Shown piece after piece: positions 1 through 64,000 of a stretch of DNA of 64,000 nt. Below the pieces are notes generated by a model that searched no databases, was not told where the DNA came from, and saw nothing but the letters and a program-made list of their open reading frames with translations. Positions within the stretch are counted from its first letter, which is position 1, and each line of letters begins with the position of its first letter. The DNA is taken from contig OZ296648.1 of assembly GCA_965655095.1 (NCBI GenBank), positions 25,482,001 to 25,546,000 of the forward strand. The letters run 5' to 3'. The position numbers were made by a program, and so were the translations under genes. This DNA comes from Haplodiscus bocki (taxonomy: Eukaryota).

Positions 1-2147
1 TTTGGCCAGGATGTGGGAAAGGTAGATTATTCCAACTTGGGTACGGGGCTTTCTGGTGACAGGGATAGTAGTGGGAAGAGCAGAACCGGGGAAGTTGAAG
101 TGATTAACAATTTCGGTTTTATTTCGGTGCAGCATACCGTCAAAGGGTTTTTCAGAAGCTGTCGGAATGGAGGAAGTGAGCGGAACAGGGTAAAGGAGAG
201 AATGCCGAATGCTAACCATTGGAAGTGGTCAGACAAGTTGCATTTGGATAATTTTTTCACTTCGCACTAATGCCCGGCCAAACGCCAAGCCAATCGCAAG
301 CTGTGTGAACTTTTTGATTTCTGTTTGAAAATGGAACTTCTTGAGACGTTTTGAGAATTTATTGGTAGTCCTTACAAAAACCTCCATTCACAAAAGCTCT
401 TCACATATTTATCTCCAAATTCACCTTAGGCAGCTATGTTTTCAATTTCTAGTCCCGGGTACTAACTGGACAAAGGTCATGATTTTCCCGAGCCTCTGAA
501 ACGAAGGGTATAAACAAATGTTGTAATTACTGACATTTTTCCAACTTGGGAACAAGTGTTAAGGTGACCGTAAGCGAAGTAGTGGGAATGGCGTGGGAAG
601 TTGAAGTGGTTAAGAGCTTTCAGTTCTCATTCGGGGTGGTATCCAGGCCAAGGCGTGGTTTTGCAAGCTGTGGGAACTTGGGGATTGAAAAAAAGTCTTT
701 AAAATAATTCCAACTTGGGTCCACGGGTTTGGGAAGATAGGCTTAGTAATGACAGTTTCTGGCAAAGTTAAATTTGGAATAGTTCTCGAGTCTAATCTGG
801 GGTAATTTTGGGCAAGGGCGGTGATATTTCCAAGCTCTGGGAACGAAACGAGTAAGAAAAATTTTGTAAACAGGATTCTTCCAACTTGGGTACTTGAGCT
901 AAGGAGGAAGTACCTGGCACTGGGAGTGACCGGAGAAGTTGATTTGGCGAATGTTTTCCTTTTCTTATTCCGGCTAGGGTTTGGGCTTCCCCAGATTGTG
1001 GAAATGTATGAAATGATTAAATTTTTGATAATATTGAATTTCCTCCAACTGTCCAACTGAGGACAGTGCTCATGTAAGTATCACCTCGCTGTGAGACTGG
1101 CATGCGAATTCAAAAGAGGGGATGCTTCCAGTTATAATCCGATGCACAATCCAGACGAGGACTTGGCCGCTTGCAAGTGGTGATGGTTTAATGAAACTTT
1201 TTTTGGGAATGATCGGTGTTCCCCCAAGCACCCCCTCACCGAGAGATCCGAGAAATGATTATACCAGAAGTTTACTGGAGTCGTATGCGGTTTGTGTGGC
1301 TATGTTTTACTTCTAGAAATTTCTTTTCGCCTAGTGCCTGGCATACTCGATGCCTATGTTTTGTGACTTCACATTGATTAAGCTTTGAAAGAACGCTTTC
1401 TTTTGAAGCTTAATCAATCAGGAAAAGCCGAACCTCGCGAAGTTTTTTAGAACAATGTGGTAGGAATTCCCTCATAAGAGTTTTTGGTCAGCTCATATAA
1501 AGAAGACCGATTATTGATGTGAATCTTCGCCCTGTTTTTCCGATCCATGCGAGCTGATTCGATTAGTTTTTTGGTAGTCATCGTTGATAATTGGCTGGCT
1601 TGCTTCTCGTAAAGTCAGTAAGTAACACGTTCCAAGTATGAACAACCCGTGAACGGCTGAACATGGTGCTGCCCGTAAGACTCAGAATGTACATGGGGTC
1701 CCTGTTTTCAAAATTTTTTTTCTCGATCTGATGGTGACAAAGTTTTCGTAGAGGGACTCTATAGTACATTTATGCGCTATTTAAGAAAAGTTTTGGATTA
1801 TGTCTTTTCATGGGTTTTTGGTTTATGTAAGGAGGGTATCGCATGAAAATTTTTCGGACCGAAAGTCCAATTTCGAATTTACTAAGGGAAGGAGTTTTGC
1901 CCGTGTTCGTGGTCTTTTAGTCCTTGAACTGGTTGAAAGTTAGAGAAAAACAAAACCCGATGTAATAGTTGGACTCCTTTCTTTGAGTGGCGCAGACTAA
2001 AAATAAAACGTAATGAGCATTTTTTCGCTTATATGCTTCCTCTTTTTGCAATACTAGTTTTTTTGAAAAGCAACAACTAACAGTTTCCGAATGATAATCT
2101 TCGGCACTGTGAGACCACTATGAGAACGAAATTTAGGGCACTGTGAG

Positions 2148-2838
2148 CTGGGTTGATATGTTTAAAACAAGACATTTTAAACACATCGATAGAAAACATG
2201 TTTTAAACAATTTTTAAAAAACACGTGTTTTTTAAACAACAGTGTATAGAGAATTCACTGCCTTGCCAGCCTTGAAATACGCTTCTCGTGCGAATGATTG
2301 CTATGTAAATAAAACCCTCGGACAACAGCTGTGTGCTGTTTGTGTTCCCCTAGTTAATGAATGTCCATTGTTTGAATTGCTGGCAAATTGTGGCAGTTAT
2401 TTATGGACTGTCTTGCTTTAAGATTGTGCTTGCGGGGAAGCCCCTTACTTCCGAATATCTTCTTGAATTGGTAAATGCTGAGATAAAGAATTGTAAAGAC
2501 GAGTGGGATAGTCTCATATGAGGGAACTGTTAAAGAAAGAATCTGGCATCCCAATTATGCACGTTATGGATGTCAAGCCCATATAATGAATCTGGTTGCT
2601 TAAGATTTTATTTCCTCGCGTGAAATAAAGGGCATTTTATTAAAGGTCAAAGAATAGTTGCAGAAGCTGGAAAACTGGCATTTTTGCACCAGCAACTACA
2701 CCAGTAATTTTGTAATTAAACATGGTCGAATCCATCTTGTTTTGACTTAGAAAATAAAAAACAATAAAAACATGTTTTTTTCAATTAAAACATGTTTTTT
2801 GTTTAATTCCGTTAAAAGTATTCAAAACACCAACCCTG
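2148..2838. mobile_element. hAT-type MITE in NOC3L intron
   Basis: Perfect 8-bp target-site duplication ACTGTGAG (2140-2147 and 2839-2846); terminal inverted repeats CTGGGTTG...CAACCCTG (one mismatch); subterminal AAAACA/TGTTTT repeats; no ORF. An 8-bp TSD with CAGGG-type TIR is typical of hAT. Confidence 0.75.
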
Positions 2839-3065
2839 ACTGTGAGACAAGAAAAGAATTAGCGAAAACTATTGAATCCTTTTGGGCATACTGATAAATA
2901 TCCGAAAAAGAATAGTTTCCAGATGATCTCCTGGACGACTACTTCGAAACTCGAGCTACTTGAGCACTTGGCTTGTTAATATCGAAGTCGTATATGGTGA
3001 ACATGTTATCTTACTATGTAGGTATTTACGCCCGCGGTTTGCCTAAACGTTAATTTTGTTCTCAG

Positions 3066-3245
3066 GGTTTTGAAACGATCACCTAATAGTGCAATATTGG
3101 AAGTTGTGTTGGAAGGCGTGGCCAAATTGGGACACCTGATTGGGGTGGAGTTTTACGACGACCTGATGACTCTTATGAAGGGTATTCTTCAGAGAGACGA
3201 CCTCACTCACAAACAACGACTCCATTGTATTTTGTCTGTTTTCAG
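3066..3245 (+). CDS. NOC3L: Nucleolar complex protein 3 homolog, internal exon (upstream exons outside the window or not found)
   Basis: AG at 3064-65, GT at 3246. Translates (R)VLKRSPNSAILEVVLEGVAKLGHLIGVEFYDDLMTLMKGIL...HCILSVF, matching the NOC3 motif [20 protein letters not shown]. Absent from the ORF track. Confidence 0.92.
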
Positions 3246-5237
3246 GTGATGAAATGCGATGTAGTTTAACACAAAGCACTTTGGGCTAGTAGCTTAGGTT
3301 TTCACGAGTTGTTTTCCGAAATTGGTTTATTTTTTTAAGCAACTGTATTCACATTGCTCCGAATTTTTCAAATCCTGATTATTTTCCGTCGTAAAATATT
3401 ATGAAAAGAACATTATTCTTAAAGCATATATACTTTTTGTCCGGTGATTTGCCAATTCTAGATGCGTCAACTGAGAAAAAATGTTCGGCTGAACACGTAG
3501 AATGCAGTTTTGACAGAACCAGCCGAAGATTTTTCGCCCATTTTTTTCTCCGCTCCTTTGCCAATTCTGTATTAGTTTTCTCGCTCAATTAATTCCTCGC
3601 TTCACTTTTCTTTGTATTCAACCTTCTTATTTCTGAAAATCGAAAAACAAGGTTTTTTCAACAAAATTCAAGAATTTTTGAGAAATTGATTTTTTTCTTG
3701 AAAACTCAGTTTTTTCTTAGCTATTCAAAGCAATTTTTTCTTCTCCAAAACTTCTGAACGTTTTTCGATTTTTCAAAAATGTCAAAATTTTTTTAAATCA
3801 TTTCTAAAAGAGTTGATTACATACAATATTAATTGATTTTTTTTTCTGCTTTTTGGTATCAGTTTTTTGGTATTCTGGTTCCTCATGAAGCAAAAATAAC
3901 AAAGTAACTTCGAAAATATTTTTGCTGCAACACCTCGTTCTGTGATCACTGCATGCCAAAAACCAGGAAGTTCTGATTTTGCTGGATCTTGAAAGTCACT
4001 TTTCTCCGTAACTACATGGTTGAATTTCATCAAGATCTCAATCGACAGTTTTGACTTGAAGACTTTTTTGAACAGATTAATTGTTTTTTTCGTGTCCTTC
4101 CTTTTTCTTCGTGACTGACGGGCCGAAATTGACAAAAATGCTACTATTAAATAATAGTATAATCTCAGTTTTGAAACGCACAATTCTCCAATACCAACAG
4201 CTTGACTTTGCTTGAACAGTTCAATAGACAGCTCTCTACTTAGGAAGACTTGAATAATAATTTCACTGATTTTGTTCTTTCCGTCGGAATTCTGATAGTG
4301 CAAAATTGCTATCAAATTGCACATTTGGATATTCAATTTAGACTACCCGTTTCACGCCTCCTAGAAAGGTCTCAATCAACAGTTTTTTTAGAGGAGCCTT
4401 TTTGAGAAAAAAACCATCGTTTTTTCTTTCGTATCCGATTCATCACCGGCCGAAAATAAAAAAATATTAATGATTACATCTCGGTTTTCAGACTCATATC
4501 TCTTCAACTACAAGTTTGGAATATGCCATTAGGGACTCAATAGGCGGCTCTGTGCTTGATTAGGGTAATTCAATTTTTAAAAAATCATGGATTTTGTTCC
4601 TGGCGTCGCAACCCTGATAGTCCCAAAAAACCAGAAACGATAATAATTATGGTATACCCCGATTTTCAGAATCATATTTCTCTATCGCTATTGGTTTGTT
4701 CTCCTCCAACAATGTATTATGTGACATCTTCCTATCTGTAGAAGGGTCTTCGGATTGAATGTCCTTGGTTTTTGCAAAAGCATCAATTTTTATGATCGGC
4801 CGAAATGTGCTATTGTCATTGTTCTTTTGTCGATATTCAAACTCATCTTTTTGTAAGGCTCTGAGCTTAATTTTTTTCGACCGAATGTCAAGCGACAACT
4901 TTCTCTCAAGTCAAAATTATCATCCGAAATCATTTGTTACATTTTCAGCCAATCATTTTTACACGCTTTGAGGGAAAATATCGCAGTACAACTGTGCCTC
5001 TATTGATTGTTTGCGTGGGTGTTATCTAACTTGTCAAAACTTGGCTGTGCGAACAAGATTTTTTAAAAGTAAAGGAATCCAGGATTTATCCAGGGAAACC
5101 ACGGAAATACAAGATTATTTCGAATTTGGCACCTGGCAAGGATTTTTCATAGTGGGTAGGAACTCGAATAGAAAGTTAATGGGATCAAAGACTTCTATCC
5201 TCTGTATGTCATTTACCACTGCGTTTCATCGTTTCAG

Positions 5238-5492
5238 GTTAATCACAGGAGATATGCAACTTTTAAACGTGGATATGCAACAGTTCAATTCTTACCTGTA
5301 CGAATCACTATTAGCACTTGATGAAGTGCGTTCAGAAGATTTCCACTTTGCTCTCGACACTTTGGACGAGATTCTGTCGCGTTCTAAGAAAACTATGATC
5401 CCTTCCAGATTGTTGGCATTGTGCAAAAGACTTTTCACTCTTCTGTTGTCCGTGGACAGCGAAAGTGCTCTCAGAATGTTTCCTACCATCAG
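5238..5492 (+). CDS. NOC3L: NOC3L penultimate exon (CBF/Mak21 domain)
   Basis: TTTCAG acceptor at 5237, donor at 5493; phase 2 at both ends fits the neighbouring exons. LITGDMQLLNVDMQQFNSYLY...RLLALCKRLFTL resembles NOC3 LNIDPLKFYTHLY...LAFIKRLCTL. Confidence 0.9.
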
Positions 5493-5906
5493 GTTCGTAG
5501 TCTTGCTAAAAGAAATTAATAAAACCGAAGGAATATAATTTATTTATTGCCGGCAAGAGAGACTTCCTAGCCAAATTAGTTTTGGAAGTTTCTGCTTCTT
5601 TTGGTTTTCACTTCTAAACGCTTTATTTATCTTTTCTCGTTGAAAAAGTTACGAGTTATGAGTGAAATTAACTGTTGAATTGGAAATGATGTTATGCATT
5701 GGTAGTATTTTTTATTTTGGAGAATAATTCTGCATGTTTATAGAGCTGAGTAAATTTAGTTTCAAAGCTTCAAAGTTGATGCTATAGGCTTCCGAAATCC
5801 AGAAGTGTGTATGACCTCATATTTTTTGTTGCTGGCTCTGAGTTGGATTGCATAATTTTATCATTTCAAGCCTGTAATCACCTGAAATTTTCATTATTTT
5901 TTGCAG

Positions 5907-6264
5907 TAAGACCATCACGAACCAATCAGACCAGCTGCTCAGCGAGGAAACTGTGGGTAGTGGAGCTTATAATCCCTACGTGAATGACCCAGATTTTGCA
6001 AATGCCCAGAACACTGCTGTATGGGAACTATCTCTACTATCCAATCATTACTGTGCCCCTGTAAAGAGCTCAGCTCACATCATTTCTCAATTGAAACACA
6101 TCCCGAAGGCTCCAGACATTCAAGACCTGTCGGAGTACATGTACCATGAAGAGTTAAAATACGATAAATTAGAACGAGGCGAATTAACCAGGAATAAAAG
6201 AGTTAAGGGAACTTTACGTTATCCTGAAAAGCTCCTGAAACTTGATGACTTGAATGAAAAATAG
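5907..6264 (+). CDS. NOC3L: NOC3L terminal exon
   Basis: TTGCAG acceptor at 5906; GSGAYNPYVNDPDFANAQNTAVWELSLLSNHY matches NOC3 [25 protein letters not shown]...HY; stop TAG ends at 6264. Confidence 0.93.
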
Positions 6265-8649
6265 GAAAGTGTTTATTTGGTTTCTTGCTTCAACAAGTGG
6301 AAGGGGTTTTTCATGCTTATCAAAACACGAAAAAATATATATATTCAGTGATCAAGCGAGGAGACTCCTGGCGTAAACAATTTTTTTTACGTCAAAAACA
6401 TTTTTGAAAAACTAACTGTAGGAAATTTCGCCCTCGGATATTTAGGTTCTCCCGCTGGAAGTATTAAACTCATTTAAGCGGCAGCAACCGATCAAGTCTA
6501 AACACATTCACAGAGGCAGATGAAGACCAAATGTCCCACGCAATAATTTGATTACCAAATGGGTATCAATAATCTGAATAACAACGGGATTAGCCGCGGC
6601 AGTCTGCTCAATTTTTGGTCTGCTCAGGCAGGGCCTCAATCTTTTTGACTATTCGGTTTAAATCACTGTCTTCCGTGTTCAAAAAATGAGATCGTTCACA
6701 AAGACATCAACTGAAGTCAGTTATGAATGGTCAATTCTGACTACGATGACAAAAGACGTTTCAGTTATAAATTTTGAGATGAACGATAACTGTAAAGATA
6801 CTAATGACAGATCAGAAGTTTGAAGGTCGAGTCACAGCTCACCTTATTGTAGTTTTTTCGTCTCTGATGTACTATTCTGGATATTTTCAGCGGTAAACGT
6901 CCCAAAACAAAAAAAACTTTGCACTATCACGATTGGAAACCTTTTTGTGTCTATCTCGGCGCAACTCTGAGTTCGCCACGCTCGGTCTCTGTTTTTTCTC
7001 GCTCCCGTTTTTTGTTCTATGAGTCAGTGCGATTTGTCATTTGCACGTTCCCCTGAGCAGTACGGTCTCTTGCTTAATCTCTTTGTGATTAATTGCAATA
7101 CAAATTTTCACACCTTTTTTAAAGCCGTTGTCGTCGTCCATTGTTCCCGTCATCTTAGCATTGCTTGCGCTCGCAGCTGAAGAGACACTTTTCTAACTTG
7201 GTTGATTGATCAACCGGTAATTAAATATTCCTTGTGTTCAGTAAGAACGCGCAAGTTCTCATCAAAAATGCAAATGCTACTTCGAGTGGAACGCGTTGTT
7301 CCCTCTGGGTTTGAGTCAACCCTTACGACTCATAACTTAATCATGTACAATTGGATGGTCAGCGTAAAACTTGTCCTGATACGCGGCCGCTATGAGGTTG
7401 ACTGAAAGCATGAAAGATAACAAAATACATTCTCTCAAAAATAGGTCGGTCGAAATCGGGCAGGCCACGCCAGCCTGTTGACTGAACAACCACAAAGCCA
7501 ACGTTAGTCGATAGGCCGGACCAAGGGGGGTCTTGCAACATCGCGACTGACCTCCTAGCGAATGGTCTTCATGATGAAAAGTTGGTTTGAATCTGTGTGC
7601 GAGTTGTTTTATGGGCCTAAACGGCCTAAAACTACCAATGTAAGACAGTCGAGTGAGCATGGTGGAGGGTCTCAGTTTGCAAACTTTTCTATCGGATAGC
7701 TTCATATACCTCCCTTTGTTTTCTTCTGCGTTCATCCGTTCCTTCTGGGCGGGGGGTTGATGAGGTAAAAGATTGGACTTTAGGCTGAAAGTTGCCTTTT
7801 TACCGATTTCCAGAACTTTAGAAACCAATATTTTAGATTTGAAAAATTGTATCAAATCTGTCGTCAACAGTGTTATGAAAGATTTTCTCAAGAGCAAGCA
7901 TGCCTAGTTTGAACGAAATGGGGCCCGTTTTGAGCAAAGGGGAAAAGGTTTTCGCCTGGTCGACGTTTCCCTTAAATCCTTTTTTTGCCCCCCCCCCCAT
8001 CCCCCTCGTGCAGAGGGTCTAGGGTGGCCCGAGTTGAACCTATAAAAAAGGCCGTTTCTCCCTAGTTCACAAAGTTTTTGTCCTTTTGCTGCTATCTTTC
8101 TAATTTCTCGCGAAGTTAAAGTTTTTTTCAGCTGACAATGGATCTTTTGGATCGTTTTCGCTGCATTACATTGTGTCCTTTGCGCTGGCGGCAGCAGCGT
8201 TTAGGAGTCCTCTAGCCAGTCGCGTGCCGTTGCTGCACAGTTGGTTTTTTTACCTGCGCTCGCGCTGTGTTCTTGTTTCCGTCGTGAGGCGGTCCGCTCG
8301 GTTAATTCTTTTTTTTTGCGGACGCATGCGCTGGAGAAGATGAATTTTTCTATATTCCTCCTTACCGGAGAGAATTTTCCCCAGAATAGTCTACCAACAT
8401 CAAATGTTGGTTGTGAGTTGCGATGTTGGGTAAGATGGTCGAACAAAAATGCAGTAATAAATATAACACTGCCTGAGTACATCAGAAAGTTTCAGAACCA
8501 ACAAAAGCAGCCTGTTTTATTAGGTTTTCTTGGGAAAGAAAGTGTGAGGTATATAGGGTTTATAGTGACCCCCAGTGAGAAACAACTGTTAAAACTTGTC
8601 TTTTGCTTTTTGGGAAAGTTAAAAAAAGTATGAAAAAAATTTGGTCCAG

Positions 8650-10154
8650 AGATCAACTGGTTGCGGAAATTCTCCCCAGTGCAGATACAACAAAAAGAAG
8701 ACGCACACGAAGTTCCCACTCTGCCTGGTCGTCACTATTAGTCCGATCTTCATACGCGGGCAGCTACTGCGTGGCGTCGTGCACGATTCCGCCAGCCCAC
8801 TCCGTCTGTGCTGGGTCATAGGCGCCGTTCTCAAGGCGAATGATACTTCCTATGGAGCTGGTGAGTGAATAATGGGGTATGTTATCAACGGAATACAAAT
8901 TGTCATCACTGGCAGGGTTAACGGGTTGTGTGTCGAACGTGGCAGAAGTGAAGTAGAACCTCAGTCAGTCAGGCGAACGAAAGCCCACCTCATTGAGGAT
9001 CACCATGAAATCCTTCAGTGAGTCGTCCAGAAGATCGTACATAAGAGGAATTCGGCTTGTTTGTTAGTATGTGGACTTCATTGTTTATGTCCGTCTTCGG
9101 GACTGAACTCATGTATTTGGTGCCACGCTCACCAAATTCTGGCTATCGCGGGCGACAGGTTACAGGGTTGAACAGAAGGAATCATATTCTCGTAGGGCGC
9201 AGTCTTGTGAATTCTGGAACTCCATTCCATTGTTGAAAATGGTAAAAGTTGTTTTGAATTTTACTCTTGCTACGAAACCGATCTTTTTGTCTGTGTAGCT
9301 GTTACAGTGTTCAAAGAGAAAAACGAGTGGCTTTTCATAATACCTGTTGGGATTTCTCAGTCTGCGGCGGGTGTTCTGAGCGGCTCCTTGAAAATTCATG
9401 CGCACTGCAATTGTTCTCATGCTCATTTGAGGTTTAGAAACCGTTGCACTCTCTAGTCGGGACGTCACTAACGGTAAGTTGGACGACGCGTTTTTAGTTT
9501 CCTGGGCGGCTTTGGATTAATGATGGCTTCTAGCCAAAAAAAAACAGAGATACGCCGTAAAAAATTCCCTTCACAGACAATCTTTAGTCGTAGGATACTT
9601 TTTAAAAGCAGAAAATGGTTCGGTCAGGGCAGCAAAACCTCTCGAAAGGGGCGTATGAAAGGCATTGAATGATACTGCTTGAATGGTCGAATAAGCTTTT
9701 GACATATTTCATGTATTCTTGAGAAGGAGATGAGCAGAAAAACATTTTGAAGACATACTGCAGCCAGGACAGTTAAGGCAAGCTAACAGCTACCATAAAA
9801 TAGCCAACTCGAGTGCAGTTCCGTTCCGTTGATCTTGGCAGGTCACGTTCCGCCCGCGGTCTATCCTGCATGTTTTTCCTTGTGATCTGGCCTCTTTTAG
9901 GGGCCGCGAAGTAAAAATGGTGAGTTTTGGAAACAGCTACGTCCTGGAACGTTAGAAAGAGAATGGGTACCGAGGGGTGTGATGGATTGATGAAGTATGG
10001 TTTTCAGTTGTCCATCCTGATTCTGCGGATCAGGCGTATGATTGTTGAATGAATCATCGTTGCCGGTGCTCGACTGACATCCAGGATAATACATGACATT
10101 TTGAAGACAAGACAATAACCACAGGATAAGTGTGTTCAGTTCTTTCAGCCTCAT
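8650..10154 (-). pseudogene. Degenerate extra ORF(s) 3' of the Gypsy integrase, function unknown
   Basis: Hydrophobic N-terminus at 10154 (MRLKELNTLILWLLSCLQ); long protein-like frame at about 9070-8650 with only isolated stops (RIPLMYDLLDDSLKDFMVILNEVGFRSPD*LRFYFTSATFDTQP...); same strand as pol. Confidence 0.45.
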
Positions 10155-10199
10155 ACAAGCGTCAGCTTTAATGATACGGTTCAGGCATCATTCGTATTC

Positions 10200-13100
10200 A
10201 TCCCGCCCATAATGCTCGCGAGAGAAGAGCTTGGGCGGCTCACTGTTCACCGGTTAATAGGAGCTTCACCTGGAGCAATTTGTTTCAGGGGAGCCTTTTC
10301 GTGCTTTTGTGGGGTCGAAAGTGGTTACTGAGAGTGATTGATCGGCAGGCGTCTGTTCTGAGAACGACGTTCCCTTACAATCAGCCTCGTCACCCTGCCT
10401 GGATCGAGCTACACGAACGTTTCGTTCTGAGGTAGGCTCGCGGTTGGTGGTGTTCCCGTCTGTAAAAGGGATGGCGACACTTCCTGGTCACCTTTCGGAA
10501 ATGGGGACTTTTACCCTGGGGTTGCCAATATTGTTGCATTCAGCCACGGTCTTGTCAGAAAAGTGGATGGCATTGACGTAGTTTCTGTGAGAATGGCGGA
10601 ACGTCCCTCGTCGGAGGAAACGTTGAGTGGCACCTCGGCCCTCACTGCGTCGACTGTCTTCAGGGGTGGTTGTGATGGAATCATGCTGTCATGTACGTTT
10701 TTGTGGGTGTGTTGTCGCTGCTACTGGAATCTCCAATTCAGCCATCTCATGGCACCAAGCTGCCTAGTCGAAGGTAGTTCGTCAACTTCCAGCCTTGGTG
10801 TAGTTAGCAGAGGGGCTTTTGGTTGTTCTGTTTTGAAGAGTTTCAGCTTGTTGTGGACGATGAACAACTTGGAAGGTTTTGATGCCTTCCAGACTTTGTA
10901 TATTGCTTTCTTGATTTACTCGCCTACCACGAAAGGCCCCTCCCACGGGAGGAAAGGTCTCTATGTTTAGCCTTAAGGGTCGATAAGAGCCATATTTGGG
11001 TGCCACGCTGGTAAGGTTTCCCCTGTACTTTCTTGTGGTACTTTTTTTTTCTGTGTGGTTGTGTGATCCGCAGCTTAAAGCGAGCATGGCCTTGTGCTTC
11101 TTGGAAAGTCTTGTAAAGCCACGTAGTGAAGTCGCTGGCTTCCGTGTATTCATTTTTGTTGGCTTTCGAGTAGAAAAAACTTCGGGTATCGTTAGCTTCT
11201 CGATTGACGAGGCTGAAATTTGTCGTGCGGGTAATCTTCAGCACTCTGGTGTTGTATACGAAAATCACATTAGGCAAGATCACATCCGAAATTCTCGGTT
11301 TTTCTACGCAGTATTCGGAGATCTTGTCAGCTTTTACCTGGTGGGATCTCTCTTTTCCGATCCCCCTGTGGATGGTACGCAATTGGGTTGGCTCTCTGAA
11401 AATTGAACCCTGATCTGTGTGCAGGACTCCGAAACGCATGACTCAGTGGTCGACCAGGTCTGTCGTTACTTCTCATGCATTCATTTCGTTGAGACGCACC
11501 ACAACGACGAATTTCGTGAAAAGATCCGTCATGGCTAGGACATATTCGCTCTTGGTCTTCACTTTTGCTTCTGGGCTAAAAATGTCCACTGCAACTGTGT
11601 TAAATAACTTTCTAAATTGTATTGGAATCATTCAAGTCACACATTGTGTCCCTTCTGCCCGTCGGGCAGCGCATGGAATGCACAGTTTTCGTTTCGTTTC
11701 GGTATGTTGGCGCATTTTTGTCTACCAGAAGCGTTCGCGGACTCGGTTCAACTTTTTTTCTTCAAAAAGTCCCAGGCTGATCGGTGAGGCATCGAGTTGA
11801 TCAAGGAATTCCTTGTGGTGCGATGACTGCACGGATAGTTGAAAAACCTCAGAGTTTTCGGCATTGGGTTGCCATCATCTGTACACGACTCTTCTCGGTT
11901 ATGTTAGTTGTGCCCAGTGATTCTACGGAACGAATACTCCATCTCGAAATGACACTGCGTCTTTTTTCAGTGGCGGCTCTCATGGAGAGCAAGTCAGGTT
12001 TCCCTTTTTCCACTTGTCTCATTTCCGTTAGCATGCGATTATGCGGACCTTCCCTTTCAGCTTTCCTGGCATTACATTGCGCTCGCGCCCATTTTATTCC
12101 ACCGGCTCCATTTCCAGCTGGGCCCATGTCCTCTTGGTCACTTAGTTCTTTTGGTGTCATCTACTTGTTTATCTTGGGTGTTTCCGCGCGCCCCTTGCCT
12201 TTTTCATTCTCCAGGGGGGTCCTTGTGTTCGGTAGTGCACCCAAACGTAGATCTGGTTTCTTCCGAAGAGATCAGACACAGTTGGCCGTACTTTCCAACA
12301 GTCAGGATTACCGCTACCGAGGCGCTGAATGCTGTTTTCGTGGACACCAGAGTTCGTTTTGTCCCGTGCAAATGTTAAAAATCCCGTGTAAAATCAATTA
12401 ATCTCACCATCATATTTGTCAGGTATTCTGATGACGTCCTCGGGCACCGGTTGACGCTTCATTAAAGCCTAGAGTTCACAATCTCTCAATTCATCCCTGA
12501 TTCTTCGCCTTTGGTCAGCCCGTCTGCGTTTCCATGCTTGTTTGCGGGATGGTGAACGAAGGTCTAATTGTTTTCTGCCTCCTTCTGCACCGTTCGGAAT
12601 GTCAATTCGTCCCTGTTCTGCCGGAACATCCAAAGCAAGCTTGAGTGATCGGTCCTGATAACAATCTTCAGTCCCAAGATGCAGGGTGTGAACGAACTGT
12701 GTACTTGCACGCCAACTGATGCTTCGCCGGTGGTGGTTTAGAGCATCGTTATGGTCTTGGATAGTACTCGGCTCCTGAAAGCAAGCCGCTTCTTTTCACC
12801 GTCAATTGTATCGGAAAGAACAGCTACCAGGCTGTTGTTCCTTGCGTAAATGATGCGTTGGGCCAAGTCAAGAAGCTGAGAACTGGTCCTCGGACCAAAT
12901 GGTTGGGCAATCGGTTAAAGGGTTCGAAATTTTCCAGTCTCTTCTTGAAATTGGCACCTTTTTTCGTCAATTCATGCGTTGGTTTTACAATTTCGGCAAA
13001 CCCTGTGATGTGTTTTCAGCAGTTGCTGCAAAACCCAGTGAACTATCTTACCCCTGTTTTTGTGGATGGGTTTGGCCAGGGTTGTGGGCCCCCAATTCCC

Positions 13101-13700
13101 CTGGATTCGGCCGAGAACCTTGTTTGTCTACGATGTAGCCCAATTAGGTGACTTCTCGCTGTAAAAGACGATACTTCTGGTGTGAGTTTTAGGTTGGCTT
13201 CCCTGAGACGCACCAAGGTGCACCGCAGGCGGCTCATGTGTTCCTCCACGGATTTGCTGTAGGTTCAGACGTCGTCCAGAGAAACGATGAGACTCTTGTA
13301 AAGAACATCGTTGCAGAGGTCGTTCAAAGCTTTCGGAAGATAGCTGGTGCGTTACAGAGGCCGAATGGCATGCTAGTGTTTTCGCACAAGCCACTATCTG
13401 CTGTCGCACAAATGTTTTTGGAATGTCTTTGAGTCTGCAGGCAGCTGTGAGTAGCCAGAAGCTTGATTCAGGGTCAAGATTTAGCTTGTCTGAGCGGGAG
13501 TGAGGAGAGTCTGCTCTCTTCGTGGGATCGGATTTGTGCTCGTAGTTACAGAGTGAGCTCATCAGATAGGGTGGCGGAAGACCCCCATTTTCTAAGATGC
13601 GCAACAGCGGAGCCCGGCAGCCGAATGGAGCCTAAAACGGTGTTTGGAGTGGATGACCGTTGTCGGCTTTAATGTTCCTATGTGACGTCAATGTATTAAA
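10200..13700 (-). mobile_element. Decayed Ty3/Gypsy pol (RT-RNaseH-integrase) with many stops and frameshifts
   Basis: Minus strand: MPFGLCNAPAIFRK (about 13371-13330); SLDDV, a degenerate YLDD (about 13280-13265); EEHMSRLRCTLVRLREANLKL; RNaseH IVIRTDHSSLLWMF and KHGNADGLTK; integrase RFGVLHTDQGSIF and VIFVYNT...FSLV. Domain order RT-RH-IN. No LTR pair found, so boundaries are approximate. Confidence 0.88.
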
Positions 13701-13989
13701 ACAGGGTCTGGGTAAAGTGATCGGTTTTCCGCACTGTTTTTTGCGCAGATTTCCGAATGGCAGCCGACAGTTTTTCCCAGAAGCCAACGACAATGTTGTA
13801 AGATAGTTAATGGAGTTCGGGAAAGTAGTTAGTCGATGCGATAGGCTTCTGGAATGAAGAAAGATACAGAATGGGTTTAACGGCTCATTTTGACACTGTA
13901 ATTATTACGGCCCCGGAATTTAATATTACGCCTGCAAGTAATTATAACCGCTACGGATAGTTTCTTACTCCTCTGATTATTCTTTTACG

Positions 13990-15650
13990 CCGGCGAATAT
14001 TTTAGTTTGGATGCAGTTACTGCTATGACTTGATGCTATGTAACAAGCTTAAAATTTTTAAAAACGTCAATTAGATTATTAAAAAACGAACAATTACTTC
14101 GTATGGACTGCACCTTTGCAATGAATTTTTCGAAACGTTACTCGTTGAAAATTGTTTGAAATTGCTGAAATATTTTTACTTTTCAAAAAGAAAGAACTCA
14201 TTTAAATCTTGAACTCCAGGAATATTTGTCGGTGCTTTAAGACATGAAAAGCTGCATGAATCGTGTATAATCCGGAAACCTTGGGATTGGACTGTAGTGG
14301 TGCTGGCATCATCTGCTTGTAGTGCTGCTTGAGAAAACGGTACTTGTTGCGTCTAGGGGATTCTGCAAATTACATTTCATGACGAAACTTAGCAATCATT
14401 ATTCAATGCTCACACTGCATGTTGCTGGGTTGCGTGTTAAGAATGGTAATTGTGTCACTGCCAAGAGTCGGAAGGTAGTCAGAGCGGACTGACCCAGAGT
14501 GTCGTTACATTAGGAGAGGGAAACGATTGAATAGTTGCTGGTGAAGAACGAAATTCATTTTAGGTATTCTTTCCAGCAACTCCAATATTGTCAACGGCAG
14601 CCGAAGACATTCCTTCTGCGAATCGAATGTGTTCTAGAGGAAAAGTAAAGTTTTTGTGCTTTGGAGGAAATATCCCATTTTATTGAGAATTGTAAATGAC
14701 AAGGGCCAAATATTGATTTTTTTTTTGTAGTGACGGTTAAACACAGATCAAAATCATTCAGGTTATACCTTTTAATTTTTTTTGAAAGGCCATTTTTGAA
14801 CTTCATAATGGTCATAAGATTTTCATAATGGTTGTGGAAAATATTGTTGCTCGATGTTGTTCTATACTTTACTGATTCTTTAACATTAAGTAAATCGAAA
14901 AATGTTCTCACTAAACCAATATCAACATCCGTAGACTGAGCAAGTTACTGGAAATGCTTGTTTCCAGCAGCAATTTGGTCGTTCACTTCAATACCTCATG
15001 TGTTTTCTCTTTGCAGATTTCTGGTCCCAAATGAGATTACTAGATTCTTTGATAGTTTTCGTTAGCCGTTTAATAGCATTTTTTGATTTTCGTATACTTA
15101 GTGTTTTCTCCTAATCAGAACTTTTTTTGGAGTTTATATTTTTGTATTTGAATGTTATTGATCATTTCATTTACTTCTTTAGTTTCCCAGCGAAAATCTT
15201 GCTTCCCAGTTTTTCCTTGATATTTCTCCTTTTAAATGTTGCTCTGTCTTATTTTATGTATTTTTTCGAGTTCGTCTTTTGTTAACGGTATTCATGTTTT
15301 CTATTCACAAGTCTTTTTTATGAGTATTTTTTTACAGTGTTTTCTAATTAGGTATTTCTTAGCACTCATAATTTTATGTTGATGGTTTTTTTTCGAAATA
15401 GAGGCCCTCACTGTGATTAACAAATTTTAGTGACATCGGGTACGATTGATGCAGTTAAGAAAGTTTTTTGTTGCAGCCGCCCCATTATTTGCTGCAACGT
15501 CTAGTGCACTTTTGGCGTGCGCGATTGAGTTATTTCCTACACTTTTAGCTGCCTCCCCAAGTTGTGTAAAAAATTTGCATGTCCTTCAGCTTCCATTGGT
15601 TGATCAGAGACAATTTTCGATTCATTTGTCTTTCACTTTGACAACCCTGT
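13990..15650 (-). mobile_element. Decayed Maverick/Polinton-like segment (protease plus small ORF remnants)
   Basis: Contains the protease remnant and AT-rich, Lys-rich broken ORFs on the same strand; interrupted at 15650 by the LTR element. Confidence 0.5.
14170..14560 (-). pseudogene. Maverick/Polinton adenain-type cysteine protease remnant
   Basis: Minus strand: DYLPTLGSDTITILNTQPSNMQCEH*IMIAKFRHEM*FAESP...PLQSNPKVSGLYTIHAAFH. This fits the adenain pattern IxNT...GEHW...YFDSxG...Q...CG, with W changed to stop and the catalytic C to S. Confidence 0.65.
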
Positions 15651-16151
15651 TGTAAACCGGGGGTTTATGCTAGCTTTCTCTTTTGCGCATAAGTCTCAAA
15701 ACAGTTTTTGAAAAGAATTTTTTTAAAAAAATAGGTCTCTTACAAATGTTGGAAAATTCTAAGTCGTGAGCTTTTCTGACTTAGCTGTTTTATAAATAAG
15801 TCTTGAAAATTCAAGACGCTTTGTCAAGTGCTTTTCATAGGGGCGTTTTTACAGAGAGCAAAGGAAAGAAGAGAAATGAAGAACTATTGCCTCCTTTACG
15901 TTCCGCATTGGATTGTTGTTGTTAATGTTAGCGTATTTTCTCTCTAGCGCAGGACAGTTGTTCTGTCACGTGATTTTCCCTTAGTGGCTGAGCGTTAAGG
16001 GAATCGTCTTTTGCATTTTTCTGTAAGCGCGTTGCTGTCTGTTCAGAAAATATAAACGCTCGAATAATTGCTTCATCGTGTCGCGTGTCTCTCTGAGTCA
16101 ATTTCGCTTGATAGTCTCCGAACTAAATTAAATAGGTAGCCCATTGCTACA
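15651..16151 (-). repeat. 3' LTR (about 500 bp)
   Basis: Begins TGTAAACCGGGGGTTTATGCTAG and ends CATTGCTACA on the + strand; collinear with 22234-22739, with substitutions and small indels. Confidence 0.9.
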
Positions 16152-16360
16152 ACTCACCCCTGTGGATAGAGAAGACTGCATTAGTCGTAATACTCGTCAA
16201 CTAGTATCCGTCGATAAAGTATAAAGTGTTAAGGGTTTCATAAATCATACAAATCAATTTTATTGGTTGAAGAAAGCTTTAAGTTTAATGAAGAGAAAGT
16301 TGATAAACAGGAAATTTTACGGGTTATGAAATGTTTGAAGTAAGAGGTTGAAAGTTGTAT

Positions 16361-18033
16361 TTATTCTAGGCGCGTTTCAGTTATTCTGTCCAGTAGGGAC
16401 ATTTTTCGGGTTAATTGGCCAAAGGAGACGGGTAAATTTTCCCTTCCATTGGGGTCCTTTTCAAAGTTATTTGCAATGGGGTAGTAGATGGTTGATAAAC
16501 GGTTTTTGATGTTACCGCGTTTCACATTGGAAATGGAATACTTTTGTAGTCTTTCCAACCCCATTGATTGGCGTGATTCAAACGTGCATGCAAACGTTTC
16601 TCCAGTTTTTCGTACTGCTTGTCATCTGCAGCGTGAATTAGTTGAATTGCTTCTGTGCGTTGGATATCGATTTCAACTCTCATAACTTGGAGTTGTTTTA
16701 TAAGTGTTTCGCCTTCAGATTTGTCTTTGATCTGATTCGGCTTTGTGGTTAGAGATTCTTGGAATCTCTTATTGGCGAGATCATTTTCGTCCAAATTTTG
16801 TTTAAACAGAATATTGATTTTATATGCTTCTAGCAGCTCTGATTGACGTGACTCCGCTTTGGAGGTCGCTTCCTGGAGTTTTTGTGTAATTTCTTTGTTC
16901 TCTTAGAAGAAATCAGAAGTCACTCTCTCCGAAATCACGAGTTTTGATTCGGCGCGATCAGCGTTAGCTTTAGCATTCGCTCGTGATCTATTAGCGCAAT
17001 GGAGAGAGCCTTTAAGTTATTGAGTTCAATCAACAGGTTTTTGTTCTGTTGTTCCAATTCGGCAATTGCGAATTCGGTACTCCACAATGATGCAGTCAAT
17101 TGGGAATCGGTTGACTTTTGTTTCGGTTTGAATTCCACTCGATACTGTTTCGAATGAATTGGATCGGTTTTTGATTGAATTGGAAGTATTTGGTGTTTTA
17201 CATTTCAGATCTATCTGACTGTATTCGGTTTGAATTCAAATCGATACTGTTTCGATTGAATCGGATCATTTCATGATTGAATTGGAAGTATTTGGTGTAT
17301 TACATTTCAGATCTATCTGACTGGATGAAGTACTTGGCAGGTATGATGATGCAGAGGGGCTGTTGAAGACTGGTTTGGGGTCGTCCGGGAATGCAGTGAC
17401 GACCCCAAAAAGAGCTTTCATAAGGGAGTTTAGGTCATGGTTGTAAATAACGTACTTTCTTTCGTCAGGAATCCTGTCCTTTGGTCTCCATTGGTTAAGG
17501 TCTTTAGGGAGGTTCACTGTTAGAGAAGGACTTCGATTGGCCGGTATTACAACAGAGCAATTCGATTTTTTATTGAATAGTCCAACTTCTCCAATACTTC
17601 TTTGCAAAGACCATTCATTGCAATCTCTACGAATCCCGTATTTGAGAAACGTAATATATTGTTGATCCTCGGTGTCAATATTTAATTCCCGGTGTCTTTG
17701 GATATCCAATCTCTCTTTGAGACTTGGAAATGATATTTTTTTGGAAGACCATCATTTAAACGTGAGGAAAAACGTGAAGGTCCTTTTCCATCATCGAGTC
17801 TCATTGACAAACGATGAGAGGGATTGAAGTCGTTGCTAAGTCTTATTGACTTATCAGTAACTACGTTTTGAACTGATCCAGCAGCAGTTCGTTTCCAGCA
17901 GCAGAGTTCTTATAGATTTCTTCTGCTTTTTGGTTAATTCGGCGGGCTTTTCGCGATATGAAGGTAACATTAGGGGTTTCAAGTCGTTGAGAATGAATCC
18001 TTCAGCTTCGAATAAATCAACCGAGTCAGACAT
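16361..18033 (-). pseudogene. ORF4 of the LTR element: unknown accessory protein (about 550 codons) with a coiled-coil C-terminal half, disrupted
   Basis: Abutting minus-strand ORF fragments 17854-18039, 17266-17709, 16935-17138, 16522-16794 and 16361-16564; ATG at 18033 preceded by a TTTCAG acceptor; heptad-like segments (AIAELEQQNKNLLIELNNLK). Confidence 0.65.
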
Positions 18034-18212
18034 AATCAAAGTTCTGAAAGTAATTCAAAAAACGTGGATAAACGAAAATTAAGAAAGATACTTTGTAGAG
18101 AAAAATAGACGACTAAAACTATTTAACCAAGCGAGTAAGTATGTGTTTTTTTTTCTGGTTTTTGAGTTTTTTTTTCTACTTTGGAGTTTTCTCTGTTTAA
18201 TTACTAGAAAAT

Positions 18213-20572
18213 TTATGGAGGGGGTAATGGAGCATTTCCACAACTGTTCGGAGCGTTTCCGTTAAAAGTTTTACGGGCATTTTTCTTAATACTAATTTTC
18301 AAAAAAGTATTTGAAGTACTGGGAGCATTTCCGTTAATACTAATATTCAAAAGAGTGCTTGAAGTACTTGGAGCATTTCCGTGAGTACTTGCATTAAAAT
18401 TGGGAGGAACATGACCCAGCGGATAAACCACATTAGGATCATTTCCTAGAGGTTCAGATAAGTTTGAACTAGTCGGCATTAGATTGTTCACAATTTGTAG
18501 CTGTGGGTAAAACGGAGTTGGATTTTTTCCGTACATTGGTGCAGCTAAGGTTTCCTTACCTGTAACGTTCTGCATACGAAGATTACCAATATTTTTGTTC
18601 TCATCAGTTTCGTACATTCGAGTCTGTAGTTAGAGAACGAACAGATGAAATGTCGCACCTCGCGTAGTTCTGACAAAACCAAAAGTGGCACCAGATAATT
18701 TTCGAATTTCAAGTCCTCGAGTGACCATAACAACAACGTCAATAATAAACTTTACCAGAAGGAAACAAGCAAAAAAGTTTCCCAAACATTGAATATAATA
18801 TCCCAAAAGACCAAGTTTCTTTAAACTTGTCGATGAAACAGTAAGGTGTCGGTAAATAATCTATCAAAAGTCTATCATCTAGACTCAAAAGGCGTTCTGA
18901 GTTGCCAGGATCGGAAATTCGGACTGTGTTGCCTGGTGTCAGAATGGTCCTTGTGAGTTTCTTTAGGACAGTGTCGGGAGCTGAATCATGGATGATATTA
19001 TCACAGAATTTTTTCATTTGCTTGGGAGTATAAATTCCAGCACGCCTAGTGTTGAAAGTAGGAAACTGAGTAATATGTCTAAGTTCAGTGGGCTTGAAGA
19101 ACAAAGGTTTATTGAAAGGCATGGGATCAGGCAAAAGTTGATACCAGGACTTTTCCTTGTCGAGATCAAGTTGAAACACAGTAGTGTAATCACCCAAACA
19201 GGGTATCGTGGATTCGAAGTCATAAGTCTGACAGGTGATAGGATCTATAAATTTAATCATAACTTTCTTCCAGCAATCTTAGAGGCGACAAAATTTTAGG
19301 ACAACGATACAACCAAGCGACACTTCCATGGGCGTCTAAAAACATAGACCTGTTCCCAGTTAGCATATAACCGGCAAACCTTGTATTTTGCTTTGCTAAC
19401 ATTAAGATTGTTAACATTTGAGTATGGTCAAGTTCGCATTGATTTTGCAAGAGCGTCATTTCTGAATGTCTCAGTTGCTTGGTGTTGAAATAAATCATGT
19501 ATAGTCCAATTTTGTTCTCAAGTGGATTTACTATTCAATTTCGTCCGCGCCGATAGGACGCCAAGGTTTTGCGCCATCCCATTTGCGGTTTACTTCGCTA
19601 AAACTTAAAGACGTATGAGAAACCTGGCTAGTGTTGTCGATCGAAAACTAATATGCGTTAGATGAATATTCTTTTGCTTGTAATTCTCCACCTGTCATTG
19701 CGAAACCTCCTTGTAAATCAGACTTTCGAAAATTGTTTTGTTTAATCTTTCATGTTATCCACATAGCTCATAGCTTTCAGGGAAAACTTTAAGTTTTATG
19801 TTCATTCCTTTTCCAGTGTCGTTGAATTCACTAAAGAAGGAGAATTGATTTTCCTTTTGATCCGTTGTCAAAGGATAGTGCAACATTTTTGCATCTTGTG
19901 AGAATTTTTGTCATCACACATTTTCTGGAGTATCCCAGGTATATGCAAATGAATCGAGAGTAGTGGTCTTGCAGCCACCGTTTCTTCCTATCCCCATTGG
20001 AAACCTCTGGTCCCGTAACTATAGGTTAGGTTGACACGTTGCATTAACGTGTCAAAAGTGTAATGTTTGTTTTGGCAGCTAGTACATTCAATTGTTGAGC
20101 TAACGGCTACGAATTGTGCCTACATCAACTTCATTGGTAACATCAAAATTTTCATCAAATGATGTAATTTTGATATTTTTTTGGATTTCGACGCAAGTCT
20201 ACACATTTCAGGTGTGACTATCATGTCATAAGTGATGCTCTTTTGGTCAGGCACGTATGACGTATGAGAGAACATTCCACATTTCTATCGGAAAACATGG
20301 ACCTGGAAGGAACACATTGTTGCTGACAAGTCGGTGCAATAGTTTTCCTGGTAGAGAGTAATAGTAGCTGGAGCGATATACAAGTTTTCAGGTGAAATTT
20401 TGCATTCAGATACTTTGTTTAATGAGTACATTCGAGTGTCCTGAATTTTGGTACAATCGTAATGTGGAACATTTAACTCTTGCGACACACTGTCTATGTT
20501 ATCAACTTCAAGAGTAATAGTTGGGAAAGTAGAAAGAAAAATTAAAAAGACTAGTAAATTTTTATGCGTCAT
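18213..20572 (-). pseudogene. env: Envelope glycoprotein, chuvirus G / class III (gB-type) fusogen-like, disrupted
   Basis: Signal peptide MTHKNLLVFLIFLSTF; motifs HYDC...MYSLNKVSEC...LYQ...C...FR*KCGMFSHTS, QCELDHTQMLTILMLA...GSVAWLYRCP, FIDPIT...IPC, WYQL...AGIYTPKQMKKF. These follow the chuvirus-G pattern (YDC..SLLDVGEC..CGMHSH..KCxLER..GEV..KC..F.TP..C..WY..SGIY). Hydrophobic segment at about 18800-18650, then a Pro/Asn-rich tail. Confidence 0.8.
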
Positions 20573-21149
20573 TGCTGATTTAAGAAAAATGCAAAAACAC
20601 TAGATCTTGTGATTGCACAAAAACACCAGATGTTGTAGTCGTACAGAAACACCAGATGTTGTGGTTAAATAGATGAATTTATAATTAATGCAATTTGTTT
20701 GGAATGACTTGGCTAGTTTTTTTGAGTATTTATGTGATTAATAGAGAAAGTGGTAGAAAATTAGTAAGAATGAAAGATGAATGAAAGTTTAGAAGTATGG
20801 CTTTCCGTACGACTCGCGAGGAATATTTCGTAAATTTCCTGCGTTTCTTGAGCATGGATTAGTGCCAGTACTGGTTGCCTGAAAGTTATTAGGATTAATA
20901 TTAGAAGTGCAAGGTGAAAGACTAGATGTGGTCGGCTGGCTAGTTATACTGGTGATTCCGGTTAAAACGGAAGAGGGGTATGAGGAAGTGATTGCGGAAT
21001 ACCAGAATCAGGTGAAATCGCTTAAAGGTTCGGTGTCGATTGGAAACTGTTGTCTTTAACAGGCGATTCAAAACTCGTGTCCATTCGTGACAGTCCACAT
21101 GTGTCAGGAAAAGTCGGTAAATGATCGTGTATATGTTGTCTTTCAACCA

Positions 21150-21412
21150 ATGTGTTTTACTCGCGTTCCATGTTTTAGTAGCTTGTAGTGAGTTAAACCA
21201 TTCGGCGACTGATTCTCTTGAGACGGACCCGAAAAGAGCTTTCCTTCGGTCGTCATGTACGGTTTGTATGTTATTTTCATTTGCTGTAGGTCTACCGCCT
21301 AAAGAGAAACCTATTTTTTTTCTAACAAAGGAATGAACGTTGGGTCTTCACTTGAGTCAATCCCGATCAATTTTTCTAATGCTAAATCTGGATATGCCAC
21401 AGTGTTCGCCAT
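21150..21412 (-). pseudogene. gag: N-terminal gag remnant joined directly to the integrase C-terminal tail
   Basis: MANTVAYPDLALEKLIGIDSSEDP / LEKKIGFSLG...RRKALFGSVSRESVAEWFNSLQATKTW (retrotransposon-gag-like A.EWF.SL...W). A Pro/Ser-rich tail ending NLRNIPRESYGKPYF* follows immediately, typical of pol ends. Confidence 0.65.
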
Positions 21413-22233
21413 TTTCTATTTATTAAATTCTATTGTTCCAGTTTTGTGCTCACGTTGTGCTCTTTGCACTTCAAGTTGCTTTAACTTGATTTTACTTTCT
21501 TGTTTATCGGTTAATCACGTGATTCTGTTATTTCGTTTTGCAATAACAGTGAAAATTTTGCGTACACTCTTACACGGACAAAAATGTTTCACTTAAATTG
21601 GTTTTGTTTGTTTGGGTTAGATCCAATTTTTGAGTATCGGAGTTTCTTTGCTCCTCTGCAAAAAGAAATTTCAGTGTTGGAGTTTCTTTTCTCCTTCACA
21701 AATTGAAATTTTTCTGTCGGAATTTCTTTGCTCCTTCACAATCAATCTTAAAAACAGTAAATTTGGACGGTTCTGCGTATTTAAGCCTTAACACTTGAGT
21801 AACTCCAAGGCAGCAGTTGAGGTGACTTTGAGCTTTCCAACTTCTTGGTAAAACCTCAGGGGTCGTGCAGTTCATGATTCACTCTTGCGAAAGAATAAAT
21901 TCTTCCACGGAATCCGCACACGCTTATACCGAAGCTAGCGTAGTGGATACAGGTTAGACTCGGGTACCAAAAGTATGTTGTGCAAATTAAGGATCACTCT
22001 TGTCGGAATAAATTCTTGCAGGGAACCATCACACGCCAATACTGAAGCTAGCGTTAGTGGATACTGTTTAGACTCAGTATCAAGAGTATGAATTTTGAAA
22101 TATTTGCTTTCATTTTTTCAATTTTGCAAGATAGAACCCACCCGGGGAAAAAGATGAAAAATTGTATCCGCGGTGTTTTCGTCATACAAATTGCGGAGTG
22201 ATTTTTGTTCTTTCCTCTGGTCGCACAAGATGT

Positions 22234-22739
22234 TGTAAACCGGGGGTTTATGCTAGATTTCTCTTTTGCCCATAAGTCTAAAAACAGTTTTTGAAAAGAA
22301 TTATTTTTTAAAAAAGTCTTTAACAAATGTTGGAAAATTCTTAGTCATGAGCCTTTTTGACTTAGCGGTTTTATAAATAAATCTTAGTGAAAATTCAAGA
22401 CGCTTTGTCAAGTGAATTTCATAGGGGTGTTTTTAGAGAGAGCAAAAGAAAGTAGAGAAAAGAAGAACTATTGCCTCCTTTACGTTCCGCCTTGGATGGT
22501 TGTTTCGATTAGATTATTTTCTATCTAGCTCAGGACAGTTGTTCTGTCACGCGGCTTATCCTCATTGGCTGAGCGTTAAAAGAATCGTCTTTTGCAATTT
22601 TATACGAGCGCGTTGCTATGCGCTTAGACAATCTAAATGCTCGGGTAATTGCTTTTCGGATATTTTATCTGTCTGAGTTAATTTCCCTGGATAATCTCCA
22701 CTAGGAGTGAACTAAATTAGACGGTAGCGCATTGCTGCA
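22234..22739 (-). repeat. 5' LTR (about 505 bp)
   Basis: Begins TGTAAACCGGGGGTTTATGCTAG and ends CATTGCTGCA on the + strand; a possible degenerate primer-binding site (TTGTGCGACCAG) follows it on the minus strand. Confidence 0.9.
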
Positions 22740-24430
22740 CCTCTCAACAAATTGTCGGATGAGCTTTTCGGATGTGTAGACCACCATAATTGTTGTTGGT
22801 GCCAAAATGAGCTTTTAATTTTAGATCAATTTCATCAGTACTGTTACTTTGATTGATTTTTCTCTTTTATGCCCTCCTGCAGAGTTTTCTTTTTCGCGAA
22901 ATTTTTTTCCTTTGTAAGTCCGTAGTTTCCGTATTCTGTTTGTGTAGTTGTTCTTTGCTTGTATCAAATGTACTATAGATTTCGTTGGGGGACATCCGCT
23001 AGCTCGAAATATTACTCGTCTCTTTATAAAACCCATTGTTTATTTTTTGGATGGATGTTAACTAATCCTGAATTTATTGAAAGCTTGTGGCCTCTCTTAT
23101 CATCCCTTTTAGGTATCGCTAATTCATTGAGAACGTCGTTGTTTCCGCTTCAAAGTCATCCATACTTGTTTTTAGATAGGTTTTCTCATGTCTCCTGCAG
23201 AGTTTTCTTATTTCGCGAAACTTAATAATGCCTATAACTCATAAGTAAGTTGTGATTCATGAGTTGTTGTAAAGATCCAGTGAATTAAACTTGTATCTGT
23301 TACGATTTTCTTTAAAGAGTTGTTTGTTCTCAGGTGTTTTATGTGTTTTTAATATTCGTTAATTTATAAGCTTCTGGTTTTGAGAATTTTGCTTAATACG
23401 GCGAAATAGATGAAGGCGTCGTTTCCGCAGCTGATTGTTCTGCTGTTGACCGTTCTGTTTCCAATGCTTCTGGTATTCCATAAATTTCTATGTCATCAAA
23501 TATTAGTTGACATTCTTCTGTAAGCTAACTTTAAACTCAATAATTCTCATATATTTTTTTCTTCTTTTCCCAGCCAATTTGTAATCATTTAGCCTTGAAA
23601 GAATGGTAAGTAGGTTCTGCTTTTCTTCTTTCCGATGATTGATGGTCTTCTGATATTGATCACCTTTGAGGGGGTCACTTCCAGCTAAAACTTAAGCTTT
23701 TTTCTCTTTTATAGGCAACTGCTATGCTATCTCCACAAAGTCACGTTTTTTTTTCGCGAAATATTGTGGTGCAGTATAATGAGTGGGTTGATTTTTGTGG
23801 GTTTTTCTCAACTGTGTTTCGTACCTTGAGGCTTGCTACTTCCATCATTATTGGCTCGAAATTATCTGCCAGAATATCAAAACTATATGAAGCTTCTGTT
23901 TCTTTTCGCGTGCTTTGGAATGATTGTGTTATAAAATCTTTTTCATTTGACTTTGAAATTTGGGAAAGTAAGCATCTTCATCATTCGGAGGGAAGAATGG
24001 AGTTTTCTTTTGTAGCAAAGTTTTCCTATTTGTAAAAATCGCTTTGGTTTTTTGCGCACACTTTATCATCTTCTGTCTTAGTCCCTTGTTTCTATTCTCT
24101 GAATTAGTAGTTTTTCCATGCTTGTTTTTCAAATACTGTAAAAATGTAGTCGAGCACAACTGTTTGCCCAAATCATTACCGACATGTGTATAAAACCCAT
24201 AGTTTTTAAATTGTTGGAGGTTTGTTAACTATTCCTCAACTGATTGGAAACTTGTGGCCTGTCTTTTGCTCTCTTTCTGGTAGTCTTGATTGATTGATAA
24301 CGTCGTTAATTTTGATTGAAACTCGTAAATACTTGTTATATTGATAGGTTTTTCCGTTTTATGCCATCCTGCAGAGTTTTTTTATTTCGCGAAACCTGAT
24401 AACGCATTTATTATTTTCCGTCGAAAAATT
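22740..24430 (-). mobile_element. Continuation of the decayed Maverick-like/AT-rich element flanking the LTR insertion
   Basis: Broken Lys-rich minus-strand ORFs; internally repeated motifs (22860-23225 vs 24230-24400); segment duplicated at 27305-27606. Confidence 0.35.
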
Positions 24431-24929
24431 TTTTTCGAAAGGAAAATATTTAATTCAGTAGTCGGCGTTATTTCCTTTTCCTGAAATTGGCCATAACGTG
24501 CAGAGCCGTTAGTACTTCGAATAAAGGAAATGTGGTGGCGTCAACGGGGTAGGGAAGACAAAGGTGGCGTGTTCGAATCCCCTGATACGCCATATTTTTA
24601 ACCTATTTTTAGATACTCGTAAACACATTCTTATTTTTTAATACCAAAAAAAAACAGGGCTTTTTCGACAAAATTTAGAGTTTTTTGTTAAGTGGGCTCT
24701 GTTTTTCTCAAAAATTATCCATTTTCTGACCTAACTGAAGCACATCGGCATTTCTAAATATTTTTCAAAAAATTGACAAAAAATTTTGATTTTGAAAAAG
24801 CCGAGAAAAAAATGTAAAATTCAAAAAAGTTCAAAAATCGGTAAGAAAATTTAAATGGAAATGCAAAAATTTGAACATTTTTTTTCAGTTTTTGGGTATA
24901 AGTTTTTTTCCATGCCGTAGTTTCTCCGA

Positions 24930-27155
24930 GGTCAGAAATTGCGATGTTTTTTCGAAAAAACTTCTACTGGAACATGTCCTTCTGTGATCCCCAGATTGAG
25001 GCAATACCGAAAAGCTCAATTACTAATGAATTTCCACTATGTTGCAACTCATTTTTCTGCAAGAATACAATGCTCAAGCCTTCATTCAGGTCTCAATCGG
25101 AAACATTCCATCTGTAAAACAGTACTGCTTGGAAAAATCGGTGGTTTTGTGTCTTGCGTCACAATCCTTAAAGTCCGAAAATTTGGAAAATGCCATCGTT
25201 ATTGATCTATCTCGTTATTCAAATCGACTTTTCTCATCAACTACAGGTTTGAGTTCATCAATCAAAATCTTCATTGAAAGCCTTACTCTTGTAGAGGTGG
25301 ATTCGATTGAGAAACCATTGATATTGATCCTTGCAACAAAATCATGTTATTCCAAACTTTCCGGAAAGATATGAAAATGATTTATCTGGATCATGGAAAC
25401 GGTGTTTGTCCGTAACTACAGGTTTGATTTCCTTCATGAGGGTCAGATACGGCAACCCTATATCTAAAGAAGAAGGTTCGCTTCTTTTTTCAGTCGGCTG
25501 CTTTTTTGCATCTAAATCCGGACACTCCCAAGAATTGAAAGTTTTTTTGTTGACTTTTGTCGATATCAATCCCATATTTCTCTACAACTACAAGTTCAAT
25601 TTCTTCCAGAAAGGTCTCACTTGGAAACCTTACTCCTGTAGAACGGGATTTGTTAGAAAAACCTTTGATATTGATCCCTGCATCAAAATCTTGAAAGTCA
25701 AAAATTTCCAGAAAGTTGTCAAGAATGATTCATCTCGTTTATCGGCATGGAGTTTCCCCGTAACTATAGGTTTAATTTCCTTCATTACGGTCACAATCAG
25801 TTACCTTAATTTTAGGGTAAAGGATTCGATTCAAATTTCCAGTCAGCTGGTTTTCATCGAAATCTGCACACTTCGAAAAGTCGAAAGTTTTTTTTATTGA
25901 CTTAAGTCGATATTCAATCTCATGTTTTTCTATAATTATAAGCCTCTTTTCTTCCAGTAAGGTCCTAATCGAAAGCTCCAATCTTTTTCAGGCTTTTTCA
26001 AATAGATACTAGATCATATCATTCTGATCATTTCCTCAGAATTTTGATTGTCCGAAGAGTGCGAATGTGCTAACAATTTTGATTCATCCATGTTATCGAT
26101 TCCAACTAGTCTTCCATCCCCACTGACTTGACTTCTAGCTGCAAGATCTCGATATTTGGCTCTTTTGGTAGTCAACTCGATTTTTTTCTTGTTCTTTCCT
26201 CGTGTGGCAATCCTGATAGTCCGAGAACGCCAAGAAAATTTCCCAATATTGAAAAATTTCTTCTTTCAAACTCATGTATCTCCATAAGGACAGGCTTGAT
26301 TTGTTCCACCAAAGGTCGCAATCGAAAAGCCTTTACTTTTGCTGGAATTTTGGGTTAAAACACAATCAACTCTGATGCTCTATCGAAGTCGTCGAATTGA
26401 AATCGCCAGAAGATCTTTTATCTTGCTAATCTGGCTGGACTCATCTCAATTTTCAGAATAGTTTTTCTCCAAAAATACAGACTTGAGTTCTTTCTTCAAG
26501 GTCTCAGTCTTTAGTTTTTTACTTCATCTGCATAATTCCAATAAAAAAAATTTACTTCTCATGCATTCATTCGAATTCTGAGTGACTACAAATGACAAAA
26601 GGTGCGGATGGTCTTGACAAAATCAATCTGATATTTCTTCAGCTCTGCCTCCTTCATTTTCCCTTCAACGTGTCAATCGATAGTTTTTTATGTGAAGCAG
26701 ACTGTTCATTCCTGAAAAACATGAAAATTGCTTTTAACATTGGACTTGGTGTCCTCGTTGACCAAATGTTGCAAAAGTTTTATTAGTGATGAAATATCTT
26801 GATATTCCAACTCGTGCTTCTTGAAAACAACATTTTTGAGTTCGGCTATCAAGGTGTGAATTGGTAATGACATCTTTTTAAATGTTGCTCCGATGGAACA
26901 AGTTCTGACTGTTTCCCGTAGATTGGAATGTTGATAAATTGAAAATGCAAGAAGGTTTAATTAATGTTCTTGGTATATCGATTTTCAAATTGAATAATCG
27001 CTAAAGCAATCGCCTTGAATTCTTTCGAAAAGATCTCCATGGAGATGTTTTTCGTCAAGTTTAGTTTATGTGTAAACATCATTTGTTGTTTTTTCGACGA
27101 ATTTTTTATCCGCTACATTGACGGAAAATATCGCAATGCGACTGCGCCTATTGTT
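24930..27155 (+). repeat. Old, diverged tandem-array element (related copies at about 3560-5010 and, inverted, about 57240-59400)
   Basis: Recurrent motifs AACTACA(G/A)GTT...TCAATC.A.AGTTTT; shared block CCT.G.GT.GCAA.CCTGATAGTCC at about 4600 and 26200; shared end GGAAAATATCGCA...CTG(T/C)GCCT at about 4975 and 27125. Confidence 0.6.
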
Positions 27156-27304
27156 TCAGAAATAAGTTATGACTGAGATCTTGGTAAGATCGAGCGTTAA
27201 TAAATTCTATCTGCTTTGATTTTTTGTTTCAAACATAGTTCGTTCTCGTAGGTGTTGTTTATATCGTGAATCTGAGTTGATTCGTAAACTTCGGGTATAA
27301 AAAC

Positions 27305-27606
27305 TTTTGCATAATACGGCTAAATAGATGACGGGATTGTTTCTGCAGCTGATTGTTCTGCTGTTAACCGTTCTGTTCCCAATGCTTCTGGTATTCCATA
27401 AATTTCTATGTCATCAAATATTAGTTGACATTCTTCTGTAAGTTAACTTTAAACCCAATAATTCTCTTTTTTTTACTTTCTTTTTCCCCAGCCCTTTTGT
27501 AATCATTCAGCCTTGAAGGAATGGTAAACAGTTTTTGCCTTTCTTTTTCCGATGTTTGCCGGTCTTTTTTTGGCTCTGATCCCCTTTGAGGGGGTTTCTT
27601 CTAGTT
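27305..27606 (+). repeat. About 300-bp dispersed direct repeat of 23387-23687
   Basis: Shared core GCAGCTGATTGTTCTGCTGTT.ACCGTTCTGTT.CCAATGCTTCTGGTATTCCATAAATTTCTATGTCATCAAATATTAGTTGACATTCTTCTGTAAG. Confidence 0.85.
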
Positions 27607-29706
27607 GACTTCACTGGCTGTTTTTTTGTCTGTTTTTCAAACTAGTGCATTTTCTACGATATCACGTGTTTTCAAAGATTATTCTGATCTAATTCTGAGA
27701 GTATTGTATTTTTGAGTCATTTTATTACACTTTCGCAAGCAAGTGTTGTATCATAGCCTGCGATTTGTTCCGATGCGTTCACAACTTGCATTTGTGCCTA
27801 CCTCCTAGAATTGCCTAGATTTTGTTCATGAGCTCTAGCTTTCTTGCACAAAGTTTTGCATGCGCTCTCGTTTAGTTGCCATAGTTCATCCACGGGGAAA
27901 ACTGTGGATGTTTTCCCGGCTGTTTTCCCGGCTGTTCGTACTTGCTATACTTAAATATAATTTGTCAAAAAAGAGTTAAATAAGTTATATATTTTTCTGT
28001 TTAATTGTTTAATCAGTAGCATTCGTTGCACCGTGGTCCCTTCAAAATTATATGTTTGTTCGATTTGTTTACTGTTACTCCATTGGCGCAAGCCTTGCGA
28101 TGCACAGCGTCACCCCTGTGTTTACGTGTTATATAATTCCAGGCTTGTTACTTCCATCATTCGTTCCCAGGAACATCTGGCCGAATATCGAAACTAAATG
28201 AAACTTTTGATTCATTTGTGATGATTTACAATGGGAGTCTAGTAACTCTTTGAATGAAATCATCTTGAAAGACATAATATATTCATTTTAAGTAAAAACC
28301 CCACTACCTTTATAGTATTGAAGATCTGATTATAGACTGTTATTGGAACAAATTGTAAGCCCAAGATACCATAAAGTAATCGGATATGTAGATAGATGCT
28401 GGAGAAGTACACGATCCATCAACGCATCTAAAAACACAGCGATTCAGATAAAACCGTTTATTTGAAGGAAAATTTCATGTATGGTGAAAAAATTAAGTCA
28501 ACCTTTGTCTCAACTTGTTGAAAACATTTGAGTGGGAACATTTTCTTTTATTTGAAATTTTTCCTTCGCACGCATCTAAGGAATGTTTTTTATTTGGGCT
28601 GTTTTTTCTTGAAGGTTGGCGCTGTGAATTTTTTGTTCGAAGTTTTGATGTGGAAATTTTTTAGTTGGAAAGTTTTTATGGTTTGATTTTTTATTATTTA
28701 AAGGTTGTTGTTTCGGTTAGAGTCCCCCTCTTGATCGTCGAAATTATTTTTCATGAGTTTTGAGCTGGTGGAATATAAGAACTTAAATCTAGTTTAATTT
28801 TAGTTTCTTTTGCTCTCTGATGACATGGTCCTTAAGTATTTTTGTGGACATCTGAATCTAAATGATCTTTTTTCCTTTATAATTCCGTGGTTAAGTTGCA
28901 GTAGTTGCAACTATACAAATTCGTCTTTTTGTTTCACAATTTTCCAACGTTGAGATTTATAAGCTTTCTTTTAATTGAAACATAATTTAGAAGTCTCCAT
29001 TTCATTAAACAATTTTAATTTAATAATTTTTCAAAAATGGTTTTCATATGTAAGAAAAGTTTTGTTTGCGTTAAGAGTTATCACTCTTGATCAGTGACAA
29101 TTTTTTTTGGTCTTATAATAAACTGGAAAATCCCCTACTTCATTATTCTAATTTTTCGTGTGTGATTTTTCTTGTTTTCGCCATTAAATTGTATGATTTT
29201 CAGACTAATTGAAAATATAAATTATCTTGAACATGTTTTTGATCCTCTGGCTGCGAAACATATGAACCTTACTTTTCAAGAAATGGAAAGTCTATTTTCT
29301 CTACTTCGCTCTATGACAGAAAGCTTACATTGCGACGATATTTTCTAAATGTAATTTGATTTTGGAAAAGGTACTTCCAGCCGGAGCTTTTATTGTGTCC
29401 GTTGCAATTGCTCGCTGAAATAGAAATCCGGAATAATTCGCCAGGAATATAGTTTTATCTATGCATTTTGCAAGTTTCAAACGTAACGTAAGTTTCAAAT
29501 GATGCCGAAATCCCATGTCGGAATTCCGTACTTTTGAATATTGTGGCCTTTGATGGTAATAGTATGACATTGAATTTGAGCCTTTCCGTTTTCTTTTCAG
29601 ATTGAAATTAGGGAACAGAATTTAAGGTAACTCTGATAGTTGAAGAACTCTGCATGATGTTTCATTCCCAACTGTATTTTGGAATGATTCAATTTCAGAA
29701 TCGCCA

Positions 29707-30024
29707 ATGAATCACAGTAGTGTTGATTTGTACGGCGATCTTCTATTTGAGAGTTGTGCAAACAGCAATGGCCAGGCCAATGCCAAAAACAACAATATCA
29801 ACAGTTTACCAATTAGTGGTAATAGTCAAGGAGGAGATAGTGGAGAGACCCCAACTCCCGCTGTCGAATCAGAGGGGACCAAGTTGCTGGACACGATTGG
29901 TCGTACCATGGGTGGCGTTGTTACAACAGATGGAAAACCTCGAACATCGGGAGCTAGTTTTGATGACGTTTTTCTCGAAGAAATACTGTCTCTGGACAGT
30001 CGGAAGGAAATTTTGCTACAAAAG
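29707..30024 (+). CDS. CASP8AP2: FLASH/CASP8AP2-like protein, coding exon 1
   Basis: ATG at 29707; VDLYGDL resembles the FLASH LDLY/LDIY motif; donor GTGAGA at 30025, phase 0. Probable 5'UTR introns at 29488-29600 and 29627-29698. Confidence 0.7.
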
Positions 30025-30371
30025 GTGAGATATAATTGTTGTGTTCAATATTGGAAGGAATCACAGTGACTGACTAAAGTCATTGAGTTATTCTTAGATC
30101 TTTGCCGAATGTGTTGAAAGTGTTCATTCCTCGTTGAATGTATGAACGTTTTGTTTAGATGAGAAAAGCAAATCAGAAATTGGAGGAAGAGAAAGCCGAG
30201 TTGAGCCTAGAGGTGAGTCTGAATAAGTAATCGTTTCAATTTTCTCGACTTGACCGAGAAGGACGATCCGTAGTCTGCATGACAGGAAAACAGTTCCATT
30301 GGTTATTCTGAAACTACAAACCATCGATTAGGCCTTGGAATATTTTTAAGATCTGCTGATGTTGTTTTTAG

Positions 30372-30487
30372 GTTGCTGCATTGAAAAACAAGTGTGCAGT
30401 TTTGGAGCAAAACATATCAGGACTCTACAAGTTCGCTGGTCATGAACTACACCGCCAAGAAAAAGAACTGAACACGCTGAACTTCAG
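30372..30487 (+). CDS. CASP8AP2: FLASH/CASP8AP2-like protein, coding exon 2 (N-terminal coiled coil)
   Basis: LEQNISGLYKFAGHELHRQEKELNTLNFR aligns with FLASH [36 protein letters not shown] acceptor, phase-2 donor at 30488. Confidence 0.75.
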
Positions 30488-31577
30488 GTTAGATGGCCTC
30501 TGGTCTAGGAATCAAGGTAGAATAGATTGCATCGCAAGAGGCCCAATAACACTGATATTTTGCGAATATACTTGCTCAAAAGCACGAAAGTTAAGGAAGC
30601 TTCTTTCAGCTATTTCATTTTTATCGATTGAGCTAATAAATGGAAAGAAAGAAGCAATCAAAACTTAGTATGTGCTTGACAAGAGTGTCCTTGGTCCGTC
30701 AATGCAAAATTTGGTTTCTTACAGACTTAGCTGCCAGGATATATGGCAAAATTTGACTAAATATCTTCAGATTTGCCAAAATAACGCGATGTTCTAGTCT
30801 TACGCAAAACACATTTTTGACCAAAACCATAATTTGGTGAGTATTACTTGGGAGTCTGCTTGTATGCCAACGCTTTGCAGACTTATCGTCGGAGATTGAA
30901 GACTTAAATATGAATTAATACTTAAGTTTTTGTCAAACATTTTATCATGTTTAAAAAATGATGTCACCGTTTTCAAGAAACGCGCTAACTAACCCATCGA
31001 GAAAGCTATTGATTGCAACGAAAAAATAATTTGAGCTGCTTTGGAGTCTTTTTGTGATGGCAAAATTGAATTCATGTTTTTTTGCTGACTGCCTTTCGTT
31101 ATATACGGCTAACATGTGACAAAATATTTTCGAATTAGCTGAATTTTTCTCAATCTTCAGCTCCTATGGGCAAAAAAATGTAAGAAAGCTCCAAAATCGG
31201 AATCGGGTCCTCAGCAGACTTAGCTGCCAAAATAAGAATAAAAATTCAGATAACTGAAAATACCGTAAAGTATCCACATTTTCAAGTGTCTTTCACTAAA
31301 AAAAACTATATGATTATTTTTCTGACACCGTCGAAATTCTAATATAATCCAAATTTAAGGCTCCTTGTTGTATAAGTACCAATTTAGACTTGGTCCGTTG
31401 CAAAATTAGTATCAAGAATGAAAGACTAATTTTTTACAGAACAACCTGAAATCCATGATTTTTGTATTATTTTTGGCCACATATTTAAATATGCAAGAAA
31501 AAATTTTCATTCAATACAGTAGGGTCGTATTTCTTTTTTTATTAGTATATTTTTGCCAACTATTTAAAAATAAATTT

Positions 31578-31752
31578 CAGCAGTGGTGTTAGGACAAACA
31601 TTTCTCAAGCAGTAGGTCCGGGTTCGAATCTCTGTCGGGCCATAAATCTTTATGATTTCACTAACATTCATAAAAAATTCCGACTGTTCCCATGGGACTG
31701 TGTAGGACAACAGGGTTCTGAAGCGCTAGGTACGGGTTCAAATCCCAGCCTT
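31578..31752 (+). repeat. Two tandem tRNA-derived (pseudo-tRNA/SINE-like) modules
   Basis: B-box-like GGTTCGAATC and GGTTCAAATCCC; loop-like CTCAAGC and CTGAAGC; stems do not pair properly. Inverted copies at 60481-60660, 38866-38932 and 35150-35192. Confidence 0.65.
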
Positions 31753-33591
31753 TACCTACATTTTTCAAACTTTATTATTACGATGGAAAATCGTGATCCC
31801 CTCTTATGCCTCTTGTGTATGCATGAAAACTTTCGATACCAGAATTTTTATGAAAAACGGAAAGGTTTCCCTACGAAATGCTTCGGTACTGTGAGACAAA
31901 AAATTTTTTGACGGAAAATCGTGATACCCCCTTTTCTTATGCATGAAAATTTTCGGTACAAGAAATTTTTCTAAACACAGAGGAATCAGTGGTGGAATTG
32001 ATGCTTATACAAAAACCTTTGAAAACTAGATCCAAAACAGTAGTCTTGTTTTTAAATGTTAGCAGAAATTGATCGAAATATTTGTAATTCGGCGAAAAAT
32101 ATGCCGGTGCTAGCCGGCTGTCTTGTTGCATAGTCCTCCAAAAGTGCAGAACTGCCAATTGAATCTTTGATGGAAGAACTCAAGTTCTTAGTTGAGGAGA
32201 ATTATGAGCCTTAAATTGGAGATCTGTAAATGTTAATAATATTTTTGACATTTTCGGCCTGTCGGGCGTCAGACGCATAGAAAATATTCAATTATTTTTT
32301 TTGAAAAGCCCTCCTCCAGTAAAAACGTCAATGGTTGAGACCTTGACAGGGGGAGTGAAGCTGCTAGTTTTGAAGAAATACGAACTTGAACGTCGAGATA
32401 TGTCAAAATTTCTAGCATTTCGAGTGTCACTATTCCCACAGAAGGAAAAACTATAATTTTTCATCGGCTTTCGCGTCCATGTTTTTAATATGGAAGGAAA
32501 ATCATCACTCAACGCGGAGGTTTTTTTCACATTCCTTTGCCAATCGTCCGGTCAGAATGAACGGAGGAAGATTCTGATTCTGGGAATTTTTATCACAAAA
32601 TTATAGCAATTTTTCCGCGGAATGCCACGGAAATATGAAAATTTCACACATGGCTACGAGAGTTGGATTTTCATTAACAAAAACCTGATTTTTTAAAAAT
32701 CTGTAAAACTGGCAAATTTGCTGTAGACTGCGTATCGAATGATATTTTTCTAAAAAATTTCTTTTTCACCTTAATTGTGACGTTTTTTCGCAAAAAAAAT
32801 CAGGAAAACTCTAAATTTGGAGAAAATGCGAAATTTTTTGTAAGAGCATTTTTTGGAGGAAAACATTTCATCCTTTCACAAGTTTCAAAAGGCATCTTTA
32901 CCGAATTAGTTGAACGGAAATATGCCACTGGTAGCTGGCCGTGTTGTCATAGTCCTCCATAAATCCAAAACTGCTGATTGTGGTCTTGATTGAAAAATTA
33001 AAGCAAATAGTTTTCGAGATATGAATCTGAATATCGATATATGTCAAAGTTAATGGCAGTTATTGCACTCTTAGGAATCCAACGGAAGGAACATATTTGA
33101 TTATTTTTCTTCTGAACAGTCCTCCTGAAGCTGAAAGCTGTCGAATAGGCCTGGATGGCAGAATTCAATTTTTGAATTTCGGAGAGTTATGAGCAAACTG
33201 AACTCCGTAATTTGCAAAACTTTTTTGGCGAGTCGGTCTGTCATGATTGGGAGGCAAAGAAAACTTTTCATGTGATTTCAAAAATCCGCTTCCAATGAAA
33301 GCGGTTGAGTGAGACCTTTCCAGAAGGAGTGAAGCAAGTAGTCTGGAAGAAGTATGAATTGAATATCGAGATCACTATCACTTATCAGCACTTTTTGGCG
33401 GTTCCCAGAATCAGGATTCCGAAGAAGGGAGGAAAAATGTTTTTTTTTTCAAGTAATCCTGATCAAGTAAAGAGCTGTCGTTTGAGCCAAGTAATCCTGA
33501 TCAAGTAAAGAGCTGTCGTTTGAGCTTTGATGCAAAAAGTTAAAGCTGGCAGTTCTGAATGAGTTCGAAAACCGAGATCTGTAATTATTTA

Positions 33592-35823
33592 TAACAAGGC
33601 GGCCGGCTACCACCGGCATATTTTTCGCAGGAAAACAAATATTTTGATCAACATTTGCCCTCAGTTAAAAACGAGACTACTGTTTAAAATCTAGTTTACG
33701 AAAGTTTACTGCAAACATCAATTCAATCACTGATTTGTATATTTTACGCAAAACAAGGGGTATCACGGCTTTTCGTTCAAAATTTTTTGTCTCACAGTAC
33801 CAAAAAATTTCGTTTGGGAACCCTTCGGTGTATCTGAAAATTTCGAGTATCGAAAAATTTTATACATCAGAGAGGGGGAGTATCACGTTTCTCCGTCCAA
33901 AACTTTTTAACACAGTACCGAAATTTTTCATTGGGGAACACTTCGGTGTATCAGAAAGTTTCGGGTATCGAAAAATCATATGCATCAGACAGGGCGGGTA
34001 TCACGTTCTCCGTCAAAAACCTTTTGTCACACAGTACCAAAAAATTTCGTTGGAACAGTTCGGTTTTTCAGAAAATTTCGTGTATTGCAAAATTTTATGC
34101 ATACGAAGGGGATGTCACTGAACTCCGTTGAAATTTTTTGTCTCACAGGGCCGATAAACTTCGTAGGAGAACACTTCTGTGTTTCGAAAGAATTCTGGTA
34201 TCGAAAATTTTCATGCAAAAGAGGGCGAAGCTTCACAGTTGTCGAAAATTATTTTATATCACATGACCGAAAAAACTTTGCCAGGGAACCATTCTGTGTT
34301 TCAGAAAATTTCTGGTAGGGAAAATTTTTTTGGATAAGAAGGGGGGAATTATCACGATTTTCCGTCGAAAACGTTTCATTAGAGGACACTTTGGTGTTTC
34401 GGAAAATTTTTTTATCGAAAATTTTCATGCATAGGAGGGGGGGGGGCATCACGATTTTGTCGAAGTTTTTTGGCTCACAGGATCGAAACGAAAAGCTCTC
34501 TAGAGGAAACCGTCTATTTTCAAGAAAATTTTTGGTATCGAAGAAAAGTTATGGGTAAGAGGGGGCATATCACGATTTGCAGTCGAAATTTTCATGTCTC
34601 AGTGCCGAAAACTTTCGCGAGGGAATCCTACTGTTTTTGTGAAAATTTTTGGTTTCGAAAAGTTCTATGGATGAAAAAGGGGGTATCATGTTTTTCCGTC
34701 TAAAATTTTTGGTCTCACAGTTCCGGAAAATTTCGTGGGCATCCCTTCAATGCTTCAGAGTTTTTGGGGTATCGGAAAATTTTATGCATAATAGGGGGTA
34801 TCATGTTTTTGTCGAAAATTTTTGGTCTCACAATGCAGAAAATTTTCGTGGGCATCCCTTCAATGTTTTAGAAACTTTGGGGTATCGAAAAAATTTAAGC
34901 ATAATAGGGGGTATCACGTTTTTCCGTCGAAAGTTTTTTGGTCTCACAGTGCCGAAAACTTTCGTGGGCATCCCTTCAATGTTTCAGAAAATTGGGAGTG
35001 TCGAAAAATTGCATGCATAATAGGGGGTATCACGTTTTTCCGTCGAATATTTTTTGTCTCACAGTGCCGAAAAGCTTCGTAAAGGAACCCATTAGTGTTT
35101 CACTAATTTCGGGTATCAAAAAATGTTGAGAATAAATCGTAAAATTATTTGGCACGACAGAGACTCGAACCCCAAACCTAATGCTTGAGAACCTAGCACC
35201 GGCATATTTTTCGCCCAACTACAAAAATTTTGATCAAATTTTGCAAACGGTTAAATACAAAACTACTGTTTTGTTATTAGTTGTCAAAGAGTTCTTACGA
35301 ACATCAATTCCACTACTGACTTCTGTACTTTATGCAAAAGGGAGTTACGATTCTCCGTTGAGAAATTTTCGTCTCACAATGCCGATGAATTTCGTAGGAA
35401 ACTTCTTCTGTGTTTCGAAAGAATTCTGGTATCGAAAATTTTCAAGCAAAGGAGGGGGGAAACTTCAAGGTTTTGTCGAAATTTTTCTTATCTCACAGGA
35501 CCGGGGAACCACCATTCTATGTTTCAGAAAGTTTCTGGTAGGGAAAAAATTTTTATGGATAAGAGGGGGGAGGTATCACGAATTTCCGTCGAAAACTTTT
35601 GTCAGACAGTACCGAAAATTGTCGTTGGGGAACACTTCGGTGTATCAGAAAATTTCGGCTATCGAAAAATTATATGCATCAGACAGGGCGGGTATCACGT
35701 TCTCCGTCAAAAACTTTTTGTCACACAGTACCAAAAAATTTCGTCGAGGAAACCGTCTGTGTTTCAGAAAATTTGGGGTATCGAAAAACTTTATGCATAA
35801 AAAGGGGGTATCACTGAACTCCG
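33592..35823 (+). repeat. Hairpin-terminated element with a ~115-130-bp tandem array (Helentron/HINE-like)
   Basis: Starts AACAAGGCGGCCGGCTACCACCGGC (GCCGG/CCGGC hairpin); units TGTCTCACAGT(A/G)CCGAAAA.TTCGT.GGG...GTATCGAAAA...GGGGGTATCACG recur at about 33790, 34028, 34141, 34713, 34826, 34942 and 35057. Confidence 0.8.
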
Positions 35824-36920
35824 ATGAATATCGATCCAGATATTATAAAAGAAAAAACAAAACATTTTCCATTTGCTCCTGTGAATAGAAAATATATTCC
35901 TGTTTTTAGTGATTATATGAAAGAGATTATACCAAATACTTATACACAAACTAGAAAATTAATATGTGATTGGAGTGATAAGAAAAATTATTTGGTTCAT
36001 TATAGGACGTTAAAATTTTATGCTAGATATGGTATGATAGTTGAGAAAGTTCATTCAGTTATTTCCTTTAAACAGAGTAAATTGTTGGAGAAACATAGAA
36101 GTTTTAATACTCCAAAAAGAAACGATGCTAAAAATGATTTTGAGAAAGACTTCTATAAATTATTGAACAATGCATTTTATGGAAAGACTATGGAAAATAC
36201 TCGTAATCGAATAAATGTAGAATGTATCAAAAAAGATGATACTCATAAAATTAAAAAACAACAATCTAAATTGACTTTCAATGGAATTCATAAATCATAT
36301 GAAAATTCTGATAGTCATACATTCAAACAGAACGAAGTGCTTATGGATAAGCCTATTTATTTAGGTTTTAGTGTATTAGAATTGAGTAAATTATTAATGT
36401 ATGAAACATATTATGATAAATTACAACCTTATATTAAACTAGAAAATATACAGCTACATTATATGGATACTGATAGCTTTGTATTAAGTGTTAATACAAA
36501 AGATATTATCAAAGACTTAAAGAGTCGTGAGGACTTATTTGACTTCAGCAATTTGAATGAAAATCATGAATTATTTAGTAACAAAAACAAAATAGTAATT
36601 GCTAAATTTAAAATTGAAACACCTAAAAACATTTGGATTGGTGAATTTGTTTGTCTAAGAAGTAAAATGTATGCGTTTGACTGTGGAGATGATAGTAAAA
36701 ATAAATTGAAAGGAATTTCTAAAAGTCAATCAAAAAATATTAAATTTGAAGAATATGAAAATTGTTTAGATGGTAAAAAAATCAAGAAGAGTGTAAAATT
36801 GTATTTTTAAAATCAATTAATCATGAATTGCATCTTCAAGAAATAAAGAAATCAACATTATCTATATTCGATGGTAAACGATGTTTTATAAATAATATTG
36901 GAAGTAAACCGTGGAATTAG
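35824..36920 (+). pseudogene. polB: Protein-primed family B DNA polymerase (Maverick/Polinton), 5'-truncated C-terminal half
   Basis: FYKLLNNAFYGKTMEN (motif B), YMDTDSF (motif C), FVCLRSKMYAF, KLKGISK. Open for 328 aa; a frameshift near 36780 continues to ...FDGKRCFINNIGSKPWN* at 36920. Confidence 0.9.
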
Positions 36921-37235
36921 TGTTATTAAATGGTTGTAAAAGTAAAAGAATCCTTTGAAAAGACTAGACATGTTAAAAATAACGACAAATCTAAAAATTA
37001 TATTCTACGTGGACAAAGAAATACAAGATATCATGGAAGAATTCTATTTAATAGAAAGAAAACTTATAATTTCAACATTCAATACTGATCTTGTCAATTT
37101 TCTCGAAGATTATAATAGATAAAATATTGAATTTTTAAACGTATACTAATTTTTTAATGGGCTATCGAATGTTATATCACACATCGAGCTCACATATTGA
37201 AAACATATTACATTAATTTTTACACTGAGGTGTAC

Positions 37236-37330
37236 ATTTTTGTGTAAATTTTTGTGTAAATTTTCGTGTAAATTTTTGTGTAAATTTTTGTGTAAATTTT
37301 TTTAAAAATTTTTGGGTAAATTTTTGTGTT
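37236..37330 (+). repeat. 12-bp minisatellite (TTTTTGTGTAAA)n in the Maverick subterminal region
   Basis: About 7 near-identical units read directly. Confidence 0.9.
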
Positions 37331-37401
37331 TTCATTTTTTATCATAATTTTGTAATTTCAATTTTATTTCTAATTCAACACAATTGTATACTTTCACAAC
37401 T

Positions 37402-37719
37402 AGTAGTGTACAAAACAGCATTTGAGATCAGTCGTAAAGGATCACATCCTCATCCGACACCAACACTCCAACAAAATCATTATAGTACAAATCACCAGGT
37501 ATGTTTATTCTTTATTATATCCATTCAGTTATTTATATAATTTTATATTTTTTTATTCAATTATTTTGTATTTTATAGTCTATAGCTATTCTTCTAATTT
37601 TTGGTTATTGTATAATTATACACCTTGTGATTTGTATTGTTGTGATTGTGTTGGAGTGTTGGTGTCATATGAGGATGCGGCCTGCGCGGCTGGTGTCCTA
37701 TGCTTTTTTGTACGCTACT
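37402..37719. mobile_element. Maverick-like terminus forming a ~100-bp-arm inverted repeat (AGTAG ends)
   Basis: 37402-37500 (AGTAGTGTACAAAA...CATCCTCAT..GACACCAACACTCCAACA) is the imperfect reverse complement of 37622-37719 (AGTAGCGTACAAAA...). AGTAG-type ends are characteristic of Maverick TIRs. Confidence 0.65.
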
Positions 37720-39200
37720 TCGGTCATGAGAAACGAAAAAGTTTCGACAAATCATTGTTGCATCCCCGCTCCTATGCATGAAAATTTTCGATACCAGAAT
37801 TTTCTCAAAAGACAGATTTTTTGCCCCTGTGAGGTATTGAAAAATTTTTTGCTTCAGAGGGTTATGTCACGATTTTCCGTCGAAAATTTTTTGTCTCACA
37901 GTACCGAAACATTTCGTAGGGGAACCCTTCTTTGTTTTACAAAGTTTCTGGTATGGAAAAAATTTGTGGATGAGAGGGGAGGACGGAGTATCACGATTTT
38001 CTGTCAAAAATTTTTTGTCCCACAGTGCCAAAAATTTTCGTGGGGGAACCGTTCTGCGTTGTGTTCCGGAAAGTTTCCGGTAGCGAAAAAGTTTAGGGAT
38101 AAGAGGGAGGGAGGGAGAATTATCAAGATTTTCCGTCTAAAATTTTTTGTCTCACAGTGCCGAAAAACTTCGTAGGGGAGCCCTTCAGTGTGTCATTAAT
38201 TTCGGGTATCAAAAAATTTTATGCTTCAGCAGAGGGTTATGTCACGATTTTCCGTCCAAATTTTGTTGTCTCACAGTACCGAAAAACTTCGTAGGGGAAC
38301 CCTTCTTTGTTTTACAAAATTTCTGGTATGGAAAAAATTTGTGGATGAGAAAATTGGGAGTGTCGAAAAATTGCATGCATAATAGGGGGTATCACGATTT
38401 TCTGTCAAAAATTTTTTGTCCCACAGTGCCAAAAATTTTCGTGGGGGAACCCTTCAGTGTGTCACTAGTTTGGGGTATGGAAAATTTTTATGCTTCAGAG
38501 AGTTATGTCACGATTTTCTGTCGAAATTTGTTTCTTACAGTGCCGAAAAATTTCGTAGAGGAACCCTTCTGATCTGTGTTTCAGAAAATTTCCGGTAGAG
38601 AAAAAGTTTATGGATAAGAGGAGGGAGTATCAAGGTTTTCCGTCGAAAATTTTTTGTCTCAGTGCCGAAAATTTTCTTAGGGGAATCCTTTACTGTTGCA
38701 TTATTTTCGGGTAGCGAAAAAGTTTAAGGATAAGAGGGGGAGGGGAGTATCAAGATTTTCCGTCAAAAGTTTTTTGTCTCTCAGTGCCGAAAAATTTCGT
38801 GGAATCCCTTAGTGTTTCACTAGTTTCTGGTATGGAAAATGTTAGGGATAAATCGTAAAAATTTTTGGCAGGGCAGTGACTCGAACCCTGAACCTACTGC
38901 TTGAGAACATTGTTATCATAAGCCTACCGCTGTCATTTATTTTTGATCAAAAAGAGTTGGCAGTTTTGGTCTGAAAAAAATGACCCTACTGAATGAATAA
39001 TTTTTCTTGTATATTTTATACACTGCGAAAAATAATAATGTTTCCAGCATTTTCGGCCTGTCAAGATTCGGACACAAGTTAAATAATGATGATATTCCTT
39101 TTGAAAGGTCTTCCTCATATGAAAGGTTGTCAATTGGGACTCTGATAAAAAAATCGAACATTGAACCACGTAGTTTTCAAGGAAAGTGAGTTTCAACATA
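37720..39200 (+). repeat. Second block of the ~120-bp tandem array plus tRNA-derived tail
   Basis: TCTCACAGT/TCCCACAGT units at about 37893, 38018, 38151, 38270, 38419 and 38533, then an inverted pseudo-tRNA at 38866-38932. Confidence 0.8.
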
Positions 39201-39893
39201 CAGCAAAATCGATACTTGGGGTACCAAGATAACGAAAAAAATTGATTCCAAAAAGCAGACAAAATTTCAATTATTCATATCTTTAATTAACTTTTTCAAG
39301 AAAATCTTTATTTTTCTGATTTTTTTGAAAAATCTGTTGTCAAAACTGCATTCTACGCGTACAGGTTAACATTTTGAACGAAGTTTTAATCTGAAATTTT
39401 CTCGGAGTTTGAGCGACATATTTTCGACTGGGTCATCAAAACTGATCTCTTAAGTGTCCGGATGAACATTTTGAGCGAATAATTATTTTCGAAAGTTTCG
39501 CAGTTGACGCAGCCAGAATTGGCAAATCGACAGAGAAAAAGTCTACGTACAGAGAAAATGAGTTTACTTACGGACGGAATTATCCATTACGACGGAAAGT
39601 AATAAATATGTTCGGAAATTAGCAATTGAAAAATGAACCAGTTGGGGGTTGGTTTTCATTACAGCATGTAATAAATACAAAGACATGGTGAAACTGCAAT
39701 GTGACGTTTCAGTGAAATTCTTAGATTTTGCCAAGTTTCCTGAAATCAGTTGCTTGCTTAAATAATGTTATTAGACGGAAAAATCAACTTCGTTGAAGTT
39801 AAGGCATTCGAGTTTAAATATGAGGTTTTTGTTACGCAGTCAAAAAGGAGGCCAAAAACAGCGATACAATTGTATTATTTCTCACTTTTTCAG

Positions 39894-42800
39894 GATGGAA
39901 GCTTGTGAAACAGCTTACGGGAAGGAAAAAATTGATAAACTTGTCCTGATGAAAAGGAATGGTGTTGGTCTGGAAGGATATGATGAGAATCCGTTCCAGT
40001 ATAAATTTCTGCCTCAATTTCAGAAACCCAATCAGAAAATTGACAAGTACTATAAGTGGTACTATGAACGTTGGGCCCTTCTTAGGAATCAGAAATTAAA
40101 AGCCAACACGAAGAACGGGTCAGGTAGTGAACGGTGGAAAGACTTGAGAGAATCTCCGTTTTCAAGGTCAAGAAACGATCGAACCAAGCAAGATACAAGC
40201 CACAAGGAATCAAGAGAAAACAGCAGGAGGTCAAGAAACAGTTTCCTGAAAGATGGAATTGGTCGGTCAAAAACTTTGAGTGACAAAAATGATCCACGGA
40301 CTTGGTTTTATTTTTTTGAGCGTGGAGACGGTGATCCAAATAATAACAATCCTCGAACGCCGTCTATAGAAGACAAAAAAGACCCAAATATAGATAGTTT
40401 TGGTCAAGTCGGAGTTAAACGTGATGATTCTTCAAAAGATAGAAGCTTGCAACAAGACTTTTCTGTGGAACCTGCGAAAAGTTTTGCTGAAAGACCTAAA
40501 TGTGATATCATCTCCTCTTCGGCAAAGAAACCTTCATCTAAAATTGGGGCTCCGGGTATTGTGGAAAAAATAGAAAAACAGGAAGCGCTGACACCAAAAA
40601 GGTCTAATTATAAAGGGCCGGAAAATACATCGAAACTTTCACCTGTATTGCTGAATATAAAATGTGACAAAAAAAGCGGTGAACTCAAAGCAAATGTTGA
40701 AGAAACGGAAGACGGTGAAATAAAATGTGAATCGAGTGAACAGAAAGTTACAACTGAAAAGAAACACAGTTTAGAAGATTCAAAACTAGAAAATGAAAAG
40801 TATCGGGAAGGATTCATTAGCTGCAGGAACAACAAAGAATCAATTGACCAACGCTCAAAAAATGGAATGGATTCTAAATCTGTGAGCAAAGATAAAAATG
40901 TTTCGAGAAGTAATCGAAAACATGATAATGCCGAAGATCATGCCAGCAAGAAAAAGTGCAGGAAGTCCTCGAAACATAAAGATGGCGTTGGCCAAAATGA
41001 ACTTAAAGATCGATCAAAAAGGGTCAAATCAAGATCCAGAAGTCCTGAGCGAAGGCGACGAAGGTGGAAGTCTCGGAGTCGAGAGAGAAAACGGCTTAGA
41101 ACGTACAATAGTCCAGACAAGAGTCGACAACACATTTCTGAAAAGAACCGAAAATATAGTCCTGACAATGAAAGGAAGCATAACTATACGCGGATTGTGG
41201 AGGATTATCGCAAGAAGCGATTAAAATCAAAGACTCCTAGCCGGAACCGACATATGAAGTGCTTGCACAGGGAACGAACTATTTCCAGACCAAGAGAAAG
41301 AAGAAGCGTCAGTAGAGCTAATAAGAGACATGGTACTGATCCGTTTTACGAGTCTTCCTGGCGAAAAAATGGAGCCAAGGAATCGAAAACAGAAAACAAA
41401 AAACAGAAAGAAGAATTGAAAGCGAGCGCTTCCAGTCATGTCAAGGATAATTCGACCGATTCATCTTTGATTCTTTCAAAGACAGTTGATACGGAAGAGA
41501 AGTTTTTTCAACCAGAGCAATGGAAAGGAAAAAGGAATGAGGATTATTTGTATATTTTCGAAGTCAAGTGTTCGGAAAATGACTCCAAAACAACGAAAAC
41601 TGAAATTGATCTGGCGATGGAAGTTAAACAAAAGAACCCCGAGGCTAAAGCTGATAAACTGATGGAGGTAGTTGTATCGGGAAACATTCCGCATCATGAT
41701 GGTGAGCCCATTGCTTCAAATAATTGTCATGAACATTTGTCGGCTCAAAGTCAAGTGGATGCGCCTCACGGATTTCGTGGAGAAAATATTGTATGTTCTC
41801 GCAGCCCTGATATAGGGGCAACTGAAATCGATGCGACTCATTTCAACGTAAACAAATGCAAACGTGCACTTATAGGAGAAGACTATTGTTCCTGCGAGAG
41901 CAGAACTGACACTTTGAAACGAGCTTTTGAGAAGAGTCCTGAAATTCTTCGCGGCCATGAAAGCACGCAACCTCTACTTAGGGACCAATCCGCAGATTTT
42001 ACTCCTAAGAGGAATGTTCAACTGAAGCAAAAAGGAGAAGTCAGTGACATTGAAAAGAGAACAACAGAGATCAGCGGTAAAACAGATGACAGTGAATCCG
42101 ATAAAGAGAACTCTCAGCCAACGAAATCTCTCATACCGAAACTGAAACTCAAGTCCCAATTAAGACAAAACGCTGAACGGCCTGCCCTGTGTGTTTTGCC
42201 TTGTCGTCTTGAATCACCACGTTTGGCAAGCAACGACGTCCTTTCAAGTATTTTAGGTCGAATGGAGGGCTTAGCGCAGAATCAGAAAAATCTGAAGCCA
42301 AAAACTTCTGCAAATTCAGATTTTCTGAAAAATCCGTCCATGTTCAACAAGTTTGTTCTTTCAGGTTCTTCCAATTTAAACAAAGAGAAACCACCGAATA
42401 TAATTTCCCATTCGGCCGCTCAACAGGTAAACGGGACAAAAACCAATTCCGAGAATAAAAACTCACCAATTATTCTGTTGGCTAATTTTGACTCGACTGA
42501 TTTTTCGAATGAATTAAGTCGGTCGTATGAAGATAGCTGTTCGGTTATACCCGAAATCGACAGTTTTCTGGAAGAGTGCCTGCAGCTTGATAACTTTTTA
42601 AAACTTGGCAAAATGTCCTCTTCAAGCCAAATGGAGTCTAAGGAAAAACCAAACTGGAAACGGTGGAAAGAATGGAAAGAAAGATGTGAAAAACATGATA
42701 CTGAGCCCAAAGCAGCTGAATGTGAACCGAACTTTAAATTAGAAAATAGACTTCCGGACAAGGTTGAGTCAAATTGTGCTAAACAAGTAACAGTAGACAA

Positions 42801-43911
42801 TTCTTCGGATAATTTGAATCCTCTTCAGTTCTGTGACCTACAATTTGTTGAGCTACTGGACGAAAATGCTTCCATTTCGGACGCTTTTGCGAGCGATGGT
42901 ACCATCATGTCTGGCGATGTAGGTGATACGCAAAAGCACATCGTTTCTGAAACTGCGCATGAGTTTTTCTCTGAAGAAGCTATGTTCAATTTAACCGCTT
43001 TGGAGCGAAAACCTGAATCGCAGACGCAGTTCAATGGAATCGAGTCTTCAGAAGATGATATAGATTTCGAAGATGTAAACATTGGAAAATTGGTGGTGGA
43101 AATGGAAACAATGGCAGACAAGTCCTCTGTTATTGAGCCTATTCCAGAACAGCTGGATCTCGATTCTGAGTCGGAGTGGCTTGTGAACAGGCACAAGAAA
43201 GTGTGTCGCAGAAAGAATACTTCAAAAACGAAACTACAGATTGATTCTTCTGAAGATGAGGATGATGGTGATCATGAGAAACAAGACTCAATAGCTGTCT
43301 CCCCTTCTCGGGAACTTTCTGTTATGGTTGATTCAAGTATGCCAAAATTCGATAGAAATGGAAATATAGTTTTGAATGATAGTGGTCTCATGAAGCCGAA
43401 TCTTTCCAATTTGTCAACGTCGAGTTTTGTTACATTCGACAGCAGTGGCAAGTTTTCAGAATGCAGTTCAAAATCATCCAACTCTGTAGCGTCTTTCAGA
43501 CAAAAAGTCATCTCGTGTCTGAAAAAGTCGAACAAATCTGGTAAATGCAAGTACTGTAAACCAAGACGAAGACTAAAAAACAGAAAGATATCATCTAATA
43601 ATAGTTACTCCGTGCTGCCCGGCGAGAACATGTCAAAATATTCTCACCAACAACCGAATCCAGCTGAGTCTTGTAAAACAGATACAAATATGGCAACGGT
43701 CGTCAATGTTGATGAAGAAGGGAAGGATAACTTAACTGAACAAAATGTGGTAATGTCTGACTACGAGGGAAAGATTTCAGAGGAGTTTCGCTATCAGAAT
43801 CTGGAGTTATGCAATAATGACGCGATTGAAAATGTAGAGAATATATCCGAGAGCGATGAAGATTTCGATGACGCGCCAAGGTCGCCTGAAATTGGTAGGA
43901 GGATTTTTTGA
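39894..43911 (+). CDS. CASP8AP2: FLASH/CASP8AP2-like protein, 4-kb exon 3 (low-complexity K/R/S-rich and acidic)
   Basis: Open frame of about 1340 codons; TTTTTCAG acceptor at 39893 is in phase 2, matching exon 2 (NTLNF-R-MEACE). Total CDS 4452 nt, 1483 aa. A very large disordered exon is typical of FLASH. The link across the 9.4-kb intron is inferred. Confidence 0.75.
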
Positions 43912-44070
43912 TCTGAACAACGGTGATTATTCGAATATTTTTGGAATAGAATAATTTAAACTAATTGGCTAAGTATTGTTGCCGAATGTAGAAATCATAA
44001 TTTAGAGTGTTTTTTGAATCTGACTGATTTTTGAATTGTTTATTGAGTCGACAAAGCTCTATCTTTGTTA

Positions 44071-44198
44071 ACGTATTTAATCGAATTATAGTCGCGATTG
44101 AATTAAGGCCGCTTTAAATTTTCCTGGGGAAAGGTGAGAGGCCGCACACCAATAGAAGCCGCAACCAAAAACTGCGGCTACTACTCGATTAAATACGG
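44071..44198. mobile_element. Tc1/mariner (pogo/Tigger-type) MITE
   Basis: TA duplication on both sides; TIR (A/C)CGTATTTAATCGA. Confidence 0.65.
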
Positions 44199-47100
44199 TA
44201 TCTATCTTTGTGTCCGGTTCCTCATTTTTCTCATCTCCTATGTCGGGTCTTTTTTTACCCCACCTTGTGACAAAAAATTAAGCCCGTTGAAAAAACGCTT
44301 CCATCTTTTGCAATTTATTTTTTTGATCGAGGGTCTGTAGCCAGTTATTATATGAGTTCAATACCTTTTTGACTTTGCAATACTGTCAATAATCGAAAAT
44401 GCTATTTTCGGGGAAAACAAAAACTTCATTGGTTGGGGAAGATATTAAAATGGCCCCAACATCTTTGTATTTGATGGAATTTATTGTTCAGCTTAGAATG
44501 TGACCATTTGTTAATTTTTTTTTATTGTTCAGATTTGTATATAATTAATAATGACTACTAAATCTGACAATTCGATTGGTACACTTTTTTTTATCTTTAG
44601 CTTAAAATACCATGGCTTAAAATGCTTCTCCATAAGCTTTCGAATGTAACCTTGCATTGGACAAGAAACTTGCCTCGGTTACACAAAATAGCATTGGATC
44701 AGACCAATGAGAATCAACTGTTTTGATTTTTCTAGTCTGATACGTTTTGTGAGCGTATAACAAAGAGCTTTATTGTGGTAGTTTCCAGCATATTTCAATG
44801 TGAGTGGAAAATCATGCTCTCAACGCGTGCGGTTTTCACATCTATTTACCCATTGCATGAGATATGAGTTTGCGAAGTTTGCATTTTTAAATCAAATTAA
44901 AGCAAATGTGTCGTAGAATGAGAATGAAATAGTAGGGTTTAAAAACGTACAAAAGTAGGGATTTTCAGTGGAAAACGTCGGGCTTATCAAAAATTTAAGG
45001 CGGCAAACGCCAGCTGATAATGGTCAATCCTCGTTTTGTGTCTTTCACAGCTCGTACAAGGTGATGGTGAGATGAATCTAATCAGTCTGGTATCATTTGG
45101 GCTAGTAGTTAAGGATGACAGTCAGTGTGCGGACGTACTACGACCGACCGGGTTAGAATCACATCTCGGGCAGCTTTTTTGCGGTCGATGTCTCCCTTTT
45201 CCTCAATTTGGCGTCTTATTTTTGGAAAAATTACCTATCTTCTCGAATGGGAGAGAATTTTCTGCATTGATTTTTTTGCAAATTCAATCTAAATCAAATT
45301 TTTTGAATTTGTTGACTATTTTCGCCGAGGTTTGAAATTGATACCAAAATTTAAATTTTATAACCTTTTCTGAATTGAGCTAATTTTTAAATAACAAAAA
45401 CAAACTCTGCTACATACGCGCAATTCTTACGTTTTTCCTACCACGAATTTTTTTGGACGAAAATTGACGAGGTTATTACAAACGGAAATAAATCGATTTT
45501 GTTTTTTTGCGAAAAAAACCGAATATCGTAAATTTAGCGCACAAACATACAAAATAGTTTTTTGCGGTATTTTTGATATCTTTTTTGGCTCAAGATTATT
45601 CTTTGGAACTATGCGTGCAGCTTAAAGTGGCACAAAATATTGGGTTCTGAAGAAAGGCTCCCAACTTCTATCGTCCTTGTCAAGACTTTGTGTTTTCAGC
45701 GAAGGCCATAAGTGAGCTAGTTACCAGATTTCATCAGATTTTTCGCAATTCCGATTTCAATATCGAAATTTAGCGGCTTTTCCCAACTGATACGACAACG
45801 CATGAATATAGTTAAAAACAGCAGACCTTTTGTTGTTTTTGAGGCTTTTTGATTTGCCTAAATAGCGTTGTTGGTGCTATAAAGTAAACCAGAACAGCTT
45901 ACTTGGCGTTTCACCCTATTTTTGCACTTTTGTTTTCCTTATCAACCGACATTGCTACCAAGCTAAACTATTTTGATTCTTAAGCATGAATATGGCTGAA
46001 TTTGTGCTTAAGAAAAACAAAGTTAACCTTTAGGGAACTTTTCGTTGTTTTAGGGTAATTAATAATAACTGGAATTACGACTCTCCAGCAGGTTTCGCTC
46101 GGTTGCCTTCAGCTAAATGGCAAAATTTTGGTTTTCAGCTAAAAGTGCATCCAAAACCAATACGACACGACTTATCTTTGAAGCCTACTGTAAATATAAA
46201 CCTTTTGCTAGAAAATGGTTGTTGTTAGAAATTTTTGAGGATTGCTAACTTTTCAATTTTTGCATATTTTTGCTAGTTTGCCTTCCCAATCAAACTTTGT
46301 GACTACGAGTCCAGGTAAACTGAATAGGAAGTGTTGAATTTTGAGAAGTTTTTTTTGGAAATTCTATGCAAAAAGAAAAGGGTAATTGTGCTCCAGAGTC
46401 AGTCTGAAACTGTGATAGTTTGCGATTTTCTGTAGTCTTCGTTCTTTTGCTCTCCAAATCTGCCTTTTAGCTCCAATGGTATCAGTGTTTGTTCAAACGC
46501 AAGTGCTACTGCTACAAGTTAACCAAGCTTAATTACTCTAAGATAATCTACTTTCTTAGCCATGTGAGAGCCTTTTCCGGCCCTGGGGCGCCTATATTTG
46601 GTATGCTTCTGGAAAAATTTCAAATGTAACCAAAGTTTTTTCATGTAAGGTTTACGCATTTTCGCTGTGAAGAAAAAATTTACAGTCTTTAGCAACCATG
46701 CCAGGAACGGTTTTCAAGACAGTCTGACAAATTTGAGTTTATACTGAGGTAGAATCACGTTTCATTCATCTCGAAGTGTTCATGTTCTTCTGGACATGTT
46801 TTCACGGGTATTTATGGTTAGTGCTGCGCCAGATTTTTGAAAAATTGGCTGAGTTTCTTCCCAGGTTGGCGAAGCTTCGCTTTGGCTTTGTTGAACTTGG
46901 GCAACTAGGTGTTTTGTCACAGGCTTCTGCCGCTTTTTCTCCGGTCCGTTCACCACTCGAATTTGTTTCTAGGTTGTAAGCAATGTCCTAGATTTCGTTT
47001 TGGTGTTCTGGCTTTCATGCAAAACTTTGTTCATCCGATCTTGCACAATTGCAAAAAGACTTTTCACTCGGCGTATTTTCCAGTGTGCGAAGATGTTTGA

Positions 47101-48478
47101 AATAAAATCAAATTTCACTGCTATACACGTTTTCTTTTGTAAGTTGTATTGTACGTTGTATTTAACTTTATTAGAATTGAGTGAATCTGTTCTTTTCTGT
47201 TTTGTTAATAATCACTAGTTTTCGTAGTACCTTTCAAAAATCATATGTAGTTGTTCGACTTATTCACTGGTTTTCCGTTGGCGTAAGCTTTGCGAAGCGC
47301 AGCTTCGCTTCTGTTTAAAAATTGGGATAAAGTTTCAAATTTGATGTAGAATGCGGATAGAATGGTAACGTCTCAACAAAATGCCTTTTTGCTACCAAAA
47401 TTCAGGATTAATTAAAAATAAGACTGAAGTTTTCAAAAAATTGGAAAGCGTAGCAAATGTTATATTTAACGCATTTGGAAGAGTAATTTCTCCTTGAAAC
47501 ACGTTAACAAAGCTGCGGGGCGGAAATCATGCCAGAGGTAGCCGGGTGTCTTGTTTTTTTTTCTTTTTCGACTATACTTTAGTGTAGAGAAAAATATTCA
47601 ATCAAGTACTCGGCTCTTGCTTTCCAAAATGTACCGCGGCATTCTGCCAGCTCATTCGCGTGTCTCAATCAAAATCAATACACCGGAAGGAAGTATAACA
47701 TTGGTCGATTTTCTGCCATATGTTTTCAAATGTGGGCGATAATCGAGGAAAAAATAGAGTGACGTTTGATCGAGGAATAAATGGGGGATATCACGTTCTT
47801 TGTTGTTTTTTTTCGAGAAAACAAATTGAAAATGCAAAGGGAGACCGAAAAAAAATATGCATGGTAAGTTAGTAAATGTGAAGAATCATGGAGTGGCAGA
47901 TAATCGATGGATAAACGGCAGGTATCACGAAACTTTTGGCATATGCATAATGACTGAGATGCGCAAAAATTAAAGGCGCGAAAAATAATTGCCAATATTT
48001 TTACTCCCAATTATGTATATTTACGATTCACCAATGTAAATTACGTATTTAACAGCGGAAAATTAGTTAAGTTTTTCTTTTCCGAATTTGATGCTCGAAC
48101 GATGGAAACACTCTTTTTTTATTAAACGACATTTTAGCCGAGTCAACTTCGTTCTTAAGTATTGTAAGGAACAGACATTTAGGCCAATTTGTCACAAAAA
48201 CCAGATTTTTTAGCAACTTGCTCTCCATTTTGGACTCGAAAGCTTGACAGTGACGTGGTGACCAACGAAGATTCAAGTGAAAAAATGAACAATCATTTTT
48301 TCTCCGAAGCTGGTATATAAAATATATTAAATTAAGTGATATATATTAAATATATCACAGTAGTACTTACTGGTACTTACTGTGCCTCTTGGTTCTCGAC
48401 TGTCAACAAATTTTGAACTTAAGTAACCCCGATGCATCTATCTGGATTTATGATAATGAAATTTTTATAAAAAGCTTT

Positions 48479-48560
48479 CGACAGAGATGGGATTCGAACC
48501 CACGCACGGAGACCGTATTGGATTAGCAGTCCAACGCCTTAACCACTCGGCCACCCTGTC
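48479..48560 (-). tRNA. trnS-GCT: tRNA-Ser(GCT)
   Basis: GACAGGGTGGCCGAGTGGTTAAGGCGTTGGACTGCTAATCCAATACGGTCTCCGTGCGTGGGTTCGAATCCCATCTCTGTCG: intact A and B boxes, paired acceptor and anticodon stems, long variable arm, G discriminator, TTTTT terminator a few nt downstream. Confidence 0.96.
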
Positions 48561-49088
48561 ATGTTTTTGATGAAACGCATTTGAATCGGCTTCCCATGCT
48601 ACCAAAGGTACTAATTATCATAAATAATGCTTTGTTTCATCAACTATTCATCCATCCATAGATCACCCATTTTTTCCCAATGAAGGGCGAAGGAAGTATT
48701 GATTGAGGAGTTTCTAATTAGGAAAGCTGCTTTATGGATTATGGTAAGAAAGGAAAGCGCTTTGTGATGTGTTTAGCTAGGGCTGTTATGAAAAACGCCC
48801 GACGATTACAATGGAAGACTTCGGGCGTAAACACCATGTCATTAAACCAGTGCAGGAAGGCAAATTTCAAAACACTAAAGGGTAGCTTTACGGAGTTTTT
48901 TGGAACTGTGAGTTTTTCCGACAAAACAGGAATCGGGATCTCTTTTCTTAACTCCACCCCCTTCAGTAGTAACGAGAATTTTAGCCCCCCTCCCCCACCG
49001 CGTGAAAGTGAACTCTTCTCGGATTGGCTAAATTCGCTCGCACATGAGTTTCACCATTACACCGTTTTTTTCGTCGCATATCCATTAT

Positions 49089-49133
49089 GGTGTGTGTGTG
49101 TGTTGTGTTGTGTTGTGTTGTGTTGTGTTGTGT
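49089..49133. repeat. (TG)n/(TGTTG)n microsatellite
   Basis: Read directly. Confidence 0.9.
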
Positions 49134-49851
49134 TATTTGACGCAAGATCTAGAAACTGTGGTGCCCCTCTGGTACACTGAATTTTTCCCCAAAATTAAAA
49201 CTTTTCAAAGCATCAAATGCTTCCCCTTTTAGCGGCCGAATAGCCAACTGAATCTTTTCCAGTTTGTTCTAGGGGTGTGCGATTCGTTAAATTATGTTGT
49301 TCATTCTATTCTAACTCAATTCAGGTAGAAAAATTGAAATTGAAGGCAAAATCAATTCAAATGCAGAAATTCGAAAACTAATGCATTGAACCATTTTATG
49401 AACTGCATTTTTCAGTTGCATACATTTCAGTAGACATTTTCCAGCAATAAAATGTCAAAATCATGCTTTTTCGCTTCTCGTTAGATATTTAGCTGTAAGA
49501 TTCTGTACTTGATATAGCAGGAAAACCAAAATTTCGGAATTTGTACAATGGATAAAATGTACTTAAGTTTCTCGGAAACCGATGGAAAATCAATGCATTC
49601 AAATTTTCAATTCAACTCACATGTATTGTATTTTTGTACCTCAATTCAGTGGCAATGCAAAGTAAAGCATTGAAACGCGATGCATCGCACACCCCTAGCG
49701 TATTTTCCTTCTTTGTAAATTTTTTCTTTTTACGAGTGCGAGGCCTCGAAAATGTCAGCCTATCTTTCGGACAAGTCCGAATGAAATTAGTTCTTGAACG
49801 ACAGTTGCGGCGAATTTCATTTCAGATTATTCAATTTTGAGAGGAACAGCA

Positions 49852-50416
49852 ATGTTTAATCCCCGAAAAAGCGCCGGCCCAGGAGGCAGAAATAAATTGG
49901 GTCGCTTTTCGGCAACTCACGACAAGCAAAGTTACGTGTCATCGCAGCAGTTTTTCCTTTCCCTGTACAATGAACCCCCTGATGGTGAAATTTCAATAGA
50001 GGAAATTGAAAAATTGACTACTGAAAGAATTAAATTGTTGCGGCTTTTTGAATGCGCCAACATGAAGTTCACTAAAAACAGTAACGAATGGACGGAATTC
50101 ATCTTCAAAGAAATCAAAGATTATGAAAAGGTGTTTGCGTTCAAGTTTACCGATGACGAAAACTACCCGGGTTTGCTGAGAAACGACGTTGTGTCACATT
50201 ATTTCATTCGACTCCCATATTGCCGAACTGACGATCTGAGGAAGTGGTTGCTGCTGCATGAAGTGGACTTATTCAAGTTTCGATTTTCAAGGTTGCAGCT
50301 TGATTCGGACAGTCGGAACGCGGTTTCAAAATTTCTCAACAAAATTGATTTGTCTCTCAAGGTTGTCACGTTAGGGGAGAAGCAACTCCATGAGAAATGG
50401 TTAAAAGTCTGCTTGG
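49852..50416 (+). CDS. PRIM2: DNA primase large subunit (p58), exon 1
   Basis: LYNEPPDGEISIEEIEKLTTERIKLLR, NDVVSHYFIRLPYC, WLLLHEVDLFKFRF; donor GTCAGT at 50417, phase 1. Confidence 0.93.
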
Positions 50417-50636
50417 GTCAGTTCTAAGTTTATGTTGCTTGAATAGGAGGTTTCCATGTGACACTGAAATTATAGTAGTCGAGATGCTTTTCTTCGAAGA
50501 GCCAACGTTACGATTAATCCGCGTAAGACTGTCGATTTTGATTAAGACAAATTGAATTTCAACAAGACAATTTGTAAAGTAGAATTTATACTTTTACTAT
50601 TGAAAAATTTGTCAAATCGAATCTTTGGTGGAAAAT

Positions 50637-51332
50637 CGGGTGGCAGGACAAAATACCCAAACCCAAAATACCCAAAGTCCCAAAATACCCAAGTTTGAAA
50701 TGGCCTTACTAATTAATACTTAACAGCGTCTTGAACTAACAGTTTCAAGACGCCTCTAATTACTTATGGATGTTTTAAAATGTTGGTGCCGACAAAATAA
50801 AATACCACAAGTCAAAATATTCACAGAAAATTACCGTGAACAGAAAAACAGCCGCAAAGTTCAAAATTTGGGTATACACGGGGGTACCCCACAAAATTTT
50901 TGGCACTGTGGGACAAAATAGTAATTCATCGCAAAGATTTCGATACTGTGAGACAAAATTGTATTTCGCCTCAAAGATTTCGACACTGTGAGACCAAATT
51001 GTGATCCCCCAACATAGTTTTCGGTACTCTGGAAAACTTTAAATTTCAAATGGTGAGTTTTTGCAAAGTTAATCCTGGATGTGGTAGTAATTTTGTACAG
51101 TGTATTTATAATGGCGTATAGAAGTTTATTGTAAGAAGCAATAATATTCAGAATCATAATTAAGGTATCAATTAAGTGACTATTAAACATTCAAGTATTT
51201 TGGGTATTTAATGTTAAGACGCTTTTAATTATTTAATTGGTGTTGTTTCAATCTTGGGTACTTTGGTATTTTGGGACATTGGGTATTTTGGACTTTGGGT
51301 ATTTTGGGCTCGGGTATTTTGGGGTGGAACCG
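50637..51332. mobile_element. Fold-back MITE in the PRIM2 intron
   Basis: Inverted arrays of CAAAATACCC at both ends, CGG termini, possible imperfect 6-bp TSD GAAAAT/GAAAGT; contains a fragment of the tandem-array family (about 50870-51030). Confidence 0.7.
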
Positions 51333-51385
51333 GAAAGTAGATATTTGATGGAAAGTTTAGTTTAATTTTGATGTTTTTCTTCCAG

Positions 51386-52467
51386 GCGGACAGAGCTCCA
51401 ATTTCGATGCCATTGAGTTTTACAAAGTTCCATTCACTCAAGCCTTAGACTTGGTCCGCGGGAAACGAGCGTTTTTGCACGATGGATTCCTATTCGTTCC
51501 CCATACTGATATTTCATCGATCGTCGTCACACATTTCAGATCGCATCTCTCCTTAGAACTCGCTCGAACTTCCCAAAGATTGTCCCTTCTTGAAGACGAT
51601 AGAATCACACCTCGACTTGTAGCTCTGAGTAATCAGTACTTGGGCAAGAATTTCGGACAAGCAAGTGGTGCAGTTTCAGTTGATCAAATAGAACAATTAG
51701 CTGCGACATCGTTCCCTCTATGTATGACTAATGTTCACAACTTCTTGAAAGAAACAAAGCATGCAAAACATTGGGCACGTCTTCAGTATGGCCTGTTCCT
51801 GAAAGCTATTGGTCTGAACTCGGACGATGCTTTAGTATTCTGGAAAAAGTATTTGACCAAGAACTGTGGAGATGGTGACGCTTTTGATAAGAAGTATTCG
51901 TATCTCTTCCGACACATGTACGGAAAAGAAGGTAAAAAGACAAGTTACTCTGCCTACAGTTGTGTGAAGATTCAAAACTCAAATGCGCCCGGAACTGCTG
52001 ACGAGTTCCATGGATGTCCCTACAAACATAATCCAGTCAACATTCTGCAAGTCAAGTTAGACAAACTTGGGCTTCACAAGACAGAGATCAACGAAGTTTT
52101 GGATTTCGTATCTAGTAAAAACTATTGCATGGCGTGCACCAAGGAGTTTGAGTTTCGACATAAGGTCGCCGAAAATATGTTCACGTCTATTACTCACCCG
52201 AATCAATACTACGAGGAAAGCGTCCGCTTTTCTACCACTGGCAATGTTTCCAATAGAATGCGAGGTGTCCAAGCCAGCGAAGCAGTGCCGTTGGATTCTT
52301 TTGTTCAAGAACATGAAACGTTTGTGGCGTCTCAGAGAAACCTAAGTCAAGGTGGTGACATTAAAACAATATCTAATAGTGTGGCCGCAAAAAATCAAGA
52401 TGGAGTCAGTGATGAAGACATGCAGTTTTTGGACTTGAACGCTGCTGAGTTTGAAGATGATTTCTGA
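51386..52467 (+). CDS. PRIM2: DNA primase large subunit, exon 2 (4Fe-4S domain)
   Basis: TTCCAG acceptor, phase 1. FYKVPFTQALDLVRG, FPLCM, RLQYGLFLKAIGL, RHMYGKEG, YSCVKI, HGCPY, ACTKEF, HPNQYY; four Fe-S cysteines present. Total about 548 aa. Confidence 0.96.
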
Positions 52468-53295
52468 TTGGCTGTTGCAACTATCAGCTTAGATTGAGTG
52501 TGTAGAAACGATTTGTGATTGGCTCTGCTTCGAGAAATCTTATTGGCCACCTACTCAATTAAAGTAGAGAAAAATCGACACTCATTGCGAAAAATTCAAA
52601 TTCTATCATTTTCAATTGTGCAATTCTTTTTTTTTTTAGAAAATCAAAATTTTACAGAACACATGAGTGACCGGGAAAAGTACGTTATGTATTTTACACA
52701 TGAAACTACTGTATTGAATTTTGATGTGAATGTTGACATTGTTTTGACCTTTTCATGTGCAATGTTTGGAGTAATTTTATTTTTTTTTTGTGATTAAAGA
52801 CATTCTGGTAATTTAATTGGTAATTTAATTGCTAATTCTTAATAAGCCAGGACGCTTTTATCTGGAGCAACTTTTATTCTAGCACCAACTGGGAAAAAAA
52901 CCGGCGAAATTCAAACTTCAAGTTCGGCGGTTTTTGTCTCATTATCGAAATCGGTGGATCGTCCCACTCTAAAATCAGCGGTTTTGTCTCCTATCCGCTG
53001 AAAATACGTCTCCTAGCTAAATTTAATCTAATCTCTCAATTCCCGGAGATTATTTTGTTTCCTTGAACTTTGTTCGTTAACCCTTTCAACTTTCGGATTG
53101 AAACGAGTTCTTTCATTCGTCTTAATTTATGCGGAGCCTTATCCAGCCGTCGGGACTAAATTGCGCTTTTGAAAGTTTAACTCAAAAAAGGAAGTGTGGC
53201 TGATAATACGAAAACCCATTATTGCTGCAGAGCATTCAAACCATAATCTTTTTCGTTTTTCAGTCTTTCAATAACCACGTCATCTTTTCTCCAAA

Positions 53296-53665
53296 ATGAG
53301 TTTTGCAGTTTATGAAGATTTTGGCAAGTTTTTGACCCTCAAGAATCAACTTAGCCATTTAGAGAAAACAATTTTGAACAGATCAAGACAAAATGAAGAA
53401 ACATTGTTAGAAATGATTGAAGAGCTAGTGCTCGAGTTAACGCGTGCTATCGCTAGTGAACATCAAATGAAGTTTGAGTACCTGTCCACAGATACTTGGG
53501 ATAACTTCAACTTTGATCCAACCGTGGGTATCATACCCGTGGGGAATGATTGTGAGGACAGGCCAAGAGAGATCAAGACTGTTCAAGTCTCAAGTGCAAA
53601 TGAACCTTCGCTGCAAACTTTCGACTCTTTCTTGCACACTCTACTGTGCATTCATGAGCTTTTGG
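53296..53665 (+). CDS. SPO11: Meiotic recombination protein SPO11, exon 1
   Basis: LLEMIEELVLELTRAI...WDNFNFDPTVG resembles SPO11 IENIIQDII...WENIKFEDSVG; the phase-1 donor at 53666 joins HELL-A-SNNFATKR. Confidence 0.85.
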
Positions 53666-54374
53666 GTAGTCTTTTTGGGTTTTTTGTACATTTCCTCAGA
53701 GGCATTCCACTGCTTGTTTTCCTTACCCTGATCTAGGAATTTCTTGAATGTCTTTTTGCGATCTCGAAAAATTTTGGCAGGAAATCACAGAAATTCAAGA
53801 ATTTTGGCGAAAAAATCCATATCATATATCAAAAAATACTAGGATTAAATTCTTGTAAAAAATACTTTTTTGATCTGAAATTTGTACAAACCTGAAATTG
53901 AACAGGTGGATGAACGTTTATGTGAAATATTTTTTGAATAATGATTTAAGCTCAAGTTGGTGACGAATGGAATCTACACACTTAAAAAATCTCACTAGAG
54001 TGCTGCCACGTGCATTTTTGCTTTGAAATCTTAAATTTTTGGGTGGCCGTTTTCGTGTTTGTCTAGTTGTTCATCACCAATCATTACGATTTATCAAAAC
54101 AAGTATTGGAGCTCGATTAGGAACCAATTTCGATATTAGTTCGGTTAAGTTTTACTTGCGGGTGATTGTGGTATCGGACAAGGTTTTCTACACCATTTGA
54201 AAAGTAACTAGTGCTACGAGAGTTCGAGCGCTTGAAATGGCTGATTTCAATTTTAAATTACGTAAGCAATGCTCATTGCAAAAAAACCTTGGGCCTTAAT
54301 TCTTTTCATTTGCATAGCTGTTTTTCATACTAGTTCGCTTTACAAAAACGGTGATATGTTGATGTGTATTTTAG

Positions 54375-54527
54375 CGTCCAACAATTTTGCCACGAAGCGT
54401 GACTTGTTTTACCGCAACCCGTCGGTTTATGATGGCAAACAGAGGAACCTCGATCGTAATGTGGATATCATTTGTAGCATGTTCAAGGCCGACCGGTTGG
54501 ATTTCCATGTTATGTCTTCTGCCAAAG
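54375..54527 (+). CDS. SPO11: SPO11 exon 2 (winged helix, catalytic Tyr)
   Basis: ATKRDLFY catalytic motif...DFHVMSSAKG; TTTTAG acceptor, phase 1 at both ends. Confidence 0.93.
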
Positions 54528-55167
54528 GTTAAAAGCGCGTCAATTTCTTTCATGTTTCTCGCAAAACGTCCTGTAACTGGCATTTCAGATTATTTTCCCA
54601 GTAAGTGAATGTTGGAGATGCCTGGGGCATGCTCTTTCGACATTGGCTATTAGGACTTCAAAAAAATCAATTTTACAAAGTAGTAGTGTTACTTGCTTTT
54701 TGTTATTTTAACGCTTTTTGGTAACGACATTTTGCTACTTCGTCCGACACAAGGATTTTCGTGCCACATTTTGAAAATTTATATATTTTTTCACAACGCA
54801 GTAAAGATGGGTGGGAGTACAAGAGGGACCATATGGACCATCATGTTAGCTGCGAGTGTGCGCAAATGAAAAATATAAATTGTTTTTCTTCTTGCCCAGT
54901 CAATATACTTTTGAATGAAAACCCCGGCAAATTTTGATATCATCTATATCCCAATTCGTGGAAAAAGAATTGGACCCTATGGTTATATCAAAACTTTCCG
55001 TAGTCCTATCCGCCTTGGGCGGCTATGTTTTGACTTTGGTAATATTCAGGACTTCGATTGTATATGTGCTAAGGATGTTTTTAGATTTTTACACCCGATG
55101 CGTTTCTTTGGGGTAGCAATTGTTGACAATGAATAACCTGCTTAAAACTAATTTTTGTTTTCAACAG

Positions 55168-55423
55168 GATTAATTTTCGGTGATCTGAAAATGAAGTTGA
55201 GTCAAGGCGCTGGTCACGTAGACTGCCTCGCCTGTCCACAATCAATTCCTTTGAAATTGGATGAAGTATGCGACGTTCATTCAACAGCTAAGTTCATTTT
55301 GGTCATTGAGAAAGATGCGACTTTCCAAAACTTTGTGCAAAATAATCTAATCAAGATGTTGCCTAATTTCATTATGTTTACTGCCAAAGGATACCCCGAT
55401 ATTGCTAGTAAAGCCTTTCTCAG
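55168..55423 (+). CDS. SPO11: SPO11 exon 3 (Toprim)
   Basis: GLIFGDL, FILVIEKDATFQ, TAKGYPD; phase 1 in, phase 2 out. Confidence 0.95.
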
Positions 55424-56080
55424 GTAGTTTTGCAGAATAAGCATGTTTTTAGATGCCAGCATTCCGGATCCCATGTTTCTAGTATCTCGGACAATTTTCC
55501 TTCATGATTGTTTTTCAAATCTAACAAAGAGTCACCATTGGAAACAAAACGTGTTTGAAATTTTTCAGCAGTTGCAATCGAGGTGGATTTGTCTGGACAT
55601 GGTTTCCACAATGAAGGTAGATACTTTTTGAAAAAAATCCAAAATTGTCCCATTTTCACTTTAGAAGTGAGTTATTTATCAGTTGAGCTTGTGGTTGTCA
55701 CATAACAAGAGGTATTTGATGAACTACACTTTTGCAGCGAATTCAGTCTGACGTCATAAATTCGGGCCAAAGTGTCCGCATGTGATTACCAGAATAGCTG
55801 CCATTTATGCTCCAATACTCTTGAGTCCCCATTATCTTTGAGACCTGAGTAAAATTCACTTTATTGATCACTCCCAAATTAGCTTTTAACAATTACGGAT
55901 CATTTTTCCTTTGCGAAGCGCGGAACTGTCCAAAAACCAATTTTTCATCCTCTGACATTTGAGGGTTGTCTCAATTACTGGAGTTGAATTAGGAATTCTC
56001 GCTCGCTCTGCCTCTTCTGTATCCCATAGCTGAGACCTCTTCTTTATAGTTACCCCCTGGCAATTAGATTTGTGTTGTAG

Positions 56081-56309
56081 GTTCCTGGTGGTACTGCTCA
56101 AGATTCCAGTTTTTGTTTTGTGCGACGCAGACCCTCATGGGATAGACATTATGACGCAATACAAGTATGGATCTCGTAACTGTGCCGTGAATAATCAACA
56201 TCTCACTCTGCCATGCTTGTACTGGCTGGGAATTTGGCCTTCGGAAATGAAGAGCATGCATGTATCTCAGCAATGTCTGCTTCAACTCACTGATAACGAC
56301 TTGACCAAA
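56081..56309 (+). CDS. SPO11: SPO11 exon 4 (Toprim DxD)
   Basis: PVFVLCDADPHGIDIMTQYKYGS, WLGIWPSE, LTDNDLTK; phase 2 in, phase 0 out. Confidence 0.95.
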
Positions 56310-59300
56310 GTTAATAATTTTGATTGTCGTGGTCGGCCGCTCATTTTCATGTAATTTCAAGGTCTGATGAGTTGATGAAAAAGTTCGAGAAGCGTTGGTA
56401 AAATGATGCTTGAAAAAGTATAGAAAAGCCTCTGGAACTGTTTGTTACTTCAAAAGGTTTTCCTAATTGCGCTTCTGAAGGCCACAAAAGTATCGAATAG
56501 AACTCGCCATGGGAGTTGTTTTCAAATGTGATGATGGGTAGAATTGAAATTAATCACAAGAAGAACAAGAGGCGCAGCAGCACTGCGATATTTTCCGTCG
56601 GTGGTGGGTAAGAAAGGGCTCTAAAAATGAAATGGCTGAAGAACATGGGCACCTTAGGGAGCGAGGAGGCCCCCTCTTATTCTAGTAAGTACAATATTAG
56701 ACAAAAATTGGTATTGGCAAAACTCATTTCGAGTCCAGAGGAACATTTTCAGCCTTTTTTGAAACAAACTTTAGAATCTTATTCGGACTTTGAGCCAACA
56801 ATTTTCAGACTTTTGATAAAAAATGTTCGGCAGGGTTGTCAAAACCGCATTCTACGCGTACAAAAGAACATTTTGAAGAAAAGAGTTATTTGAAAAACAC
56901 TAAATTTTATAATTTTTTTCGGACTTAGAGCGAAAAAATTTCGGGCTTTTAGCGAAAAATGTTCGGCAGGGTTATCAAAACGTTTCTACATATCCAAAGG
57001 AACTTATTGGGATTTTTGAAAAACGTGAACATGTTCACTCCGAATTGGCAGATTCCTGAGAAAAAATTCAACCTATTGAGAGGAAGATTATCTTTTCGTG
57101 ATTTATATTATCATAACCACGGCTCAAAGTAAGAAAAAGTTAACATGCTTGTGGTGTTTCGCTGTATCAGAAACCTGGAGGCGTGTTGTGCATATACATG
57201 CAGTGAAGACTATCGTCTAGACTGATTAAAACAAAATGACCGCCTAGCACCGGAATATTTTTTGGGCAATTACAATTTTTGATCAACTTTTTTCAAAAAA
57301 TTAAAGCAAATATCAATTTCCACAAATATCACGCTCTCCACAAATATCAATTCCACCATTGATTTCTGCTATTCTTGGCATTATCGAATTATCAAGGCTC
57401 CGAAGCAAAGTACGAAGTCCGAGGTGTTTTTCTGAATCACCTGAAAATTTATAACTATCTTGCTAGATCTTGATAGGGAAAATCCAGCCAACAATTTTAT
57501 AGAAAACGAGTTTCACCATAGAAACAAGCCACTAAATCGCACCTTTGCCAATTTCAGCCCATGAGAGTTCGATTGCAAGGAAAATGTTTCGGAATATGTT
57601 TATCCAGTGGCCTTACACGCAGATGAAATTGTCCACTGAGACCTTGAACGGAATCCAGTCGGTAGTTTTGGAGACATGAGTTGAAATCTCAAGAAAAACC
57701 ACATCCATATACAAGTTTTAGAATTCTCTGCCAATGAGGTTTCCGCTGGAGCGACAAGACAATGTTCTTATTTGAAAACTGTTCAAACTAGTAAACTTGT
57801 CGATCGACGTCTTGATGAAGAAATGCAGCCGATAGCTTTGGAAAAAATTAGTTTTAATATATAGACTTATACATAAGTTTTGGCAATCCAAGCCTATCAA
57901 ATTTTAGAAGAAAAGAGAGCATATGGATACTAAATCATGCTGTAGAAAAAAATTGTTAACTGACGGAAGAAATCCTGGCAGTTGCTCTCGGGGAAACCGA
58001 CTTTGATTACCAAGTGGAGTCATACCATTATTAAGTTTTTGACTATTTTGGAAAGAGCCAAATGCATTTTTAATGAAACAATTAACTTTTCACGGGTAGA
58101 AATTTGTCGATTGATAGTTGGTGGATGAAATGGAGCCAGTAGTTTTGGAGAACAAAAGCTTTGATTCTGAGGAAATATCGGAAACTTTTGCACTTTCTGG
58201 CTTTTTAGGTCTCCAAACTTTTCGATGTCAGAAACGTTTCCCTAAAAGAATACTTTTGAATGATGCCCTATAATAGCAAAATTGTTGACGGAGACCTTGA
58301 TTTGAGAAACTCAGCCGGTTGTTTTGAAAAAAAATCGAGTTTGGTTATCAAGACAGATCATACGAATATGGAATTTTTTGGCAATTTGCGCCTATCAAGT
58401 TTGCGTTGTTAAGAACCAAACGCAACAACCTTCAAGAAAAATCAAACAACTTCCACTTTCTATCTGTCGGTCCATAAAGTTTGCGATTTAAGATTATTTA
58501 AGATATTTAAGGGAAAATATCCTTGAACAATGTTCTACGGATAAAAATTGTTGATTGAGACCATGATTGAAGAATTCGATGTTGTTGTCAAAGGAATCGA
58601 GTCTCTATCCAGACGATTCATACAAATATGCAAATGTTGAGTTTCCGCGTATCAACTTTTGTTCCCTAGGAACCAAACAAAGTTTTGACATTAGATTAGC
58701 TTATTCCAAGTAAAAAAATTTGGACTGAGACATTGATTGAAGAAGTGCAGCCGACAGTTCTGCTAAAATTTAGCTTTGAATTTCGAGAAAAGTCTTTATT
58801 GTATGCACTTTCCTGCTTAATCTATCCGCAAAGTTCTCGATGGAAGAACTGGCATCGCAGACATTGTTGTTGCAGGGCGTTTTGCAAGTAGGAAACTGTC
58901 GATTGAGACCCTGACAGAGGAGTTATAGCGGGTAGTTTTGAAGAAAAATTAGGATGGTTAATATACGTAGAAGGAGTTGTTGCTAATTTCGGTCAAAGGA
59001 GTATCTATTGGAACCGTCAAATCACAGAATATTTGCCGAATACCCTCTTATATGGTGACAGTATTCTAGTGGGATGTTGATAGATGATAACAAGGTAGTT
59101 TTGAACAAAATTTGGTTTGAGTTTTGTTTTATAAAATTACCTGTCTAATATTTTTTTAGCTGAATTCATCCTTGTTGCAGATTTCAGGTATTCAAATCGA
59201 AGTACTTCGATAAAAATGGACCTTCTACGAATTGAAAACTGATTTCTAGTCGTGATGGAAAAAGTACATTCGGTCGCTTTGTAGGGAAATGATTTAGACT

Positions 59301-59984
59301 ATCTGGAATGTTATTTCCCATGTTTTTTTTCAGCCTGGTCTGACGCTAAGGACTATGCAACGTATACACGGACGTATTCCAGGAAAATTGTTGATGAATT
59401 GGGTTTTTGGTGTTTAAGGCTCAGATACGAAAACAATATACAGGTACGCGAGGAATCTTAGCGCGATAAACAATTCAATTCTTAAAACGAAGTCATTTCA
59501 CAAAATGAAGACATAGTTTTCGGATAGTTGAAACTTATCGAAAGGTCTTTTTTTCCGATTTTCTAAAATTTTCAAACAAGTTGGGTTGATTCATTTATGA
59601 GGAAGAAGCAAGTTTTTTTCGTAAAACAGAATAACCCTATAGTATATCGAAAAAACTATCGTGGGACAAAAACTATCAAAAAATGTATCAAAGTTTCAAG
59701 AAACATGAAACTAGCTGATAAAGGAATTTTTGCGTTCTGATTTGGGGCTACTTATATGCGGTGAGACCACATATATGTATTATGCAACAGGCCAATAAAT
59801 CTGAAACACGAAGTTTTCATGACTCACAAGTTCTGGTAAAGGAAAAAATTGCACCAGTGAGGTGACTGTTCTCCTTTTTGAAAAAAATATGGACTAAAAC
59901 AAAAACAAGCTGAGAACAGGTGAAAATCGAAGCTGATCATCTGTCTGGCGCGAAAGCTGCGATAATTCATAGTAGGGTATTACA

Positions 59985-60760
59985 AAAAATTGTCGGAAAC
60001 TTTTTGTCTCACAGTACCGAAAAGTTAGTAAGGGTGCCCTTTATTTTTTCTAAAAATATCCGCTGTTTCTGAAAGTTCCTGGCGCTGCCCATTTGTCGGG
60101 TGCGAAAATTGTGGTGAACCATAGAGAGGGTATTACAAAAAGATTGCAAAAACTTTTTATCCAAGAAAATTTTGATGAGGGGGTCGTTTGGTCTTCCTGA
60201 AAGTTTCTGGTATCGAAGATTTCTGCTTAAGATATCATAATTTTTCGTCAAAAATATACTGTCTCACAGTGCCGAAAATTTTCGTAGAAGGGAGCTTTTG
60301 GTGTTTGCAAGTACTTGCCTCTATTTTGCATAAACTGCACTTGCACGCTTCAAAATAATTTGCCGGGGAAAACAATTGGGAAAAATAGTGGAAAATTCTT
60401 GAAAATAATAAGAATAGAAGATAATAGAAAAAACAATCCTCGTTAATGTAAATCGTATTAATAAAGTAGGAAAATAAAGGTGAATGCTGGGAATCGAACC
60501 CGTACCTACCGCTTCAGAACCCTGTTGTTCTAACCACTATACTATTGTAAAAATTGGAGTTTATGATTTCACTGACATTTGTCAGAAAAATATCTGACAC
60601 GACAGAAATTCAAACCCGGACCTACTGCTTGAGAAATTTTTGTCCTCACTGCACTGCCGGGTCAATTTATTTAAAAATGAAAATAGTTGCCAAAAATACA
60701 CTGAGAAAAAATGACCCTACTAAATGAAAATTTTTTCTTACACATTTGAAAGTTTGTGGC
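59985..60760 (+). repeat. Tandem-array plus double pseudo-tRNA element in SPO11 intron 4
   Basis: TGTCTCACAGT(A/G)CCGAAAA units, followed by reverse complements of the 31578-31752 modules and the AAAAAATGACCCTACT tail also seen at 38975 and (inverted) 31520. Confidence 0.75.
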
Positions 60761-61122
60761 GAGAAATATTAACGAAGCCTTTTGTTCCAAGGTATTTTTT
60801 GTTAAACGTAGAAATCAGGGTATTTTACTATCCTCGTCGAAATTAAAGCATGTGCAAAAATTAAGGGCCAATAAGTATCCTTAATTTCGAACACGGAAGG
60901 GTATTTATATGAAAAAGAATTGAAACCCAGAATAGTGGCGGCCGTGTGTGCATCAGGTCAGTCTTCCCTTCTCCACAATTGCGCTCATCCAAGATTCGAC
61001 TTCATTGAACGTACTTGGATGGCAGTCTACCACGTAGCTGTGAAAGAATTTTTTGTTTTGGAGCTCTTTAAAAATCTGAGGTACCGGTCAAGCGTCTTTA
61101 TAATTTTTAAATTTGACTCTAG

Positions 61123-61605
61123 ATTGAAGAATTGAAAAGGAGACCCTATATGAGTCACCATCCAGAGTGGAAGAATGAACTGGAGGTACTAGTCTCGTCG
61201 GGCCAAAAAACTGAAATTCAGGCAATCGCAGCGTCGTCATCTGAAGGCGTGTTCATATTTGGTTATTTAATCACAAAGCTGAAAGCTCTTTCTCATGGAA
61301 CGGATCCTTACGTTCGACCTCAACTAGAATCCCCAACAAATTCTTCTTTGGATTCTTTGTGGTGTTCGTCTTCTGTAGACGAAGCGGAGGAACAAGATGA
61401 AAATATTTCAATAGAACAAGATTTTGAATTGCCCGAAGTTCGAGTTGATCATTCAGAATCGGATGTTGACTTTGGCCAGGAAGAAGAAAGTCAAGAAAGA
61501 GATAAGTCTTATTCAAGAGACTCTTTGGAATCACAAGAGAGTCAACTGTCGAACAATTGTTGCTCTCAGGACTCCTTGATGTCCCATAGTTCTTCTGAGT
61601 TGTAA
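61123..61605 (+). CDS. SPO11: SPO11 exon 5, with acidic Ser-rich C-terminal extension
   Basis: CTCTAG acceptor, phase 0. LKRRPYMSHHPEWKNELEVLVSSGQKTEIQAI...YLITKL matches SPO11 RRPY..QPFWRKEM...KAEIQAL...YLPNKL. Total CDS 1491 nt, 496 aa. Confidence 0.9.
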   Translation: MEELKRRPYMSHHPEWKNELEVLVSSGQKTEIQAIAASSSEGVFIFGYLITKLKALSHGTDPYVRPQLESPTNSSLDSLWCSSSVDEAEEQDENISIEQDFELPEVRVDHSESDVDFGQEEESQERDKSYSRDSLESQESQLSNNCCSQDSLMSHSSSEL

Positions 61606-61800
61606 TTTTGGAGCTTATAGTTTTGAAAAATGGAAATTTTGTGAATTTTGAAGAAAATGAAAAATTCAGGGGAAAGTTAAAATTCTGCTTTTCTCCCGAC
61701 GTTATCATTTTGCCGGCTTCTTGGAAGTTTTGAACACTGGATCTATGCAATGATTTGGTTCGCTTCCTCATGTGGAATATTGTAACCTTATGCATGAACA

Positions 61801-61806
61801 AATAAA
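61801..61806 (+). promoter_or_regulatory. Candidate polyadenylation signal (AATAAA) for SPO11
   Basis: Only canonical AATAAA seen between the SPO11 stop and PFDN6; followed by a T-rich tract. Confidence 0.5.
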
Positions 61807-61882
61807 ACTAAGGGTTTTGCCGTTAATATGTGCTTGCTTTTGTCAAAATTCCATTTTGTGGGTTTCTTTTCAGATATTGAGA

Positions 61883-62032
61883 ATGCAGGGCATCCAAGAG
61901 CGCATTCAGAAGGAGAGTGAGTTCTTTGCCAAGAACCAGAAGGAGATGCAGAAGTTGTTGGAAAACAGACAAAAGCTAGATGCGCAGATCAACGAAAACA
62001 AACTGGTGAAAGAAGTACTTGATGACTTGACT
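61883..62032 (+). CDS. PFDN6: Prefoldin subunit 6, first coding exon (rest not found in the window)
   Basis: MQGIQERIQKESEFFAKNQKEMQKLLENRQKLDAQINENKLVKEVLDDL matches PFDN6 RQKLEAQLTENNIVKEEL; GTAAGT donor at 62033. Confidence 0.9.
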
Positions 62033-62561
62033 GTAAGTTGCTGCATAATCACAGATTGGAAGCTATTTTCTTTTTTTAGCCGGCGCTTTTACGTTAGTAA
62101 AAAAAGCCAACCCTTTTAGTCATTTTGTTTTTGATTTTTTTGAGATCACAACTAATTGTCTACTTTTTCCCTTACTTTTTTCCCGGTATATTATTTGAAA
62201 GCATGCAAGTACCTGCTATAACAAGCATGGACAACTACTCACAGACGCCAAAAGGGGCCTTCTACGAAGTCTTTCGGCACCCTTGAGACAAAAAAAATCG
62301 TGCAAAAATCGTGATATTTCAGAAACGCCAAAAGGTCCTCATACAGTTTTCCCCTACAATTTTGGTACTGTGAGGCAAAAATTTTGATCAAAAGTTGTGA
62401 TACCTTCCTTATCCATAAAGTTTTTTGATAACACAAACTTTCCCGAGACACCAAAGGCCCCCCCTCACGAATTCTTTGTGACACGAAAAGTTTTCAACTT
62501 CTTTTTTTTGTGATATCCCCTCTATGGTTTATTTCGCGCCCGATAAATGGGCAGCGCCGAC

Positions 62562-62818
62562 AAGAGTAAATTGTGGAAAAAAAAAGCATCTTCAACAAAA
62601 TTGGAGGGCGGAAAAATATACCGGTGGAGAAATATTAGTTCTAGAAACAAGTGATATTTTATTCCATAGATTGAGGAGTTTTTCTTCATTGTTTGTAGAG
62701 GTATTCAAGTAAAAATTTTTGCGGTTACTAATACAATACGGCCAGTCACAACCGGTATATTTTTCTGCCCCCCCCCCTCAATTTTGTTAAAGACGTTTTT
62801 TTTCCAAAATATACTCTT
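62562..62818. mobile_element. MITE with ~65-bp imperfect TIRs in the PFDN6 intron
   Basis: AAGAGTA.ATT.TGGAAAAAAAA...AACAAAATTG...AAAAATATACCGGT occurs at both ends in inverted orientation; no clear TSD. Confidence 0.7.
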
Positions 62819-64000
62819 CATCAAATTTTGTAATTTTTCCAAGTTTGAAAATTTTCTGACTTCTTGCAAAAAAATCGCTCAATCAAGGGGAAAAGACATT
62901 TTCAATTGATGTTTTTTGATACGCAATCTACAGCAAATTTGCCACCTTTACCAATTTCAACCTCATGTTGTCAAATCACAATTTCACTTTTAATGGCGAT
63001 TTGTTATGACATGCCCTCTGTGTTTCTTGAATTTGAAGCATTTTATATCCGACTGTATTGGGTGGAGGATTCTAGTTTTTTTGGAAATGTGTACGAAAAA
63101 GTTGCAATTACCCCATTTCCCAATTTTTCGGCGTCCGAAAATTTTTCGCCGAGAAGCTATTAGCGAAAAAAAAACCTAAAATGGCAAAACGTTTTGTGGC
63201 AAATCGTCGAATTTCACTACCATCTGTAGCATTTGCTTACGATGGGTGCCGATGTTAGTGTAGTCGGTGCATAATCAATCCTTCTCAATGCTCTACTAGT
63301 TTGAATAAGTTCCCGCGGAGTTTCAGTTGAAAATTTGCAGAAGATGTCGAAAATTCATGTTTTCCGTTAATGACATCTTCTGCGAGGCGTGCAAGTACCT
63401 TGGTTGATAACATTAGCTCGTTGATTAACTTTCAGTTGTCAGGTTGAATTTTCGGTGTGTCAGTAAATTCTTCGCTGTTTTCTTTCGGTGGTGTTGTGAC
63501 GAAACAGTTTGCGACAAATCCGAAAATTCCATGTTTTTCTGTCCCTTACCACCGTCAAGGTCTGGAAATGGCCTAGTTGTTTTTTTATACGCTGGTTGAG
63601 CCTCGGGAGACCAGTGGAGAAAGTTGCAGCTAGAGAAATATTCCGAGTTTTTCTCGGTAATTTTTCGGCAAGACTGCAAAATTGAGTTGCATCCTCGTTT
63701 TTTGAAGATTTTTTGTTTTAGCGAGTTTTTGAATGGTTAGAACGTGCAACATTAAACCTGTTTCAAAAAAGGTCCGAAATCGATTTTTTGCCGAAAGTTT
63801 AGCGAAAAACATTGTCGCAAACTTCCATGTCTCCCTTTAATTGTTCATTTTTTCGCTTGGTCCTGCTATCGTTTTCTGTTGCTCAATGTGGCATTTTAAC
63901 ATGGAACTAAGCGGCATGCCTTGCTAGACAGATTTTTTCTTTCGGAAAAAAATTTCCTTTGGCAAACGATTGCAGTAAATGCCAGGAAGATCTTATTTTT

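What the first reader, a model, noticed from the sequence alone, without database searches (positions are those of the whole stretch)
61290..61605. SPO11 has a ~100-aa acidic tail with a cluster of four SQ motifs
Seen: after the conserved end (YLITKL) the frame continues through an Asp/Glu/Ser-rich tail containing EESQE, LESQESQL and CSQD, four SQ sites within about 27 aa. Catalytic Tyr and Toprim residues are intact. Established: animal SPO11 normally ends a few residues after YLxxKL; SQ/TQ clusters are ATM/ATR substrates; ATM feedback on break formation is thought to act through accessory proteins such as REC114. Inference: the feedback phospho-switch, or a DNA-mimic autoinhibitory tail, may be built into SPO11 itself in this lineage.
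Basis: partly seen in the sequence, partly recalled or inferred. Interest (0 to 1): 0.72.

Follow-up and report, generated by a model that had tools for sequence, protein, structure and literature searches.

The report
Acidic disordered tail on acoel SPO11
The meiotic DNA-breaking enzyme SPO11 of this acoel-type worm really carries a 107-residue acidic, serine-rich tail that is in the spliced mRNA and recurs in three related acoel genomes, but the cluster of four SQ sites is not conserved, so a built-in ATM switch is possible and unproven.

Summary
The last SPO11 exon (61123-61605, + strand) runs without a stop from YLITKL (61264-61281) into a 107-aa tail (61282-61602). The tail has 24 Ser, 27 Asp/Glu, net charge about -21, and SQ at 61489, 61531, 61540 and 61564, which is four sites in 27 aa.

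A spliced transcript contig joins exon 4 to 61123 and crosses the whole tail to 61667 with no joint. The tail is single-copy and predicted disordered.

Three relatives have an acidic tail of 70-114 aa in the same place. One matches the RefSeq model of Convolutriloba macropyga SPO11-like. Synonymous sites are saturated and introns and UTRs no longer align.

Across these species the proximal K/R-A/T-L-S-x-G, the acidity and the Ser-richness are kept. The SQ sites are not:
- S/TQ counts are 4, 5, 0 and 2.
- Only one SQ position is shared with the nearest relative.
- SQ enrichment over composition here is marginal (P about 0.07-0.10).

The closest precedent is the independent acidic C-terminal extension of C. 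elegans SPO-11, which binds REC114-family PH domains (2026 preprint). A polyanionic docking arm is my best reading. The ATM-switch and DNA-mimic readings remain untested rivals.

The parts
53296..53665 (+). SPO11 exon 1 (ATG at 53296; donor GTAGTC)
   Evidence: ORF list. The gene model is in frame and gives 496 aa. The 1008 nt of CDS before the last exon fit the 1179 nt of transcript contig that lie before 61123.
54375..54527 (+). SPO11 exon 2, with the catalytic Tyr motif TKRDLFY (Y136)
   Evidence: Pfam TP6A_N hit at window 54365-54511, 45 bits; model.
55168..55423 (+). SPO11 exon 3, start of Toprim (VIEKDATF, E222)
   Evidence: Pfam TOP6A-Spo11_Toprim positions 1-45; model.
56081..56309 (+). 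SPO11 exon 4, Toprim DxD (CDADPHG); donor GTTAAT at 56310
   Evidence: Pfam hit of 70.5 bits. The exon end is fixed by the loose end of the transcript contig...GACTTGACCAAA, joined to 61123.
61123..61281 (+). Last exon, conserved part (IEELKRRPYM...KTEIQAI...GYLITKL): end of the Toprim domain
   Evidence: Pfam Toprim positions 122-169 of 170. The acceptor at 61123 comes from RNA contig record 26. 75% aa identity to relative 1.
61282..61314 (+). Proximal tail KALSHGTDPYV. It continues the last helix. It is identical in the nearest relative; the others read KALSRG and RTLSFG
   Evidence: Alignments; the AF2 helix runs through KALS.
61315..61602 (+). Acidic, Ser-rich, predicted-disordered tail
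   Evidence: Composition. It lies on the disordered side of the charge-hydropathy line. AF2 pLDDT is 42-55 with no secondary structure. It is single-copy in the genome and is covered by the spliced RNA contig without joints or indels.
61396..61440 (+). DENISIEQDFELPEV, an acidic-aromatic stretch. It is clearly homologous to EEVLIDQEFSPEV of relative 1; its likeness to the two more distant tails is not above composition
   Evidence: Pairwise alignments and shuffle tests.
61489..61569 (+). SQ cluster: S459Q (61489-61494), S473Q (61531-61536), S476Q (61540-61545), S484Q (61564-61569)
   Evidence: Only the last site is shared in position with relative 1.
61603..61667 (+). Stop codon TAA (61603-61605) and at least 62 nt of 3' UTR
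   Evidence: The transcript contig ends at 61667.

Best explanation
Shown:
- This is the translated 3' end of the only SPO11 gene detected in the genome. The closest named relative is an acoel flatworm-like animal of the family Convolutidae.
- The protein has 496 aa: a complete Spo11/Topo VI-A core (aa 1-389) and a 107-aa C-terminal tail.
- The tail is in the spliced mRNA and is predicted to be disordered.
- Four related genomes keep a tail at this place as an open, acidic, Ser-rich extension of 70-114 aa.
- The tail's sequence evolves fast. Apart from the first few residues, only length class and charge are kept.

Inferred:
- The tail acts as a flexible polyanionic arm that binds a basic surface of a partner in the break-forming machinery.
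- The model is the independently evolved acidic C-terminal extension of C. elegans SPO-11, which binds the PH domains of the REC114 homologues DSB-1 and DSB-2 and helps SPO-11 act.
- Phosphorylation would add negative charge and could tune this binding. Candidates are the SQ sites (ATM/ATR) in this species and its nearest relative, and CK2-type Ser-x-x-acid sites.
- Phosphorylation is not the conserved core of the device.
For: Gene and core:
- Pfam TP6A_N and Toprim hits occur at this locus only.
- The 5-exon model is in frame, and the catalytic residues are present.

Expression:
- In run X5, a 1724-nt contig joins the end of exon 4 directly to 61123 and runs to 61667 with no joint, indel or mismatch. 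X5 has no depth over the intron next to the exon.

Conservation:
- Relative 1, two haplotypes: L006 and L009.
- Relative 2: L007. It matches the end of RefSeq XP_075239262.1, Convolutriloba macropyga SPO11-like, 459 aa.
- Relative 3: L011.
- Only the sense frame is open in all four species.

Constraint:
- dS is saturated, and introns and UTRs do not align.
- Distal tail versus relative 1: local alignment z = 7.7 over shuffles. Codon positions 1+2 are 59% identical against 38% for position 3, Fisher P = 0.003.

Disorder.

Precedent: PMC13618423.

Recurrence: Heterodera SPO11-like proteins also carry ~120-aa acidic tails.
Against: - No partner was identified. Pfam REC114-like, Mei4 and DUF4554 (which I recall as the TOP6BL/C11orf80 family) gave no hit in the genome, but this exon-by-exon search is uninformative for such fast-evolving families.
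- No motif is conserved beyond composition between this tail and the two more distant tails (z = 0.3 and -1.3). Specific docking is therefore unsupported, and only a bulk-charge mechanism fits.
- Homology with the Caenorhabditis extension was not tested and is unlikely.
- The transcript evidence is one assembled contig from a run whose library type is not on record.
- In relative 1 the tail is interrupted by about 425 nt with an in-frame stop, and the splicing that would join the two parts is unverified.
Confidence: 0.42

Rival explanations
1. One reading: the SQ run is an S/T-Q cluster domain phosphorylated by ATM/ATR after breaks form. The negative feedback on break formation would then act on SPO11 itself.
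For: - Four SQ in 27 aa meets the SCD definition of at least 3 in 50 aa.
- The flanks are acidic or hydrophobic (ESQE, ESQL, CSQD), which ATM-type kinases favour (my own knowledge).
- The nearest relative has 5 S/TQ among 6 Gln in its tail (shuffle P = 0.007), and CSQ[DN]SL is shared in position.
- ATM/ATR targets in this pathway are known for Rec114 and DSB-1 (PMC3694840; PMC13618423).
Against: - The Convolutriloba tail has no S/TQ. Relative 3 has 2, which is not enriched (P = 0.49).
- Three of the four sites here are not shared even with the nearest relative.
- Enrichment over composition in this species is only P = 0.07-0.10.
- About a third of SCD calls in yeast are expected by chance.
- No paper in the held library reports phosphoregulation of SPO11 itself.
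Confidence: 0.13
2. DNA-mimic autoinhibition: the polyanionic tail folds back on the basic DNA-binding groove of SPO11 or its B-like subunit and holds the enzyme off DNA until it is displaced.
For: - Net charge is about -21 over 107 disordered residues.
- Acidity and length class are what the four species keep, as expected for a bulk electrostatic role.
Against: - AF2 of the full Convolutriloba protein places the tail at pLDDT below 50-69 with no confident packing on the core. This is weak evidence, because disordered mimics rarely model well.
- No experiment on any SPO11 shows such a mechanism in the papers searched.
Confidence: 0.15
3. A tolerated appendage with no specific role: a disordered extension that arose by loss of the ancestral stop and is kept only because losing it brings no gain.
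For: - Sequence turnover is fast: dN 0.63 against 0.18 in the core versus relative 1.
- There is no similarity above composition to the two more distant tails.
- Tail length varies from 70 to 114 aa.
Against: - The frame has stayed open in four species although synonymous sites are saturated. The chance of 107 open codons is about 0.001-0.004 per species.
- There is a coding signature at codon positions (P = 0.003).
- Acidity and Ser-richness are maintained in every species.
Confidence: 0.2
4. Not part of the protein: the tail is removed by splicing, or the real transcript ends before it.
For: - No run on record as RNA was found.
- Relative 1 has a stop and a ~425-nt spacer inside its tail.
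Against: - The spliced contig of X5 crosses the whole tail and the stop without a joint.
- There is no stop in 107 codons.
- The RefSeq model of the Convolutriloba orthologue includes its tail.
Confidence: 0.03

Closest known systems
C-terminal extension of Caenorhabditis elegans SPO-11 (aa 371-425, acidic patch 405-425), bioRxiv 2026, PMC13618423
   Same: Both are lineage-specific extensions beyond the canonical SPO11 end, both are rich in acidic residues, and both sit on an otherwise complete catalytic core. In the worm the patch binds basic residues of the PH domains of the REC114 homologues DSB-1 and DSB-2, and it becomes essential when a second contact is mutated.
   Different: - The origin is independent (Acoela versus Nematoda).
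- The tail here is about twice as long (107 against 55 aa) and very Ser-rich, with an SQ cluster.
- No partner has been identified and no binding shown.
- Sequence likeness to the worm extension was not tested.
C-terminal helix of mouse TOPOVIBL, which binds the REC114 PH domain (as cited in PMC13618423)
   Same: A short C-terminal element of the SPO11 complex tethers REC114. The proposed role of the tail is of the same kind.
   Different: That element sits on the B-like subunit, not on SPO11, and is a defined helix rather than a long polyanion. Whether this genome has TOPOVIBL or REC114 could not be settled.
S/T-Q cluster domains of ATM/ATR (Tel1/Mec1) substrates such as Rec114, Hop1 and DSB-1 (PMC3564818, PMC3694840)
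   Same: There are at least 3 S/T-Q within 50 aa, in a disordered region of a meiotic break protein.
   Different: The cluster is on the catalytic subunit itself, it is not kept in two of three relatives, and no phosphorylation data exist.
Heterodera (cyst nematode) SPO11-like proteins with ~120-aa acidic tails of DFDSDQ repeats (KAL3118147.1, KAL3100399.1)
   Same: A long acidic extension follows the YLxxKL end.
   Different: Those tails are repeat-built and Asp/Gln-rich without S/TQ, in unrelated lineages. They are undescribed in the papers searched.

Membership tests
SPO11 / topoisomerase VI subunit A | Winged-helix (TP6A_N) domain with the catalytic tyrosine | tested here: met
   PF04406 at 45 bits, above the cut-off; RDLFY with Y136.
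SPO11 / topoisomerase VI subunit A | Toprim domain with the metal-binding Glu and DxD | tested here: met
   PF21180 in three exon pieces covering profile positions 1-169; E222 and D275/D277. The Convolutriloba orthologue aligns with Topo VI-A 2zbk_A at E = 4.5e-25.
S/T-Q cluster domain (SCD) | At least 3 S/T-Q within 50 residues | tested here: met
   Four SQ within 27 aa; definition from PMC3564818.
S/T-Q cluster domain (SCD) | Cluster kept in orthologues | tested here: not met
   S/TQ per tail are 4 here, 5 in relative 1, 0 in Convolutriloba and 2 in relative 3. Only one position is shared.
S/T-Q cluster domain (SCD) | Phosphorylated by ATM/ATR after DNA breaks | not testable with these tools
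   This needs phosphoproteomics or a kinase assay.
Caenorhabditis-type acidic C-terminal extension of SPO-11 | Extension beyond the canonical end with a strongly acidic stretch | tested here: met
   107 aa with net charge about -21. The canonical end is 6 aa after YLxxKL.
Caenorhabditis-type acidic C-terminal extension of SPO-11 | Binds the PH domain of a REC114-family protein | not testable with these tools
   No REC114 orthologue could be found to pair with it. PF15165 gave no hit, which is uninformative.
Caenorhabditis-type acidic C-terminal extension of SPO-11 | Common descent with the nematode extension | not tested
   No Caenorhabditis sequence was on hand. The preprint places the worm extension's origin inside the genus, so common descent is not expected.
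DNA-mimic autoinhibitory acidic tail | Intramolecular contact with the DNA-binding surface | tested here: inconclusive
   AF2 gives the tail low confidence and no packing. This neither shows nor excludes a fuzzy contact.

The most novel reading that the evidence does not exclude
In this acoel and its nearest relative, the catalytic subunit SPO11 itself carries the ATM/ATR-responsive element. Break-induced phosphorylation of the SQ cluster in the acidic tail would switch SPO11 off in cis, or release it from its partner. This would be a feedback route not known in any organism.
Probability: 0.12. Interest if true: 0.8.

Novelty: new variant of a known kind. Interest (0 to 1): 0.45.

Why it matters
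SPO11 is among the most conserved meiotic proteins and almost always ends a few residues after its last helix. Long acidic tails now appear in at least three separate lineages: Caenorhabditis (published in 2026), Heterodera and convolutid acoels (both seen here). That points to a recurrent solution for tethering or restraining the break enzyme where its fast-evolving partners have been rewired. Acoels are an early-branching, little-studied bilaterian group. The tail gives a concrete handle (a bait for pull-downs, four SQ sites to mutate) for finding their otherwise undetectable REC114/TOPOVIBL-type partners, and for asking whether ATM feedback can act on SPO11 directly.

Tried and rejected
- Searching for relatives with the last-exon ORF found only the window's own protein. 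The length window and word index hid the relatives. Searching with exon 4 found them.
- A PDB search with the last exon gave only a chance RNF213 match at E = 0.08.
- The bacterial promoter and terminator scan is irrelevant to this genome.
- No run on record as RNA was found in either search. X5 was recognised as RNA-derived only after laying its contigs.
- Pfam REC114-like, Mei4 and DUF4554 searches of the genome gave no hits, and the controls cannot ring, so these results are uninformative.
- The tail DNA and protein have no second copy in the genome, so it is not repeat- or transposon-derived.
- The 176-aa antisense ORF at 61271-61801 is rejected. It is open in only two of four species, and the splice shows transcription of the + strand.
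- A conserved acidic-aromatic motif across all four tails looked attractive but is not above composition for the distant pairs.
- The last exon of relative 3 was not within 10 kb of its exon 4. It was reached by walking along the contig.
- No tRNA gene lies in the tRNA-like piece of intron 4.
- Complex prediction was not used, because no partner sequence was available and I do not claim a specific binding pair.
- One search listed, among cluster members, human SPO11 entries. They were not fetched, aligned or used.
- No N stretches and no refusals were met. Read laying was given 1601 letters.

Full report
**What is there.**
The window (G000:C1:25482001-25546000, + strand) lies in a 1.5-Gb animal genome. 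Pfam models for the two Spo11/Topo VI-A domains hit one locus only. From the ORF list and the splice signals I built a five-exon model:
- exon 1: 53296-53665
- exon 2: 54375-54527
- exon 3: 55168-55423
- exon 4: 56081-56309
- exon 5: 61123-61605

The model is in frame and gives 496 aa. It has the catalytic Tyr motif RDLFY (Y136), the Toprim Glu (E222) and DADPHG. The gene upstream ends with a DNA primase large-subunit exon at 51451-52467.

**The observation.**
After YLITKL (61264-81) the frame stays open for 107 codons and stops at TAA 61603-05. The tail has 24 Ser, 27 Asp/Glu and 6 Lys/Arg, with net charge about -21 and pI 4.05.

Given the tail's own composition, four SQ is only mildly more than expected. 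Shuffles give a mean of 1.8, and P(>=4) is 0.07 for SQ and 0.10 for S/TQ. The tightness of the cluster has P = 0.004, but that test was chosen after the fact. An open run of this length is unlikely by chance, at 0.001-0.004.

Among 52 SPO11 homologues with a recognisable end, the median length after YLxxKL was 6 residues (typically xxGGWI). A solved archaeal Topo VI-A ends 7 residues after the same motif.

**Is it in the mRNA?**
No run on record as RNA exists for this organism. Run X5 is a small run (82 Mb of contigs) from a third sample, and it behaves as a transcriptome:
- A 1724-nt contig lies on 61123-61667.
- Its upstream letters, ...CTCACTGATAACGACTTGACCAAA, are the end of exon 4. The 4.8-kb intron is absent, and X5 has no depth just upstream of 61123.
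- There is no joint, indel or mismatch across the tail.
- The 1179 nt of contig before the junction fit 1008 nt of CDS plus a 5' UTR.

The DNA runs X1, X2 and X4 cover the stretch uniformly and show no variant in the tail. The caveat is that this is one assembled contig and not raw reads.

**Relatives.**
A whole-library HMMER search with exon 4 found two near relatives among genomic ORFs, and a word search found a third. Their contigs were fetched.
- **Relative 1** (77% identity in exon 4; two haplotypes, L006 and L009, 99.5% alike; PRIM2 upstream as here). Its last exon reads ...YLIKKLKALSHGTDPYVGLRSQSPTSSVCSTQGWSSS and then a stop. About 425 nt further on there is an open frame, SSDDETEDEEVLIDQEFSPEV...CSQNSLTSSSDDF, which is clearly homologous to the distal tail here. 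An intron inside the tail is the likely explanation but is unverified.
- **Relative 2** (59%; L007). It has a 70-aa tail, KALSRGFTDTV...ELELLERSV. This is identical to the end of RefSeq XP_075239262.1, 'meiotic recombination protein SPO11-like [Convolutriloba macropyga]', which sits in the same 90% cluster.
- **Relative 3** (56%; L008 and L011). It has an 85-aa tail, RTLSFGSLKCDSQ...CDEPKE.

**What is conserved.**
Between this species and relative 1, synonymous sites are saturated. Only the conserved part of the last exon plus KALSHGTDPYV aligns as DNA; introns and UTRs do not. Even so:
- The distal tails align in frame at 38% identity, with local score z = 7.7 over shuffles.
- Codon positions 1+2 are more alike than position 3 (88/148 against 28/74, P = 0.003).
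- Only the sense frame is open in all four species.

The tail is therefore coding and under some constraint. Against the two more distant tails, similarity is not above composition (z = 0.3 and -1.3). What is kept across the clade is the first few residues, a length of 70-114 aa, strong acidity (20-27 Asp/Glu against 4-7 Lys/Arg) and Ser-richness.

S/TQ counts are 4, 5, 0 and 2. Only relative 1 is enriched (P = 0.007), and only CSQ[DN]SL is shared in position.

**Structure.**
The tail lies on the disordered side of the charge-hydropathy line. AlphaFold2 on the last exon gives helices up to KALS, then no secondary structure at pLDDT 42-55. On the full Convolutriloba protein the core is confident (most blocks above 90). 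The tail is at pLDDT below 50 to 69, with two low-confidence helices and no confident packing.

**Mechanism.**
The nearest precedent is a 2026 preprint (PMC13618423):
- Caenorhabditis SPO-11 has a lineage-specific C-terminal extension.
- Its terminal acidic patch binds basic residues of the PH domains of DSB-1 and DSB-2 (REC114 homologues) in vitro, in a way likened to mouse TOPOVIBL-REC114.
- The patch becomes essential for break formation when a second contact is mutated.

By analogy, and because charge rather than sequence is what acoels conserve, I take a polyanionic docking arm as the most likely role (inferred, about 0.4). The SQ sites may add ATM/ATR control in this sub-lineage (about 0.13). 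DNA mimicry (0.15) and a tolerated appendage (0.2) remain open.

REC114, MEI4 and TOP6BL could not be detected with Pfam models on the raw genome. That says nothing about their presence.

**Novelty.**
The held literature has nothing on acidic tails or phosphoregulation of SPO11 itself beyond the worm preprint. The Convolutriloba tail is present in a RefSeq model but, as far as these searches reach, undescribed. Heterodera SPO11-like proteins also have ~120-aa acidic tails. Acidic C-terminal extensions of SPO11 therefore look recurrent. I rate this a new variant of a known kind, of moderate interest.

Noticed in passing
window 61606-61883; loci L012-L014: The prefoldin-6 mRNA contig of X5 (depth 264) starts at the acceptor at 61872 with 20 non-genomic letters, TTGTGATAAACTTATTAAAT. 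These letters are absent from the window. They occur at 14 or more places on many chromosomes, one of them followed by GT. This fits a trans-spliced leader. The SPO11 transcript reaches at least 61667, so the gap between the two genes is at most about 205 nt, which is operon-like, as note s1-376623 proposed.
   Followed up: partly
window 51451-52467; L006 4384-4800; L009 2816-4145: The DNA primase large subunit (PRIM2) lies directly upstream of SPO11 on the same strand, both here and in relative 1. The PRIM2-SPO11 neighbourhood is therefore conserved.
   Followed up: partly
L006 10766-11190 and L009 (same place): In the nearest relative the SPO11 tail is split by an in-frame stop and about 425 nt in both haplotypes, followed by an open frame homologous to the distal tail. 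This is either an intron gained inside the tail or a truncation in progress. No RNA was available to decide.
   Followed up: partly
proteins P0115, P0157 (Heterodera trifolii, H. schachtii): Cyst-nematode SPO11-like paralogues carry ~120-aa tails built of DFDSDQ(Q)ND repeats after YLDNKL. This is a third lineage with an acidic SPO11 tail.
   Followed up: no
window 61271-61801, minus strand: A 176-aa antisense ORF overlaps the whole tail. It is open in only two of the four species, so it is most likely a by-product of the GAN/TCN-rich codons.
   Followed up: yes
window 60823-60985: X5 also has a low-depth 163-nt contig inside intron 4. It could be unspliced pre-mRNA or a transcribed repeat. The intron is full of short interspersed repeats, including a tRNA-like piece near 60480-60550 that ARAGORN does not call.
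   Followed up: partly
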